Of a DNA stretch of 64,000 nucleotides, positions 1 to 64,000 are shown piece after piece. Numbering within the stretch: position 1 is the first letter of the stretch; every line of letters starts with the position of its first letter. The notes beneath the pieces were generated by a model, which saw nothing but the letters and a program-made list of their open reading frames with translations, was not told the origin of the DNA and did no database searches. This stretch comes from Mustelus asterias (Eukaryota): the NCBI RefSeq assembly GCF_964213995.1, contig NC_135805.1, forward strand, positions 134,044,001 through 134,108,000, in the 5' to 3' direction. Both the position numbers and the translations under genes were made by a program.

Positions 1-459
1 TCCTACAAATAATACAAGGAAATTTCTTTGTCCACATTCTCCATAGGTTCAATTACAGCAGAGCTGCCATTCAAGTCGATAATCTCTCATCAGAACTAGT
101 CAAATTTAAAGATGTAGTAGGTTTTAAGCTGTTCAGATGTTGCCACACCTGTTGAGAATTCCTAACATTTTTTGCTTTAATTTCAGATTTCCAGCATCCA
201 CAATGTTTTGCTTCTGTTTCAATAAGAGGAACTGCCGTGATTCTATGGACCTTAACCTCCTTGAAGTAGTAATCAGCGTTTCCACTATGTACCCACTTAC
301 CTGTGCTAAATTTCTAAAATACCTGTCTCACACAAACTTCCTGACTCAGACCAGGTGAGATTCAGGCAGCTCAGCGCATCCTTAGGTCTTGAGTCGTTGT
401 TCCAAAGAAGCAGAGTGAAAAGGACACGCACTAGCTGCCATAGAGCAGGTGAGTTTATC

Positions 460-953
460 AACAACTTTTACCGGTGCACCATAGAAAGCATTCTTTCTGG
501 TTGTATCACAGCTTGGTATGGCTCCTGCTCTGCCCAAGACCACAATAAACTACAAAAGGTTGTGAATATAGCCCAATCCATCACACAAACCAGCCTCCCA
601 TCCATTGACTCTGTCTACACTTCCCGCTGACTCGGAAAAGCAGCCAGCATAATTACGGACCCCACCCACCCCGGACATTCTCTCTTCCACCTTCTTCCGT
701 CGGGAAAGATACAAAAGTCTGAGGTCACCTACCGACCAGCTCAAGAACAGTTTCTTCCCTGCTGCCATCAGACCTTTGAATGGACCTACCACGCATTAAG
801 TTGATCTTTCTCCACACCCTAGCTATTACTGTAGCACTGCATTCTGCACCCTCTCCTTTCCTTCTCTATGAACGGTATGCTTTGTCTGTATAGCACGCAA
901 GAAACAATACTTTTCACTGTATACAATACATGTGACAATAATAAATCAAATCA
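460..953 (+). mobile_element. Rex1/Babar-type LINE, 5'-truncated 3' fragment
   Basis: Translation NFYRCTIESILSGCITAWYGSCSAQDHNKLQKVV is typical of the Rex1 RT C-terminus; ends in tgtgacaataataaatcaaatca. Confidence 0.8.
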
Positions 954-1959
954 GTTTAGAGGTCTCATTGAAAATAACAGGCCAGTGAGGAGGTAAGTAT
1001 CTGAGGTAAGTGGTGGGATTTTAGGGTCGGACAGCAAGGAGTGGGATTGGACACCAGTGGGAGGTTCGACATCAGAAGAGGGGGTCAGACATTGGTGGTA
1101 TGATTCCGAGGGGAGGGGGGAGGTTCAAGAGGGGTCAGTTTGGGATCAGGTCAAGTGGGGTCAAAATGGGGGTGGGAGGTGGTGCACAGCTGGGTCAAGT
1201 TGGAGGAGTCCAGGCAGGTGGTCGGGTCGAAAGAGAGACATGGAGAATCCTATATGTGTGTGGGGGGGAGGAATACCATGCTGGTATTCTGGGGGGGTGG
1301 GGGGGTTGCTTAGTGGTGGGAGGGGTATTATTCTCTGGAGTCTCATGAATAAGGAGGGGTGTTTCGAGTAGGGCTCAGTCTGGGTTTCTTAAATAGTTAT
1401 GCCAAAGTTAGAAGTACTTCTATTTCTTCTAACTGTTTCAGGCTAACTATTACCGTAACACTGACAGAAACATCCAAAGTTTGACAATTAAATAACTTTG
1501 TCAGATGGTTCCCAGCACTGTGCAATTGTCCAGGGGAAGTTAGTGCTCCTGGACAATTGCAGCGCAAACCCTTACCTGGGAACTTCTGAGAGGGATTCCC
1601 CAGCACATCTTTGACGTATCACCCAAATCTGCCAGGAGGTTACAGGCCACTGTGCGTCAGAACATGTGCATCACACGAAAGTTTCTAACACAAATTATTA
1701 TCTGGCCTAGAATACAGGAAATTTACTGACATAATTCAATCAAGGAAAAATTAGACTGATTGGCGGGGCTGGGGAATCTCAATGCATCAAATGAATGAAG
1801 AATATGTAATAAATAAATATTTGTGTAACTTGATGAAGTGAACTTCAATGCTGGCAGCTGTTGAATTATTTAAAACTTGTTTCTTTAGTTCAGGAGCAAT
1901 GTGCAAATCTTTAGAGCTCGCATACTTCATTTTACGAAGAACACTTCTTTATATGTCAA

Positions 1960-2470
1960 CCATTCAGCCCCTCAAGCCTTTTCTGGTACTGTTTCTGATC
2001 ATGACTGATCTGTTTTCCAACTTCATTTACTTTGATCCACAAGCCAACAAAAATCTGTTGATTTTACTATTGAAAATTCCAACCATATCATGCTGTTGGG
2101 GAAGATGGTTCCAAATTTCTATTATCCTTTCTGTGAAAAATACTTTTCAATGTCACTTGTAAATTACCTAATTAATTTTAAAATTGTTTCCTTGTTCTAA
2201 GTTTTTATCTCTAGAGGGAAAAGCTTCTTTGTGTCTTATCCATTTGTTATTTTAAACAGCTCCATTAGATCATCCTTCTAAATTTAGGGGAACGCAAGCC
2301 ACATTTATGTAATCGGTCCTAATAATGCTATACATGCCAGTATCATTCTGGTGAATGTGTGGTATAGCTCCTGCAAAGTCAACATTTCTTTCCTGAGGTC
2401 CAATGTCCTAAAGTGGTGCACTACTTCAGATGGGGTCTGACCAAGGCTCTGCCCAACTAAAGCATCACTC
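1960..2470 (-). mobile_element. Degenerate CR1 LINE 3' fragment
   Basis: Decayed similarity to the better-preserved CR1 copies at 13801-14604 and 53441-54363. Confidence 0.5.
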
Positions 2471-2554
2471 CATCACTTTTGGACTCAAACTCACCCATGC
2501 ACACAAGCTTTAGTGCACTATGTATAAAACCCTTTGCTCATCGATAGTTCCTAA

Positions 2555-2860
2555 AGTTTAAAGTTTATTTATTAGTGTCACAAGTAGGCTTATGTTAACA
2601 CTGCAATGAAGTTACTGTGAAAATCCCCTAGTTGCCACACTCCGCCGCCTGTTCGGGTACACTGAGGGAGAATTTAGCATGGTCAATTCACCTAATCAGC
2701 ACATCTTTGGACTGTGGGAGGAAACCGGAGCACCCGGAGGAAACTAACGCAGACACAGGGCGAACGTGCAAACTCCACGCAGACAGTGACTCAAGCCAGG
2801 AATCAAACCCAGATCCCTGGCACTGTGAGGCAGCAATGCTAACCACTGTGCTAACCACTA
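2555..2860 (-). mobile_element. tRNA-derived V-SINE, alternative-tail subfamily
   Basis: tRNA-like head plus V-core (gtgctccggtttcctcccacagtcc on minus) and tail ...cttgtgacactaataaataaac. Confidence 0.85.
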
Positions 2861-3687
2861 GTCATTTGCCATTAAGAAACTATTCCAATTTGCTTTTCCT
2901 GGATCCAAAGCAGATAGCCCACACTTCCCTCAGTGCATTCCTCTGCTCTATTGAGTCATTTTGTAATGATGCCTCCAAACTTGAATGTACAATTCTCTTT
3001 TCCATCATATGGTGAAAAACTGAGCTTACAGCCCTGGGGAAAACCACTTGTCACGTCATGTCAAAAGGGCGTGCGCCCTTTCCCAAACTGTCATTTCCCA
3101 CCTCTCAACCAGGGCCAGGGGGACAAATTGCGGGCCCAGATACTTCTCCTGTTTCTGGCCCCTTATCCCATCTCTGCCCTTTACACCTTACCCTCAGGCA
3201 TGCATGCTATTTTCCCCTTTCAAGATTCATCACTCGATTTGCCATAAACAATCACAGAAAAGTCCTTGCAATATGATAACTCCCATTGTTGGCATCTGAT
3301 TACAAATAACATCTAATCTGTATATGCAGCTCGAGTCATTAATATTAAAAGCAGCAATGACATAATGCAGTGCCAGTTTTTGTGCACCCTAGGTGATCTT
3401 GCTGTGACTGTTAAACAAACCAGAGAGTAAAAGTTTTAGTTTAACAGCATAATGCAATATTGTTAATTTGACAGAAAAATATCCCTTTAGTTATTTATAA
3501 CACCATGCAGACGATAACACTATTTCAGTGACTGCCTCATTAACATATGCTGTACCTTACATGGTGATAGTAAATGTAAATCTGGGGGAAAGATTATTTT
3601 ATGGGACTTGAGCTTTGCTGGTGAGGAGAACATTTATTGCCCATCTCTAATTGGCCTTGAAGGAAACTTCTTCCAGCTTTCGCAGTT

Positions 3688-3920
3688 ATGACCCTGGACA
3701 CTCCAAGCCTGCAGGTCATCATTGTGCACCCTTCTTCAATCACCTTTGATGCTCCCTCCATCACCCTTGACCGTCTTCCCACCATCTTTGGTCAACTGAT
3801 TGTCAAAGTAGGACTATCTGGCACCACACTGGATCTGTCCACCTTCACCCTCGACATGCCAAGCATCATCTTCAACCTTCCCTCTATCACTAGTGACCTG
3901 TTCTCAATCACCCTTGACCT
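3688..3920 (+). repeat. Degenerate 21-bp tandem repeat (about tccatcacccttgacctcccc)
   Basis: 7-residue periodicity (SITLDLP-like) in ORF 3688-3957; repeated atcaccc/tttga motifs. Confidence 0.6.
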
Positions 3921-4860
3921 CTCCCTATCATGCTTGATCTCCCCCTATCATGCTTGATCTCCCCCTATCGTGCTTGATCTCCCCCTATCGTGCTTGATCT
4001 CCCGCTATCGTGCTTGATCTCCCGCTATCGTGCTTGATCTCCCCCTATCGTGCTTGATCTCCCCCTATCGTGCTTGATCTCCCGCTATCGTGCTTGATCT
4101 CCCCCTATTGTGCTTGATCTCCCCCTATCATGCTTGATCTCCCCCTATCGTGCTTGATCTCCCCCTATCGTGCTTGATCTCCCCCTATCGTGTTTGATCT
4201 CCCCCTATCGTGCTTGATCTCCCGCTATCGTGCTTGATCTCCCCCTATCGTGTTTGATCTCCCGCTATCGTGCTTGATCTCCCCCTATCGTGCTTGATCT
4301 CCCGCTATCATGCTTGATCTCCCCCTATCGTGCTTGATCTCCCGCTATCGTGCTTGATCTCCCCCTATCGTGTTTGATCTCCCGCTATCGTGCTTGATCT
4401 CCCGCTATCGTGCTTGATCTCCCCCTATCGTGTTTGATCTCCCGCTATCGTGCTTGATCTCCCGCTATCGTGCTTGATCTCCCCCTATCGTCTTTGATCT
4501 CCCGCTATCATGCTTGATCTCCCCCTATCGTGTTTGATCTCCCGCTATCGTGCTTGATCTCCCCCTATCGTGCTTGATCTCTCCCTATCGTGCTTGATCT
4601 CCCTCTATCGTGTTTGATCTCCCGCTATCGTGCTTGATCTCCCCCTATCGTGCTTGATCTCTCCCTATCGTGCTTGATCTCCCCCTATCGTGCTTGATCT
4701 CCCCCTATCGTGCTTGATCTCTCCCTATCGTGTTTGATCTCCCGCTATCGTGCTTGATCTCTCCCTATCGTGCTTGATCTCCCCCTATCGTGCTTGATCT
4801 CCCGCTATCGTGCTTGATCTCCCCCTATCGTGCTTGATCTCTCCCTATCATGCTTGATCG
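3921..4860. repeat. Minisatellite, 47 x 20 bp (ccccctatcgtgcttgatct)
   Basis: Directly visible in-register tandem array with few substitution variants (cccgct, ctccct, tgtttg, atca). Confidence 0.98.
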
Positions 4861-5902
4861 CCTTTGGTAGAGATTGACATTCCCTCTGTCCCCCACAAAC
4901 CCTTTTAGGCCTGTTATGATCCAACATCCCTCCATCAACCGTGTCCCAACCTCCCTAGACAGCCAGCACCTGAGCTCAATACAAAAGGTCAGTCTCCTCT
5001 CTCCGGTCCAAAAAAGCTCTGCATGAAAAAAGCAGCTCCTACTCACTTCAAATCCACCAGGAAGTCTATCTCGCCTGCTACATGCATTGTTTAATAAGTT
5101 GCGACCTAAAGGCACGTGTTTCTCATTTGCTGCCGACAATCTCAAAAGTACAATTTAATCCGATGACCATGTGTTTCTACAAGTACCAATGACATGCTAA
5201 TGTATTAAAACAGCAACCATAAGTGGACTTTAGTCCACCAATTTAATTCCCAACTTTCCTCCAGCCATTGCTAAACTGAGATTTCATCTCCTGCACAATT
5301 AAGTACTCCTGCCTGCCTGGTGGCATCATTAGATTTTTCCCTCGGGTGAGCCAGGGATAATTCTTAGCCGGTTTCTGTAAACACAGCCAGAACTGTCACA
5401 ATCACCAAGAAAACCACTGTTCCCTTCTGCAAGCTTTTCTTCCAATGTTGTGAAACATGTAATTCATGATTCATGTTAATATTTTAGAGATAATGTTTAA
5501 CCCTGGGAAGGTTATTGTTATGAAGGTAAAGTAATTAAAATGCTGGGCTTTAATAATTGTCAGAATGCCTAAAGAAACAGCATTGAAGAACATTACCCAT
5601 AACTGTTTCATAGAGTCAGAATAGAAGAGCTAAAGCTATAAAACAGCAGGTTGCTTACTTGGCTGGAGCAATTGTAAATTAAGGAGAAATAGCTTGAAGG
5701 TCAGTTTGAACAAGGCTACATCATCATGGAGATGGGTTGAGCTTAGAAAGGCTCTCTGGTTTCAATTTATCTGGTGTGTGCTGGGAGAGGTTTTTAGTTG
5801 CAGTTTAAACCTTGTGTGGTTTACAGCTTACTGGGAGAAGTTAGCCAAAATATATGACATTTAGACTAACCTGCACTATAAGCAGAGTAAAACACTAACT
5901 CA

Positions 5903-6000
5903 ACAAAAATAGAAAATGCTAGAAAATCTCAGCAGGTCTGACAGCATCTGTGGAGAGAGAACAGAACCAACATTTGAAATCTGGATGACTCTTCATCATT
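5903..6000 (-). mobile_element. Penelope-like terminal repeat fragment (family 2)
   Basis: Matches the arm at 29680-29783 (aaaatgct...cagcaggtctgacagcatctgtggagagag...gatgactcttcatca). Confidence 0.7.
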
Positions 6001-6210
6001 GACCAGATGGAAAATCCTCCTCATTGCCCGGATTTCAGACACAAAGCACTAATTCATAAATCTACCCTTCTAATTGCTGATATTGCTAGCAAACTGTAAT
6101 AGGAGACATCCACCACCCTGTTAATAGAAGAATCCATGAGCCCATACATTTTAACATTTTAGACAATAATGTTTTGGACCACTATATTCAAGTCTTTTTT
6201 CAAAGCATAC

Positions 6211-6300
6211 CTTAGTTCCTGAAGCTTTAATCTTGTCCACATAATCCCAAACCATCTGAGGAGGAATCCTACCTCCTACTTGTATTGTATCTGGCAAATC
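6211..6300 (-). CDS. PHF3: PHF3 exon (SPOC domain): DLPDTIQVGGRIPPQMVWDYVDKIKASGTK
   Basis: ctaaag acceptor, gtatgc donor, 90 bp, phase 0/0; close to the human PHF3 sequence as I recall it (DLPDSIQVGGRISPQTVWDYVEKIKASGTK). Confidence 0.95.
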
Positions 6301-6774
6301 CTTTAGGAAGGGAAAATGTTATAGCACATTAATTAAACCATTATGAAGCAAAGAACAATTTTCATATTTATTAATTCTCCCGCCCCTGCAATTCTGATTC
6401 TTGTCTGCAGCATTTCCCTCTCACAGAAGTCAATCAGTCACTGGAACAAGCAGGTGATGAGTTCTCAGATTACTGATAGCATTATCAGTATGGGCTGTGA
6501 CTGTAATTTGGTAATGATTTCCTGCTCCCACTGAGAAAGCCACTTCCACTTACAAATGGCCTAGGTTTTAAATTAGCAATGGGGATAAACATGGGCAGAA
6601 ACTTTCATGTGTTTATTTCTTTTTCTTTTCCCATGGACTTGCGCCAACATCATGCAGCTCACATGGCTAAGAACCAAAACTGCCTTTTTCCTGGTCTTTA
6701 CCAATGTGACTGCACTACAAGCAATGTAAAGAAAATAACATTTCCTTCTTCATGAAGAAGTGCCTGACATTTCA

Positions 6775-7082
6775 TCATGGAATCCCCACAGTGCTGAAGG
6801 TGCTCATTCAGCCCATTGAGCCTGCACTGACAACAATCCCACCCAGGCCTATTTCCGACACCCTATGTATTTACCCTGCTATTCCCCCTGACACTAAGGG
6901 GGCAATCAACCTAACCCACACATCTTTGGACTGTGGGAGGCAACTGGAGTAACCGGAGGAAACCCACGCAGATATAGGTAGGATGTGCAAACTCCAAATG
7001 GACAGTTACCCGAGGCCAGAATTGAACCCGGTCCCTGGTGCTGTGAGGCAGCAGTGCTAACCACTGTGCCACCATGCCACCC
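6775..7082 (-). mobile_element. HE1-like V-SINE with CR1-type tail
   Basis: Reverse-complement similarity to the copy at 33310-33650. Confidence 0.85.
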
Positions 7083-7459
7083 CTATGCCTGACTGATGTG
7101 ACTGATACTAGGAACTATTAGGTCGGGGAGCAGTGTAGGGGATAATTGTAAGGGGATCAACTCCACTCCTGTGAACTGTGAACATTAACACAATCAATAG
7201 TGTAAAATCAATAAATTGATAACTAAATCACACACACTAGAGGTGCTGATGTCTCACTGGTCAATGTCATCAATCTATTGCAGTAGCTTTCTTCCCTTGC
7301 CCCCATTATATGTCCTGAAATCAAACAATCAACTGCAAAAGTAATGCTTTTAATTCATTGCCTTTTTTGAAATATTAAACAATGCTTAAGATTTTGAAAA
7401 GCTTTGCCAAACTGACTTCTACACAATGAGATTTTTATTTCTGGTCTTGTCACAATGCA

Positions 7460-8220
7460 GGCACGATCTTACCAAAAAAATTCTAACGCTTAGTTCAAAA
7501 AATGAGCCACAATCTGATTCTTGCCAGCAGGGCAAAGCGGCTACTCAGCTCAAAAGGCGCTACTGCGCATGAGCCCTGATCTTCCAGTGCACTGTATCAA
7601 GAGTACACAGTGCACTGGGAGATTGTTTCTCACCACTCTCCCCCCCCCAGACTGCCACCTCCAATTTCCATCCCTGATTCCGATCCCGCACAGGGCGATC
7701 GCTGCCCCCATGCAGACCTGCCCCCTCCCTCTCGCCCCTGCTGATTGCTGTCCTGATGCAGAGTACACAGCTCCCATGCCCCTGCCTCATCTTCAGGCCC
7801 TGAGGCAGGGGCATGGGAGCTGCGTACTCTGCATCAGGCTGGCACTGCCCAAGGTGTACTGCCCATCGTTACCCCCAACCACCCAGGGAGGCTCAATGGC
7901 CTCCGGTCTCACTGGTGAAGCCGTTACGCCAGGTCCCCGTTGCTGAGAACCATACATGACCTGACAGTTAGGACCTCCACCGGTGAGGCCTTCAAAGCAA
8001 GTAAGCTCGGATGATTATGCCCCGGGTTCACTAATCATACTAAAGTGAGCTTATGAAATTTAAAATCAGCCTTGAGCCTGCTGGTTATTCCAGCAGATCG
8101 GGGCTGGCAACATCGCGAGAGGCGAGAACCCGGGCACAAACCCAGTTTTTCTTCTTCTGCATGGTCATACCAGCTCACCACATGGATTGTCCGGCATGAT
8201 GAGTCGGTAAGTTCGCCTCC
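7460..8220. mobile_element. Possible non-autonomous DNA transposon (MITE-like) with internal inverted repeats
   Basis: GC-rich island with imperfect terminal inverted repeats (ggcacgatcttacc / ggtaagttcgcctc) and internal hairpins at 7584-7618 and 7752-7838. Confidence 0.4.
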
Positions 8221-8409
8221 GCAGTGTTTTTCTTCCACAGTAATTTTTACCCCCTCCACCTTAGTGATGTTGATTCCTTGCTGCGATTCAGCTTCACAAG
8301 ATAGGGACCAAGAGGAGCTGCTTTAGTTATGATGACCATTGTCCCCTGCAAACAGCCTCGCTACCAAAGCTCACAAATCAAGAGTGGCTGTATGAGGGAT
8401 GTTCTTTAA

Positions 8410-8650
8410 AACTAAAACAGAAGATGCTGGAAAAACTCAGCAGGTCTCACAGCATCTGTAGGGAGAGAAACAGAGTTAATGTTTTGAGTCCAATTTACTC
8501 TTCTTCAGGACAACTCTAAAGTAGAGTCATGCGGACTTGAAACGTTATGTTTCTCTCTTCACAGAAGCTGCCAAACCTGCTGAGGATTTCCAGTGTTTTC
8601 TGTTTTTATTTCAGATTTCTAGCAGCCGCAGTCTTTTGCTTTTATTTCAA
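8410..8650. mobile_element. Short fold-back Penelope-like element (family 2)
   Basis: Two diverged inverted copies of the family-2 terminal repeat; the right arm carries an extra tail. Confidence 0.75.
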
Positions 8651-9028
8651 ATACTTTAAAATAACTGGCACCCTGACAGTGGTGCTCCAGCAACAAGTCA
8701 ACACCTTCTGAAGACAGAAAACTGATGAAAACTACAATTACTATATTTCTGTAATGTCAGTATAAATACAAGTTGCTTCTACCATTCATCATATCAATGG
8801 AAAAGTAACATAGCAGCTGTTTTCATTTCACGATAGCAAAAACGAGAGCCATCTTTATTGGACAAGATGATCAAGCTGGCTGAAACAATGCATTCTGAGC
8901 TATATTTTGGTGTGATAAATTTACACAGCAACAACAATGAAAATGTACATCCAGTACTTTGAAATACTGCAAAAGAAAACCTCGACTGCACTAGTAAAAT
9001 TAAAATGGACACAAAATGGGAACAGCAC

Positions 9029-9176
9029 CTCTGTTAGGTGATCCGCTGAACCAGAGACTGGATAGGCTTTGGTAACAAACTTTGCCACACTAGGCATGTT
9101 GATAAATCCCTTCCAGAGAGAATCCAGTCGAGCAAGAAACCTTGATTCATCTTCTGCAATATCATATGTGTCTGAC
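9029..9176 (-). CDS. PHF3: PHF3 exon (SPOC start): (R)SDTYDIAEDESRFLARLDSLWKGFINMPSVAKFVTKAYPVSGSADHLTE
   Basis: aatcag acceptor, gtgctg donor, 148 bp, phase 2/0; WKGFINMPSVAKFVTKAYPVSGS motif of PHF3 SPOC. Confidence 0.95.
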
Positions 9177-9346
9177 CTGATTTAAGAAAGTAAGAATGGA
9201 ACACAAAATGAAACTACGAATATTTCTACAGTATAAAACAAAGTTCAAATTACGGTTTCTCACATTATGTGGGGGTATGCTTTTGTGAACAGTAACTATG
9301 CACATATTGAGAATCCTACAGTGCAGTCTCAAATAACTATCCCCAC

Positions 9347-9548
9347 CTTGTCATAGAAGAGGTTGCTGGCTGTGGTGATTCAGGTCTCTCTCCCACTGTT
9401 GAATCAAAGGACAAAATAGTGGAAGCAGAGGAAAGAGCATCTGCTAAAAAGGCCATTTCAGCATCAACATCTGACTGGCGTCTCATCACACTTGTTGCCA
9501 CTTTGGCTTTAGGCAGATGGAGTTCTTCAGCAGGTGGTGCCATTCGAC
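9347..9548 (-). CDS. PHF3: PHF3 exon: (G)RMAPPAEELHLPKAKVATSVMRRQSDVDAEMAFLADALSSASTILS...SSMT(R)
   Basis: gttcag acceptor, gtgggg donor, 202 bp, phase 1/2; RMAPP...ADALSS matches PHF3. Confidence 0.92.
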
Positions 9549-12059
9549 CTGAACATAAAAGCATGTTACAAAGAATCCCATCACAAGTCATAGTACTTTT
9601 TAAGACTAATGACCAAATCAACATGCAAGGTCAGATATGCCGAAAGAGCAAGATGGTTTAATAATATTTTGGCACCTCACATTACTATTGGAGCCATTGT
9701 AGTCTTTGGAATTTTTTTTGCCCTGTTACTAGAGTTAAAATTAGTTGGCAGTTAGAAAACTAATAAAATGTTCAATGTAAATGCAACTTTTACTGGTGTC
9801 ATCAGTGGTGAGCCATATGTAGCTTCAGCTCAAATGAACTTACTTATTTCTAGGAAGAGTTTATAATGTTTTCTTCTGACCTGAGAACCAAACTTAAGCT
9901 CCTGACAAAATATAGAAATCTTGGGTATCTTAAAATAATAGTTCCATGGTATACTTTCCGATATAAAACAATTCATTGAATCAAAAAATCCAAACCCCAA
10001 TGAATTTTTCTTGCGAGTTAAAATGAGGAATGACAAGTAGGAAAAATACGAATCAAATGCTGTACAATATCATCAACTTACAGTGGACTTTGTTAATGCA
10101 AATGAAATAAGCCACACAAACTGCATATACCAAACGAAAAAACATTAGCAACTTTCTTCTGTAGAAAACCAACACATGTCCAATAGGTTAACCAATTTAA
10201 TTGCTTATAATCAACCAATTTTCTCCAGTCATCCATGAATTGAGCAACCTCATCCTTTCCTTTCAGCCAGGAGCAATGCTTAAATTTTCCTGTGGTATGT
10301 CTACTACCATAGATCTTGAGATCATATCTACAACCTGTCACTCTGGATTTGTCCAGTTATAGCAACAATCCGATATATCAGACAAATCAGGTCTACAAAC
10401 TATAAGCACTTAAACTGTAGTTAAATTGTATTCCTGCTCTGTTGCTGCTTACTCTCTTAACTTCCAATCATTTGGAACCACACCAACAGGAACTGAGTGG
10501 TTTAGTTGGGGCATTGTTTATTTTAATAAACACTATTGTCTGGTATAAGGTATTTCAGGTAATAAACAGACATTTGTGTAATTCCCCAACAATTAAGTTC
10601 CTTCTGTCCCCAGACATACTACTGCTAATGCACAATAGGATCAATGGCTTCTAAATGTGCTGTAACTTTTATGATGCTGAATTTCCCCCGACTTCATGTT
10701 TCCTCACTTGTTCCAATGCAAACAGTGCCCATGCGAGCATGAACTGCTCAAAATAGCCAAAATAACAGCAGGTTTCGGAGCATGCTTCTGGTTTTGTCGA
10801 AACTTAACATATTTCAACACATCCAGCAACTAAGACCAATTAACAAAAAGTTAGCATGATTGCCAAAGTATAACATTATTGGCTCCAGCAGGGTTGTTCA
10901 GTTTATAAATGTTTAAGAAATCAGTTCTACAGTTCTATAGGAGGGTCAATGGACTCGAAACGCCAACTGTGTTTCTCTCTCTGCTCAGATGCTTTCATCA
11001 CAACAATGCTGTTTAAGGCTTCAGGTTTCTGGCTTGGGCTACAAACTTGAATCACTTAAGCCTGATATTTTAACAAATAAGCTGATACAGAAGGCTACAT
11101 TAAAATGATATACAGACACATGGGAAGGGGTTTCAAATTGTCACTAGGGATGGGTGGTTGCTCAAACTTGTTCATCGGGTAGGCGTGCCAGTTTCCTGGC
11201 ACAAAACCGGAAGTCTGAGTTTGAATGGTACTGATGGGAATCAGAAGAGGCAGCCTGCTCGCTCTGTGTAATTGGCCAATTAAATGTATCAACACGCTCG
11301 TTGGCAGCTCCTTTAAAGGCTTAGATTTAGTTACTAATGGGTTGATTCAATGCACTGTCAGAATAAAGGCAGGATGGAGGAGGCGGTGACATAGTGAGCA
11401 GCGATCAAGGACAGCAGGACAGAGGCAAGATTGAAGCAGGAAGGTTGAGCGATGGCCCTCATTCACAGGCAAGCAACTGTGCTCAGTGATAAGTAATATC
11501 CTTAATATCTTTTGAAGTACTGACATGGGGTTTTGTGAGTTAGTGGGGATGTTGAGGGTTTCACGCAGACTCTGTAATCCAATGTTAACGAAGAAGAAAT
11601 GGGATTTAACTTTTCCAAGCTTGGCCCAACCAATGATGACAAGCAGCATCTGCCAGAGCTGAGGCAGACACCTTGGCAGCAGGAGTGAGGAAGAAGAGAC
11701 AGGAAGATTCCAGAGTCTGCACCTAATATGGTCGTCACCAGCATATTCCTTTGCCAACCCTCACCTCCCATTTTCCTGTGTTCCGCCATCATGAAATAGA
11801 AACACACAAATCAGCCTTAGTGCAAAAATATTCTGTGTTTTGTTGTTTAAATTATCTATTATTTACACCATAATCAGCCAAGCCATGGCCAATCCACCTA
11901 ACCTACACATCTTTGGACTGTGGGAGGAAACCAGAGCACCTGGAGGAAACCTACGCAGACACGGGGAGAACATGTTTTTACCTACCTATTCTATGATTCA
12001 TGTAAAAATAAATTTGATACAATGCTTTGTCTTTTCCAGACCGCTAAAAAGTTTTTTCC

Positions 12060-12840
12060 TTTATTCTTCATGACATGTGGGCATTTCTGGCAAGCACAGT
12101 AAGAAGTTTAACAACACCAGGTTAAAGTCCAACAGGTTTATTTGGTAGCAAAAGCCACACAAGCTTTCGGAGCTGCAAGCCCCTTCTTCAGGTGAGTGGG
12201 AATTCTGTTCACAAACAGAGCATATAAAGACACAAACTCAATTTACATGAATAATGGTTGGAATGCGAATACTATTCGAATACTATGCGAATAGTATTCG
12301 CATTCCAACCATTATTCATGTAAATTGAGTTTGTGTCTTTATATGCTCTGTTTGTGAACAGAATTCCCACTCACCTGAAGAAGGGGCTTGCAGCTCCGAA
12401 AGCTTGTGTGGCTTTTGCTACCAAATAAACCTGTTGGACTTTAACCTGGTGTTGTTAAACTTCTTACTGTGTTTACCCCAGTCCAACGCCGGCATCTCCA
12501 CATCATTTCTGGCAAGACCAGCATTTGTTCCCCATCTCTGATAACCATTGAATTGAGGGCAGTTAAGGGTCATTGGTGTGGGTCTGGGGTCACAAGTATG
12601 CTTGACCAGGGAAGGATGGCAGATTTCGTTCTCAAAGGATATTAGTGATTCAGATGTAATTTTACAACAATCGATGACAGTATCATCATTACCATTGCTG
12701 AGACTAGCTTTATATTCCAGACTTTATTAACTGAATTTAAAATCCATCAGGGGTGTGATTGGATTTGAATCCACGCTCCATAAGATTAGGCTGGGCCTTT
12801 GGATTACAGTGCAGTAACATTACCACTATGCCACCATCCA
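12060..12840 (-). mobile_element. tRNA-derived SINE (family B), interrupted by the Penelope fold-back at 12095-12503
   Basis: Similarity to 13350-13740 continues on both sides of the insertion; head begins a few bases from the exon donor at 12846. Confidence 0.75.
12095..12503 (+). mobile_element. Fold-back Penelope-like element (family 1) with hammerhead motifs
   Basis: 184-bp arms 12095-12278 and 12288-12471, 3' tail to about 12503, TSD catttctggcaag at 12082-12094 and 12504-12516; homologous to the ends of the GIY-YIG element at 42586-44219. Confidence 0.9.
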
Positions 12841-12846
12841 CATTAC

Positions 12847-12991
12847 CTGTGCAAATTTTGCAATTCAAGTCAAAGAGGTGTTTTTTGTGCTGACAGGTCG
12901 TGTCGTCTGTAGTATCCATTAGGCTTTCTTCTTCAGTCTCTTCCAATTTCTCCACTAAAGGCTTTGGTTCCACAACTTTTAGTTCAGCCTC
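12847..12991 (-). CDS. PHF3: PHF3 exon: EAELKVVEPKPLVEKLEETEEESLMDTTDDTTCQHKKHLFDLNCKICT(G)
   Basis: tattag acceptor, gtaatg donor, 145 bp, phase 0/1; DTTxQHxxHLFDLNCKIC motif. Confidence 0.95.
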
Positions 12992-13349
12992 CTAATAGGG
13001 TTCACAAGGAAAACATTTCATTTTAGTTGAGAAAATGGATCTTACTTCAGTCCTTTCTGAGCTAGAGTATAGTTTCAACAACAAAATATCTAATTTATTT
13101 GAATATATTGCCAATTAATACACTTTGATTAATTTCAAATACACAATTTTCTTTAGATGGCTATATAGATGCAAAAGAGGTTTGTGATTTGATAGTTAAC
13201 CATCTTTCAAACACATTGAAAAGGGGAGGATGTTTAATATGCTCTTTATTTGTGAGTGGGCAGATTCCTGTGAACAAAGCAACAGTCCAAAGGGGAAAAA
13301 AGGTCGCTTTTTCCTTTATTATTGAAACAAAATCGAGTTATGAACTTAA

Positions 13350-13740
13350 TTTATTCATCATTCATTCATTCATGGGACATGGGTGTCGCCGGCTAGCCAG
13401 CATTTATTGCCCATCCTTAGTCACATTTGAATTGAGTGGCTTGCTAGGCCATTTCAGAGGGCAGTTGAGAGTCAACCGCATTGCTGGAGTCACATGTAGG
13501 CCAGGCCAGGTAAGGACAGCAGATTTCCTTCCCTAAAGGGTATTAGTGAACCAGATGGGTTTTTCCAACAATCGACAATGGTTTCATGGCCATCAGTAGA
13601 TTCTTAATTCCAGATATTTCTTATTGAATTCAAATTCCACCATCTGCCATGGCGGGATTCGAACCCGGGTCCCCAGAACATTAGCTGAGTTTCTGGATTA
13701 ATAGTCTAGCGATAATCCGCTAGGCTATTGCCTCCCCACA
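13350..13740 (-). mobile_element. tRNA-derived SINE (family B), near full length
   Basis: B-box-like gggttcgaatccc on minus, core ctggttcactaatnccctttagggaaggaaatc, tail gatgggcaataaatgctggc...catgaatgaat. Confidence 0.85.
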
Positions 13741-13800
13741 TTTTATCCTCACAAAATTTTCTGGCACTCTCTAATGCACAAAAATCAAATCACTTGCTTT

Positions 13801-14604
13801 ATAGAAACACAGAAGATAGGAGCAGGAGGAGGCCATTTGGCCCCTTGAGCCTGCTCCGCCATTCGTCACAATCATGGCTGATTGTCCAACTCAATAACCT
13901 AATCCTGTTTTCTCCCCATAACCTTTGATCCCATTCGCCCCAATGCTATATTTAGTTGCCTCTTGAATACATTCAATATTTTAGCATCAACTACTTCCTG
14001 TGGTAATGAATTCCACAGGCTCACCACTCTGGGTGAAGAAACGTCTCCTCACCTCCATCCTAAATGGTCTACCCTGAATCCTCAGACTGTGACCCCTGGA
14101 TCTGGACTCCCCCACCATTGGGAACATCCTGCCTGCATCTACACTGTCTAGTCCTGTTAAAATTTTATAAGTCTCTATGAGATCCCCCGTCATTAGTCTG
14201 AACTCCAGCAAAAACAATCCTAACCTAGTCAATCTCTCCTCATACATCAGTCCCGCCATCTCCGGAATCAGCCTGGTAAACCTTCGCTGCACTTCCTCAA
14301 GAGCAAGAACATCCTTCCTCAGGAAAGGAGACCAAAACTGCACATAATACTCCAGGTGCGGCCTTACCAGGACCCTGTACAATTGCAACAACACATCCCT
14401 GCTCCTGTACTTGAAACCTCTCGCAATGAAGGCCAGCATACCATTTGCCTTCTTTACCACCTGCTGCACCTGCATGCTTACCTTCAGTAACTGGTGCACA
14501 AGGATACCCAGGTCCCACTGCACACTGCCCTCTCTAAATTTACAGCCATTCAGGTAGTAATCTGCCTTCTTGTTTTTGCTTCCAAAGTGAATAACCTCAC
14601 ATTT
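13801..14604 (-). mobile_element. CR1 LINE 3' fragment
   Basis: ORF 13987-14523 with LYRVLVRPHLEYYVQFWSP...LEEVQRRFTRLIP, the CR1 RT C-terminus. Confidence 0.92.
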
Positions 14605-15159
14605 ATGCTTTCAATGGTAAATGCTAATCATGAACAACAATAATGCAGTTTTAAGAAATCGCACACCAGTCACCAGACAGCTTCTAATTCATTTCCCTTT
14701 TTTACGAGAGTTGAGGATACTCCTTATAACACTGACAGTAGTACCATTGATCATCCTACACTTACAGCATCTCTTAATGAAGACTTATTGCTAAAGCGCT
14801 ATTAAAGGAATGTTATACTGTCACAGATGTTATCCTTGGGTGAGATTTTAAACCACAAATATTCAAGACCTTACTATATTTATCCTTCTGTGTGTTTCAA
14901 TGGCTGAGCTGAAGCTAAAACTTCAAAGTCATTAAGGACCAGGAAATGGCATAAAAACCATTCTTCCCCTCATTTAAAACAAACTACATTCTGAAGAGAC
15001 TACTGCAACCAGGCTTTTGTAAAGTCAATGCTGCACTGCTCATTAGTTTTGCAAATTAGTTGTTTCTTCATTTTTGTGGACTGGATTATCTTCACGCATT
15101 ACCATCAAGCAAATTATGGATTAAGAGTCAAAGTTCCAAGTGATAAAAAACTCCTTTAT

Positions 15160-15470
15160 TTAAGTTTAATTTTAAGTTTTTTTATTAGTGCCACAAGTAG
15201 GCTTACATTGACACTGCCTTAAAATCACTGTTAAAATCCTCTAGTCGTCACACTTCGGCACCTGTTCGGGTACACTGAGGGAGAATTTAGTATGGCCAAT
15301 GCACCTAACCAGCACGTCTTTCGGAGTGTGTGAAGAAACTGGAGCACCCGAAGGAAACCCATGCAGACATGGGGAGAACATGCAGACTCTGCACAGACAG
15401 TGACCCAAGCCAGGAATTGAACCCAGGTCCCTGGCGCTGTGCAGCAACAGTGCTAATCATTGTGCCACCC
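15160..15470 (-). mobile_element. V-SINE, alternative-tail subfamily
   Basis: Same head, core and tail as 2555-2860. Confidence 0.85.
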
Positions 15471-15934
15471 ATTTATTTATTTTACAGTGTCTTTAATTTC
15501 ATTATTATTACAGAACAGGTGTACATGAGGAAATGTGCAGTAACAATTAACTGTTGTTTGACATTACAGCTAACAGGCAAGTCGCTAGAACCAGTTGTAA
15601 ATGCTTCATAAAATTCTTGTCAAAAATTGATCAAGTTTACAAGGAAATAAAAAACCATGAACACTTGTTAAACGGACAGAGAGTTCATGAAATTGTGCCA
15701 TGATGTGAGCGTTGTGTGCTTCACACAATTTTCCATCCATTAATTTTAATGGACATACAATAGGACATGGTGTCTTCCATGTCCAAATTATCAGCAAAAA
15801 AGCTCCAGGCTAGCAATGCCAATTAATAAAATCAATATATTTCTTTCTGGATGGCATCTTTTTTCAGCCTCACGTATACCATGGAATTAGGCCTTTTAGC
15901 AACACAGAACCAGGTGGAACACAATAACTACATT

Positions 15935-16292
15935 TTAAAAAATATTCATTTGTGGGACATGGGCGTCACTGGCTAGCCAGCATTTATTACCCATCCCTAG
16001 TTGCCCGAGGGCAGTTGAGAGTCAACCACATGTGGCTCTAGAGTCACATGTAGGCCAGGCTCGGTAAGGACAGCAGATTTCCTTCCCTAAAGGACATTAG
16101 TGAACCAGATGGGTTTTTCCGACAATTGACAATGGTTTCATGATCATCAGTAGATTCTTAATTCCAGATATTTTTATGGAATTGAAATTCAACCATCTGC
16201 CATGGTGGGATTTGAACCTGGGTCCCCAGAACATTAGCTGAGTTTCTGGGTTAACAGTCGAGCGATAATACCACTAGGCCGTCGCCTCCCCA
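15935..16292 (-). mobile_element. tRNA-derived SINE (family B)
   Basis: Highly similar to 13350-13740. Confidence 0.85.
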
Positions 16293-16409
16293 TGCAAATG
16301 AATTAGAAAATAATCCATTAACACAAAAGGCATCTACTAAAGCTAATTTTAGAGAAAATATTGACAAATTTCTCAGAATATTTCATTTGATCTCATATTA
16401 TTCGCTTAC

Positions 16410-16538
16410 CTCTGTAATGACTATCTCAGATTCTTTCATTGGTGTCTCACTCTCAATTTCTATTTCTCCTTTGTGAGTAATTTTTGTAATTGGTCGCCTT
16501 TCAACCTCCCTTTGTTCCTTTTCTATCATTTCAATCGT
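16410..16538 (-). CDS. PHF3: PHF3 exon: TIEMIEKEQREVERRPITKITHKGEIEIESETPMKESEIVITE
   Basis: tcacag acceptor, gtaagc donor, 129 bp, phase 0/0; first 30 aa match PHF3 as recalled. Confidence 0.96.
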
Positions 16539-16711
16539 CTGTGAATAGATTAAAGATACATCAGATAAACTGTAATGAAAATGCATAGAGAAGCTTACGA
16601 ATATATAATCTGCCAATCTGTGCTCGGTTAAAATAAATTTTACTGCAATAAATGAACTTACGAAAATTCCAATGCCAATTAAAGTACACCAAGAGAACAA
16701 ACAGGAAAAAA

Positions 16712-17065
16712 AACATAGAATCCCTACAGTGCAGCAGAGGCCATTTGGCCTATCAAATCTGCACCAACTCTCCGAAACAGCATTTTACCCAGGCCCACCC
16801 TCCAGTTCTACCCCCAAGCATTTACCACGGCTAATCCACCTAACCTACACATCTTTGGACACCCAGGGGCAATTTAGTATGGCCAATCCACTTAATCTGC
16901 ACATCTTTGGTCTGTGGGAGGAAACCGGAGTACCCGGAGGAAACCCATGCAGACAGGGGGGGAACGTGCAAACTCCACACAGACTTTCACTTCAGGTCCA
17001 AATCAAACTTAGGTCCCTGGCACTGTGAGGCAGCAGTGCTAATCATTGTGCCACTGTGCCGTCCA
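16712..17065 (-). mobile_element. HE1-like V-SINE with CR1-type tail
   Basis: V-core plus tail ctgcactgtagggattctatg on minus. Confidence 0.85.
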
Positions 17066-17721
17066 GCATTTAATCTAACGGACATGTTCCTTTTACAGAC
17101 TGGCCTAGGTTTCCCAATTGCAACACAGGAAGAACGGTGTGGGTTTCCATTGTTGCGACCATGTCAGATTAGCCCGTCTTGGACACTTCTTCTTTTACTT
17201 AAGGATTCAAAAAGCATTCTGCATAATCTCCCAATACAATTAAGCTTAGCCCCAAAATACTTTCTCGTCTAATTCTACACTCCGCTGATATTAAAAGGTC
17301 TGCCTGCGTTCACATTATTTATATTTCTTGGTTTTTGAAAGATCTGCCAGACCTTTGAACCTTTCTTAGCAACTTCAAGCTGCAAGTCCAGAATCATTTT
17401 TACTGATCTTTTCTGAAACCTGTCTATTGCACAATTTTTAATTTGAAAGTAGAATATTGAAAAAAGGTACATCATATTCAAATAACACTCTAAATAAATG
17501 TCTTTTAGAAATAGCATAACAATAAATAGCAGTTTTATACTGGCAGGATACATTCAGTGAAGTTATTAATCGCCCATATCTACCTTCTTTCCTTCATTTT
17601 AAAAACCAATGCCCTTTTATTGTGTGAATGAACAATACGGGATATCCAATTTAAAAATGAATGAACAAAGTTTCTACAAAGGGGAAATGCATAAAAATTA
17701 ATAGCAACCAACAGATCTTAC

Positions 17722-17838
17722 ATGTCTATTCTCTCTTTGTCTCCATGCAGCTAATTCCTTGGACGCCAACTCTTCTGGACTCATACGAATCAAATGATCA
17801 GGTACTATGTCACCTTTCAATACTCGTTTGAACAACAC
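17722..17838 (-). CDS. PHF3: PHF3 exon (TFIIS-central-like): VLFKRVLKGDIVPDHLIRMSPEELASKELAAWRQRENRH
   Basis: tttcag acceptor, gtaaga donor, 117 bp, phase 0/0; not in the ORF track, translated by hand. Confidence 0.96.
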
Positions 17839-17879
17839 CTGAAATGAGTCAAAGGTTTTCCAAATAAAACTTCAAATTT

Positions 17880-18202
17880 ATAACAACCAATTTAAGATTA
17901 TCCGTTCAACTCAGTGTGACTCACTAACATTTGATAAGAGCGACATATATTCATGCACAGGAACCTGTCCTCTGCAGGCAAAGGGAACATGTCCAGTCAT
18001 TGCCCCTTGTTTGAATTAAACAAAAGCATTGGGAACAATAGTTAGTACCCTGGTGTTTGCTCCAAGGCTACACCTGAACCAGAATCCACCTGCCAACCAA
18101 TCAGCACCCTTTTCTCCTGTAGTGTAAATTATTGTTCAGTTTGAAATTTGGCACTCTTGCATCTGTCTTCATGAGTACAAGATAAAAAGCTTCAATAGCT
18201 TA
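17880..18202 (+). mobile_element. Old Penelope-like 3' fragment (family 3)
   Basis: Hand translation NQFKII...ATYIHAQEPVLCRQREHVQSL resembles Penelope endonuclease C-termini; decayed hammerhead-like ttcatgagtacaagataaaaagctt. Confidence 0.55.
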
Positions 18203-18455
18203 CTCTATTCCTGGTGTTAGAAAGCCAATGCGCAGAGTTGCTCAGGCAAGCCCTTAATCCATCTTCTTGCTTGCTCCAAAAAACAATTAAATTTAATTCA
18301 TGGTCTCCACGGGGGGGCTTTCAAGATCCAAGCTGACAAGAAAGGGCATTTCACCTGATCTTGGGCCTGATCTGACGCTTGACCTAAGCCAAAAGGCAGA
18401 AAGCGATAAAACCTTCTGCACTAGATATTCCCCGGGGGTCTCCCATCCAAGCACT
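18203..18455 (-). pseudogene. 5S rRNA (3' part, 18408-18455) fused to near full-length U2 snRNA-like sequence (18203-18407), copy 1
   Basis: Minus strand: gcttggatgggagacccccggggaatatctagtgcagaaggtttt then ATCGCTTTCTGCCTTTTGGCTTAGGTCAAG...TTTTTTGGAGCA...AGATGGATTAAGGGCTTGC...GCGCATTGG...CCAGGAAT. Confidence 0.85.
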
Positions 18456-18879
18456 CTGTGTTCAGCAATAATTTGTATTTTATAAAAATTAGTTTTCAAT
18501 TCTGTACAGTAAACAAGTATATGTAATTATATAAATAATTGAATGATTCAATTGTATTATTGACTGCCCATAATAACATTTTAATTTGCTCAGGTCGGTA
18601 GATAACATCAAAATGTTTTGCTAAGTCACAACTGTCCCAAATCTACAAAGATAAGTATAATCTCACATTGAATGTTATCTTTAGCTGGGAAACTCGTTCT
18701 TCACAGGTGAGTGCTGACAAAGTAACTCAACCACAGAGAACATCAAACCCAAGCTCGAACCTGCCATTAGGCTACATTCTGATGACAGTCATTGGATAAG
18801 AACAGGATGCCTGGCCAATTTCCATTCCCAAATCCAGAGCTGCTGGATTGAGGTCAATATGATCAATTATTGCAGTAAG

Positions 18880-19165
18880 AAAGTAAGTAAAGTTTATTTA
18901 TTAGTCACAATTAAGGCTTACATTATCACTGCAATGAAGTTACAGTGAAATTCCCCTTGTCGCCACACTCCGGCGCCTGTTCTGGTCAATGCACCTAACC
19001 AGCACATCTTTCAGGCTGTGGGAGGAAACCGGAACACCCGGACGAAACCCACGCAGAGACAGGAGAATGTGCAAACTCCACACAGACAGTGACCCAAGCC
19101 AGGAATTGAATCCAGGTCCCTGGCGCTGTGAGGCAGCAGTGCTAACCACTATGCCACCGTGCCAC
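18880..19165 (-). mobile_element. V-SINE, alternative-tail subfamily
   Basis: Same structure as 2555-2860. Confidence 0.85.
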
Positions 19166-19342
19166 TCACAGAAATAGTCACTGTTCAAAGGGGTACAGCA
19201 CTTGCAAAATGGTCAGTGGACCCATGGTCCCAAAGACAATGCTTCAAATCTCAAGTTGACCAGTGCTATTTGCACTGTTTGCTCGTTTCCCCAGGAAAAT
19301 CATTGACTCAGGAATTAATCAGAATTCCCAGTTGACTTTTTT

Positions 19343-19605
19343 GCTTATGGCCATACTAACCTGAAAATGCCCGATCTTGTCCAATCTCTGAAGCTAAATA
19401 GGTATAGGACAGGTTAGTACTTGGATGGGAGACCCCCTGGGAATATCTAGTGCAATAGGCTTTATCGCTTTCTGCCTTTTGGCTTAGATCAAGCGTCAGA
19501 TCAGGCCCAAGATCAGGTGCAATGCCCTTTCTTGTCAGCTTGGATCTTGTAAGTCTCCCTTGTGGGGACCATGAATTGAATTTAACTGGTTTTTGGAGCA
19601 GGCAA
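19343..19605 (+). pseudogene. Full-length 5S rRNA-like sequence (19343-19463) fused to the 5' portion of a U2 snRNA-like sequence (19464-19605), copy 2
   Basis: gcttatggccatac...ccgatct...gaagctaa...ggttagtacttggatgggagacc...gggaata...taggcttt is colinear with vertebrate 5S; followed with no spacer by atcgctttctgccttttggcttagatcaag, then the Sm-site region ggtttttggagcagg. Confidence 0.9.
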
Positions 19606-19919
19606 TGACAGGTGGCTATTAACAAAGAAAGGCACATTTAAATACAGAAAACCGAGTTCTCCCACGGGGAACTCTCCCTTCACATTTCTCACTAGAGTTA
19701 ATCAACTCTCTCCAGGGAGCAAAATGAAGATAGTTTCTGATACAACAACTCATGTTCACATGACATCATTTTATATTTGTTGGTATGGATTATATTATTG
19801 TACTCTTACTGTCATATACCCATTGGTGTCATTTAGAAAAACAATGGTGGAAAGAGAAAATATTTAAAAAGGCACTGATACAGCAGAATGGCTCCTGCTA
19901 TGAATTACCTCTGAAGTTT

Positions 19920-20290
19920 TTTAAATTTATTTTTTCATCGGATGCGCGTGTTGCTGGCAAGACCAGCATTTTTGTTGACTATCCCGAAATTGCCCTTGAA
20001 CTGAAAGGGTAGTTAAGAGTCAGCCACATTGCTGTGGGCCTGGAATTGCATGTATGGCAGAGCAAGTAAGGATGGCAGATTTCCTCCCGTAAAGGACACG
20101 AGTGAACCAGATGGGTTTTTTCAACAATATATTTCATGGACACCATTACTGGGATTAGCTTTCAATTCTAGATTTTATTAACTGAATTTAAATTCCACCA
20201 GCTGCCAGGGTGGGATTTGAGCCCATTGCATTAGCCTGGGTCTCTGGATAATTAGTCCAGTGACATTAGCACTACACCACCATCACCCAA
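19920..20290 (-). mobile_element. tRNA-derived SINE (family B), diverged
   Basis: Similarity to 13350-13740. Confidence 0.75.
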
Positions 20291-22709
20291 TAAATGTAGG
20301 CAGTATTGTTATCACAAAATAAACACGGACGAACAATGCTGTTTAGCCCACTGTAGTTCAGCCATTCCCAAAAAACACAACTGTCCCTCCATGGCAGCAA
20401 TGTTACTAAAAAGCTTTCAGGGTTTTGCTACATTATTCTACAACAGAAAGCCATTCCAACTTGGTGACCGCGATTTCCTCACGCAAGTTTCAATACCTGA
20501 GGATTTCACTAGGGCATTTCACAACAAAATATTGTAATTTTAAGTGCGTACATTTCAATAACAATTGTGCAGAAAGACAACAGGGAGGTTGATGTAAAAC
20601 AAAGATTACAGAAAGAAGGAGCATGTGATGCTTTGCTGAATAGGACAAACTTTTATCAACTTAGCTCCTGCTGGAGCTCAGCAGGAAATCTCAGTACAAC
20701 TTCCCAAAAGAAAATTTCAGTGCAATTTCACAGTGCAGTGATACAAGAAATTAATTACTGGAAAGATATGGGGAGTTCGCAGGAAGGCTACAAGACCAAT
20801 TCCTGAATTTTTAGGGCTCTTTAATGAGGAAAGACTATCTACCCTGGCACTTACTGGAGAACTACTATAGGTAAGGGTGGCTTAAGATTTGCATATGTAT
20901 GGAGAATTGGATCCAAGAACTTTCTAATATCGAGTTCCTTCATGTCCTTTAAATATGAGCATTATATAGCGTAACAGGGGACCTTGCCCCTCACTCATGA
21001 ATGTTCAATATTGTTTTATACACGCAACAGATTGCACGATTGATTAGATTTAGCATCACCTGTTTAAACTGTATACAAGAGCACAGGTAATTTGCAGACA
21101 TTATTATAGCCTCAAAAACACTTAAAGCAGGCTAATGACTTTAGTTCTGGATACTTTTGCTTAGTGCCAGTCAGGATTGGGAAATGTACATTTAATGATA
21201 TTTGACTAATCAATGTTAAATAATGGAAATGCTTTAATCATCAGGATGGCTTCCAATTAGACAAACACAGAGAATGCATCTATACTGAAATCTGAATTAA
21301 AGGCTTAAGTAGGGTAGAAAAAAATAGAACCAGAACAAAATCAAATCACGTGGATGTCGATACGTGATACAATATCTGAACAGTTTGAATACCCTTCGGT
21401 ATTTACAGGTAAAACAAAAGCTAATTGAAGATTTGAGTCAAGAGTAAGAACTACAATTCTGTGTTTCTGAAATCTTTTCAAAGTGATCAGCAAAACATTT
21501 TTAGCCAATCACTTTCACCTCACTGAAAACCAGTATCAGGATGGAGAATGAATGAATGGCAATAATGGCAGAAATTGGGGCTAAATATTCATTCAGGAAT
21601 GGGAAGTGTAGTTGTCGAGATCAGTTTAAACCCTGTCCATGCAGATTTCTAAAGGACCACGTCAATTAAAGGCTGGGAGTGGGCTCGGGGTCAGCTCCCG
21701 AGGATGAACAGATAATGAGAGGTCTTCCAGAATAAGACATCAGCAGTCCAACCAGTCGAGATGGGAGCTGCCAATATATGATGGAAGGAAGACACCTCAA
21801 TATGGAGGTATTCTGAAACAAAGGTCAGCATCTGCATGTTTAGAAATTTCACAGCTGCCTGGCAATGTGGGGCAACGCCTCCTGGCTGCCATAACCAGTA
21901 TAGGTGGGGTGGGAGTCCACACTTGATAAAGCTTATCCCCTTTCTTGATGTGGGCCTATCATGATATATCGCTGTGCCCAGATTTTTGTCCATATTACCC
22001 ACTAGTAACTCCAGTTGGCACAGAATAGGCCCTATAATGGACAGTGATTTGCTTCTATTGGCTATAGAGGTTCCAACCCCAACTTGGACTCTCCGGAAAT
22101 GGCTCAAGGTCCCAATTTTGGCACCGAAGCAGCACGATGGCAAGCAGCGGCAAATTCCAGGCCTCTCCCCATCACAAAACTGCCTGATAAATTGATATCA
22201 GCTACATTTTTGCCGAGTGCAAAGCCACATTTTGAAAGTGACTAGGTGTTCTTCTTACATTAAAAATCATTCACGCAAAGAACACAGCCTTTCACATTTA
22301 CCCAAACGTGCATTCTCATGAGTTTACGCTTATGCCCAATCTCTGTAGCAAAGAACAGTCAGCTGAGTAATTTTGACCTGCTGACTCCACAATGTAGTCC
22401 AAGGTTGCCAGTATGGTTAACATTTCACAATCATGTATAAAGGGCTATGCAATGAGGGAAAACTCTAGTATGGACACAAATAAACTAAAAGGTTCTTCCT
22501 TGACTTTTGACAAAGAACCAAATCAAAACAAAAGTTCATACTGCATATAAAATTTACTCTTGAAGCTAAGCCACTCTGTGTATATTAAACTCAGTAACAG
22601 AAAATGAGTTTCATGCTTCGGGAAAGTATCTACCATTTCATTTGACATTTGTCAATGAACGTTAAGCAAATACATTTTTAAAAGGTTTAAACCTCACTGT
22701 GGGTAGGGA

Positions 22710-23252
22710 AGCAGAGAAACAAGGTTTGCATTTATAGAGTGCCTTTCACAACCACACAACATTCTAAAAGCACTTTACAGTCGCTGAAGTACTTTTAAAG
22801 TGTTGCCATTGTGATAATGTTGAAAACATTACATTGCAACAGGATTAGGGCATTTGGCCCTACAAGCTTGCTCCACCATTAACTAGATCATGGCTGATTT
22901 CTACTGCATTGCCATTTTCCCAAATACCCTCTTGCACATGACAAGCTCCCACACACAACATAATAATGACTAGACAATCAATTTTAGTGATCTTTGAGGG
23001 GGTAAATAAGCACTGGCCAGGACACCACAAGTAACTCCATTGCTCTTCTTCAAATTTGTGTCGCGAGATCTTTTACATCCATCTTAAAGGGAAGAGAGAG
23101 GCTCAGATTAACACCGCATTTGAAAGGCGGCATCTCTGACAATACAACCCTCTTCGCCCTTCACTGGAGCATCAGCCTTGATTGAGTCCTTGTGAACCAA
23201 CAACCATATAAACCTGGGGCAAGTATGCTACCAACTGAATCACAGCTGACAC
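22710..23252 (-). mobile_element. Deu-domain SINE (SacSINE1-like), diverged
   Basis: Minus strand gatgtaaaagatctcgcgacacaaatttgaagaagagcaatggagtt...gtgtcctggcca resembles the Deu-domain core as recalled. Confidence 0.6.
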
Positions 23253-23663
23253 TGGAAGCAGTGAAGTAATGCTTGTTCACTAAGCCACAAGGGAGATGTG
23301 CAGACAAAACCCTCTACAAGGGAAGATTGAGCCTGGCAAGAAAAAATGTAAGAGGTGACCTGTATTAGGTATGTAAAATGGTTAACAGTAGGCTAACAGT
23401 AAGGAAAAGGCAAATTTGGAATAATTAAGGTAAATTGTAAAGTCAATGGCAGAGGGATAATCAAACACGTTTTTGGAACAAGCGAGGCTGTAATATTCCA
23501 CCCAATAACTAGGCAATCGTTTAAAAATCAAATAGGGAACCTTCAGAGCATTTTGGAATCAATGACTAAAGGGCAAATCACTTTGCACATCCATAATTAT
23601 CTTGTAAAAATAGAGAGATTAATAGTAGCATTAGTTAATAAACTCATCGCATCTGAAAAGTAA

Positions 23664-24706
23664 CAGAGGGTGGTGGTCGATGGAAAATTTTCGGATTGGA
23701 GGCAGGTTGCTAGCGGTGTGCCGCAGGGATCAGTGCTTGGTCCTCTGCTCTTTGTGATTTTTATTAATGACTTAGAGGAGGGGGCTGAAGGGTGGATCAG
23801 TAAATTTGCTGATGACACCAAGATTGGTGGAGTAGTGGATGAGGTGGAGGGCTGTTGTAGGCTGCAAAGAGACATAGATAGGATGCAAAGCTGGGCTGAA
23901 AAATGGCAAATGGAGTTTAACCCTGATAAATGTGAGGTGATTCATTTTGGTAGGACTAATTTAAATGTGGATTACAGGGTCAAAGGTAGGGTTCTGAAGA
24001 CTGTGGAGGAACAGAGAGATCTTGGGGTCCATATCCACAGATCTCTAAAGGTTGCCACTCAAGTGGATAGAGCTGTGAAGAAGGCCTATAGTGTGTTAGC
24101 TTTTATTAACAGGGGGTTGGAGTTTAAGAGCCGTGGGGTTATGCTGCAACTGTACAGGACCTTGGTGAGACCACATTTGGAATATTGTGTGCAGTTCTGG
24201 TCACCTCACTATAAGAAGGATGTGGAAGCGCTGGAAAGAGTGCAGAGGAGATTTACCAGGATGCTGCCTGGTTTGGAGGGTAGGTCATATGAGGAAAGGT
24301 TGAGGGAGCTAGGGCTGTTCTCTCTGGAGCGGAGGAGGCTGAGGGGAGACTTAATAGAGGTGTATAAAATGATGAAGGGGATAGATAGAGTGAACGTTCA
24401 AAGACTATTTCCTCGGGTGGATGGAGCTATTACAAGGGGGCATAACTATAGGGTTCATGGTGGGAGATACAGGACGGATATCAGAGGTAGGTTCTTTACG
24501 CAGAGAGTGGTTGGGGTGTGGAATGGACTGCCTGCAGTGATAGTGGAGTCAGACACTTTAGAAACATTTAAGCGGTTATTGGATAGGCACATGGAGCACA
24601 CCAGGATGATAGGGAGTGGGATAGCTTGATCTTGGTTTCAGATAAAGCTCGGCACAACATCGTGGGCCGAAGGGCCTGTTCTGTGCTGTACTGTTCTATG
24701 TTCTAT
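23664..24706 (+). mobile_element. Young CR1 (HER1-like) LINE, 5'-truncated, open RT C-terminal ORF
   Basis: ORF 23670-24629 (319 aa) with GVPQGSVLGPLLF and KFADDTK motifs; (ttctatg)n-type tail. Confidence 0.95.
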
Positions 24707-24930
24707 TACCCACAGCAATTTAACAAGTGAAATCTGCCAGCACGAACAGAGAACAAAGTATACTTCCTCTGTTCAAGGCAGGTAATATAATAAACAATGA
24801 TCATTTGCATCAATCCAAACACCTAAGTCAACCTTGACAAACTAGATTCTGTAATATTAATCTTACAAAGCATGAGTGTTCAAAAATCAGCCTACTTCAG
24901 TCTCTTTTTGAACAATTACTATTTACATAC

Positions 24931-25087
24931 TTGATTTTTTGGATCTTTGAGGTTAAACATCAAGCTTCTGTATTTGCTTTTGTACTTAGTATCTGTGTCC
25001 CCGTAAAAAGAAAACAGCTTTCTTTCAATCTTGGCTGCAACCTTTGTTGCTCGTTCCTCTGGCACTTTCAAATCTGATTCCGAGCGC
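24931..25087 (-). CDS. PHF3: PHF3 exon (TFIIS-central-like): (R)RSESDLKVPEERATKVAAKIERKLFSFYGDTDTKYKSKYRSLMFNLKDPKNQ
   Basis: gttcag acceptor, gtatgt donor, 157 bp, phase 2/0; KYRSLMFNLKDPKN motif. Confidence 0.96.
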
Positions 25088-25169
25088 CTGAACAAAAATG
25101 AAACGCGTTTCATTGTTGATACAGTAATAATTAAACTTAGCAATCAGCAGTACTATTTCTTATGATATT

Positions 25170-26420
25170 AATGCGTAGAATCACAGACTGAAACAGCACA
25201 GAAGACCATTCAGTCCATTATATCTGTGAAATAACTATCCAATTTACTTCCTCCTGCATTTTCCATCTAGCCCTCTCCTTTTCTCCCCTTCAATTTTTCT
25301 TATGAAAGTTATTACTGAATCTGTGTCCACCACACTTTCAGGCAGCACAATCCAGATTACTTTTACACATTTTTTCCACTAATGTTGCCTTTGGTACTTT
25401 TGCCAAACACTTTAAATCTGGTTACTGACACTTCTACCATTGGAAACGTTTATCCTTATTTTACTGTATCAAAACACTTCATGATTTTGAACGCCTCTCC
25501 ATCAAATTTCCCTTTAATTGTCCTTATTCTAGGCAGAACAACTTCAGTTTCTTTGGTCTCTCGAAGTAACTGAAAACTTACATCCCTGGTACCATTCTAG
25601 TCAACTCCCGCTGTGTTAACTGTATAATAATTCAGTGTTTAATTATGTTCAGGTGGTGGGCATAAACTGGAGATTCATTTGCGAACCCATATATAGAAGT
25701 AGTGATTAGAAGGTGTCCGTAATGTGTGTTTCCGTAAATTAAAGTTTATGAAGTGCGCAAAGATTAAATTCTAGTTCTAACCTTCATTGCCTGTCTTTTT
25801 GGAATGAAAAAGGCCTTTCTGCAGGTCTTGCCATAATTCCTAGGTGTGGTGCTCAGAATTGGACACGATACTCCAGCTGAGGCCTAATCACTGTTTTCTA
25901 AACAATTAGCATCATTTTCATTCTTTTGGTTCTCTATACCTCTATTCCTTAAGCCAAAAATCCCAAATACCATTTTAAAACACCTTCTTAACTTCCTAAG
26001 GATTTGTCTTTGTTCCTGCACCCCATTAAAAAAATTATTGCCCCACTTATTGCCTCTCCTCATTCTTTCAACCACACCTCTCTGTGTGAACTTTCATTGT
26101 TGTGTGTCTGCCCATTTCTCTTGAAGTCCGTGACTGTCCTCCCCAGTATTTCTGGGTTTCATGTCATCTGCAAACCTTGAAATTATGCACCCACATATCC
26201 AAATCTAGCTCACTTACATCAAAAAGAGCAGTAGTCCTGTTACAAACCTCTGGGGAATACCTATGCCTTGCTTCCCTCCAGTCTGAAAAGTAATTGTTCA
26301 CCACGGTGCTCTTGCCTCTATTCCTTTGCCAATTTTATATATCCATGCAACCTCTAAACCATGAGCTTCAACTTTGCTAACAGGTCTATTATGTGGTATT
26401 TTATCAAATCCCTTATTGAA
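25170..26420 (-). mobile_element. Degenerate CR1 LINE fragments, with an unrelated insert of about 190 bp near 25615-25810
   Basis: Decayed CR1 motifs (gtcatctgcaaac = reverse of FADD; ctccagctgaggcctaa). Confidence 0.55.
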
Positions 26421-26983
26421 ATACTAAACATTCTCATTGGGGCCGGCAGTCATTGGGAGGACATCAGGTATGCCAATGGTCAGGAGGATGTCAGAACTAT
26501 GATTATCTGTGCCCAACTATCTCTCAAGCTATAATGAGCAGTGTCTTGACAATTTGATATTTCATAATTTATTTATTTTTCTGTATTGATCTGGTACATA
26601 GGATTTCCCTCCTTCTGTGCTCGCTAGCCTGCAATTTTTTCCCCAGACAAGAACAAAAGCAGAAAACACAATCTATTGCTACTGTTGCTGTACATAGACT
26701 GATTAATCTTAAAATGGTATTTGGCATTGATCTTCAAAGGTTAGGCTAGGAATCTTTACAATTTATGGTGACTTGCAAAATATAGCAAATAATAATGTAA
26801 CTGATAGTAAAAAGGATGAAAGCTGACCACTGAACTCAACAACTGCACTTTTGACAGATAATTTAGTTACTTTCTGAACCTGTTTTTCTTTGGATTCATT
26901 GTTGATTACATAGAGAAAAATAACAAAGATAATCTGAACCTGTTTTAATAGCTTTTAAAAAAATGTCCGCCAAACTTAACTAC

Positions 26984-27134
26984 CTTTTTGCTAAAATGTC
27001 CATCAGAGAATGCCGGACGTTCTGTCTGATTTGCTCAACAGTAGGCTGAGGTGCAGAAGGGCTGGTTGGAGGTGGTGTGCTGTTTGTTCCTCCTTTATCT
27101 GATTTCTTCTTCACAGCTTGTTTGTCCTTTAAAT
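26984..27134 (-). CDS. PHF3: PHF3 exon: (D)LKDKQAVKKKSDKGGTNSTPPPTSPSAPQPTVEQIRQNVRHSLMDILAK(R)
   Basis: tttcag acceptor, gtagtt donor, 151 bp, phase 1/2; QIRQxVRHSLxDIL marks the start of the TFIIS-like domain. Confidence 0.95.
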
Positions 27135-27564
27135 CTGAAATAAGTACAAAAAATACATAATCTGCATTTATCTCAATTCTGCAGAACTTTCCCAGCACAC
27201 AGTCATTTTTTTTTAAGCCACAGAAAAGCTATGGGTTCACATTTATGTTCTCCCAGGCTGTGATTTTCCCCGAACTTTACCAGCACTCTTTAAAGAAAGG
27301 TCAGATGCTTCCCATGCCAGGGCAAGTAAAACAAGAAGACAATTAAGCCAGCGAAGCCCTCATGACGTAGACATATTAACACACAAATAGCACCAGCACT
27401 TTACTCTCCCACGCCCTACTGTGCTCAATTATACTCCCATTTTTATTAACTCAATATCACTTCAACTCTCATCAAAATTTAGCAACAAAAATCTTATTTA
27501 ATTCAATGGTTTCATTCTTTTCGTTATACAATATTTTGTACAAGGAAATGGAAATTCAGATTGT

Positions 27565-27860
27565 TTAAGTTTATTGATTAGTGTCACAAGTAGGCTTACA
27601 TTAACACTGCAATGAAGTTACTGTGAAAATTCCCTAGTCGCCACACTCCAGTTCCCATTCAGGTACACTGAGGGAGAATTTAGCACGGCCAATGCACCTA
27701 ACCAGCATGTCTTTCGGACTGTGGGAGGAAACCAGAGCATCTGGACAAAACCCACAGACAGGGGGAGAATGTGCAGACTCCGCACAGACAGTGGCCCAAG
27801 CCGGGAATCAAATCCAGGTCCCTGGCACTGTGAGGCAGCAGTGTGCCACTGTGCCACCCA
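27565..27860 (-). mobile_element. V-SINE, alternative-tail subfamily
   Basis: Same structure as 2555-2860. Confidence 0.85.
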
Positions 27861-28699
27861 TCTTAATCTTTTATAGTATGTTGATGCTATAAAAGCATTC
27901 AGTGACTAGTGACCAGGTTTTTTTAAATTATACTTTTGTCTATATAACATTCTTGAAAATTTATTTTATTTTCAACATGGGTGCCAATTCTACTAGAACT
28001 TCCATTACTGCTTCATCTCAAACTCTATTTCTACACCAGAATATAGCATATTTCTAATAGATATTTATTTCTGCCAGTACGTGCCACTGCTGTGCAGCAT
28101 TAAAGAGTTTCTTTCTACTCATTTTGTTGTTTTGCTGCCCCTGAATGTCTACCCCTTTAGTATCATCTTGCAAACCTGAACAGATTATATTTGATTTCTG
28201 CTTCTACATCATTAAAGATTAGAAACAAGGAGCACCCGGCACAAAATCCTGGGGCACTCAGTTTTGCCCCTCACTCTGTTGTTTTTTTCCCAAGCCCAGC
28301 TAGGGTAGTTTTAACCATCTATCTTCAGAGCCCCACAGTTTCACACCTTGGGAGCGTCGTAGTCAGCACACCTCCAAACCACCTCCAAGCAGACAGTCAA
28401 CCGGCTCTAGTTAACTGGTATTTGGGTGGAAAAATTGAATTCATGCCTCCACTTCGACGAGCAACAGTACCACCCAGGGTTCCATCCTTTTTGAAGTAGG
28501 CGTGTTGCCAACTGCACAAGGCATTTCAGCATTTCACAATCCACAATGACCATAAACATTAGTGGGCCGTAAGACTATGGCTTATTCAACTATTATCCCA
28601 TCACCACACTTCAACTTTCCAACCCATCCATATTAACAGAGACACAGCCCCGTGGTTTGGGGGAACTTAAGCTCCTCTTTCATTTGGGATGACTGGAAG

Positions 28700-29668
28700 T
28701 CAAAAGTAGGCCATTTGGCCCATCATGCCCGTGCTGGCTCACTGAAGGTGCCATTCCCCTACCTACTCACTGAGCCCTTGCACTTTCTTCCTTTTCAGAT
28801 AATTCAATTCTCCCTTGAATGCCATCACACTCTCAGAGAGTGCATTCCAGATCCTAATCACTGACTGTGTGAAAAAGTTTCTCTGCATGTCTCCATTGCT
28901 TCTTTTGCCAATTACCTAAAATCTGTGCCCTCTTGTTCTCCACGTATGGGAACAATTTCTCCCTATTCACTCTGCTCTGAGACCTCATGATTTTGAACAC
29001 CTCGATCAAATCTCTCTTCAACCTTGTCTTCAAGGAAAACCGTTTCAACTTCTCCAATTTATTCATTTGCTATGTAGTTCCTTATCCCGGAACAATTTTT
29101 CATGAATCTTTTCTGCACTCTCTCCAATGCGTTCACATCCTTCCTAAAGTGTGGTACCCAGAATTGAACACAATACTCCAAATAAGGTCAAACCAGAGTT
29201 TAATTAAGGTAAACCATAACTTCCTTGCTGTTGTACTGTACACCCATATTGATAAAATCAGGATCACATATGCTTTATTAACCGTGCTCTCAACCTGTCC
29301 TGCCACCTTCAATAATTTGTACGTCCAGCTCCCTCTGCTCCTGCACCTCCTTTTGAATTGCACCCTTTATTTTATATTGTCTCTCCATGTTCTTCTTACC
29401 AAAATTAATCACTTCACGCTTCTCTGCATTAAATTTAATCTGCCAATTCCAATAATTTATGTCCTTTTGAAGTTCTAAACTATCCTCCTCACAGTTCACA
29501 ATATTTTCAAGTTTTGTAACATCTGCAAATTTTAAAATTATACACCAAGGTGTAGGTCATTAGTATATGTCAGTAAGAGCAAGGATCCTAACACCGATCC
29601 GAGGAACTCCACTATAGACCTAAACAACTGTTATTCACTACACTGATTCCTGACGCTCAGCCAATTTC
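28700..29668 (-). mobile_element. CR1 LINE fragment (continues briefly after 30678)
   Basis: Frameshifted RT C-terminal peptides (LKRDLIEVFKIM; WQIKFNAEKREVINFGKKN). Confidence 0.85.
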
Positions 29669-29679
29669 ATATCTATGGA

Positions 29680-30667
29680 ACAAAAGCAGAAAATGCTGGA
29701 AAATCTCAGCAGGTCTGACAGAATCTGTGGGGAGAGAATGGAGTCAATGTTTTGAGTCTAGATGACCCTTCGTCAGAGCTGAGAGAATCAGCCGAGATTT
29801 ATAATACTATGAGGGTGGGAGAGGGAGGGGGAGGGGGGTTTGGAATGGGACAAAGGGAATGTAAATGAGGATACAGAATTCTGGGAAGGTGCTAAAAGTG
29901 TCCCCTGGAATGAAGAAGTGGAAAAATGGAAATGAGAAAGAAGGATGATAAAATGGATGAATGAGATAAAACGAAATGAAGTAAAATAAATGGAAATGGG
30001 GTGAGGGGAGATTTGATCTTTTGAAGTTGTTGAATTCAATGTTCAGTCCAGAAGGCTGTAAAGTGCGCAATCGGAAGATGAGGTGCTGCTCCTCCAGTTT
30101 GCTTTGGGGTTCACTGGAATATTGCAAAAGGCCAAGGATGGACATGCGGACAGGAGAGCAGGGTGGTGCTCTCCTGTCCACATGCCCATCCTTGGCCTTA
30201 TTTCACCTGAAAGGGTGTTTAGGATCTGGGAAGGTGTGCAGGGAGGAAGTAAGAGGGGCAGATGTTGCACTTTCTACTATTGCATGGGAACGTGCCGTGG
30301 GGCAGGGGGTGAAGTGTTGGGTGTGATGGAGGAATGGACCAGCATGTCCCAGAGATAATGGTCCCTGCTGAATGCTGATGGTGGGGGCGGCGGGAGGTGG
30401 GGAGGGAGGAAGATGTGTTGAGTAGTGCCCCTCCTCTCCCCTTTCTCCCTTTCAGGGAACTGCCATAATCCCCAGGCAGTCTCTTAACTACCCCTCATAG
30501 TAGAAATTTCTGCTGATTCTCTCTGCTCTCAGCTCTGACAAAGGGTCATCTGGACTCGAAACGTTGGCTCCATTCTCTCCCCACAGATGTTGTCAGACCT
30601 GCTGAGACTTTCCAGCATTTTCTGTTGTTTCAGATTCCAGCATTCGGAGGATTTTGCTTTTATCTCT
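29680..30667. mobile_element. Penelope-like element (family 2) with inverted terminal repeats and GIY-YIG C-terminal remnant
   Basis: TSD atatctatgga at 29669-29679 and 30668-30678; minus-strand peptide SILGLLQ...KLEEQHLIFRLRTLQPSGLNIEFNNF; hammerhead-like cores in both arms. Confidence 0.88.
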
Positions 30668-31320
30668 ATATCTATGGAGTTTCCACTGTTCCTCTTATTC
30701 CATGAGCTACAACTCTGTTGTTATCTGGCAAATACATCAAATGCAGTTTGAAAGATATCGCCAGTCTCGGAATTATCATGTGCTGAATCCATTTTATCGG
30801 AAAGTTAAATGTCATTGACAATTTCAACTCAACATCTTTGCAATAAAATTTTATTTGAATTTAAAGAAATTAGTGTGTGCCCAGAAGTGGCATTCCAGAT
30901 GCCACCTCTGAAGGTGGAAGGGGTGTTTATTCAGTGAAACGCTACGCCACAATTCATGCTCCCACATCCCTGCCGCTTTGAACAAGTGACACGTTCTCCA
31001 GCTCTGGTACAGGATCTTCCAGTTCTATTGGCTTTTCTGCCAGCTTCAGCAGTGGCAAACTAGCACAGAGTGCAGCACATGACCACAAGGGGTACGTCGT
31101 GGATTTAGTCAATCGCTCCGACCAATCTGTATTTAGATGGTGGTGGGGTGAAATTTTTCAAATATTTAAAATGGTGAAAGGATTTGATTGAGTGGACAGA
31201 GCAAAACTATTTCCTCCAGTAGGGATGTCCAGAACACAGGGGCACAATCTTGAAATTAGAACTAGGCCATCCAGGACTGATGTCAGGAAGCACATATTCC
31301 ACAAAACAAGATATGGAAAT

Positions 31321-32990
31321 CTGGAACAAAAACAGAAAATGCTGGAAAATGTCAGCAGATCTGACAGCATCTGTGGAGAGAGAACAGAGTTAACGTTAAG
31401 TCTGGACGATTCTTCACCCCACTCTCCCAGTTTCTCCATCTCTGTTGCATTGATTCCGATGATGTCACCTATGAAAGACATTTAACCAAGGTTGTTCCCC
31501 CATCTGCGGTTGACACTTTCCACCTCAATCAACAGCCTCTCCATTCAAAGGTGATCCACCACCAATTTCTGCTAACTCCAGCATGACGCCACCATGAAAC
31601 ACATCTTCCCTTCAACATCAGCCCCCCACCTCATCAGCGTCCACACAGACCGCTCCTTCGGTGACACCGTGGTCCACTCCATCCCGCCCAACTCCTCATC
31701 CCCTTTCCTTGCAATTGCAAAAGATGCAACACCTGCCCTTTTACCTCATCTCTCCTCAATGTCCAAGACCCAAGCATTCCTTTCAGTTGAAGCAACATTT
31801 CACTTGTACCTCCTTCAGTTTGGTTTACTGTATTCTCCGTTTCTAATGCGGTCTCCTCTACATTGAGGAGCGAAACGGAGACTGGCAGTGGCTTTGTGGA
31901 ACACCTTTTCTCAGCTCGCAAGCATGACCCCAACCTTCATGTTGCTTGCCGTTTCAACTCAGTATCTTGCTCTGATACCTACATCTCCATTCTTGGCCTG
32001 CGCAATGCTCCAGTGAAGCCCAATGCAAAATGGAAGGGCAGCATCTCATTTTCCTTTCAGTCATATTGCAGCCCTCAGGACTCAACACTGAGTTCAACAA
32101 CTTTAGACTGCAACTTTTCTCCTTCATCTTAACCTTTTTAATATTTCTCCAAATATTTTGTCCCAATGCAAAAACCCTCCCTTCCCCACTGGGCCACCTG
32201 TGACTTGCGCTTAAATGTTGCTACATCTTTGTTGCAGTCTCTCCTAGCTGCCATTAATCACTGACCTACTACTCTGCTCCACTCCCTCTATACACGATAT
32301 AATCCAACATATTTCTTCCTCTCTTCAGCTCTGATAAGGTGGCACGGTGGCAAGCATTGCTGCCCTACAGCTTCAGGAACCCAGGTTCGATTCCCGACTT
32401 GGGTTACTGTCTGTGCGGAGTCTGCACGTTCTGCCCATGTCTGCGTGTGTTTCTTCCAGGTGCTCCGGTTTCCTCCCACAGTCTGAAAGACGCACTGGTT
32501 AGGTGTATTGGCTATGCTAAATTCTCTCAGTGTACCCGAACAGGCGCCGGAGTGTGGCGACTGGGGGATTTTCACAGTAACTTCATTACAGTGTTAATGT
32601 AAGCTTACTTGTGACACTAGTAAATAAATTGCCATTGTCAATTCGAGCCTTGGGTGACTGCCGTGGAGTTTGCATGTTCTCCTTGTGTCTGTATGGATTT
32701 CCTCCGGGTGCTCTGGTTTCTTCCCACAATCCAAAGATGTGTAGGTTCAGTGGATTGGCTATGCTAAATTGCCCCTTAGTGTACCAAGATGGGTAGGTTG
32801 GGGTGTTAGTGGGGTAAATATATGGGATGCTCTGCTGCAAAGTCGGTGCAGACTCAATGGGGCAAATGGCCTTCTTCTGGACTGTAGGGATTCTATGATT
32901 GAATAAGAGTCATATGGACTCAAAATGTTAACTGTTTCTCTCCCTTCAGCTGCTGCCAGACCTGCTCAGTTTTCTGTTCTTGTTTCAGAT
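31321..32990 (+). mobile_element. Penelope-like element (family 2), decayed, with two SINEs inserted in its 3' terminal repeat
   Basis: Inverted arm 31321-31415; GIY-YIG remnants (FQLKQHFTCTSFSLVYCI); terminal repeat split between ctctgataag (about 32338) and agtcatatggactc (about 32907). Confidence 0.75.
32338..32900 (+). mobile_element. Two tandem V-SINEs (alternative-tail copy 32338-32630; CR1-tail copy 32635-32900)
   Basis: Two V-cores with the two different tails. Confidence 0.85.
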
Positions 32991-33309
32991 GTTTGTTACT
33001 ATTAGACATGTTGCCATAATCTTCCCTGGTGAGTGCTTCAAAAAAATAATTAATTTAGTATATGGAATGTTCACCCTCAGTCTAATTTCCATTAGCTCAC
33101 CTAAAATCAAAGACTAAGTGGGTAATATATACTTGTGTTAATGTGGAGGAGTTAATCATTTATTGATTATGTGATGGCAAGTTTGAGTGTTAAAGGCCTA
33201 ATTTAAAAAGATGAGAAATAAGGAGCAAAAGTAAAAATCAAAGAAGAATAATTGTAAGAAAGTAAAAAGAGATAGTTTGAAAAAAAAACAAATAAAAGCT
33301 TGACAATTT

Positions 33310-33650
33310 GGGCGGCACGGTAGAACAGTGGTTAGCACTGCTGCTTCACAGCTCCAGGGACCTGGGTTCGATTCCCGGCTTGAGTCACTGTCTGTGTGGA
33401 GTTTGCACATTCTCCTCATGTCTGCGTGGGTTTCCTCCAGGTGCTCCGGTTTCCTCCCACAGTCCAAAGATGTGCAGGTTAGGTTGATTGGCTATGCTAA
33501 AATTGCCCTTTAGTGTCCTGAGATGCGTAAGTTAGAGGGATTAGCGGGTAAAATATGTAGGGATATGGGGGTAGGGCCTGGGTGGGATTGTGGTCGGTGC
33601 AGACTCGATGGGCCAAATGGCCTTTTTCTGCACTGTAGGGTTTCTATGAT
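33310..33650 (+). mobile_element. Full-length HE1-like V-SINE
   Basis: gggcggcacggtag head with A/B boxes (gggttcgattcc), V-core, tail ...ctgcactgtagggtttctatgatt. Confidence 0.92.
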
Positions 33651-33679
33651 TTGTTCTGGACTTAGCAATATCAACAAGC

Positions 33680-34100
33680 GTTTTTTTAAAATTCATGGCC
33701 TGAGTGTGTCAACAGCCAGACAAGCATTTATTGTCCATTCTCAAATACCCTTGAGAAGATGGTGCTGAGCCATCTTTTTGAATACAACGGAGTGACTTGT
33801 TAAGTCATTTTAGAGGCCAGTTAAAAATCAGATATATTGCTGTGGGTTTAGAATCATATGTAGGTGATACAGGGTAAGGATGTCAGATCTCCCCGAAAGG
33901 GGATGAGTGAACCAGAAGAGTTTTATAATCTGGTAGTTTCAAGGTCACCATTATTGATACTAGCTTTTAATTCCTGATTTATTTAATAACTGAATTTAAA
34001 TTCCTCAGCTGCCATGACACAATCTGAAATTGCGTCACAGGCCATTATTCCCAGATTCTGGATTACTAATCCCATAATTTAACCACTATGACCATACTCT
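33680..34100 (-). mobile_element. tRNA-derived SINE (family B), old copy
   Basis: Decayed similarity to 13350-13740. Confidence 0.6.
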
Positions 34101-34289
34101 CAGATTGTTACAATCCAGAAATAATGGTACTACGATAATCAATTTGAGCCGAAGGGCCTGTTTTCATGCTGTAAACCTCTATGACTCTATAGAAAATGCA
34201 AAATAAATTCAAATTTAAAATATGTTGTTTGTTTGAAGCTATTCTTTTTAATAATAAAAAGGCTCATATATCCGGCAACAGTTGAAATC

Positions 34290-35010
34290 CAGATTCTTTC
34301 ATAGGATGCGAGTATCACTGACTAGGCCAGCAGTTTTATTGCCCATCCATAATTGTCTAGAGAAGATGATGGCGAACATCCTTCTTGAACCACTGCAGTC
34401 CAGTTGGTGTGGGTGCATCCACAGTGCTGTTAGGGAGTTCCAGGATTTGGTTGCAGTGGAAGAACAGGTATATTTCCCAGTCAAGATGGCAAGTCATTTG
34501 GAGGGCAACTTCCAGGCAATGGAATTCCCATGTGGCTACTGCCCTTATCTTTCTAGCCCGCAGTGGTCATGGGTGTGGAAGGTATTGCTTATGGAGTCTT
34601 GGCGAGTTGCAGCAATGCATCTTGTAGATGGTACACATGGCTGCTACTGTGCATCAGGAGTGGAGAGAGTGAATGTGTGGGGACCGGATACCAATCAAAC
34701 AAGCTGCTTTGTCCTGGATGGTGTTGAGCTCCTTGAGTGTTATTGGAGCTGCACTCAGCCTGTAAGTAGGGAGTATTCCATCACACTTTTGACTTGTGCC
34801 TTGTAGATGGTGGATAGACTTTGGGGAGGTCGGAGGTGAGTTTCTGGCTGCACACTTCCCAGCCTCTGACTTGCTCTTGTAGCCACATTATTAATAAGAC
34901 TGATCCAATTCAGTTTTTGGTCAATGGAGACCCTCCCAAATGTTGATAGTGGGGGATTCAGCAATGGTAATGCCATTGAATGTCATGGGGAGATGGTTGG
35001 ATTCCCTCTG
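34290..35010 (-). mobile_element. CR1/L2-group LINE 3' fragment sharing its tail with SINE family B
   Basis: Peptide IDQKLNWISLINNVATRASQRLG...LSTIYKAQVKSVMEYS; tail gatgggcaataaaactgctggcctag. Confidence 0.8.
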
Positions 35011-38000
35011 TCGCTCTGTAGAAATTTATATTTTATTAAAAATCAAGCTCCTATTTACTTTTACTTTTCTTGTCCAAGACTGAGCAGTCTTTAGGTGAAG
35101 CAGGATACAAAGACAAGAAGGACCAATCAACATGTACAAAATCAATCCTCATTTTAAGGTCAAAATTCTGTCTTCCATTGATGAGAATATGGGGAAAAAA
35201 CAGCAAACCCCTCCCCCCACCCTTGGTTTCAAGAGATCAAATATTGGTCTATTTAGTCAACAATGGAGTACCCATTTGGGGTAGAGAGAGTTCCAAAGGT
35301 TCACAAGCCTCAGTGAAGAAATTTCTCAATCCATTCCTAACTGAGAATATTTTGCCTATGTTCTGGATTTCCAAACCAGGGGAAGAAAACCTATCAATGT
35401 CAACCCTGTCAATCTCCTTCAGAATCTTGTATATTTCAACAAAAGCTCAGATTTCTCATCCTAGAACAATTCTCAGCCCAGAAACTAATCTAGTGAGCCT
35501 TTGCCCCTTCCAAGGCAATTATGAGACTTATGTTGGAAATGCTGATAAAATGCAACTTCTTTAAATTTCTGGACTACTTAACATTGGCTTGTAATTACAA
35601 ACAGGAATAGTTGGACTGCAGAGTGGGGGGTTCCAAAATTGTGGATCACAAGCCCCGATGGGGTCATGAATGTCATATTTGGAGTTGCAAGCTGCCCTTT
35701 CTCTGAACAGCGATGCGACTGTGGATAGAAGACTGCCCATATTGGAGGCTTTGGCAGGACAACCTAGACCCATTGGATCAACTTTGCCAAACAGCATGGG
35801 GTGAGCCAAAGTGCTCTTCAACTTCAGAAACCACTTTCAGCAGAGAGTTTGCGCAGACCCAGGAATGTTCGTGCACCAACTTTATGCAGCTAAGGCCTGC
35901 AAGTGTAACTGGGTCGCTAACAGAGTGTAGAAATACTAGGTGGTCAGGCAGCTGAACCAAGAAGGTGAATGCAGGCTTCAAAATGTAATGTGCTTCTGCT
36001 CCTATCTGCCAACTGGGCAGGCTCCTTAATCCAGGATAGCAACTCTGCTCCATAGGCACTGACAACTAAACCAAAAAACGGGGGACGGGGAAGGGAAGAG
36101 GAACTGATGGGTAAGTGAGGAGAGGGGGTTTGAGACAATGGACTGCTAAGTGACTGTGAGGGAGTAGTAGTTTGGGATGAGTTGCTGCAGTGTGTGTCTG
36201 TGGTGAGCGTAGGGAAGTTGGGAAGAGATGTATTGATGTCTAGAGGCAGTGATTACAATGGGTCTGCGGGGCTGGAGGTGAAGAGGGGCTTTAGTTAGTC
36301 TTCTGTCATCAGGTATACGGATAGCTTGATTGAAACCTAAATCAAAAGTAGCATTTTTCTGAAGTGCTTATGCATATAATGCATCATGTTAAATATGAAA
36401 TTCTATGATCTGTAATAAGAGAAATGTATAATATACTAAATGTTACGGTGCTACTTTATTGCTCTTTTGTTTTTGCTGCTGTCTGGGGTCACATTCATTT
36501 TCAGGTGTTAAAATCTGGTCACATTGGAAAATTACATGGCAGAGCAATCTTTGGCATTCATCACCTTATTATGCACACATTTCTCTGATTTCTGGTCTTC
36601 AAACTTCTAAGTCCGGAATTGAGTATTACAGGTTTGATGCAGGAGATCAAACAGCCCAGATTCAAAATGATGCTTCTGGGACTACATCAAGCTAGGTTTT
36701 CCTTCCCTCCTCCAAATATTGCATATGGTCTGTTACCAATGATCATTATAAACTGCAAATTGAACTGAAAAGTCAGCTGATTTAAACTTGGAGTATACAA
36801 AGATTAATGAAATACCAGACTTCTCTGCACATGCAGAGAATTAGCAATTGCATTGTCTCCTTCTCAATCAACATCTCACAAGCATATACAAGCCTCTAAT
36901 TATTCTTCCTGTAGTTTAGTAGAAACCTGTGCTTCATTTATGAACACTTCCAAGAACTGTCTTTTAACTTTGAGATCCACTTTAAAAGCAAAAATGAATT
37001 TTAGTGAAACCAGAAGTTCTAATTTCTAGCCTAGATTTTGAAGAAAGTTACTTCTCGAATAAATGTCATCAATTACGTCCAATGACAATAAATCGTTAGC
37101 TCCCCTTTAAAGTAGAATTTATCTGTCTTTAATCTAGGTTTGGAACTAAGGAATCTCTGAAAATTAGCCACATTTAAAAAATAGCTATTGCTTTATATTT
37201 CAGAAAATATTCCACTTCAGCTCAATGCTAAATTATTTGGTTAGAAATCTTGCATACAGTCATAAACTTCAGTGTGTAATTTTATAATTCAGATGATTAC
37301 AACCGTCAAGCTTTAGTTTGATGGTATCCATCACTTCAATCACCTTAATTAAATAATTTCTATATAACCAATCCCAGGCATTTGTTATTATTCGCTGCTC
37401 AAAATAAATTTGATATCTTACCCAACTCCTCAGTTTAATCTGTTGGAGACAAGAATGATGAATGCCAAATAGAAAATCCAAATTGAAAATCTCCGATTTG
37501 GGCCAAGCTGTACCCTTTAAACACGAGAATATTTTTGGAAAACTCATCTCTAAGTGCTTTATTAATATTCTGATGAAGGATACCGAATGATTAAATATTA
37601 CTGATAAATGCAATATTTATCCCATAGCTCTACATCATCATGCTGCAACTTGAAGTACTATTCTACCAGTTGCTGGCCACCAAAATAGTTGCTGACGAAG
37701 AAATAAAACTAACCCCACAAGCACGTATATACTCACTCATGGATAATCTCATTGCACTGGCTGAGCTCCATTAGTGTTTCACAGGAGCTAAGATCAAGTG
37801 CAGTCTTTCAAGTGCAGGGGGGTTAGAATTAGTGGAATAAATGGATCATGGATCAAGACAAATTTAGCCCTCGTCTTAAAATTATGCAGCATTTTTTTAT
37901 TTCCACAATGGCTTTCTATTTGGGAGCAGGGGGACGTAAGAATGGTAGAGGAAAAGGCCATCAGCTGGAGTTTTCCACAAAATACATTTTGGGTAGGAAG

Positions 38001-39399
38001 CCATGCAAATATACTTCAGCACAGGCAGTGGAGGGGGAAAATATCCTGATATTTCAGTTTTGAAGAGGCCCCCTTTTTCCAAAACAAAGACAGTAAGATA
38101 CCTACCTGTATTAGTAAGATTTCCTTATTTATGAAGAGGTGCCAATTTCTACAGGTTTGTTTTGGAGATAGGTGATATTATCAATGTTGAAACAGCTCAA
38201 CAATGAACACCCAAACATCCATTTAACAACACCACCCAAAGGTGTAGCTAGTACTGCAGGCGAATGTAGGCAGTTTTATAAATGGAATTGTCCACAGGGT
38301 CAGATTGACATGAGGTTTCAATTCATTTTCAAATATGACCCAGCTACCATTTTTAATATATAATATTGGCATCTAGCTAAAGACAAAGATAATTTTGAGA
38401 AAGTGGAAGAGGGAATGGCAGCATTTTATTTTATTTCCAATTTCCAGTGTCTACAATATTTTGCCTTTGGTTCAATTTAATGATCAGATGATTCATAAAT
38501 TTTGATCACAACCTTCCGACTCATTTTAGCACTGACATGATTGCTGGCCTGAGTCAACAACCGCAAACCAAATAGAGGACATCTTCTTCACAGAAATGCG
38601 ACAGGAATGCAACATCTACCCATTCACCACCCCACAGAGTGAGATTGGACAATTTCTACAGCTATTGAGAGCTTGAAGCTGACCAGAAATGATAATAAAA
38701 GGAGAGAGTAGAAAACACAGTTTAATAAAGAGCTAAGCAGATACAAGGTGGGGGCAAGTTTGGAAGACAGACACACACGAGCAAACACACACACAGGCAC
38801 GCATGCAAAAACACATGCACACAGTGTAAGGAAACAGAGTATCAGATATGCAGAAATAAATAAGATGCAAGACAGAAGTTCTGAGACAGCAATAAAGTGA
38901 GGAAACAGAAACAAATTTATATAAAAAGGAGAAAGAGGTTGGGACCCAATGAGACGAAAAAAAGAAAGAAATGAAAGACTCAAGAACAAAGACAATTACA
39001 GGAATAAAGTCAACGTTTTCATAACTTGTCATCTTACGGGCATTGCTTGAGGGACAATTTACATTTATGTACCACTTTTAATGTACAAAATTCCCCAAAC
39101 CATTTCAGAAAACTATGAAGAAAAGTGAACGCTATACAAAATAAGTAGAGATGCAATATATTCTGTCAACAGATCATGTTCTCCTGCCATTAAATGTTCC
39201 CTGGGAGATTCACTAGTTCACTAAAATGACTGATAGCTTTGTACTGTGAGGTAAGCTTGCTAAAAAAATACTGTACTTAAGATTGCCAAACATATTTCAA
39301 ACTGCTGGGCATGCTCAGCTTTGACCTTCATCCATCTCCAACAACCCAGGGACCCACCAATGATCTGGGCAGCAACGAGTCAGGGAAAATAGTGTATAC

Positions 39400-41840
39400 A
39401 AGCTGTAGTGCCTAGGGCTGGCAAACAGAGAAACCGCAGACAGTAACCAGCACCCCGAAGAGTGGGTGAAGAGGTCCAGGAGGCAATCAGCAGCATGTAG
39501 AAGAATAGGTAAAAGGAGGATTGGGAGGCAGTCAGAAGTACCTAGAAGGCCAGGTGAAAAGAGGACCCAGAGACAGTCAGTAGCACAGCCTCCAGTATTT
39601 GGTTCTAACTTTGGTGTAAGGGAAGAGGTTGATTGGTGAGTAATTGGTTAAATTATTCTACATATGAACTTGGGAAACTTGCTGCTGGAACGACAGAGGT
39701 TGTGGGACGACCTGATAGAAATCTACAAGATTGTGAGGGGCATGGACAGAGTGGATAATCAGAAGCTTTTTCCCAGGGTGGAAGAATCAATTACGAGGGG
39801 GCATAGGTTTAAGGTGCGAGGGGCAAGGTTTAAAGGAGATGTACGAGGCAAGTTTTTTTTTTAAACAGAGGGTGGTGGGTGCCTGGAACTCACTGCCGGA
39901 GGAGGATGTGGAAGCAGATACGATAGTGACTGTTAAGGGGATCTGGCCAATACACGAATAGGATGGGAATGGAGGGATATGGTCCCTGGAAGGGTAGGGG
40001 GTTTTAGTTCAGATGGGCAGCATGGTCGATGCAGGCTTGGAAGGCTTAAGGGCCTGTTCCTGTGCCGTAATTTTCTTTGTTGTCCTATATAATAAAAAGT
40101 TTGTACAAGTTAAAGTATGGCAGGGAATGTGGAAAATCATGGATACACCATATATCCTAGACAAACACATCTACAGGAAGTGTCACCAGCTGCAAAAGCT
40201 TGAATTCTGGGTTTCGGAACTCGAGTGGTGGCTGGAACACAAGGCACAGAACTAGTAGATAGCATGTTTAGGAAGGTGGTCACACCACAGATTAGGAGCA
40301 TTCAGATAGATCGGGACTGAATGGCTGCCAGGCAATCTAAGAGAACAGACAGGTAGAGCAGGAGTCCCCTGAATCAATCTCACTCACTAACCAGTATTTC
40401 ATTTTGGATAAACGTGGTTCCTCAGAGGAAGACCCATGTCTGTGGCACCTGGAGTGGCTTAGCTGCCCAGGAGGGGAGAAAGAGTGGAGGAGTAATAGTG
40501 ATGAAGAATTGGTGTAAGAAGGAGAACATCAGATTTTTGAGGTACCGGGACAAGTTCTGGGGCAGGTGGGACCTTTGGAAGATGGATGGGTTGCACCTGA
40601 GCAAGACCGGAGCTAACATCCTGGCAGAAAAAATTGCTATTGGGGAGGGGTTAAACTAGATTGGCAGTGGGGATGGGAACTTGAAAGGAAGCTCAGATTG
40701 GAGGGAAGCAAAACTGGTAACAGAAAAAAGAAAATTAGTGAGTGAAATCAAAAGGCAGATGAAACGAAAGCAGGTATCAAATAGGATTGCAAAACAGAAT
40801 AATGTTTAAACGACAAAGTTAAGGGCACGCTACCTGAACTCATGCAGCATTTGCAACAAAGAAGATGATTTGAAGGCACAAACATAAGGTAAATCAATCA
40901 AGGCTAACAAAATAAGTTAACGGTTGCATGAGAATATGAATGCAAGCTCACAAGTATTAAAAGGCAGACAGTAAAAAGGAAGAGTTGCAAGGACAAATGT
41001 GGATCCATTACAGTTGGAAACGGAGAAATGGGAAAATGGCAGAGAAACTAAACAATTACTTTGTGTCGGTCTTCACAGAGGAGGGTACAGCAAATCTCCC
41101 AGATAAACAAGGGACATGTGAAAATTAGAAACCGAAGAAAGTTAGTATTAATAAAGAGGTAGCACCCAAAAAATAATTGGATTCCATGTTGATAAATCCC
41201 CTGGACCCAGATGAGCTACATCAAGAAGGTTGAAGGAGGTGGCTACAACAATAATGAACGAATTGGTGGTTATCTTCCAAAATTCTTTAGATTCTGGAAA
41301 GTTCCTGCAGACTGGAAAGTGGCAAATGTAACCCCACTATTTAAGAGAGGGAAGGGGAAAACAGAACAACAGACCTTTCAGTTTGACGTCAGTAATAAGG
41401 AAAAGATTAGAATCTATTATAAAGGATGTGATAACTGGACATTGATAAAGGATTGGGCAGGGTCAACATGAATTCATGACAAACCTGTTGGGAGTTTTTT
41501 TAGACGGTGTTACCTGTAGCATAAAGGAGAACCGGGGGATGTGGTGAACTTGGATTTTCAGAAGGCTTTTGGTTTGGTGCCACACAGATTAATAAATAAA
41601 AATAGATTTTTGGGATGAGAATTGGTTAGCAGACAGGGTAGGAATAAAGGGTCATTCTCAGGATGGCAGGCTGTTATTCGAGGAAAACAGCAAGGATCAG
41701 TGCTGGGGTCACAGCTGTTCACAATGTATATAAATGATTTGAAAGTGAGAACCAAATGTAATATTTGCTGATGACACATAACTAGGAGGGAATGAAAATT
41801 GTGAGGAGGATGCAAAGAGACTTCAAGGGGATTTAATGGT
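39400..41840 (+). mobile_element. Old, internally deleted CR1 with ORF1 (zinc-finger/esterase) and ORF2 remnants; younger CR1 3' piece nested at about 39665-40088
   Basis: RKCHQLQKLEFWVSELE, FWGRWDLWKMDGLHLSKTGANILA (SGNH-like), VPADWKVANVTPLFK. Confidence 0.8.
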
Positions 41841-41874
41841 AACATTAAAGTTGTTGAGTCAGAAGGTTACGAAT

Positions 41875-42187
41875 TGGGAGGCAGTGGCTAGTGATATTGC
41901 CGCTGGACTAGTAATTCAGAGATCCCACAATTCAAATCCCATGATGGTAGATGAAATCTGAATTCAATAAAAATCTGGAATCAAAAGTCTAATGATATCC
42001 ATGAAGCCATTATTGATTGTTGTAAAAACCCAACTAATGTCCTTTAGGGAAGGAAATCTGTCATCCTTATCTGGTCTGGCCCACTCAAGATCTATAGCAA
42101 TACAGTTGACTCTTAAAGGCCCTCAGGGATGGGCAACAAATGCAAGCCCAGCCAGCAATGTCCATGTCCCATGAATGAATAAAAAAC
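41875..42187 (+). mobile_element. tRNA-derived SINE (family B)
   Basis: gggaggcagtggc head, ctaatgtcctttagggaaggaaatc core, tail ccatgtcccatgaatgaataaaaaa. Confidence 0.8.
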
Positions 42188-42328
42188 TTCAAGTCTAGCT
42201 CAAAGACTTGAGCACATGATCTCTGCTGACACTCTGGTGCAGCACCTAAGGAGTGTTGTACTATTGGAGGTGTTGTCTTTTGAATGGGATGTTAAAACAA
42301 GTTTTCTACCTCAGGCGGAAAAAAAGAT

Positions 42329-42553
42329 GTGGAGATGCCGGCGTTGGACTGGGGTAAACACAGTAAGAAGTTTAACAACACCAAGTTAAAGTCCAACAGG
42401 TTCATTTGGTAGTAAAAGCCACACAAGCTTTCGGAGCTCCAAGCCCCTTCTTCAGGTGAGTGGGAATTCTGTTCACAAACAGGGCATATAAAGACACAAA
42501 CTCAATTTATTATTTATGTAAATTGAGTCTGTGTCTTTATATGCCCTGTTTGT
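42329..42553 (-). mobile_element. Short Penelope-like insertion (family 1) with an inverted arm of about 36 bp
   Basis: TSD ggaaaaaaagat at 42317-42328 and 42554-42565; near-identical to 12095-12503. Confidence 0.88.
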
Positions 42554-42585
42554 GGAAAAAAAGATCCCATGGCACTATTCTGAAG

Positions 42586-44219
42586 TAAGAAGTCTCACAA
42601 CACCAGGTTAAAGTCCAACAGGTTTATTTGGTAGCACAAGCCACTAGCTTTCGGAGCGCTGCCCCTTCATCAGGTGAGTGGGAGTTCTGTTCACAAACAG
42701 GGCATATAAAGACACAAACTCAATTTACAAAATAATGGTTGGAATGCGAGTTTTTACAGGTAATCAAGTCTTAAAGGCACAGACAATGTGAGTGGAGAGA
42801 GGGTTAAGCACAGGTTAAAGAGATGTGTATTGTCTCCAGCCAGTACAGTTAGTGAGATTTTGCAAGCCCAGGCAAGTCATGAGGGGTTACAGACAGTGTG
42901 ACCTGAACCCAAGATCCCGGTTGAGGCCATCCTCATGTGTGCGGAACTTGGCTCTCAGTCTTTGCTCAGCGACTCTGTGTTGTTGTGTGTCGTGAAGGCC
43001 GCCTTGGAGAACGCTTACCCGAAGATCAGAGGCCAAATATCCGTGACCGCTGAAGTGTTCCCCAACAGGAAGAGAACACTCTTGCCTGGTGATTGTTGAG
43101 CGGTGTTCATTCATCCGTTGTTGTAGTGTCTGCATGGTCTCCCCAGTGTACCATACCTCGGGACATCCTTTCCTGCAGTGTATCAGGTAGACAATGTTGG
43201 CCGAGTTGCAAGTGTATGTACCGTGTACCTGGTGGATGGTGTTCTCACGTGAGATGATGGCATCCGTGTCGATGATCCGGCACGTCTTGCAGAGGTTGCT
43301 GTGGCAGGGTTGTATGTTGTGGTCACTGTTCTCCTGAAGACTGGGTAGTTTCCTCTGGTAGTAATCTCTGGCATTCTCTGCCAGAGCACTGTGGAAGTTC
43401 AATTTCTGCAAACTACTCAGCCTTCAGGAAAACAGTGACCACAACACCACACAACCTTGCCACAGCAACCTCTGCAAGACATGCCGGATCATCGACACGG
43501 ATGCCATCATCTCACGTGAGAACACCATCCACCAAGTACACGGTACATACGCTTGCAACTCGGCCAACGTTGTCAACCTGATACGCTGCAGGAAAGGATG
43601 TCCCGAGGCATGATACATTGGGGAGACCATGCAGACGCTACGACAACAGATGAATGAACACCGCTCGACAATCACCAGGCAAAAGTGTTCTCTTCCTGTT
43701 GGGGAACACTTCAGCGGTCACGGGCAATCGGCCTCTGATCTTCGGGTAAGCGTTCTCCAAGGCGGCCTTCACGACACACGACAACGCAGAATCGCTGAGC
43801 AGAAACGGATAGCCAAGTTCCGCACACATGAGGACTGCCTCAATTGGGATCTTGGGTTCATGTCACACTATCTGTAACCCCCCATGACTTGCCTGGGCTT
43901 GCAAAATCTCACTAACTGTCCTGGCTGGAGACAATACACATCTCTTTAACCTGTGCTTAACCCTCTCTCCACTCACATTGTCTGTACCTTTAAGACTTGA
44001 TTACCTGTAAAGACTCGCATTCCAACCATTATTTTGTAAATTGAGTTTGTGTCTTTATATGCCCTGTTTGTGAACAGAACTCCCACTCACCTGATGAAGG
44101 GGCAGCGCTCCGAAAGCTAGTGGCTTGTGCTACCAAATAAACCTGTTGGACTTTAACCTGGTGTTGTGAGACTTCTTACTGTGTTTACCCCAGTTCAACG
44201 CCGGCATCTCTACGTCATG
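42586..44219 (+). mobile_element. Large fold-back Penelope-like element (family 1; GIY-YIG endonuclease with Cys-rich linker)
   Basis: Inverted arms of about 770 bp (42584-43351 and 43410-44180); ORF 42887-43411 with PCHSNLCKTC...VYLIHC...WYTGET...RMNEH...GLNRD; TSD actattctgaag at 42574-42585 and 44220-44231. Confidence 0.93.
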
Positions 44220-44329
44220 ACTATTCTGAAGAGCAGGGAAGTTCTCCCAACTGTCCTGCTAATATTCATCCCTTAATCAACATCACAAACATATGCTATG
44301 TATATCACATCATTGTCTGTGGGACATTG

Positions 44330-45045
44330 CAAGTGCAGCAAGCAATTAGGAAGGCAAATGGTATGTTCGACTTTATTGCAAAAGAATTTGAGTACAGGAA
44401 TAAAGATGTCTTGCTCAGTTGTGTAGAACCTTGATGAAGCCTCACCTGGAGTACTATGTATAGTTCTGGTCCTCTTGCCTAAAGGAGGATATACTTGCCA
44501 TAGATAGGGAGTGTAGTGTCGGCTCACCAGACCAATTCCTGGGCTGGTGGGACTGTCCTAGAGGAGAGATTGCAGAGATTGGGCCCGCATTTGCTAGAAT
44601 TTAGAAGAATGAGAGGTGATCTCATCGAAACTTACAAAATTCTTGCAGGACATGACAGGATTGGAAGTTTCCCCAGGCTGATGAGTCTAGAATTAGGTGA
44701 CAGAGTCTTACAATAAGGGGCAGTCCATTTAAGATTGGCATAAGGAGAAATTTCTTCACACAGAGAGGGTGGTGAATCTCTGGCATTCTTTGCCAGAGGG
44801 CTGTGGAAGTTCAATTTCTGAACATGCTCAAGACAAAAATCGATAGACATCTGGATACTAATGACAACAAGGAATATGGGGATGGTGGAAAAAATAGTGC
44901 AGAGGTAGATGATTGGCCATCATAGAATCCCTACAATGCAGAAGAAGGCCATTCGGCCCATCAAGTCTGCACCGACTGCGAGCCCATGATCTGTTTGAAT
45001 GGCAGAGTAGGCTCGACAGGCAGAGTGGCCTACGTTTATTCCTAT
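44330..45045 (+). mobile_element. Degenerate CR1 3' fragment (small SINE-tail insert near 44920-44980)
   Basis: LEFRRMRGDLIETYKIL peptide. Confidence 0.8.
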
Positions 45046-45169
45046 GTTTCAAATGGGTAACAAAAGTTTGTATGCAAGGAAAAAGAGGAAAAGTCTGCAC
45101 CTTTCCCTTGACTGGCCGGGAGAATATGGGATATTGGAACAAAGTAGATCCTACAGGTTCTTTTCAAAA

Positions 45170-46820
45170 TTCATTTTCAAATGTCATTGGAAAACCAAGC
45201 ATTTACTGGACGTTATTTGTCCTTGAGGTGGTGGCAGTGAGTCAGCTTCTTGAGTCGCAGCAATGTGCATAGTAAATGTGCTCCCACATTAGTGCCATCA
45301 GGGTTCTTCAAGGCTTTGGCCCAGCGACAATTAAAGATCATATACTTTCAAGTCAGGGCGGTGGGTGACTTGGAGAACTTAAGAGACAATTGTGTTTCCA
45401 TCAACTTGCTGCCCTTCTAAGTGGTAGAGGTCATGGTTTAAAAGATGCTGTCGAAGAAACCTTAGTGAATAACTGCAGCGAATCTTGTAGATGCAAGACA
45501 TTATGGCCATACACTGCGGCCACAGTGGTGAAGAATTTAACGGTTAAGGTGATAGATGGGGTCCAATCAAGTGGGCTGTTTTATCCTGGATAGTGTCAAG
45601 CTTTGAGTGCACGCACGTACAAAAACAGAAAATTGGGCTATGAAAACAGAAAACCAGAATTCTGTTGAAGGGTCATCCAGTCTCAAAACGTTTGCTCTAT
45701 TCTCTCTCCACAGATGCTTTCAGACCTGCTGAGATTTTCCAGCATTTTCAGTTTTTGTTTAAGATTCCAGTATCTGCAGTAATTTGCTTTTATATTTGAG
45801 TGCACACATCCAGGTGAGGAGAAAGAGTATTTCATCACACTTTTGACTGGTGCTTTGTAGATGATGGAAAGACTCTAGAAGGTCAAGAAATGAGTCATCA
45901 GCCACTGAATACCCAGCTTCTGACCTATTCTTGTAGCCACGGTATGCTATGTAGCCGATCCAATTACGTTTATGATCAATGTCAACCCACAGGATGTCGA
46001 TGATGGGGAAATCAATAATCGAATATCATGGGGAAGTTGCCTGACACTTTATTGCTGGGGAAGATCACAAGTGGCATATGCCATTTATCAGCACAAGGCT
46101 GAATGTTATCCATGTCTTGCTACATTAAGGCATGGACTTCTACAGTATCTTAGGCGGCACAAACAGTATTGAACATTGTACCAAACATCCCCACTTCCAA
46201 CTTTATGATAAAGGGAAAAATCATTGATGAAGCAACTGAAAATGGTTGGGCCTGAGGAACTCTTGCTGCAATGTCCAATGCCTGAGATGATTGATCCCCA
46301 GCAAAACTGCCTTTATGCCAGATATAACTGTAGTTGGAGAGAGCTTTGCCCCATTATCATTGACTTCAAATTTAAATGTAAGCCTCTTTCTGTGCTGTAG
46401 GGATTCTAAGATCATTTACTGGGGCTCCTGGATGCCACACAGTCAAGTGCTGCTTGATGCCACCTCATCTCTGCAATTCAACTCTTTTTATTTCATGTTT
46501 TGACCAAGATATTATGGAGGTCTGAAGCTGTGTGGTCCTGGAAGAACCCAAAATGATTTTCGTTAATAGATTGCTGGATTAGTCGGAGTCGCTGACTAGC
46601 ACTATTAACAACACTGTTCAATTCTTTGCTGTAGACTGAGAGTAGGTAGAAAGGGTGAATTGGTCAGACTGTATTTATTTTTTTCAGGGATAGGACATAC
46701 TGGAGCAATTTTCCACTTTGTCGGGTACACATCAGTGTTGTAATTATACTGGAATAACTTGGCTAAGGGGTGGCTAGCTCTTGAATACAAGTCTTCAGCA
46801 CTATAGCCAGGGTGTTTTTG
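45170..46820 (-). mobile_element. Old CR1/L2-group LINE, interrupted by a family-2 Penelope repeat at about 45613-45794
   Basis: Peptide PLAKLFQYNYNTDVYPTKWKIAPVCPI; TSD tttgagtgcac at 45602-45612 and 45795-45805 around the insert. Confidence 0.7.
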
Positions 46821-47636
46821 TCGTAGTTTTGCTGTAAGCTGAGTAACCAGAAAGCAAAAAAGGGAGGACTGGAAGGTTTGAATGACAGAGACTGGCCAGC
46901 ATTGTTAACATGGATAGTTAACATGTGCTTAAAAACAACAGGTGTTTTGCTACATATATTTTCAGTAGACATGGAGGTTAACTATGGTGCATGGGCCCCT
47001 CCCCCAGCAGTGGCTTTTCCAGAATGGTCTTGAAGGACAGCACCAAAAGTGCACAGCATAGAAGAATGCCATTAAATCCACCCTATATTAACTGTTTAGG
47101 AAGCAATCAAATATCCCATGCTCTTGCTCTTTCCCTACACAGTCCTAGATATTTTGCTTCAAATATTTAGCCCATTTTCCCTTAAGCGTTAACCACTTGC
47201 TTTAGTGGTTTGCCTTACCTCTAGAAATAAATCTCTCTTCCCTCTTTTCAGATGACGTGGATGGGTTACAGTAGGTGTTACTTTTTTTATTTAAAGATTA
47301 ACTAAGTTCCATAGCATAGGATAGCACTGAATTCAAGACAAGTAAACAAGGCAACACCAACTTTAGATTTTAAGTCTTAAGATTGTGAAGAAGGGAAATA
47401 TATATTTGTTGAAGACTGGAAAAGAATGAGTTAGAACAGGATAAAATTTTGACACAAAGAAGGCATTGAGAGTAGGAAGAACACATATAGGATTAATTTG
47501 GCATTTTTATTAAAAATGTTCACCTACTTGTATAATGTTTCAAAAATGGAGAAACACATCCTTCCCATTAAGTCACAATATTTACATTTTCTTTTCTCCA
47601 TTTAGTTTTCTGATCTGCTCAATCATTTTCACGCAC

Positions 47637-47832
47637 CTAGTTTTGGCAGCTTTTCTCCTTGACCAAGCCGAGTGGCTGCAAGGTCTTTCAGCAGTTTGCC
47701 TTTCTTGTGTTCAGGTGCTGGTGATGTTCCTGTTATTTGCCCTGCTAGACGGTCATTTCCGAAATGGGCTTTTTTTGCATCCTTGGTCTCCGAATCCTTC
47801 GAGTCAGTAGAACCAGTTCTCATACCAGAGAT
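47637..47832 (-). CDS. PHF3: PHF3 exon (low-conservation linker): ISGMRTGSTDSKDSETKDAKKAHFG...GQGEKLPKL
   Basis: tcctag acceptor, gtgcgt donor, 196 bp open frame, phase 0/1, compatible with the next exon (G+AT = Asp); only weak similarity to the equivalent human exon. Confidence 0.78.
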
Positions 47833-48674
47833 CTAGGAACATGAATAAATCCAACGTATTACTTGCATTAAACATTTAGATCTCTACATTAAAAAAAAGT
47901 ATTGAAAATTTGCATTTTAACCGACATTACGCCATAGTAACCAACATTAAGCCATGATCTGCCAGCTTCAATTTTCTTCCAGCCAAGCAGTTGATGGGTC
48001 AAAGTCATGTGTTTCATGCAAATTACATTTTGCCATTAGATTCAGTCAACAGCCAAGCAATTTAATTTCCAATATTTTAATCACTTAATTTATTTAAGCA
48101 GACTTCATTTGAAACAAGCACATGACATATTTTGCAAAGCTGGACACTGTCAATGAGATGCTGTAGGGGTGGACAGTAATGCAAAGACCGCTACTATTAT
48201 GTTAGCCCTTTGATGGTATGAATCTGCTTGAAGTACATCGATAGTTTGTTCAGTTTAACACAGCAGAGGTTGCCCATTTATAAGAATGGTACCAGTAGTG
48301 CAGGAGTAATAATCTCCCAATTAAGTAGTGATGGGGTTGGCCATTATTGCAGAATAAGAACATTTTATCTAAAATTGACACTCCCACACATCTATATTTC
48401 AGAAAAGATGTTAATCTTAACAAATTCAGAGAGTCATCCTTCATATTTTCATTCTAAAGCAAGTTGATCAATAGTATAAATGTAAAAACAAATGGCGACT
48501 GCATTATTTCAAATTAAAATATGCTTGTACTTACAGAAGATCAACTAAGAGCTTATAAACTGGTTAACTTTTTACTAATTTGGTTATATTAACCACTAGT
48601 GACACTACCACTCATTGATTTTAAAGTCTTTCCACTCATCAATGAGAAATTCTGCCTTTCCTACACAAATTATG

Positions 48675-49292
48675 TTAAGTTTATTTGTTATTAGTGCTGC
48701 AAGTAGGCTTACATTCACATTGCAATGAAGTTGGCGGCATGGCGGCTAGCACTGCTGCCTCTCAGCGCCAGGGACCCGGGTTCGATTCCCCCATTGGGTC
48801 ACTGTCTATTCAGAGTCTGCATGTTCACCCCGTGTCTGCCTGGGTTTCTTCTGGGTGCTCCTGTTTCCTCCCACAGTCAGAAAGACATGCTGGTTAGGTT
48901 ATGCTAATTGGCAATGCTAAATTCTTCCACAGTGTACCCGATCAGGTGCCGGAATGTGGCAACCAGGGGATTTTCACAGTAACTTCATTGCAGTGTTAAT
49001 GTAGGCCTATTTGTGACACGAATAAATAAATGCTAAAACATTAAGTTACTGTGAAAATCCCCTAGTTGCACACTCTGGCGCCTGTTCGGGTACACTGAAG
49101 GAGAATTTAACATGGCCAATACATCTAATCAGCATGTCTTTTGGACTTTGGGAGGAAACCGGAGTACCTGGAGGAAACACACGCAGACACGGAGAGAACG
49201 TGCAGCCTTCACACAGAGAGTGACCCCAGCTGGGAATCGAACCCAGGTCCCTGGCACTCTGAGGCTGCAGTGCTAACCACTGTGCCACCACG
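48675..49292. mobile_element. Plus-strand V-SINE (48733-49042) nested inside a minus-strand V-SINE of the same subfamily
   Basis: Host tail ...tgcaatgaagtt resumes as aagttactgtgaaaatc; duplicated aagtt at 48728-48732 and 49043-49047. Confidence 0.85.
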
Positions 49293-49829
49293 TTGAATTG
49301 GCAAAAAGACTATGTTGCCGCAAGAAATAATAAGTTCTGCATTAACTCATGCATTCTGTCACTCAAGTCTGTCTATTCTTTAGAGCTGTCAAGGATTTGG
49401 AGTTTAGCTCAAAAAGGCAACTAAGATGCTCACAAATTTACAAATGTAAGCGATGCAAGATACTGAGAAAGTTTTTTCAGCAACAAGACGGTTTTGCATC
49501 TTACGAAATATAAGCAATAGTTCTGACTTACAGAAATTTTAATCAATGCAAAAGAGACTTCAACCCTCTGACTCATGAATACATTTAAGGTAGAATCTTT
49601 CTATTGATATTCACATGTCCTCTACTTCAATGAGAAAATAATCATTTTAAATGGAATAAATAAGTGGACTTCCACAAGATAGAAAGATTTTTACACCGAG
49701 TCTTGATATATAAGCAAGTAGTAGAAATAGAAGTATGGCTTTGCTCCAAATGGCTTTGCTGCAAGTCAAAATCTTGCAGTTGAAGCCCTAACTTGAGCAT
49801 ATAATTTTTCTCGGCTGATATCCCTCAGG

Positions 49830-50665
49830 GGATTGTGTTGGGCCCAGTCATCTTCAGCTGCTCCATCAATGGTCTCAAAGCCCTCTAACAAAGTCAGAAA
49901 TGGGAATGTTCACTGATGATTGTACGGATTTACTCCAATTTGCAACTCCTTAGATACTGAAGCAGTCCATGTCCATATGCAGCAGGACCTGGACAAATTC
50001 AGGCTTGGGCTCACAGTGGCAACTGACATTCGTGCTACACGAGCACCAGGCAATGACCACTTCCCACAACAGAGAATTTAACCATCTCCCCATGACATTT
50101 GATGGCATTACCATTGTTGAATTCCCCCACTTTCAACATCCTGTGGAGTTACCATTGTCCAAAAACTGAACTTGACCAACATGGCTACAAAAGCAGATCT
50201 GAGGCAAATAACTTACCTTCTGACCAACACAAAAAAACTCGACACCATCCAGGACAAAGCAACTACTTGAACGGCAAAACATTCATTGCCTTCACCACTG
50301 ATGCACAGAGGCAGAATTGTATACCATAAACAAAATGTACTAGAGCAACTTTCCAAGGCTCCTCCAACAGCATTTTATGAACCCATTACCTCTACCACTC
50401 AGAAGGAAAAGGGAGCAGGTTCATGGACACATGCAAGTTCCCCCCCAAGCCACACACCATCTCACTTGGAACTATATTGCTGTTCATTCACTGTGGCTAG
50501 GTCAAAGACCTGCAATTCCCTCTCTAAAAGTGCTCTGGATTTCTGATGGGCTGCTGAAGTTCGAGGCAGCTGTTCACAACCACCTTCTCAATTCAAGGGC
50601 AACTAGGGATGGGCAATAAATGCTGCTTTTGCCAGGGACACCCATTTCCCACGAAAAAAAAAAAT
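49830..50665 (+). mobile_element. CR1/L2-group LINE 3' fragment
   Basis: Decayed PQG..LGP and F-DD motifs; tail gggcaactagggatgggcaataaatgctg...poly-A. Confidence 0.75.
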
Positions 50666-51894
50666 CCAGTGCAGTAATGTTGCGATGTCGGAGATGATAT
50701 CCTTCAGACAAGTTCACAAACCAAAGCCCATTCATGCAAATAAACCCAATACACTATTCAAATCGAGCAGAAATGTTCCCGCTGTCCCATATTCCTTTTG
50801 GCAGTTATATTTGCTGGCAATCACTATTGCTGCAAGCTTCCTTTGAGACTAATCCAGCCTAGAGGAAAGAAAGGATGGAAAAAAGGAAAACTAATCCTAA
50901 AAATGCTTTTTAAAAATCTTCTTCTGAGAGGGGAATGATATACTAAACTGTATAGAGTCATCCATATTTCCACGGTGAAGCCTTCTAATATAGCCCCTAT
51001 TCTACAAATGCGATAATAAAATCAGAAATTTTTATCAGTTTTGATGGTAATACATTGTGAAAAAGTTCATTGATGCTAATGGTTGAATCAGTCAAACTGC
51101 AACTATGCAGCATACTGAAACCTTGATCCTCTGTATCAGATTGCTCATTAACATGCCAGCCTGTACTTGTACGTGTAAGGCATTGGGTTTAATACCTTGT
51201 ACTTATCTGTATTGAATTCCATCTCTCTCTAATATGTCTAATAGCAGGTGTTAATTTAATACCTTCTACAGGTCTCTGACTGTATTATCAAGACAGCTGT
51301 CCCAGTTTCGTGTCACCTGCAAACTTGACCAGTCCACATTGAGTTTTGATTCGCAAATCATGCTGAAACAAGCTGCATTTGTCAACACCTCTTGCAGTGA
51401 AAGTATTCGCCTTCTCCAGTTTTATCATGTGGAGATTGAGCAGGTGTTAAATTTGATAGTCCAATAAATATGTCATAATAATACTCATTCAGATGCCAGA
51501 GCACAAGCGAACGTTTGGTGTGGTTGAATGGGGAATAAAGCACATAAAAAAGTGGAAACTAAAGCATAATGCTAAAGGAGGGAGTGAGCAGGGTCACCTT
51601 CCTGTAATGTGGCAAGTGAAGGCAAGTGGGACCAAAGAGCAGGATATGCAATAGCACATATGCTGCTTACAGATTATAAAGTTTATTTTTTCTGCTAAGG
51701 TTGCCATCAGCTATAGTTCAGATGTTTATACTCAAGACTTTTTGCTGTATTCATGTAGAGAATTCGCAGCTACTTCTAAGCATGCATTAGTCCTAAAATT
51801 GCTTTGTGGAGTCTTGGTTCCAATCTTTTTCCATTTTTCCATCAAACCAAGATGTTTAGGACAGGCTTACCAATTTTGGCATGCTGAATGTTTA

Positions 51895-52150
51895 AGTTAA
51901 AAATTTGTTTATTAGTGTCACAAGTAGGCTTACATTAACATTGCAATGAAGTTACACTGAGGGAGAATTTAGCAAGGCCAATGCACCTAACTGCACGACT
52001 TTCAGACTGTGGGAGGAAACCGGAACACCTGGAGGAAACCCACGCAGACAAGGGGAGAACGTGCAGATTCCGTACAGACAGTGACCAAGCGGGAATCGAA
52101 CCCAGGGTCCTGGCGCTGTGAGGCAGCAGTGTTAACCACTATGCCACCAT
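51895..52150 (-). mobile_element. V-SINE, alternative-tail subfamily (internal deletion)
   Basis: Same head, core and tail as 2555-2860. Confidence 0.8.
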
Positions 52151-52233
52151 AGTTTTGGTTAGTCCTCAAAAAGAAACTGCACTTGGCAGTTCCCATTCCA
52201 AAATGTGCTGCCATGCATTGAACTTAAGACAAA

Positions 52234-53169
52234 AAGGTAGTTGGATCAGCAAATTTGCTGATGATACAAAGATTGGAGGTGTAGTGGACAGTGAGGAAGG
52301 TTTTCAAAGCTTGCAGAGGGATTTGGACCAACGAGAAAAATGGGCTGAAAAATGGCAAATGGAATTTAACGCAGACAAGAGTGAGATATTGCACTTTGGA
52401 AGGACAAACCAAAGTAGAACGTACAGGGTAAGTGGTAGGACTCTGAAGAGTGCAGTTGAACAGAGGGATCTGGGAATACAGGTACAGAATTCCCTAAAAG
52501 TGACGTCACAGGTGGATAGGGTCGTAAAAAGTGCCTTTGGTACATTGGCCTTTATAAATCGGAGTATCGAGTATAAAGGTTGGAGTGTTATGGTAAGGTT
52601 ATATAAGGCATTGGTGAGGCCGAATTTAGAGTATGGTGTATAGTTTTGGTCACCTAGTTACAGGAAGGGTGTAAATAAGGTTGAAAGAGTGCAGAGAAGG
52701 TTCACAAGGATGTTGCCGGGACTTGAGAAGCTGAGTTAGAGAGAGAGATTGAATAGGTTGGGACTTTATTCCCTGGAGCGTAGAAGAATGAGGGGAGATT
52801 TGATAGAGGTGCATAAGATTTTGATGGGTATAGATAGAGTGAATGCAAGCAGGCTTTTTCCACTGAGGCTGGGGAAGAAAAAAACCAGAGGGCATGGGTT
52901 AAGGGTGAAAGGAGAAAAGTTTAAAGGGAATATCAGGGGGGGCTTCTTCACGCAGAGAGTGGTGGGAGTGTGGAATGAGCTGCCGGATAAAGTGGCAAAT
53001 GCGGGGTCACTTTTAACATTTAAGAAAAACTTGGACGGGTTCATGGATGAGAGGGGTGTGGAGGGATATGGTCCAAGTGCAGGTCAGTGGGACTAGGCAA
53101 AGAATGGTTCGGCACAGACAAGAAGGGCCAAAAAGCCTATTTCTGAGCTGTAATTTTCTATGGTTCTAG
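52234..53169 (+). mobile_element. CR1 LINE 3' fragment
   Basis: WISKFADDTKIGG...LYKALVRPNLEY with in-frame stops; ttctatggttcta tail. Confidence 0.92.
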
Positions 53170-53440
53170 TTTGGAAGTTGTTGCATACTTCATGGTTGTT
53201 TAGGTGTAGAAATACCTTAAATCATAGACCCCAGGAAGAAAAGGGCAGGTCTCCAGACAGGTTAGAGATTTCAAACACAAAGACAATTGTGCAGGCAATG
53301 TTACACTTGCAAATTGGTGTCATCGTTTAAAATTTATAAACAATGAACATTTTGAGTACCATATCCGCCACAATTTTTTTACTTATTCATGGGATATGGG
53401 TATCATTGACGAGGCCAGCATTCATTGCCCATCCCCAATG

Positions 53441-54363
53441 AGAACATAAGAACTAGGAGCAGGAGTAGGCCATCTGGCCCCTCGGGCCTGCTCCGCCATT
53501 CAATAAGATCATGGCTGATCTTTTTGTGGACTCAGCTCCACTTAACCGCCCGCTCACCATAACCCTTAATTCCTTTACTGTTCAAAAATTTATCTATCCT
53601 TGCCTTAAAAACATTCAATGAGGTAGCCTCAACTGCTTCACTGGGCAGGGAATTCCAGAGATTCACAACCCTTTGTGTGAAGAAGTCCCTCCTCAACTTG
53701 GTCCTAAATCTGCTTCCCCTTATTTTGAGGCCATGCCCCCAAGTTCTAGTTTCACCTGCCAGTGGAAACAACTTCCCTGCTTCTAGTTTATCTATTCCCT
53801 TCATAATCTTATATGTTTCTATAAGATCTCCCCTCATTCTTCTGAATTCCAATGAGTATAGCCCCAGTCTACGCAGTCTCTTCTCATAAGCCAACCCTCT
53901 CAACTCCGGAATCAACCTAGTGAATCTCCTCTGCACCCTCTCCAGTGCCAGTATATCCTTTCTCAAGTAAGGAGACCAAGACTGTACACAGTACTCCAGG
54001 AGTGGCCTCACCAGCACCTTATATGGCTGCAACATAACCTCCCTGCTTTTAAACTCCATCCCTCTAGTAATGAAGGACAAAATTCCATTTGCTTTCTTAA
54101 TTACCTGCTGCACCTGTAAACCAATATTTTTCAATCCATGCACAAGGACACCCAGGTCCCTCTGCACAGCAGCATGCTGCAATTTTTTAACCATTTAAAT
54201 AATAGTCCATTTTGCTGTTATTCCTACCAAAATGAATGACCTCACATTTACCAACATTGTACTCCATCTGCCAGACCCTCGCCCACTCACTTAGACTATC
54301 TATATCCCTTTGCAGACTTTCCGCATCCTCTGTACACTTTGCTCTGCCACTCATCTTAGTGTC
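53441..54363 (-). mobile_element. CR1 LINE 3' fragment nested in the tail of a CR1/L2-group LINE (53370-53440 plus 54364-54800)
   Basis: ORF 53532-54194 (220 aa), RT C-terminus; flanks match the 34290-35010 family. Confidence 0.9.
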
Positions 54364-56269
54364 CTCTAGTGGGTGGTGGTGGTGAGCTGCCTTTTGAACC
54401 GCTGCAGTCCATGTGGTGTAAGTACATTCACAGCGCTGTTAGGGAGGGAATTCTAGGATTTTGACCCAGCCACAGTGAAAGAACGGAGATATATTTCTAG
54501 TCAGGATGTTGAGTGATTTGGAGGGGAATTTCCAAATAGTGGCTTTCCCATGTGTCTGCTGCCTTTTCCTTCTAGATGGTAGCAGTTGGGTGTTTGGAAG
54601 GTGCTGCCTCAGCAGTCTTGGTGAATTCCTGCAGTGCACCTTGTAGATGGTACATACTGCTGCCACTATGTGTCAGTGATGGGGAGAGTGTATGTTTGAG
54701 GAATGGTGAACATCATGCAATCATCAGGGAACATCCCCATTTCTGACCTTATGATAGAAGGAAGGTCATTAATGAAGCAGCTGAAGATGGTTGGGCCTAG
54801 GATTTACAAAATAAATTGTATCGTCCTTTAGGTCCCTTGCCAGTTTAAACAATAATGGCGAATTCTAACTTTCGATTCCCAGCTTTCTTTATTACTTGTG
54901 GTGGGTGCCTTGATCAGTTGTTCAATCTGATGCAACCGTGAGACGTGCAAAATCCATAGAAGAGAACATTTTGGTTAAAAGCTGAAATTTAAAAACACTA
55001 CATGCTGAGGAAACTAACACAGGCAAGACTGTTGTACAGGAAGGACCATGTGAGTTGAGTATAAAAGTAGCTGCTTTTAGAATCCAATCAAGATATAGTG
55101 GCTGCCTTCACTGGTGAATATTGAGAACACTAACACTCAGTCAGAAGAGGATCTCAGGTCTGGAAGCATAAGACTCCTGTACTGCTTCAGGACCAGATGT
55201 ACACAGCACACATCAAATCCTCAAGAGGGAGGTAGAGTCTGTTTTCTGCTCAATGAGTGCCTTCTATATTCAATACGGTTTGAAACTCGTCAGCTTTTAT
55301 TTCCCCCCAGAACAGTAATTAGTTTTGTTCCTTACTCCAGCTACACCCACAAAATATATCCCAATATGTTCTATATGATCATAAGTAGCACATGTTAAAA
55401 CGTCAGGTTACAAAATGTATTTAAAAAGCGATCAAGTAAAGCATATTGTACAGAATGTGAAATACTAAGATGATTCAAATGAAAAACTATAACCATAAAA
55501 TGTGTACCATGCGCAAACGTACTTGTAATTGAATGAAGACCATTTCTGCAATCAAAGCACGGCTATGTTAGTCAATTTGGATACATTTCAGAGTGTCAGC
55601 AGCTTGATATTTACACCTCACCTTCAAGGAACCATAGGAGGCTGGGTTCAGATCAATCTCACTTGACAAAATTAGCTGATTTGAAAGGACAAGTACTATT
55701 CCTGCAGAGCTAATAACATTGTACAGGGGCAATGCTATGTATGCTACATTTTAAAATCAGAGAACAAAATTAAACCAGTTTGGCAAATGTACATTTGGAA
55801 ACATAAGGCAGCTAAAAAAAAAAGATTTGTAAAAACAGTAGCTACATATGAATAGATCATGGAGGGATTTAAAATACATGGAATAAGCAGTTGCTTGCAC
55901 TTTTTAAATAAAAAATAGATCCTTGGTTGATCTTGCATTCTCAGAATTCACTTCACAAACATGTCTGCCAGAAAGCTGACAGCAATAATATCTCCACCTG
56001 TCAAATTCCCTCACCAGACAGGATCAATGACATACTGAGAATTCACTACACTGAAAAATACAAACAGGAGTAGGCTGCCCTCAAATGGCACCACGTTCAG
56101 TAAAAGGTGACCTACTGTGAGGAGGTTCGTAATTTTCTGTGCTTTAACCCATGATATCATATAATTTCCATTGTTCAAGACTTGCAGCTAGAACAAGATT
56201 CTAGAGCAATTTTTTTCTTCCTCACTTGCTATTTCTATTCCTCTCTCCACATAGCTTCCACCCACAGTA

Positions 56270-57745
56270 TAAACCCCCTCTGATCAGAAGCAGCATGGAT
56301 TTGTAAAGGGTAGGTTATGTCTGTGGAACATGGCTGAATTTATTCAAGAGTTGATAAACTAATGGGCAAGGGAATGTTTATGGGTGTTAAGTTAGCAAAT
56401 GCCTTCTGGAAATCAAATTAGACAAAGTTACTCACAAGAGGCTAAGTTAAAGTTGAAGCTTGTAATTAAAGCCAAATTATTGACCTGGTTATTAAATTGG
56501 CTAAGTGGTAGAAAAAGAACTGATTGACACCTCCACATACTGACACATAGCCCCAAACCCCTTAACTCTTTTGATATGATAATTTAAAGTTAACAATTGA
56601 TCTAACACCAAATGCTCTTCGCAATTGATCCTCATTTCTTCATATTTATTATCAACATAGATGCTGAGATAGAAAACTGCATGACCAATGATGATGACAC
56701 AAGATAGGTGACATTGTAAGCAGTGGAGATGGAAATATAACAGCAAGAGAAATGACGATAGATTAAGTGAATGGGGAAAACTCTGGTAAATGGATTTCAA
56801 TATAGGCATGTGAAGGTCATCCACTTTGGACCCTGAAAGGGTAAAGTTGGGCACTAATTGGTGAAAAGCTGCAACAGTGAGGCCCAAAAAGACACATGGA
56901 TTCGGGTATAGAGATTAAAATGCCTTGGACAGTATAGAAAACAATCAAAAGGCTAATAGAATGCTGTGCTTTATGCCTAGAGGATAGAATACTAGGAAGT
57001 TGGCAATATATTTCAGCTACACAGAGCCCTGTTTAGACCACACCTGGAGTACACCTGTGAACAGTTCAGCGCAACACACTCTTAGAAGGATAGAACTGCC
57101 TTGGAAGGAAGTGCAGAATTATCAGAATGATACCTGGACTGCAAGGGTTAAATTATGGGAAGTGATTACACAAACTAGGATTACATTCCCTAGAATTTAA
57201 GGGGTGAATTGATCAATCTTAAACAGTCTCAAGGCAAACAGATAGAGAAACTATTTTGTTGGTTGGGATACTGGAACTAGGGGCCATTGTCTAAAAGTTA
57301 AAGCCAGTCCAAAGATGTGCGGGTTAGGTTGATTGGCCATGCTAAAATTGCCCCTTAGTGTCCTGGGATGCGTAGATTAGTGGGTAAATATGTAGGGATA
57401 TGGGGGTAGGGCCTGGGTGGGATTGTGGTCGGTGCAGACTCGATGGGCCGAATGGCCTTTTTCTGTACTGTAGGGTTTCTATGATTTCTATGAGATCTTT
57501 CAGGAGTGAAAGTAGAATGAATTTCATGCACAAAAGGGTAGTTGCTGGAAGCTTGGAACTCCCTTCTGGAAATAAAATCTATAGACCAATTGTTAACTTT
57601 CAATCTGAAAATGATAGATTTGTTCTTAATCAAAGGTATCAAAGACAATGGGGATATGGCGGGGATATGGCTAGGCTGTGATCTCACTGAATGATGAAAC
57701 AACCCTGAGTGGCTAAACAGCCTATTCCTGCTCCAATGTTCTGTG
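56270..57745 (+). mobile_element. Old CR1 with the 3' half of an HE1-like SINE inserted at about 57305-57490
   Basis: Decayed CR1 motifs (agaccacacctggagtac); insert nearly identical to 33460-33650. Confidence 0.7.
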
Positions 57746-58249
57746 AAGAATAGCAAATGATTGAGACTTGAAACCAGTTCACATTTTGAATGTCAAGAAA
57801 ACTCAAATAACGGATCACAGACAGCTCCAAATAAGTTCCAACAATAAAACTGACTATCTGCAACCAGACAAATGTAAAACATCCGTGAGCTGTGGGCATA
57901 AAATTATTTTTTGGAACATAGCAAAACATGCCAGGTCAAGTTACCCTTCAGGAGAAGCAGCTTCTGCCTCAACTCAATCCTAGAAGATAAATAAATGGCC
58001 CAAAATAACAAGAACTCTTGAGACATATCTCAACCAAAAGTGCAGTAACCGTTTCTTTATATGGCAAAGGAGAGTTCTGAAGCATTTTAATGAAAATTGA
58101 AATAATAGGGACTGCACTGATTTAGCTAAGCAAAAATAAATTTAAAACAAATTAAGCATCACCAATCCAATATGATCAACATACAGGAGAATATTGCTTT
58201 TTGAGATTCTACCAGCCCTCACTTTCAAATATTCTCAAACTTTTTAAAA

Positions 58250-58915
58250 TATCTATATATAGAAAACCAAGAAACATCTTAGCTGTAGTGCTAAACATTT
58301 ATTTGTACCCTGGGACTAGCCTTGTATCCAGCCAAACTATTCCAGTGCAACTACAATACAGACTCCTACTCAACAAAATTGCTCGAGTATGTCCTATCTA
58401 CAAATAAGACGACAAATCCAATCTGACCAACAAGTGAAATCCCAAACCCTGCCCATCACCTACAAGGTACCAAGTCAGGAGTGCGACGGATAATCCTCAC
58501 AAAATTCCAACAACACTCAAAAAGCTCAACACTATCCAGGACAAGGCAGCCTTTTTGATCAGCATCCCCCACCAGCTTAATTCTTCAATCTCCTCCCACC
58601 ACTTGCACATTAGAGTCTGCAGTGTGTACCATCTACAAAACACACTGCAGCATTACCAAGGATTCTCAACAGCACCTTCCAAACATGCAACTTTCACCAC
58701 CATCAAGTTCTCCTCCAAGACACTATATCAATCTTCCTACACTGCCTTTCGGTGAAAATTCTGTAACTCCGACCTAACAGCAATGCGGGTATATCAAAGC
58801 CCAAAGGCTACAGCAGTTCAAAATGGTGACTCACCATTACCATGGCTATTAGGGGTGAACCATAAATGCTGGCCTAGCCAGCAATACACAAATCTCATCA
58901 ATATTTTTTTTTAAC
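58250..58915 (+). mobile_element. CR1/L2-group LINE 3' fragment, old
   Basis: atcacctacaaggtaccaagtcaggagtg...ataaatgctggcctagccagc tail. Confidence 0.6.
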
Positions 58916-60309
58916 TTGAAGAATTCACTTTTCTCAGGACTGAGAGAAACTAATTCATGTTAAGCCAACTTTTGTCCAGTGTGAAGTATGTGCTAGGACA
59001 TGTAGACTGCTCTACTGTGGCAAGAAATACTTTTTAAGTGATAAAAGTGCAACACAGCTATCTGATTAAACATTGGCTTGAACAAGATTTTTGCAGAGAC
59101 TTTAAAGGTCATGGGAAATGCATTCCTCAAAAGACAAACTCTCTATTTTCAGTCAAAAAAGATTTTAGCTCCTGAACTCTGAACAAACCACACTGTAGGC
59201 AGGCCGGAGGGAACGGTAAAGCTTATCGATAGTATTGTTACTCAGTCGGGTGGGGGGATGGTAGTTGAGGATCAATAGCTTCACTTTGAATTTGGGACAA
59301 ATTCAGGGTTAGTTCAAGAAGGATGGAGTTTGTACTGACATTTTTGCAAATCAAGAGGATAAATTACAATTGATGATGTCTGGAAGGCTGGGATGGTACA
59401 ACAACCTTTTAAAATACTAAGCTTGCAGTTCCATCTGCAAGCATTGCTCAGTTAGAATATTTCAAACACTTATCATTTTTAATGTATTGAAATTCTTCTT
59501 AGGCAGTCCCTCGGAGTGGAGCGTGACTTGCTTCCACACTAACGAGTTCTCAGGTGACTCGGGGTCCAATGCACGACCTACAGTCTCTGTCACAGGTGGG
59601 CAGGTGGTGGTTGGAGGAGTGGGTGGGTGGGGGTGCCCGGGTGGACACGTGCTCCTTTCATGGTCGACACTTGGCTTCAGGTTGTTCATGGCGATGAAAC
59701 TCATGCAATTCAGCTCCTCCCCGAATGCGTTTCCTCCACTTGGTCTTGCGCCTGGAATTCCCAGATGTTGGTGGGGATGTTGCACTTTTTCGAGGAGGCT
59801 TTGAGGGTCTCATTGAAGCATTTCCTCTCCCTCTTGGGGCTCACTTGCCAAGTTGAAGCTCCAAGTAAAGTGCTTGCTTTGAGACGTGTGTCAGGCATGC
59901 AGACGATGTGGCCCGCCCAGCGGAGCTGATCAAGCATGGTCAATGCTTTGATGTTGGGGACGTTGGCTTGAGCGAATCTGATGTTGGTGCGTCTTTCCTG
60001 CCAATGGATTTAAAGGATCTTGCGGAAGCCATGCTGGTGGTACTTCTCCAGAGTTTTGCGGTCCTTGCTGTATTTAGTCCATGTCTGTGGGCCAAATAGG
60101 AGGGCAGGTACAACTATTGCTCTGTAGATCATGCACTTGCTGCCAGGTCTGAGGTCTTGATCTTCAAACACTGCCTTCCTCAGGCAATTGAAGGCTGTGC
60201 TGGTACACTGAAGGTGATGGTGAACCTCGTCGTTAATACCTGCCATCGTTGAAGGAGGTTCTCAAGTTAGGGAAAATGGTCCATGTTGTCCAAGTCCTTG
60301 TTGTGGATT

Positions 60310-60790
60310 CTTTTTTAATTAATGTTTTTATTGAGGATTTTCCATTTTATCACAAGACATAACAGTTCACCCAAATAAGTACAGTAATCATTATTCCACA
60401 TATACAGAAAATACTCATACAAATGAGTACCAATCATTGTAATTGTTGTAGTCAGTGTCTCCTTTTGTATGGATAATGAGAGGACACCAGAAAGAGTGGG
60501 GATCTCAGAATAACTGGATGGCACCATGGTGCACCCCCTCCTCCACAGAATAACAAAGACAGCTATACATCCCTTGGGGTAAAATACAACCAATTACGAC
60601 CTAAGTCGGAATCCCAAGACTCCGAGCAATGAAAGGATACCCAGAAAAAAGGGATCATCAGGGTACCATCATCTGTACAAGACGTGGCTTGGCAGTGTAT
60701 ATTTTTGTATACAGGAGCCAGTAAGCCAAGGATACTTACACCATGCCAAGACTCAAAAACACAACAGACCTCACTCCTTACCTGCCATAT
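60310..60790 (-). mobile_element. Poly-A-tailed insertion within the RTE, possibly an L1/Tx1-type 3' fragment
   Basis: Minus strand ends ctcaataaaaacattaattaaaaaa; RTE homology is interrupted over this span. Confidence 0.4.
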
Positions 60791-61531
60791 CAGAGGCGCC
60801 ACCATCACCGCAGTCTGAATCAGACTCTCTTATCAGGGTCTTTGAGTGCCCCAATGTTGATTTTCCTGTGGTATTGTTTCTGTTACCATCACAGCTTTGG
60901 GGCTACATTGAGGTTGATCATAGAGTGGATTAGACGGTGGTCCATCCAGCAGTTGTCAGTTCCTGTCATGGCACAGGTGATGTGCGTATACGCCCAGGCA
61001 GTCCCTCGCTTGGACGATGATGTCGTTGAGCAGGTACCAGTGCTTGAAGTGAGAGTATTGCCATTAGCCCTTGACATGTCTGTCTGAAAGAACAAGGTAT
61101 TGGTTATGACAAGGCTGTCTTCCAGGCATTTTGTCAGGAGCAGGGCACCATTGGTGTTGGATTTCCCCAGCTCCCCTCTGCAGATTACACCTCCCAAGAG
61201 ATTGGTGTCCTTTTCAACTGTGGCCAGTGAAGTCGCCAGAGGATCAGTTTGTTGTCCGCTGGGACTCGCACTGGATTGTGAGGAACTGGAGTAAATTTTC
61301 TCTTTGGATTCATCTGTAGCTTCCAGTGTTGCGGCATGCACGCTGAGGATTGTAGCACACAGATTCTAGGCTAGGGTGAGCCAAAGGATCACAAGGCATT
61401 CATTTGTCCTGCAAGGGGAGTCTCCGAATGGCCAACTAATTCCTTTTATAATGGTGAAACCAGCCATGGGGGTGGTGATCTTCTTCTGGTTTACCTTTCC
61501 AGAAGAAGGTACAGCTGCAACCTTGTTCTTT

Positions 61532-61742
61532 AAGTAGTCTCGCAACACCAGGTTAGAGTCCAACAGGTTTATTTGGTAGCATGAACTTTCGAAGTGCTGC
61601 CCCTCCATCAAGTGAGGTGCACTCACCTGCTGAAGGAGCAGCGCTCTGAAAGCTCGTGCTTTCAAATAAACTTGTTCGACTCTAACCTGGTGTTGTGAGA
61701 CTACTTACTGTGCCTACTCTAGTCCAACGCCAGCAACTCCAC
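61532..61742 (+). mobile_element. Short fold-back Penelope-like element (family 1, older)
   Basis: Inverted arms of about 85 bp plus tail; TSD accttgttcttt at 61520-61531 and 61743-61754. Confidence 0.85.
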
Positions 61743-62918
61743 ACCTTGTTCTTTGATAGCTGACCTTCACCTGCCTGCTGGGTCTCATTTAGGGCGGTGA
61801 TGGCCGAGCTCCTGAGCAACAATAGCAGTACACCATTCTGTTCTGTCGCTGTTGGGGTTCGTCTGTGAGGATCCTGACGTTCCTGGTCTTGCATTCATTT
61901 TAAGGGATGGCAAATGTTTGTGCGTGTGTTAACGTGGGGTGGCCATTGCACATCAGTTACCACATGGACTTGATGGAGCAAGGTTTTGGTCCAGTGTCAT
62001 GAAGTTCCAAGACGACTGAAGACTAGGCTCTGCTGTATGGGCCTAGGACACACAAGCACACATACGACTGTCCTCCTTATTGTTTTGAAATTATAGCTGG
62101 AAAAGAATAATAATCATACAAAGGCACTTAATCCTTCAATTTACATGTTGCTGGCTTTGGCTCAACATCAAGTTTATTTTAGTACATTTATTTTGCAGAA
62201 CTACTTCCAAGAACAGGTGTAATATCTATTTCCATTCCTAACGCCATTAGCCTTTCATGTTTTCAGGATGTCCCAAGTGTTGATTCACTGCCAATGAATT
62301 CCAAAATGCAAAAGTCATTTACAAGCAAAACAAATAGCTAATTTACGCACACCAAGATCCAATGAGCAGTAAATGATGGTCAAGTTTCAAAGAAACCCCC
62401 TTGCTCTTTGAATAGTGCCATGAATCTTTTACTCCCAGCTGAACAAGCACACAAGCCTTGATATAACTAGTTCATGGTAATGCAGCAGCCCTTCAGTGTA
62501 TAGCCTTAGACTGAGACTTGAATCCACAAGCTCACAATTCAGAAATGAGTACTTACACTAAGCTGATTGTGTTCTAGAAAATGCCCCATTTCTGCACTGA
62601 TCCTAAATCAGCACTTTCGCTTTTAAAGTACTATACTGCAAAAGCTTTCAGGTTTTACAGATTGAACGTGTGGTCAACAATCATTTGGCTAGCATCAGAA
62701 ACAAGACCATCTGGAAGATACCATCTCAGACACAAAATCATTCTTGTAGTAGAACTGCAGCTATTAACTTTAAAACAAAAATCCTGGTAACCAATTACCA
62801 TTCAGGAGGAGGAAATTATTCTTCAGCTCTCCCCCAATTAAGAATTGCAATAGTTGGAGACCAAAGCTTGACACATGCAGCGAAGTTTACATCTGCAGAT
62901 CTGTCTTTGTTGCTACTT

Positions 62919-63020
62919 GTGTGTGGCTTTTGCTACCAAATAAACCTGTTGGATTTTAACCTGGTGTTGTTAAACTTCTTACTGTGTTTACCCCAGTTCA
63001 ACGCCGGCATCTCCACATCA
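62919..63020 (+). mobile_element. Penelope family-1 3'-terminal 102 bp
   Basis: TSD tttgttgctactt at 62906-62918 and 63021-63033; matches about 12404-12505. Confidence 0.85.
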
Positions 63021-63659
63021 TTTGTTGCTACTTCACAGAGGATGAAGTGAGGGGTTTGCAAAACTATTTACATTCAAACACCATAAATTAGATTGTTCAA
63101 ACGTTGAGAGGAAATTCAGTGGTATTCAAGGTAGCATCAACCACGAGATGGGATAAACAACTGTTAGAAATAGGTCTACTGGAGAGTGAAACTGAAGAGT
63201 GTTAGATGGAAATGTTACTTTCTCCTGTGATAGGTTGTGCAAAAATCTAAGATGATCTGATGGTTCCGACTATGACAAGTGTTTATCCTCAAATCAGTCA
63301 CACAGATGCCAAAAGCAACTCTAAAACAAGTTACATTCTTCTCAAAAAAACATTCTGGAGTATTCTGGCTGATGGCCATGAAGATTTATTTTCTGCAAGT
63401 GGAGGGCAGCTATTGTTTTTAAACATAGGGGGCGGGTTTCTTGCTGTGAGCACATTAAGCAGGTTCGAGCACTCCTGCCATAACATTGGCAGAGCTAATC
63501 AGGACTCGGTAAAGATGAAGTAATGGTGAGTTTAATTACACAGGATTTTACTACAGGCACTAACTGTGTGGACAAGATGGAGAACCCAGTTTATATTCTG
63601 TAACTTTGAAAACTTTTACTCGCATGCTTGTGGCATAATCCAAAAAAGAAATCTGCACA

Positions 63660-64000
63660 TACTGACCTGGATGAGAAAGTGGAGGGATGGGTTGGTAAGT
63701 TTGCCAACGACACGAAGGTTGGTGGTGTTGTGGATAGGTTGGAGGGATGTCAGAAGCTGCAGCGTGACATAGATAGGATGCAAGACTGGGCAGAGAAGTG
63801 GCAGATGGACTTCAACCCGGATAAATTTGTAGTGGTCCATTTTGGTAGGTCAAATGGGATGAAAGAGTATAATATCAAGGGTAAGAATCTTAGCAGTGTA
63901 GAGGATCAAGGACTCTTAAATCGGCCTCGCAGGTAGAGGAGGTGGTTAAGAGAAGGTGTATGGTGTGCTGGCCCTCATCAATCGAGGGATTGAGTTTAGG
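63660..64000 (+). mobile_element. CR1 LINE RT fragment running off the window
   Basis: DLDEKVEGWVGKFANDTKVGG...WQMDFNPDK. Confidence 0.9.

Follow-up and report, generated by a model that had tools for sequence, protein, structure and literature searches.

A one-off 5S rRNA-U2 chimera built on an abundant U2-derived repeat in the shark Mustelus asterias

The 5S rRNA-U2 fusion in the genome of Mustelus asterias is most likely a retrocopy of an ordinary sort that arose once and was rearranged on the spot, and its U2 half is a copy of a dispersed repeat, here termed family 1, which we estimate to be present in thousands of copies. Coordinates at the locus refer to the stretch of 64,000 nucleotides that was analysed (the window), in which two copies of the fusion, A and B, lie in opposite orientation. 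Our main reading, to which we assign a probability of roughly three in four, is that one copy of the U2-derived repeat was joined to a whole 5S sequence by a jump of the reverse transcriptase and was later partly duplicated by a local inversion. A U2-derived repeat of a kind described so far only in crocodilians is likely what hosts the 5S sequence in this shark.

Layout of the 5S-U2 locus

Copy A opens with a full-length 5S rRNA-derived head (19343 to 19463, plus strand) that ends in TTT and scores 71.3 bits against Rfam RF00001 (gathering threshold 38), in keeping with the original prediction of a sequence colinear with the entire 5S rRNA. This head is identical to the array 5S of the same genome at 99 of 121 positions, with 22 differences. 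Base 1 of U2 at 19464 directly abuts the 5S end, and the predicted join with zero spacer is seen at 19463/19464. The body that follows (19464 to 19605, plus strand) belongs to family 1 and covers consensus positions 1 to about 150 (1-153 by BLAST), with 140 of 154 aligned columns matching the consensus; its 3' part is missing, which amounts to ~65 bases at the end of the unit.

Copy B lies on the minus strand and has the complementary defect. Its head (18408 to 18455) comprises 5S bases 74-121 only, as judged from BLAST against the array 5S (83%) and from alignment with A, and lacks bases 1-73 and hence box A and the intermediate element. Its body (18201 to 18407) is a whole family-1 unit, positions 1-215, with 175 of 206 columns matching the consensus; it lacks the usual tail of the family, a mixed A/T stretch with at least 16 A/T in the next 20 bases that is present in 51 of 72 copies. 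The predicted inverted twin with the same junction is thus there, although its 5S part is incomplete. The Rfam U2 model scores the bodies of A and B at 20.6 bits (E 0.22) and 31.6 bits (E 0.00049), both under the gathering threshold of 46, so that of the two expected Rfam assignments only the 5S of copy A stands above its cut-off. The U2 origin of the body is nevertheless settled by alignment to the genome's own U2.

The two copies are 91% identical over 190 bases. With a standing for 5S bases 1-73, b for the 190 bp in common and c for the 3' end, A consists of a and b, B of b and c in the opposite orientation, and the plus strand reads reverse c, reverse b, spacer, a, b. By sequence inspection, the spacer between the two heads measures 887 bp (18456 to 19342). 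The segment 18440-18880 is single-copy, a genome search returning itself and one 50-bp match. The right half of the spacer looks by eye, unaligned, like a tRNA-headed SINE. An assembly artefact is ruled out by the 9% difference between A and B. A linked arrangement of genes for 5S and U2, of the sort seen in some fishes, was likewise rejected: the true arrays are distant or on other contigs (5S, 427-bp unit, contig C5, 29.3 Mb; U2, 1833-bp unit, contig C24, 178-190 bits), and there is no spacer here.

U2-derived repeat families

The 215-bp unit of family 1 is colinear with the whole of U2. Its consensus is identical to the genome's U2 in 136 of 175 columns (78%) and departs from it by three insertions (24, 12 and 4 nt) and by a loss of about 8 nt in the last stem-loop, near the 3' end. 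The longest insertion, at 19493 to 19516 of copy A (plus strand), is the extra AGATCA-repeating segment that had been predicted for both copies; it is present in both, spans 24 nt relative to the genome's U2 and marks the whole of family 1 rather than the chimera. Similarly, tcttgtcagcttggatcttg, taken earlier as a non-canonical mark specific to the chimera, turned out to be a trait of the whole U2-derived family. The original interpretation had overlooked that the U2 half is in itself an abundant repeat.

The alignment retained 65 of 74 loci, with three duplicates removed, and the consensus excludes L092, L097, L098, L099 and L105, four of which belong to the second family described below. 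Mean identity to the consensus is 91% in 57 copies. A 23-nt pattern over the 24-nt insertion yielded 411 exact matches and a second family-1 pattern 705, the controls giving none in either case, and cross-recapture of 5/30 and 1/30 leads to a rough total of 4,000 to 12,000 copies. Since so much derived structure is shared in these exact matches and the copies stand at 91% to one consensus, the family is not the sum of separate U2 retrocopies. Its U2 head, shared derived structure, length below 500 bp and A-rich tail make it, on sequence grounds, probably a repeat of the SINEU kind.

Direct repeats of at least 8 nt flank 7 of 39 full-length copies as compared with 5.2% of mismatched control pairs, an enrichment that concerns a minority of copies. 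No common target flank was found among 58 family-1 copies, with two adjacent upstream pairs and none downstream. In two loci, L115 and L123, the ~180 bp immediately upstream agree at 83%, which could be a shared extension, the same target repeat or a segmental duplication. Rfam U2 scores of family-1 copies range from 31 to 44 bits, below the gathering threshold of 46. Minimum-energy folds of U2 and of the consensus were informative for the first hairpin only. A functional U2 gene was considered for the body of the chimera and rejected: the branch-pairing motif is altered when seen against the genome's U2, as had been predicted, the base preceding the T5G run in the family is mostly G (42 of 56 copies, with A in five), the 5S occupies the place of the promoter, and the genuine U2 array scores 178-190 bits.

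Eleven matches to a looser junction pattern represent a second, composite family of about 330-400 bp (family 2), in which two U2 5' pieces enclose a middle part and are followed by a body akin to family 1. These copies (L091-L093, L096, L098-L103 and L106, each at about 1500-1900 of its locus) carry an A tail, and 5 of the 11 are flanked by repeats of 10-17 nt, a count made without control. Family 2 looks younger than family 1. In a relative of this family, L200, the middle part (1578-1600) scores weakly as U4 bases 25-47 (E 0.18) and may be a U4-derived segment. Among the dispersed matches to a canonical U2 motif, 13 of the 20 that were inspected are, by eye, an extra U2 5' piece stacked on family 2. 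Locus L144 (1179-2134, minus strand) contains two tandem units, each with the family-2 middle, true U2 to about base 95 and a LINE-like frame. The frame presumably resembles the C-terminus of a Tx1/L1-type ORF2 and offers a lead to the partner LINE; a Pfam search with it gave no match.

Uniqueness of the junction and recurrent head capture

All genome-wide counts come from searches of the 3.68-Gb assembly and are lower bounds. With up to three mismatches allowed, the 32-mer spanning the A/B junction has two matches, both at this locus, which is the outcome that the original prediction had itself named as speaking against a dispersed element. The looser pattern matched 17 times, with a 5S end only in A and B; a generic pattern of 5S end plus U2 start matched twice, in A and in locus L033, and missed B. 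Another pattern proved too loose (1480 matches versus 1288 in the control), and its 30 loci were excluded as family copies. A search with the 278-nt query, in which 40 of 3030 candidates were scored, included 5S only for the two window copies among the 41 matches listed, the other 39 starting at query position 114 or later, in the U2 part only, on many contigs. None of the 79 sampled family-1 copies with a 5' end carries a 5S head.

The fusion at L033 involves a 5S variant with a 10-nt deletion, has one T at the join and sits on another subfamily. Because it differs in 5S variant, T count and subfamily, L033 is, judged by sequence, a separate junction event unrelated to A and B. The same 10-nt deletion occurs in the dispersed 5S copies L022, L033 and L036 and in the 5S gene of some units of the C5 array (L040). 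Dispersed 5S copies are also represented by L035. In two further loci, L034 (1432-1550) and L036 (1504-1612), 5S is joined to a tRNA-headed SINE, each within another repeat; the outer flanks fit one interrupted repeat in each case, with 8 and 1 supporting loci.

Other small RNAs take the place of the 5S on family 1 as well. By BLAST, the 79 sampled copies include one with a whole U6 and two with U1 pieces, to which local alignment adds a third U1 piece (L191), and a U1 pattern gave five matches, three of them on family 1. U1 5' pieces serve as heads at L188, L191, L193, L197, L199, L200 and L201 and end at different bases (14, 33, 37, 38, 44 and 47), which fits with repeated capture. At L028 (1432-1763, minus strand) a whole U6 is joined to family 1. 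What we take by eye to be a tRNA-Asp-like 3' part lies directly upstream of this U6, ARAGORN finding no tRNA, and the locus is possibly a triple chimera. Given the absence of 5S from 79 copies, the confinement of the A/B junction to this locus, the independent L033, the U1 and U6 heads and the occurrence of 5S on another SINE, the 5S head is not part of family 1, and head capture is recurrent and unselective, in line with the account of SINEU-2 (PMC4494074).

State of the 5S head

Measured against the array 5S, four base pairs in copy A are changed on both sides in a compensatory manner and five pairs are broken, under a 5S pairing scheme that we assume here; four compensatory pairs would have a probability of about 0.001 under random change. 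The compensatory pairs suggest that the donor likely came from a second functional 5S class and that the copy decayed afterwards. Some of the 5S changes shared by A and B, such as that at base 106, may accordingly be traits of the donor and not decay. No 5S class with these pairs was found. A second functional 5S class is reported for elasmobranchs (PMC3123226).

The state of the promoter bears on the claim that 5S and U2 form a SINE family amplified from the internal 5S promoter. Within the limits that we take box A, the intermediate element and box C to have, copy A is changed relative to the array at 6/15, 2/6 and 1/18 positions, respectively, the well-kept box C being the feature in favour of a Pol III-amplified element now at low copy number, together with the existence of two junction events in the genome and the fact that the searches score part of the candidates. 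The remaining observations point the other way: the diagnostic junction is found only at this locus, none of 79 copies is 5S-headed, L033 is independent, the promoter is damaged in A and mostly absent in B, and two T runs lie inside the body of A. One is the T4 run already noted in the prediction (19477 to 19480, plus strand), which lies 14 bases beyond the 5S and may stop Pol III, and the other is an additional T5 run in the Sm-site region (19590-19594, plus strand). We regard a 5S-headed SINE as highly improbable. Pol III read-through from the 5S across the body is unlikely, and both copies are predicted to be inactive.

Origin of the chimera

Within the U2 part, copies A and B have seven rare substitutions in common (any other of 58 copies has at most two of these), as well as deletions of 1 nt and 7 nt. 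These shared changes identify them as products of one event and substantiate the proposal that both descend from one already-diverged chimera. In the mechanism that we infer, a LINE enzyme would begin, by target priming, to copy a family-1 RNA from its tail, reach base 1 and then jump, at the RNA level, onto a 5S RNA at its 3' U tail, with the tail and the duplications suggesting an L1/Tx1-type partner. After decay of the chimera, a single inversion of ~1.15 kb comprising spacer, a and b, with b duplicated at one break, would have converted an ancestral layout flank-a-b-c into the order seen today. The spacer would then be the sequence that once lay upstream of the 5S and was reversed by the inversion. 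The flanks of the predicted pre-inversion junction match nothing in the 679 kb examined. This result weighs against our reading, as do the lack of a tail in B and, described below, the unrecovered target-site duplication and the uneven private changes of A and B.

The sense, end-to-end join of two RNAs is seen in A and in the independent L033. The same architecture could also result from two steps at the DNA level, in which a 5S pseudogene came first, a U2-derived repeat inserted later at its 3' T run, and a local duplication followed. This sequence of events would be consistent with the dispersed 5S copies in the genome (L022 and L035), with the fact that no target-site duplication spanning the whole chimera was recovered, and with the bases after the 3' end of B, which by eye resemble the 5S end (GAAGCTTTT versus AAGGTTTT/TAGGCTTT) and are a candidate decayed duplication. 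Against sequential insertion, U2 base 1 directly follows a 5S end in two separate events, 58 family-1 copies share no target flank, and U6 and U1 heads arise likewise; we consider it unlikely. Around the inferred original element no target-site duplication was recovered, the gapped score of 7.5 being equalled in 6 of 46 control flanks, at a locus that is old and rearranged. None was recovered around L033 either, and a flank-contiguity test gave nothing for either the window or L033.

The opposite orientation of A and B also invites comparison with a single retrotransposition in which a longer read-through RNA (spacer, 5S and U2 unit) underwent twin priming, or with B being a copy of A that was retroposed close by and truncated at its 5' end. 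Private changes are lopsided, with 3 in A versus 14 in B (P 0.013), six of those in B falling in one 17-nt cluster, and this excess would fit a retrocopy, as does the 5' truncation of B. Both variants require a parent locus, and none was found for a retro-duplication because the spacer is single-copy. Moreover, B has no tail, A's missing 3' end would call for a further deletion, and random insertion less than 1 kb from the parent in 3.68 Gb is very unlikely, which makes this group of explanations quite improbable as a whole. Twin priming does yield opposite orientations (PMC11838501), and it would give the same a-b-c geometry.

Within the reverse-transcriptase route that we prefer, the step at base 1 can be specified further. 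Base 1 of U2 RNA is capped, and ligation of the two RNAs fits less well than a jump if base 1 of the family-1 RNA was capped as in U2. RNA ligation is named as another route for U6/L1 chimeras (PMC11838501).

Comparison with known retroposons

The closest counterpart of family 1 that we found is the crocodilian SINEU-3 (PMC4494074), likewise a short dispersed repeat derived almost wholly from U2, with shared internal rearrangements, a break after U2 base ~31-32, an A-rich tail, internal T runs and thousands of copies at ~90% identity to the consensus. SINEU-3 differs by a ~50-bp deletion, a non-U2 3' end and its targeting of Mariner-N4_AMi (PMC4494074), whereas family 1 follows U2 from end to end, has its own insertions and shows no shared target; the two are set apart here by description. 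Both SINEU-1 and SINEU-2 display repeated independent 5' additions of U1/U2, ascribed to template switching as here, although the RNAs added to the shark family include whole 5S and U6 (PMC4494074). The same paper found no SINEU outside crocodilians and left the mode of transcription open, and a 2017 review treats SINEU as crocodilian (PMC5381603). Among the listed papers that mention SINEU, none deals with sharks by its title. The term snRNA is absent from the accessible portion of the elephant-shark SINE paper (PMC5499810).

In U6/L1 chimeras (PMC11838501), as here, the retroelement is headed at its 5' end by a full-length Pol III RNA in sense orientation. Their 3' partner is a truncated L1, whereas the shark 5S is joined to base 1 of a SINE-like unit of full length. 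Human 5S/L1 chimeras, unlike copy A, are for the most part truncated and in antisense (PMC11838501). Like SINE3, the chimera is a retroposed unit that begins with 5S sequence, and it differs from SINE3 in that A and B were not amplified as a unit, have a damaged promoter and contain internal T runs. A literature search that covered sources other than Repbase, Dfam and most subscription papers found no published 5S+U2 element or shark U2-derived SINE. The U2-derived families are probably new members of the SINEU kind, in a comparison that leaves Repbase and Dfam aside.

Taken alone, the 5S-U2 chimera has little weight, being one decayed insertion. The host repeat is more telling: with thousands of U2-derived copies, a composite family that looks younger and many head captures in a second lineage of vertebrates, snRNA-derived SINEs would cease to be a crocodilian oddity. 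The shark family would also provide material for finding master loci and the partner LINE, and would serve as a warning that repeats inflate the counts of U2 and 5S genes in such genomes. A broader reading, tentative and in our view somewhat short of an even chance, would be a shark radiation of snRNA-built retroposons absent from Repbase/Dfam and independent of crocodilian SINEU. It would comprise the U2 monomer with its thousands of copies and a U2/U4-like/U2 family, whose RNAs would routinely gain U1, U2, U6 and 5S heads, the 5S chimeras being failed starts of Pol III SINEs halted by the T runs of U2. If this reading is true, the birth of SINE heads and the promoterless transcription of SINEU become testable across shark genomes.

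The remainder of the window contains a minisatellite at 3913-4859, with a 20-bp unit in 47 copies. Two RVT_1 fragments, at 23664-24629 and 52122-52643 (Pfam E 1.5e-13 and 2e-4), are likely LINE remnants.
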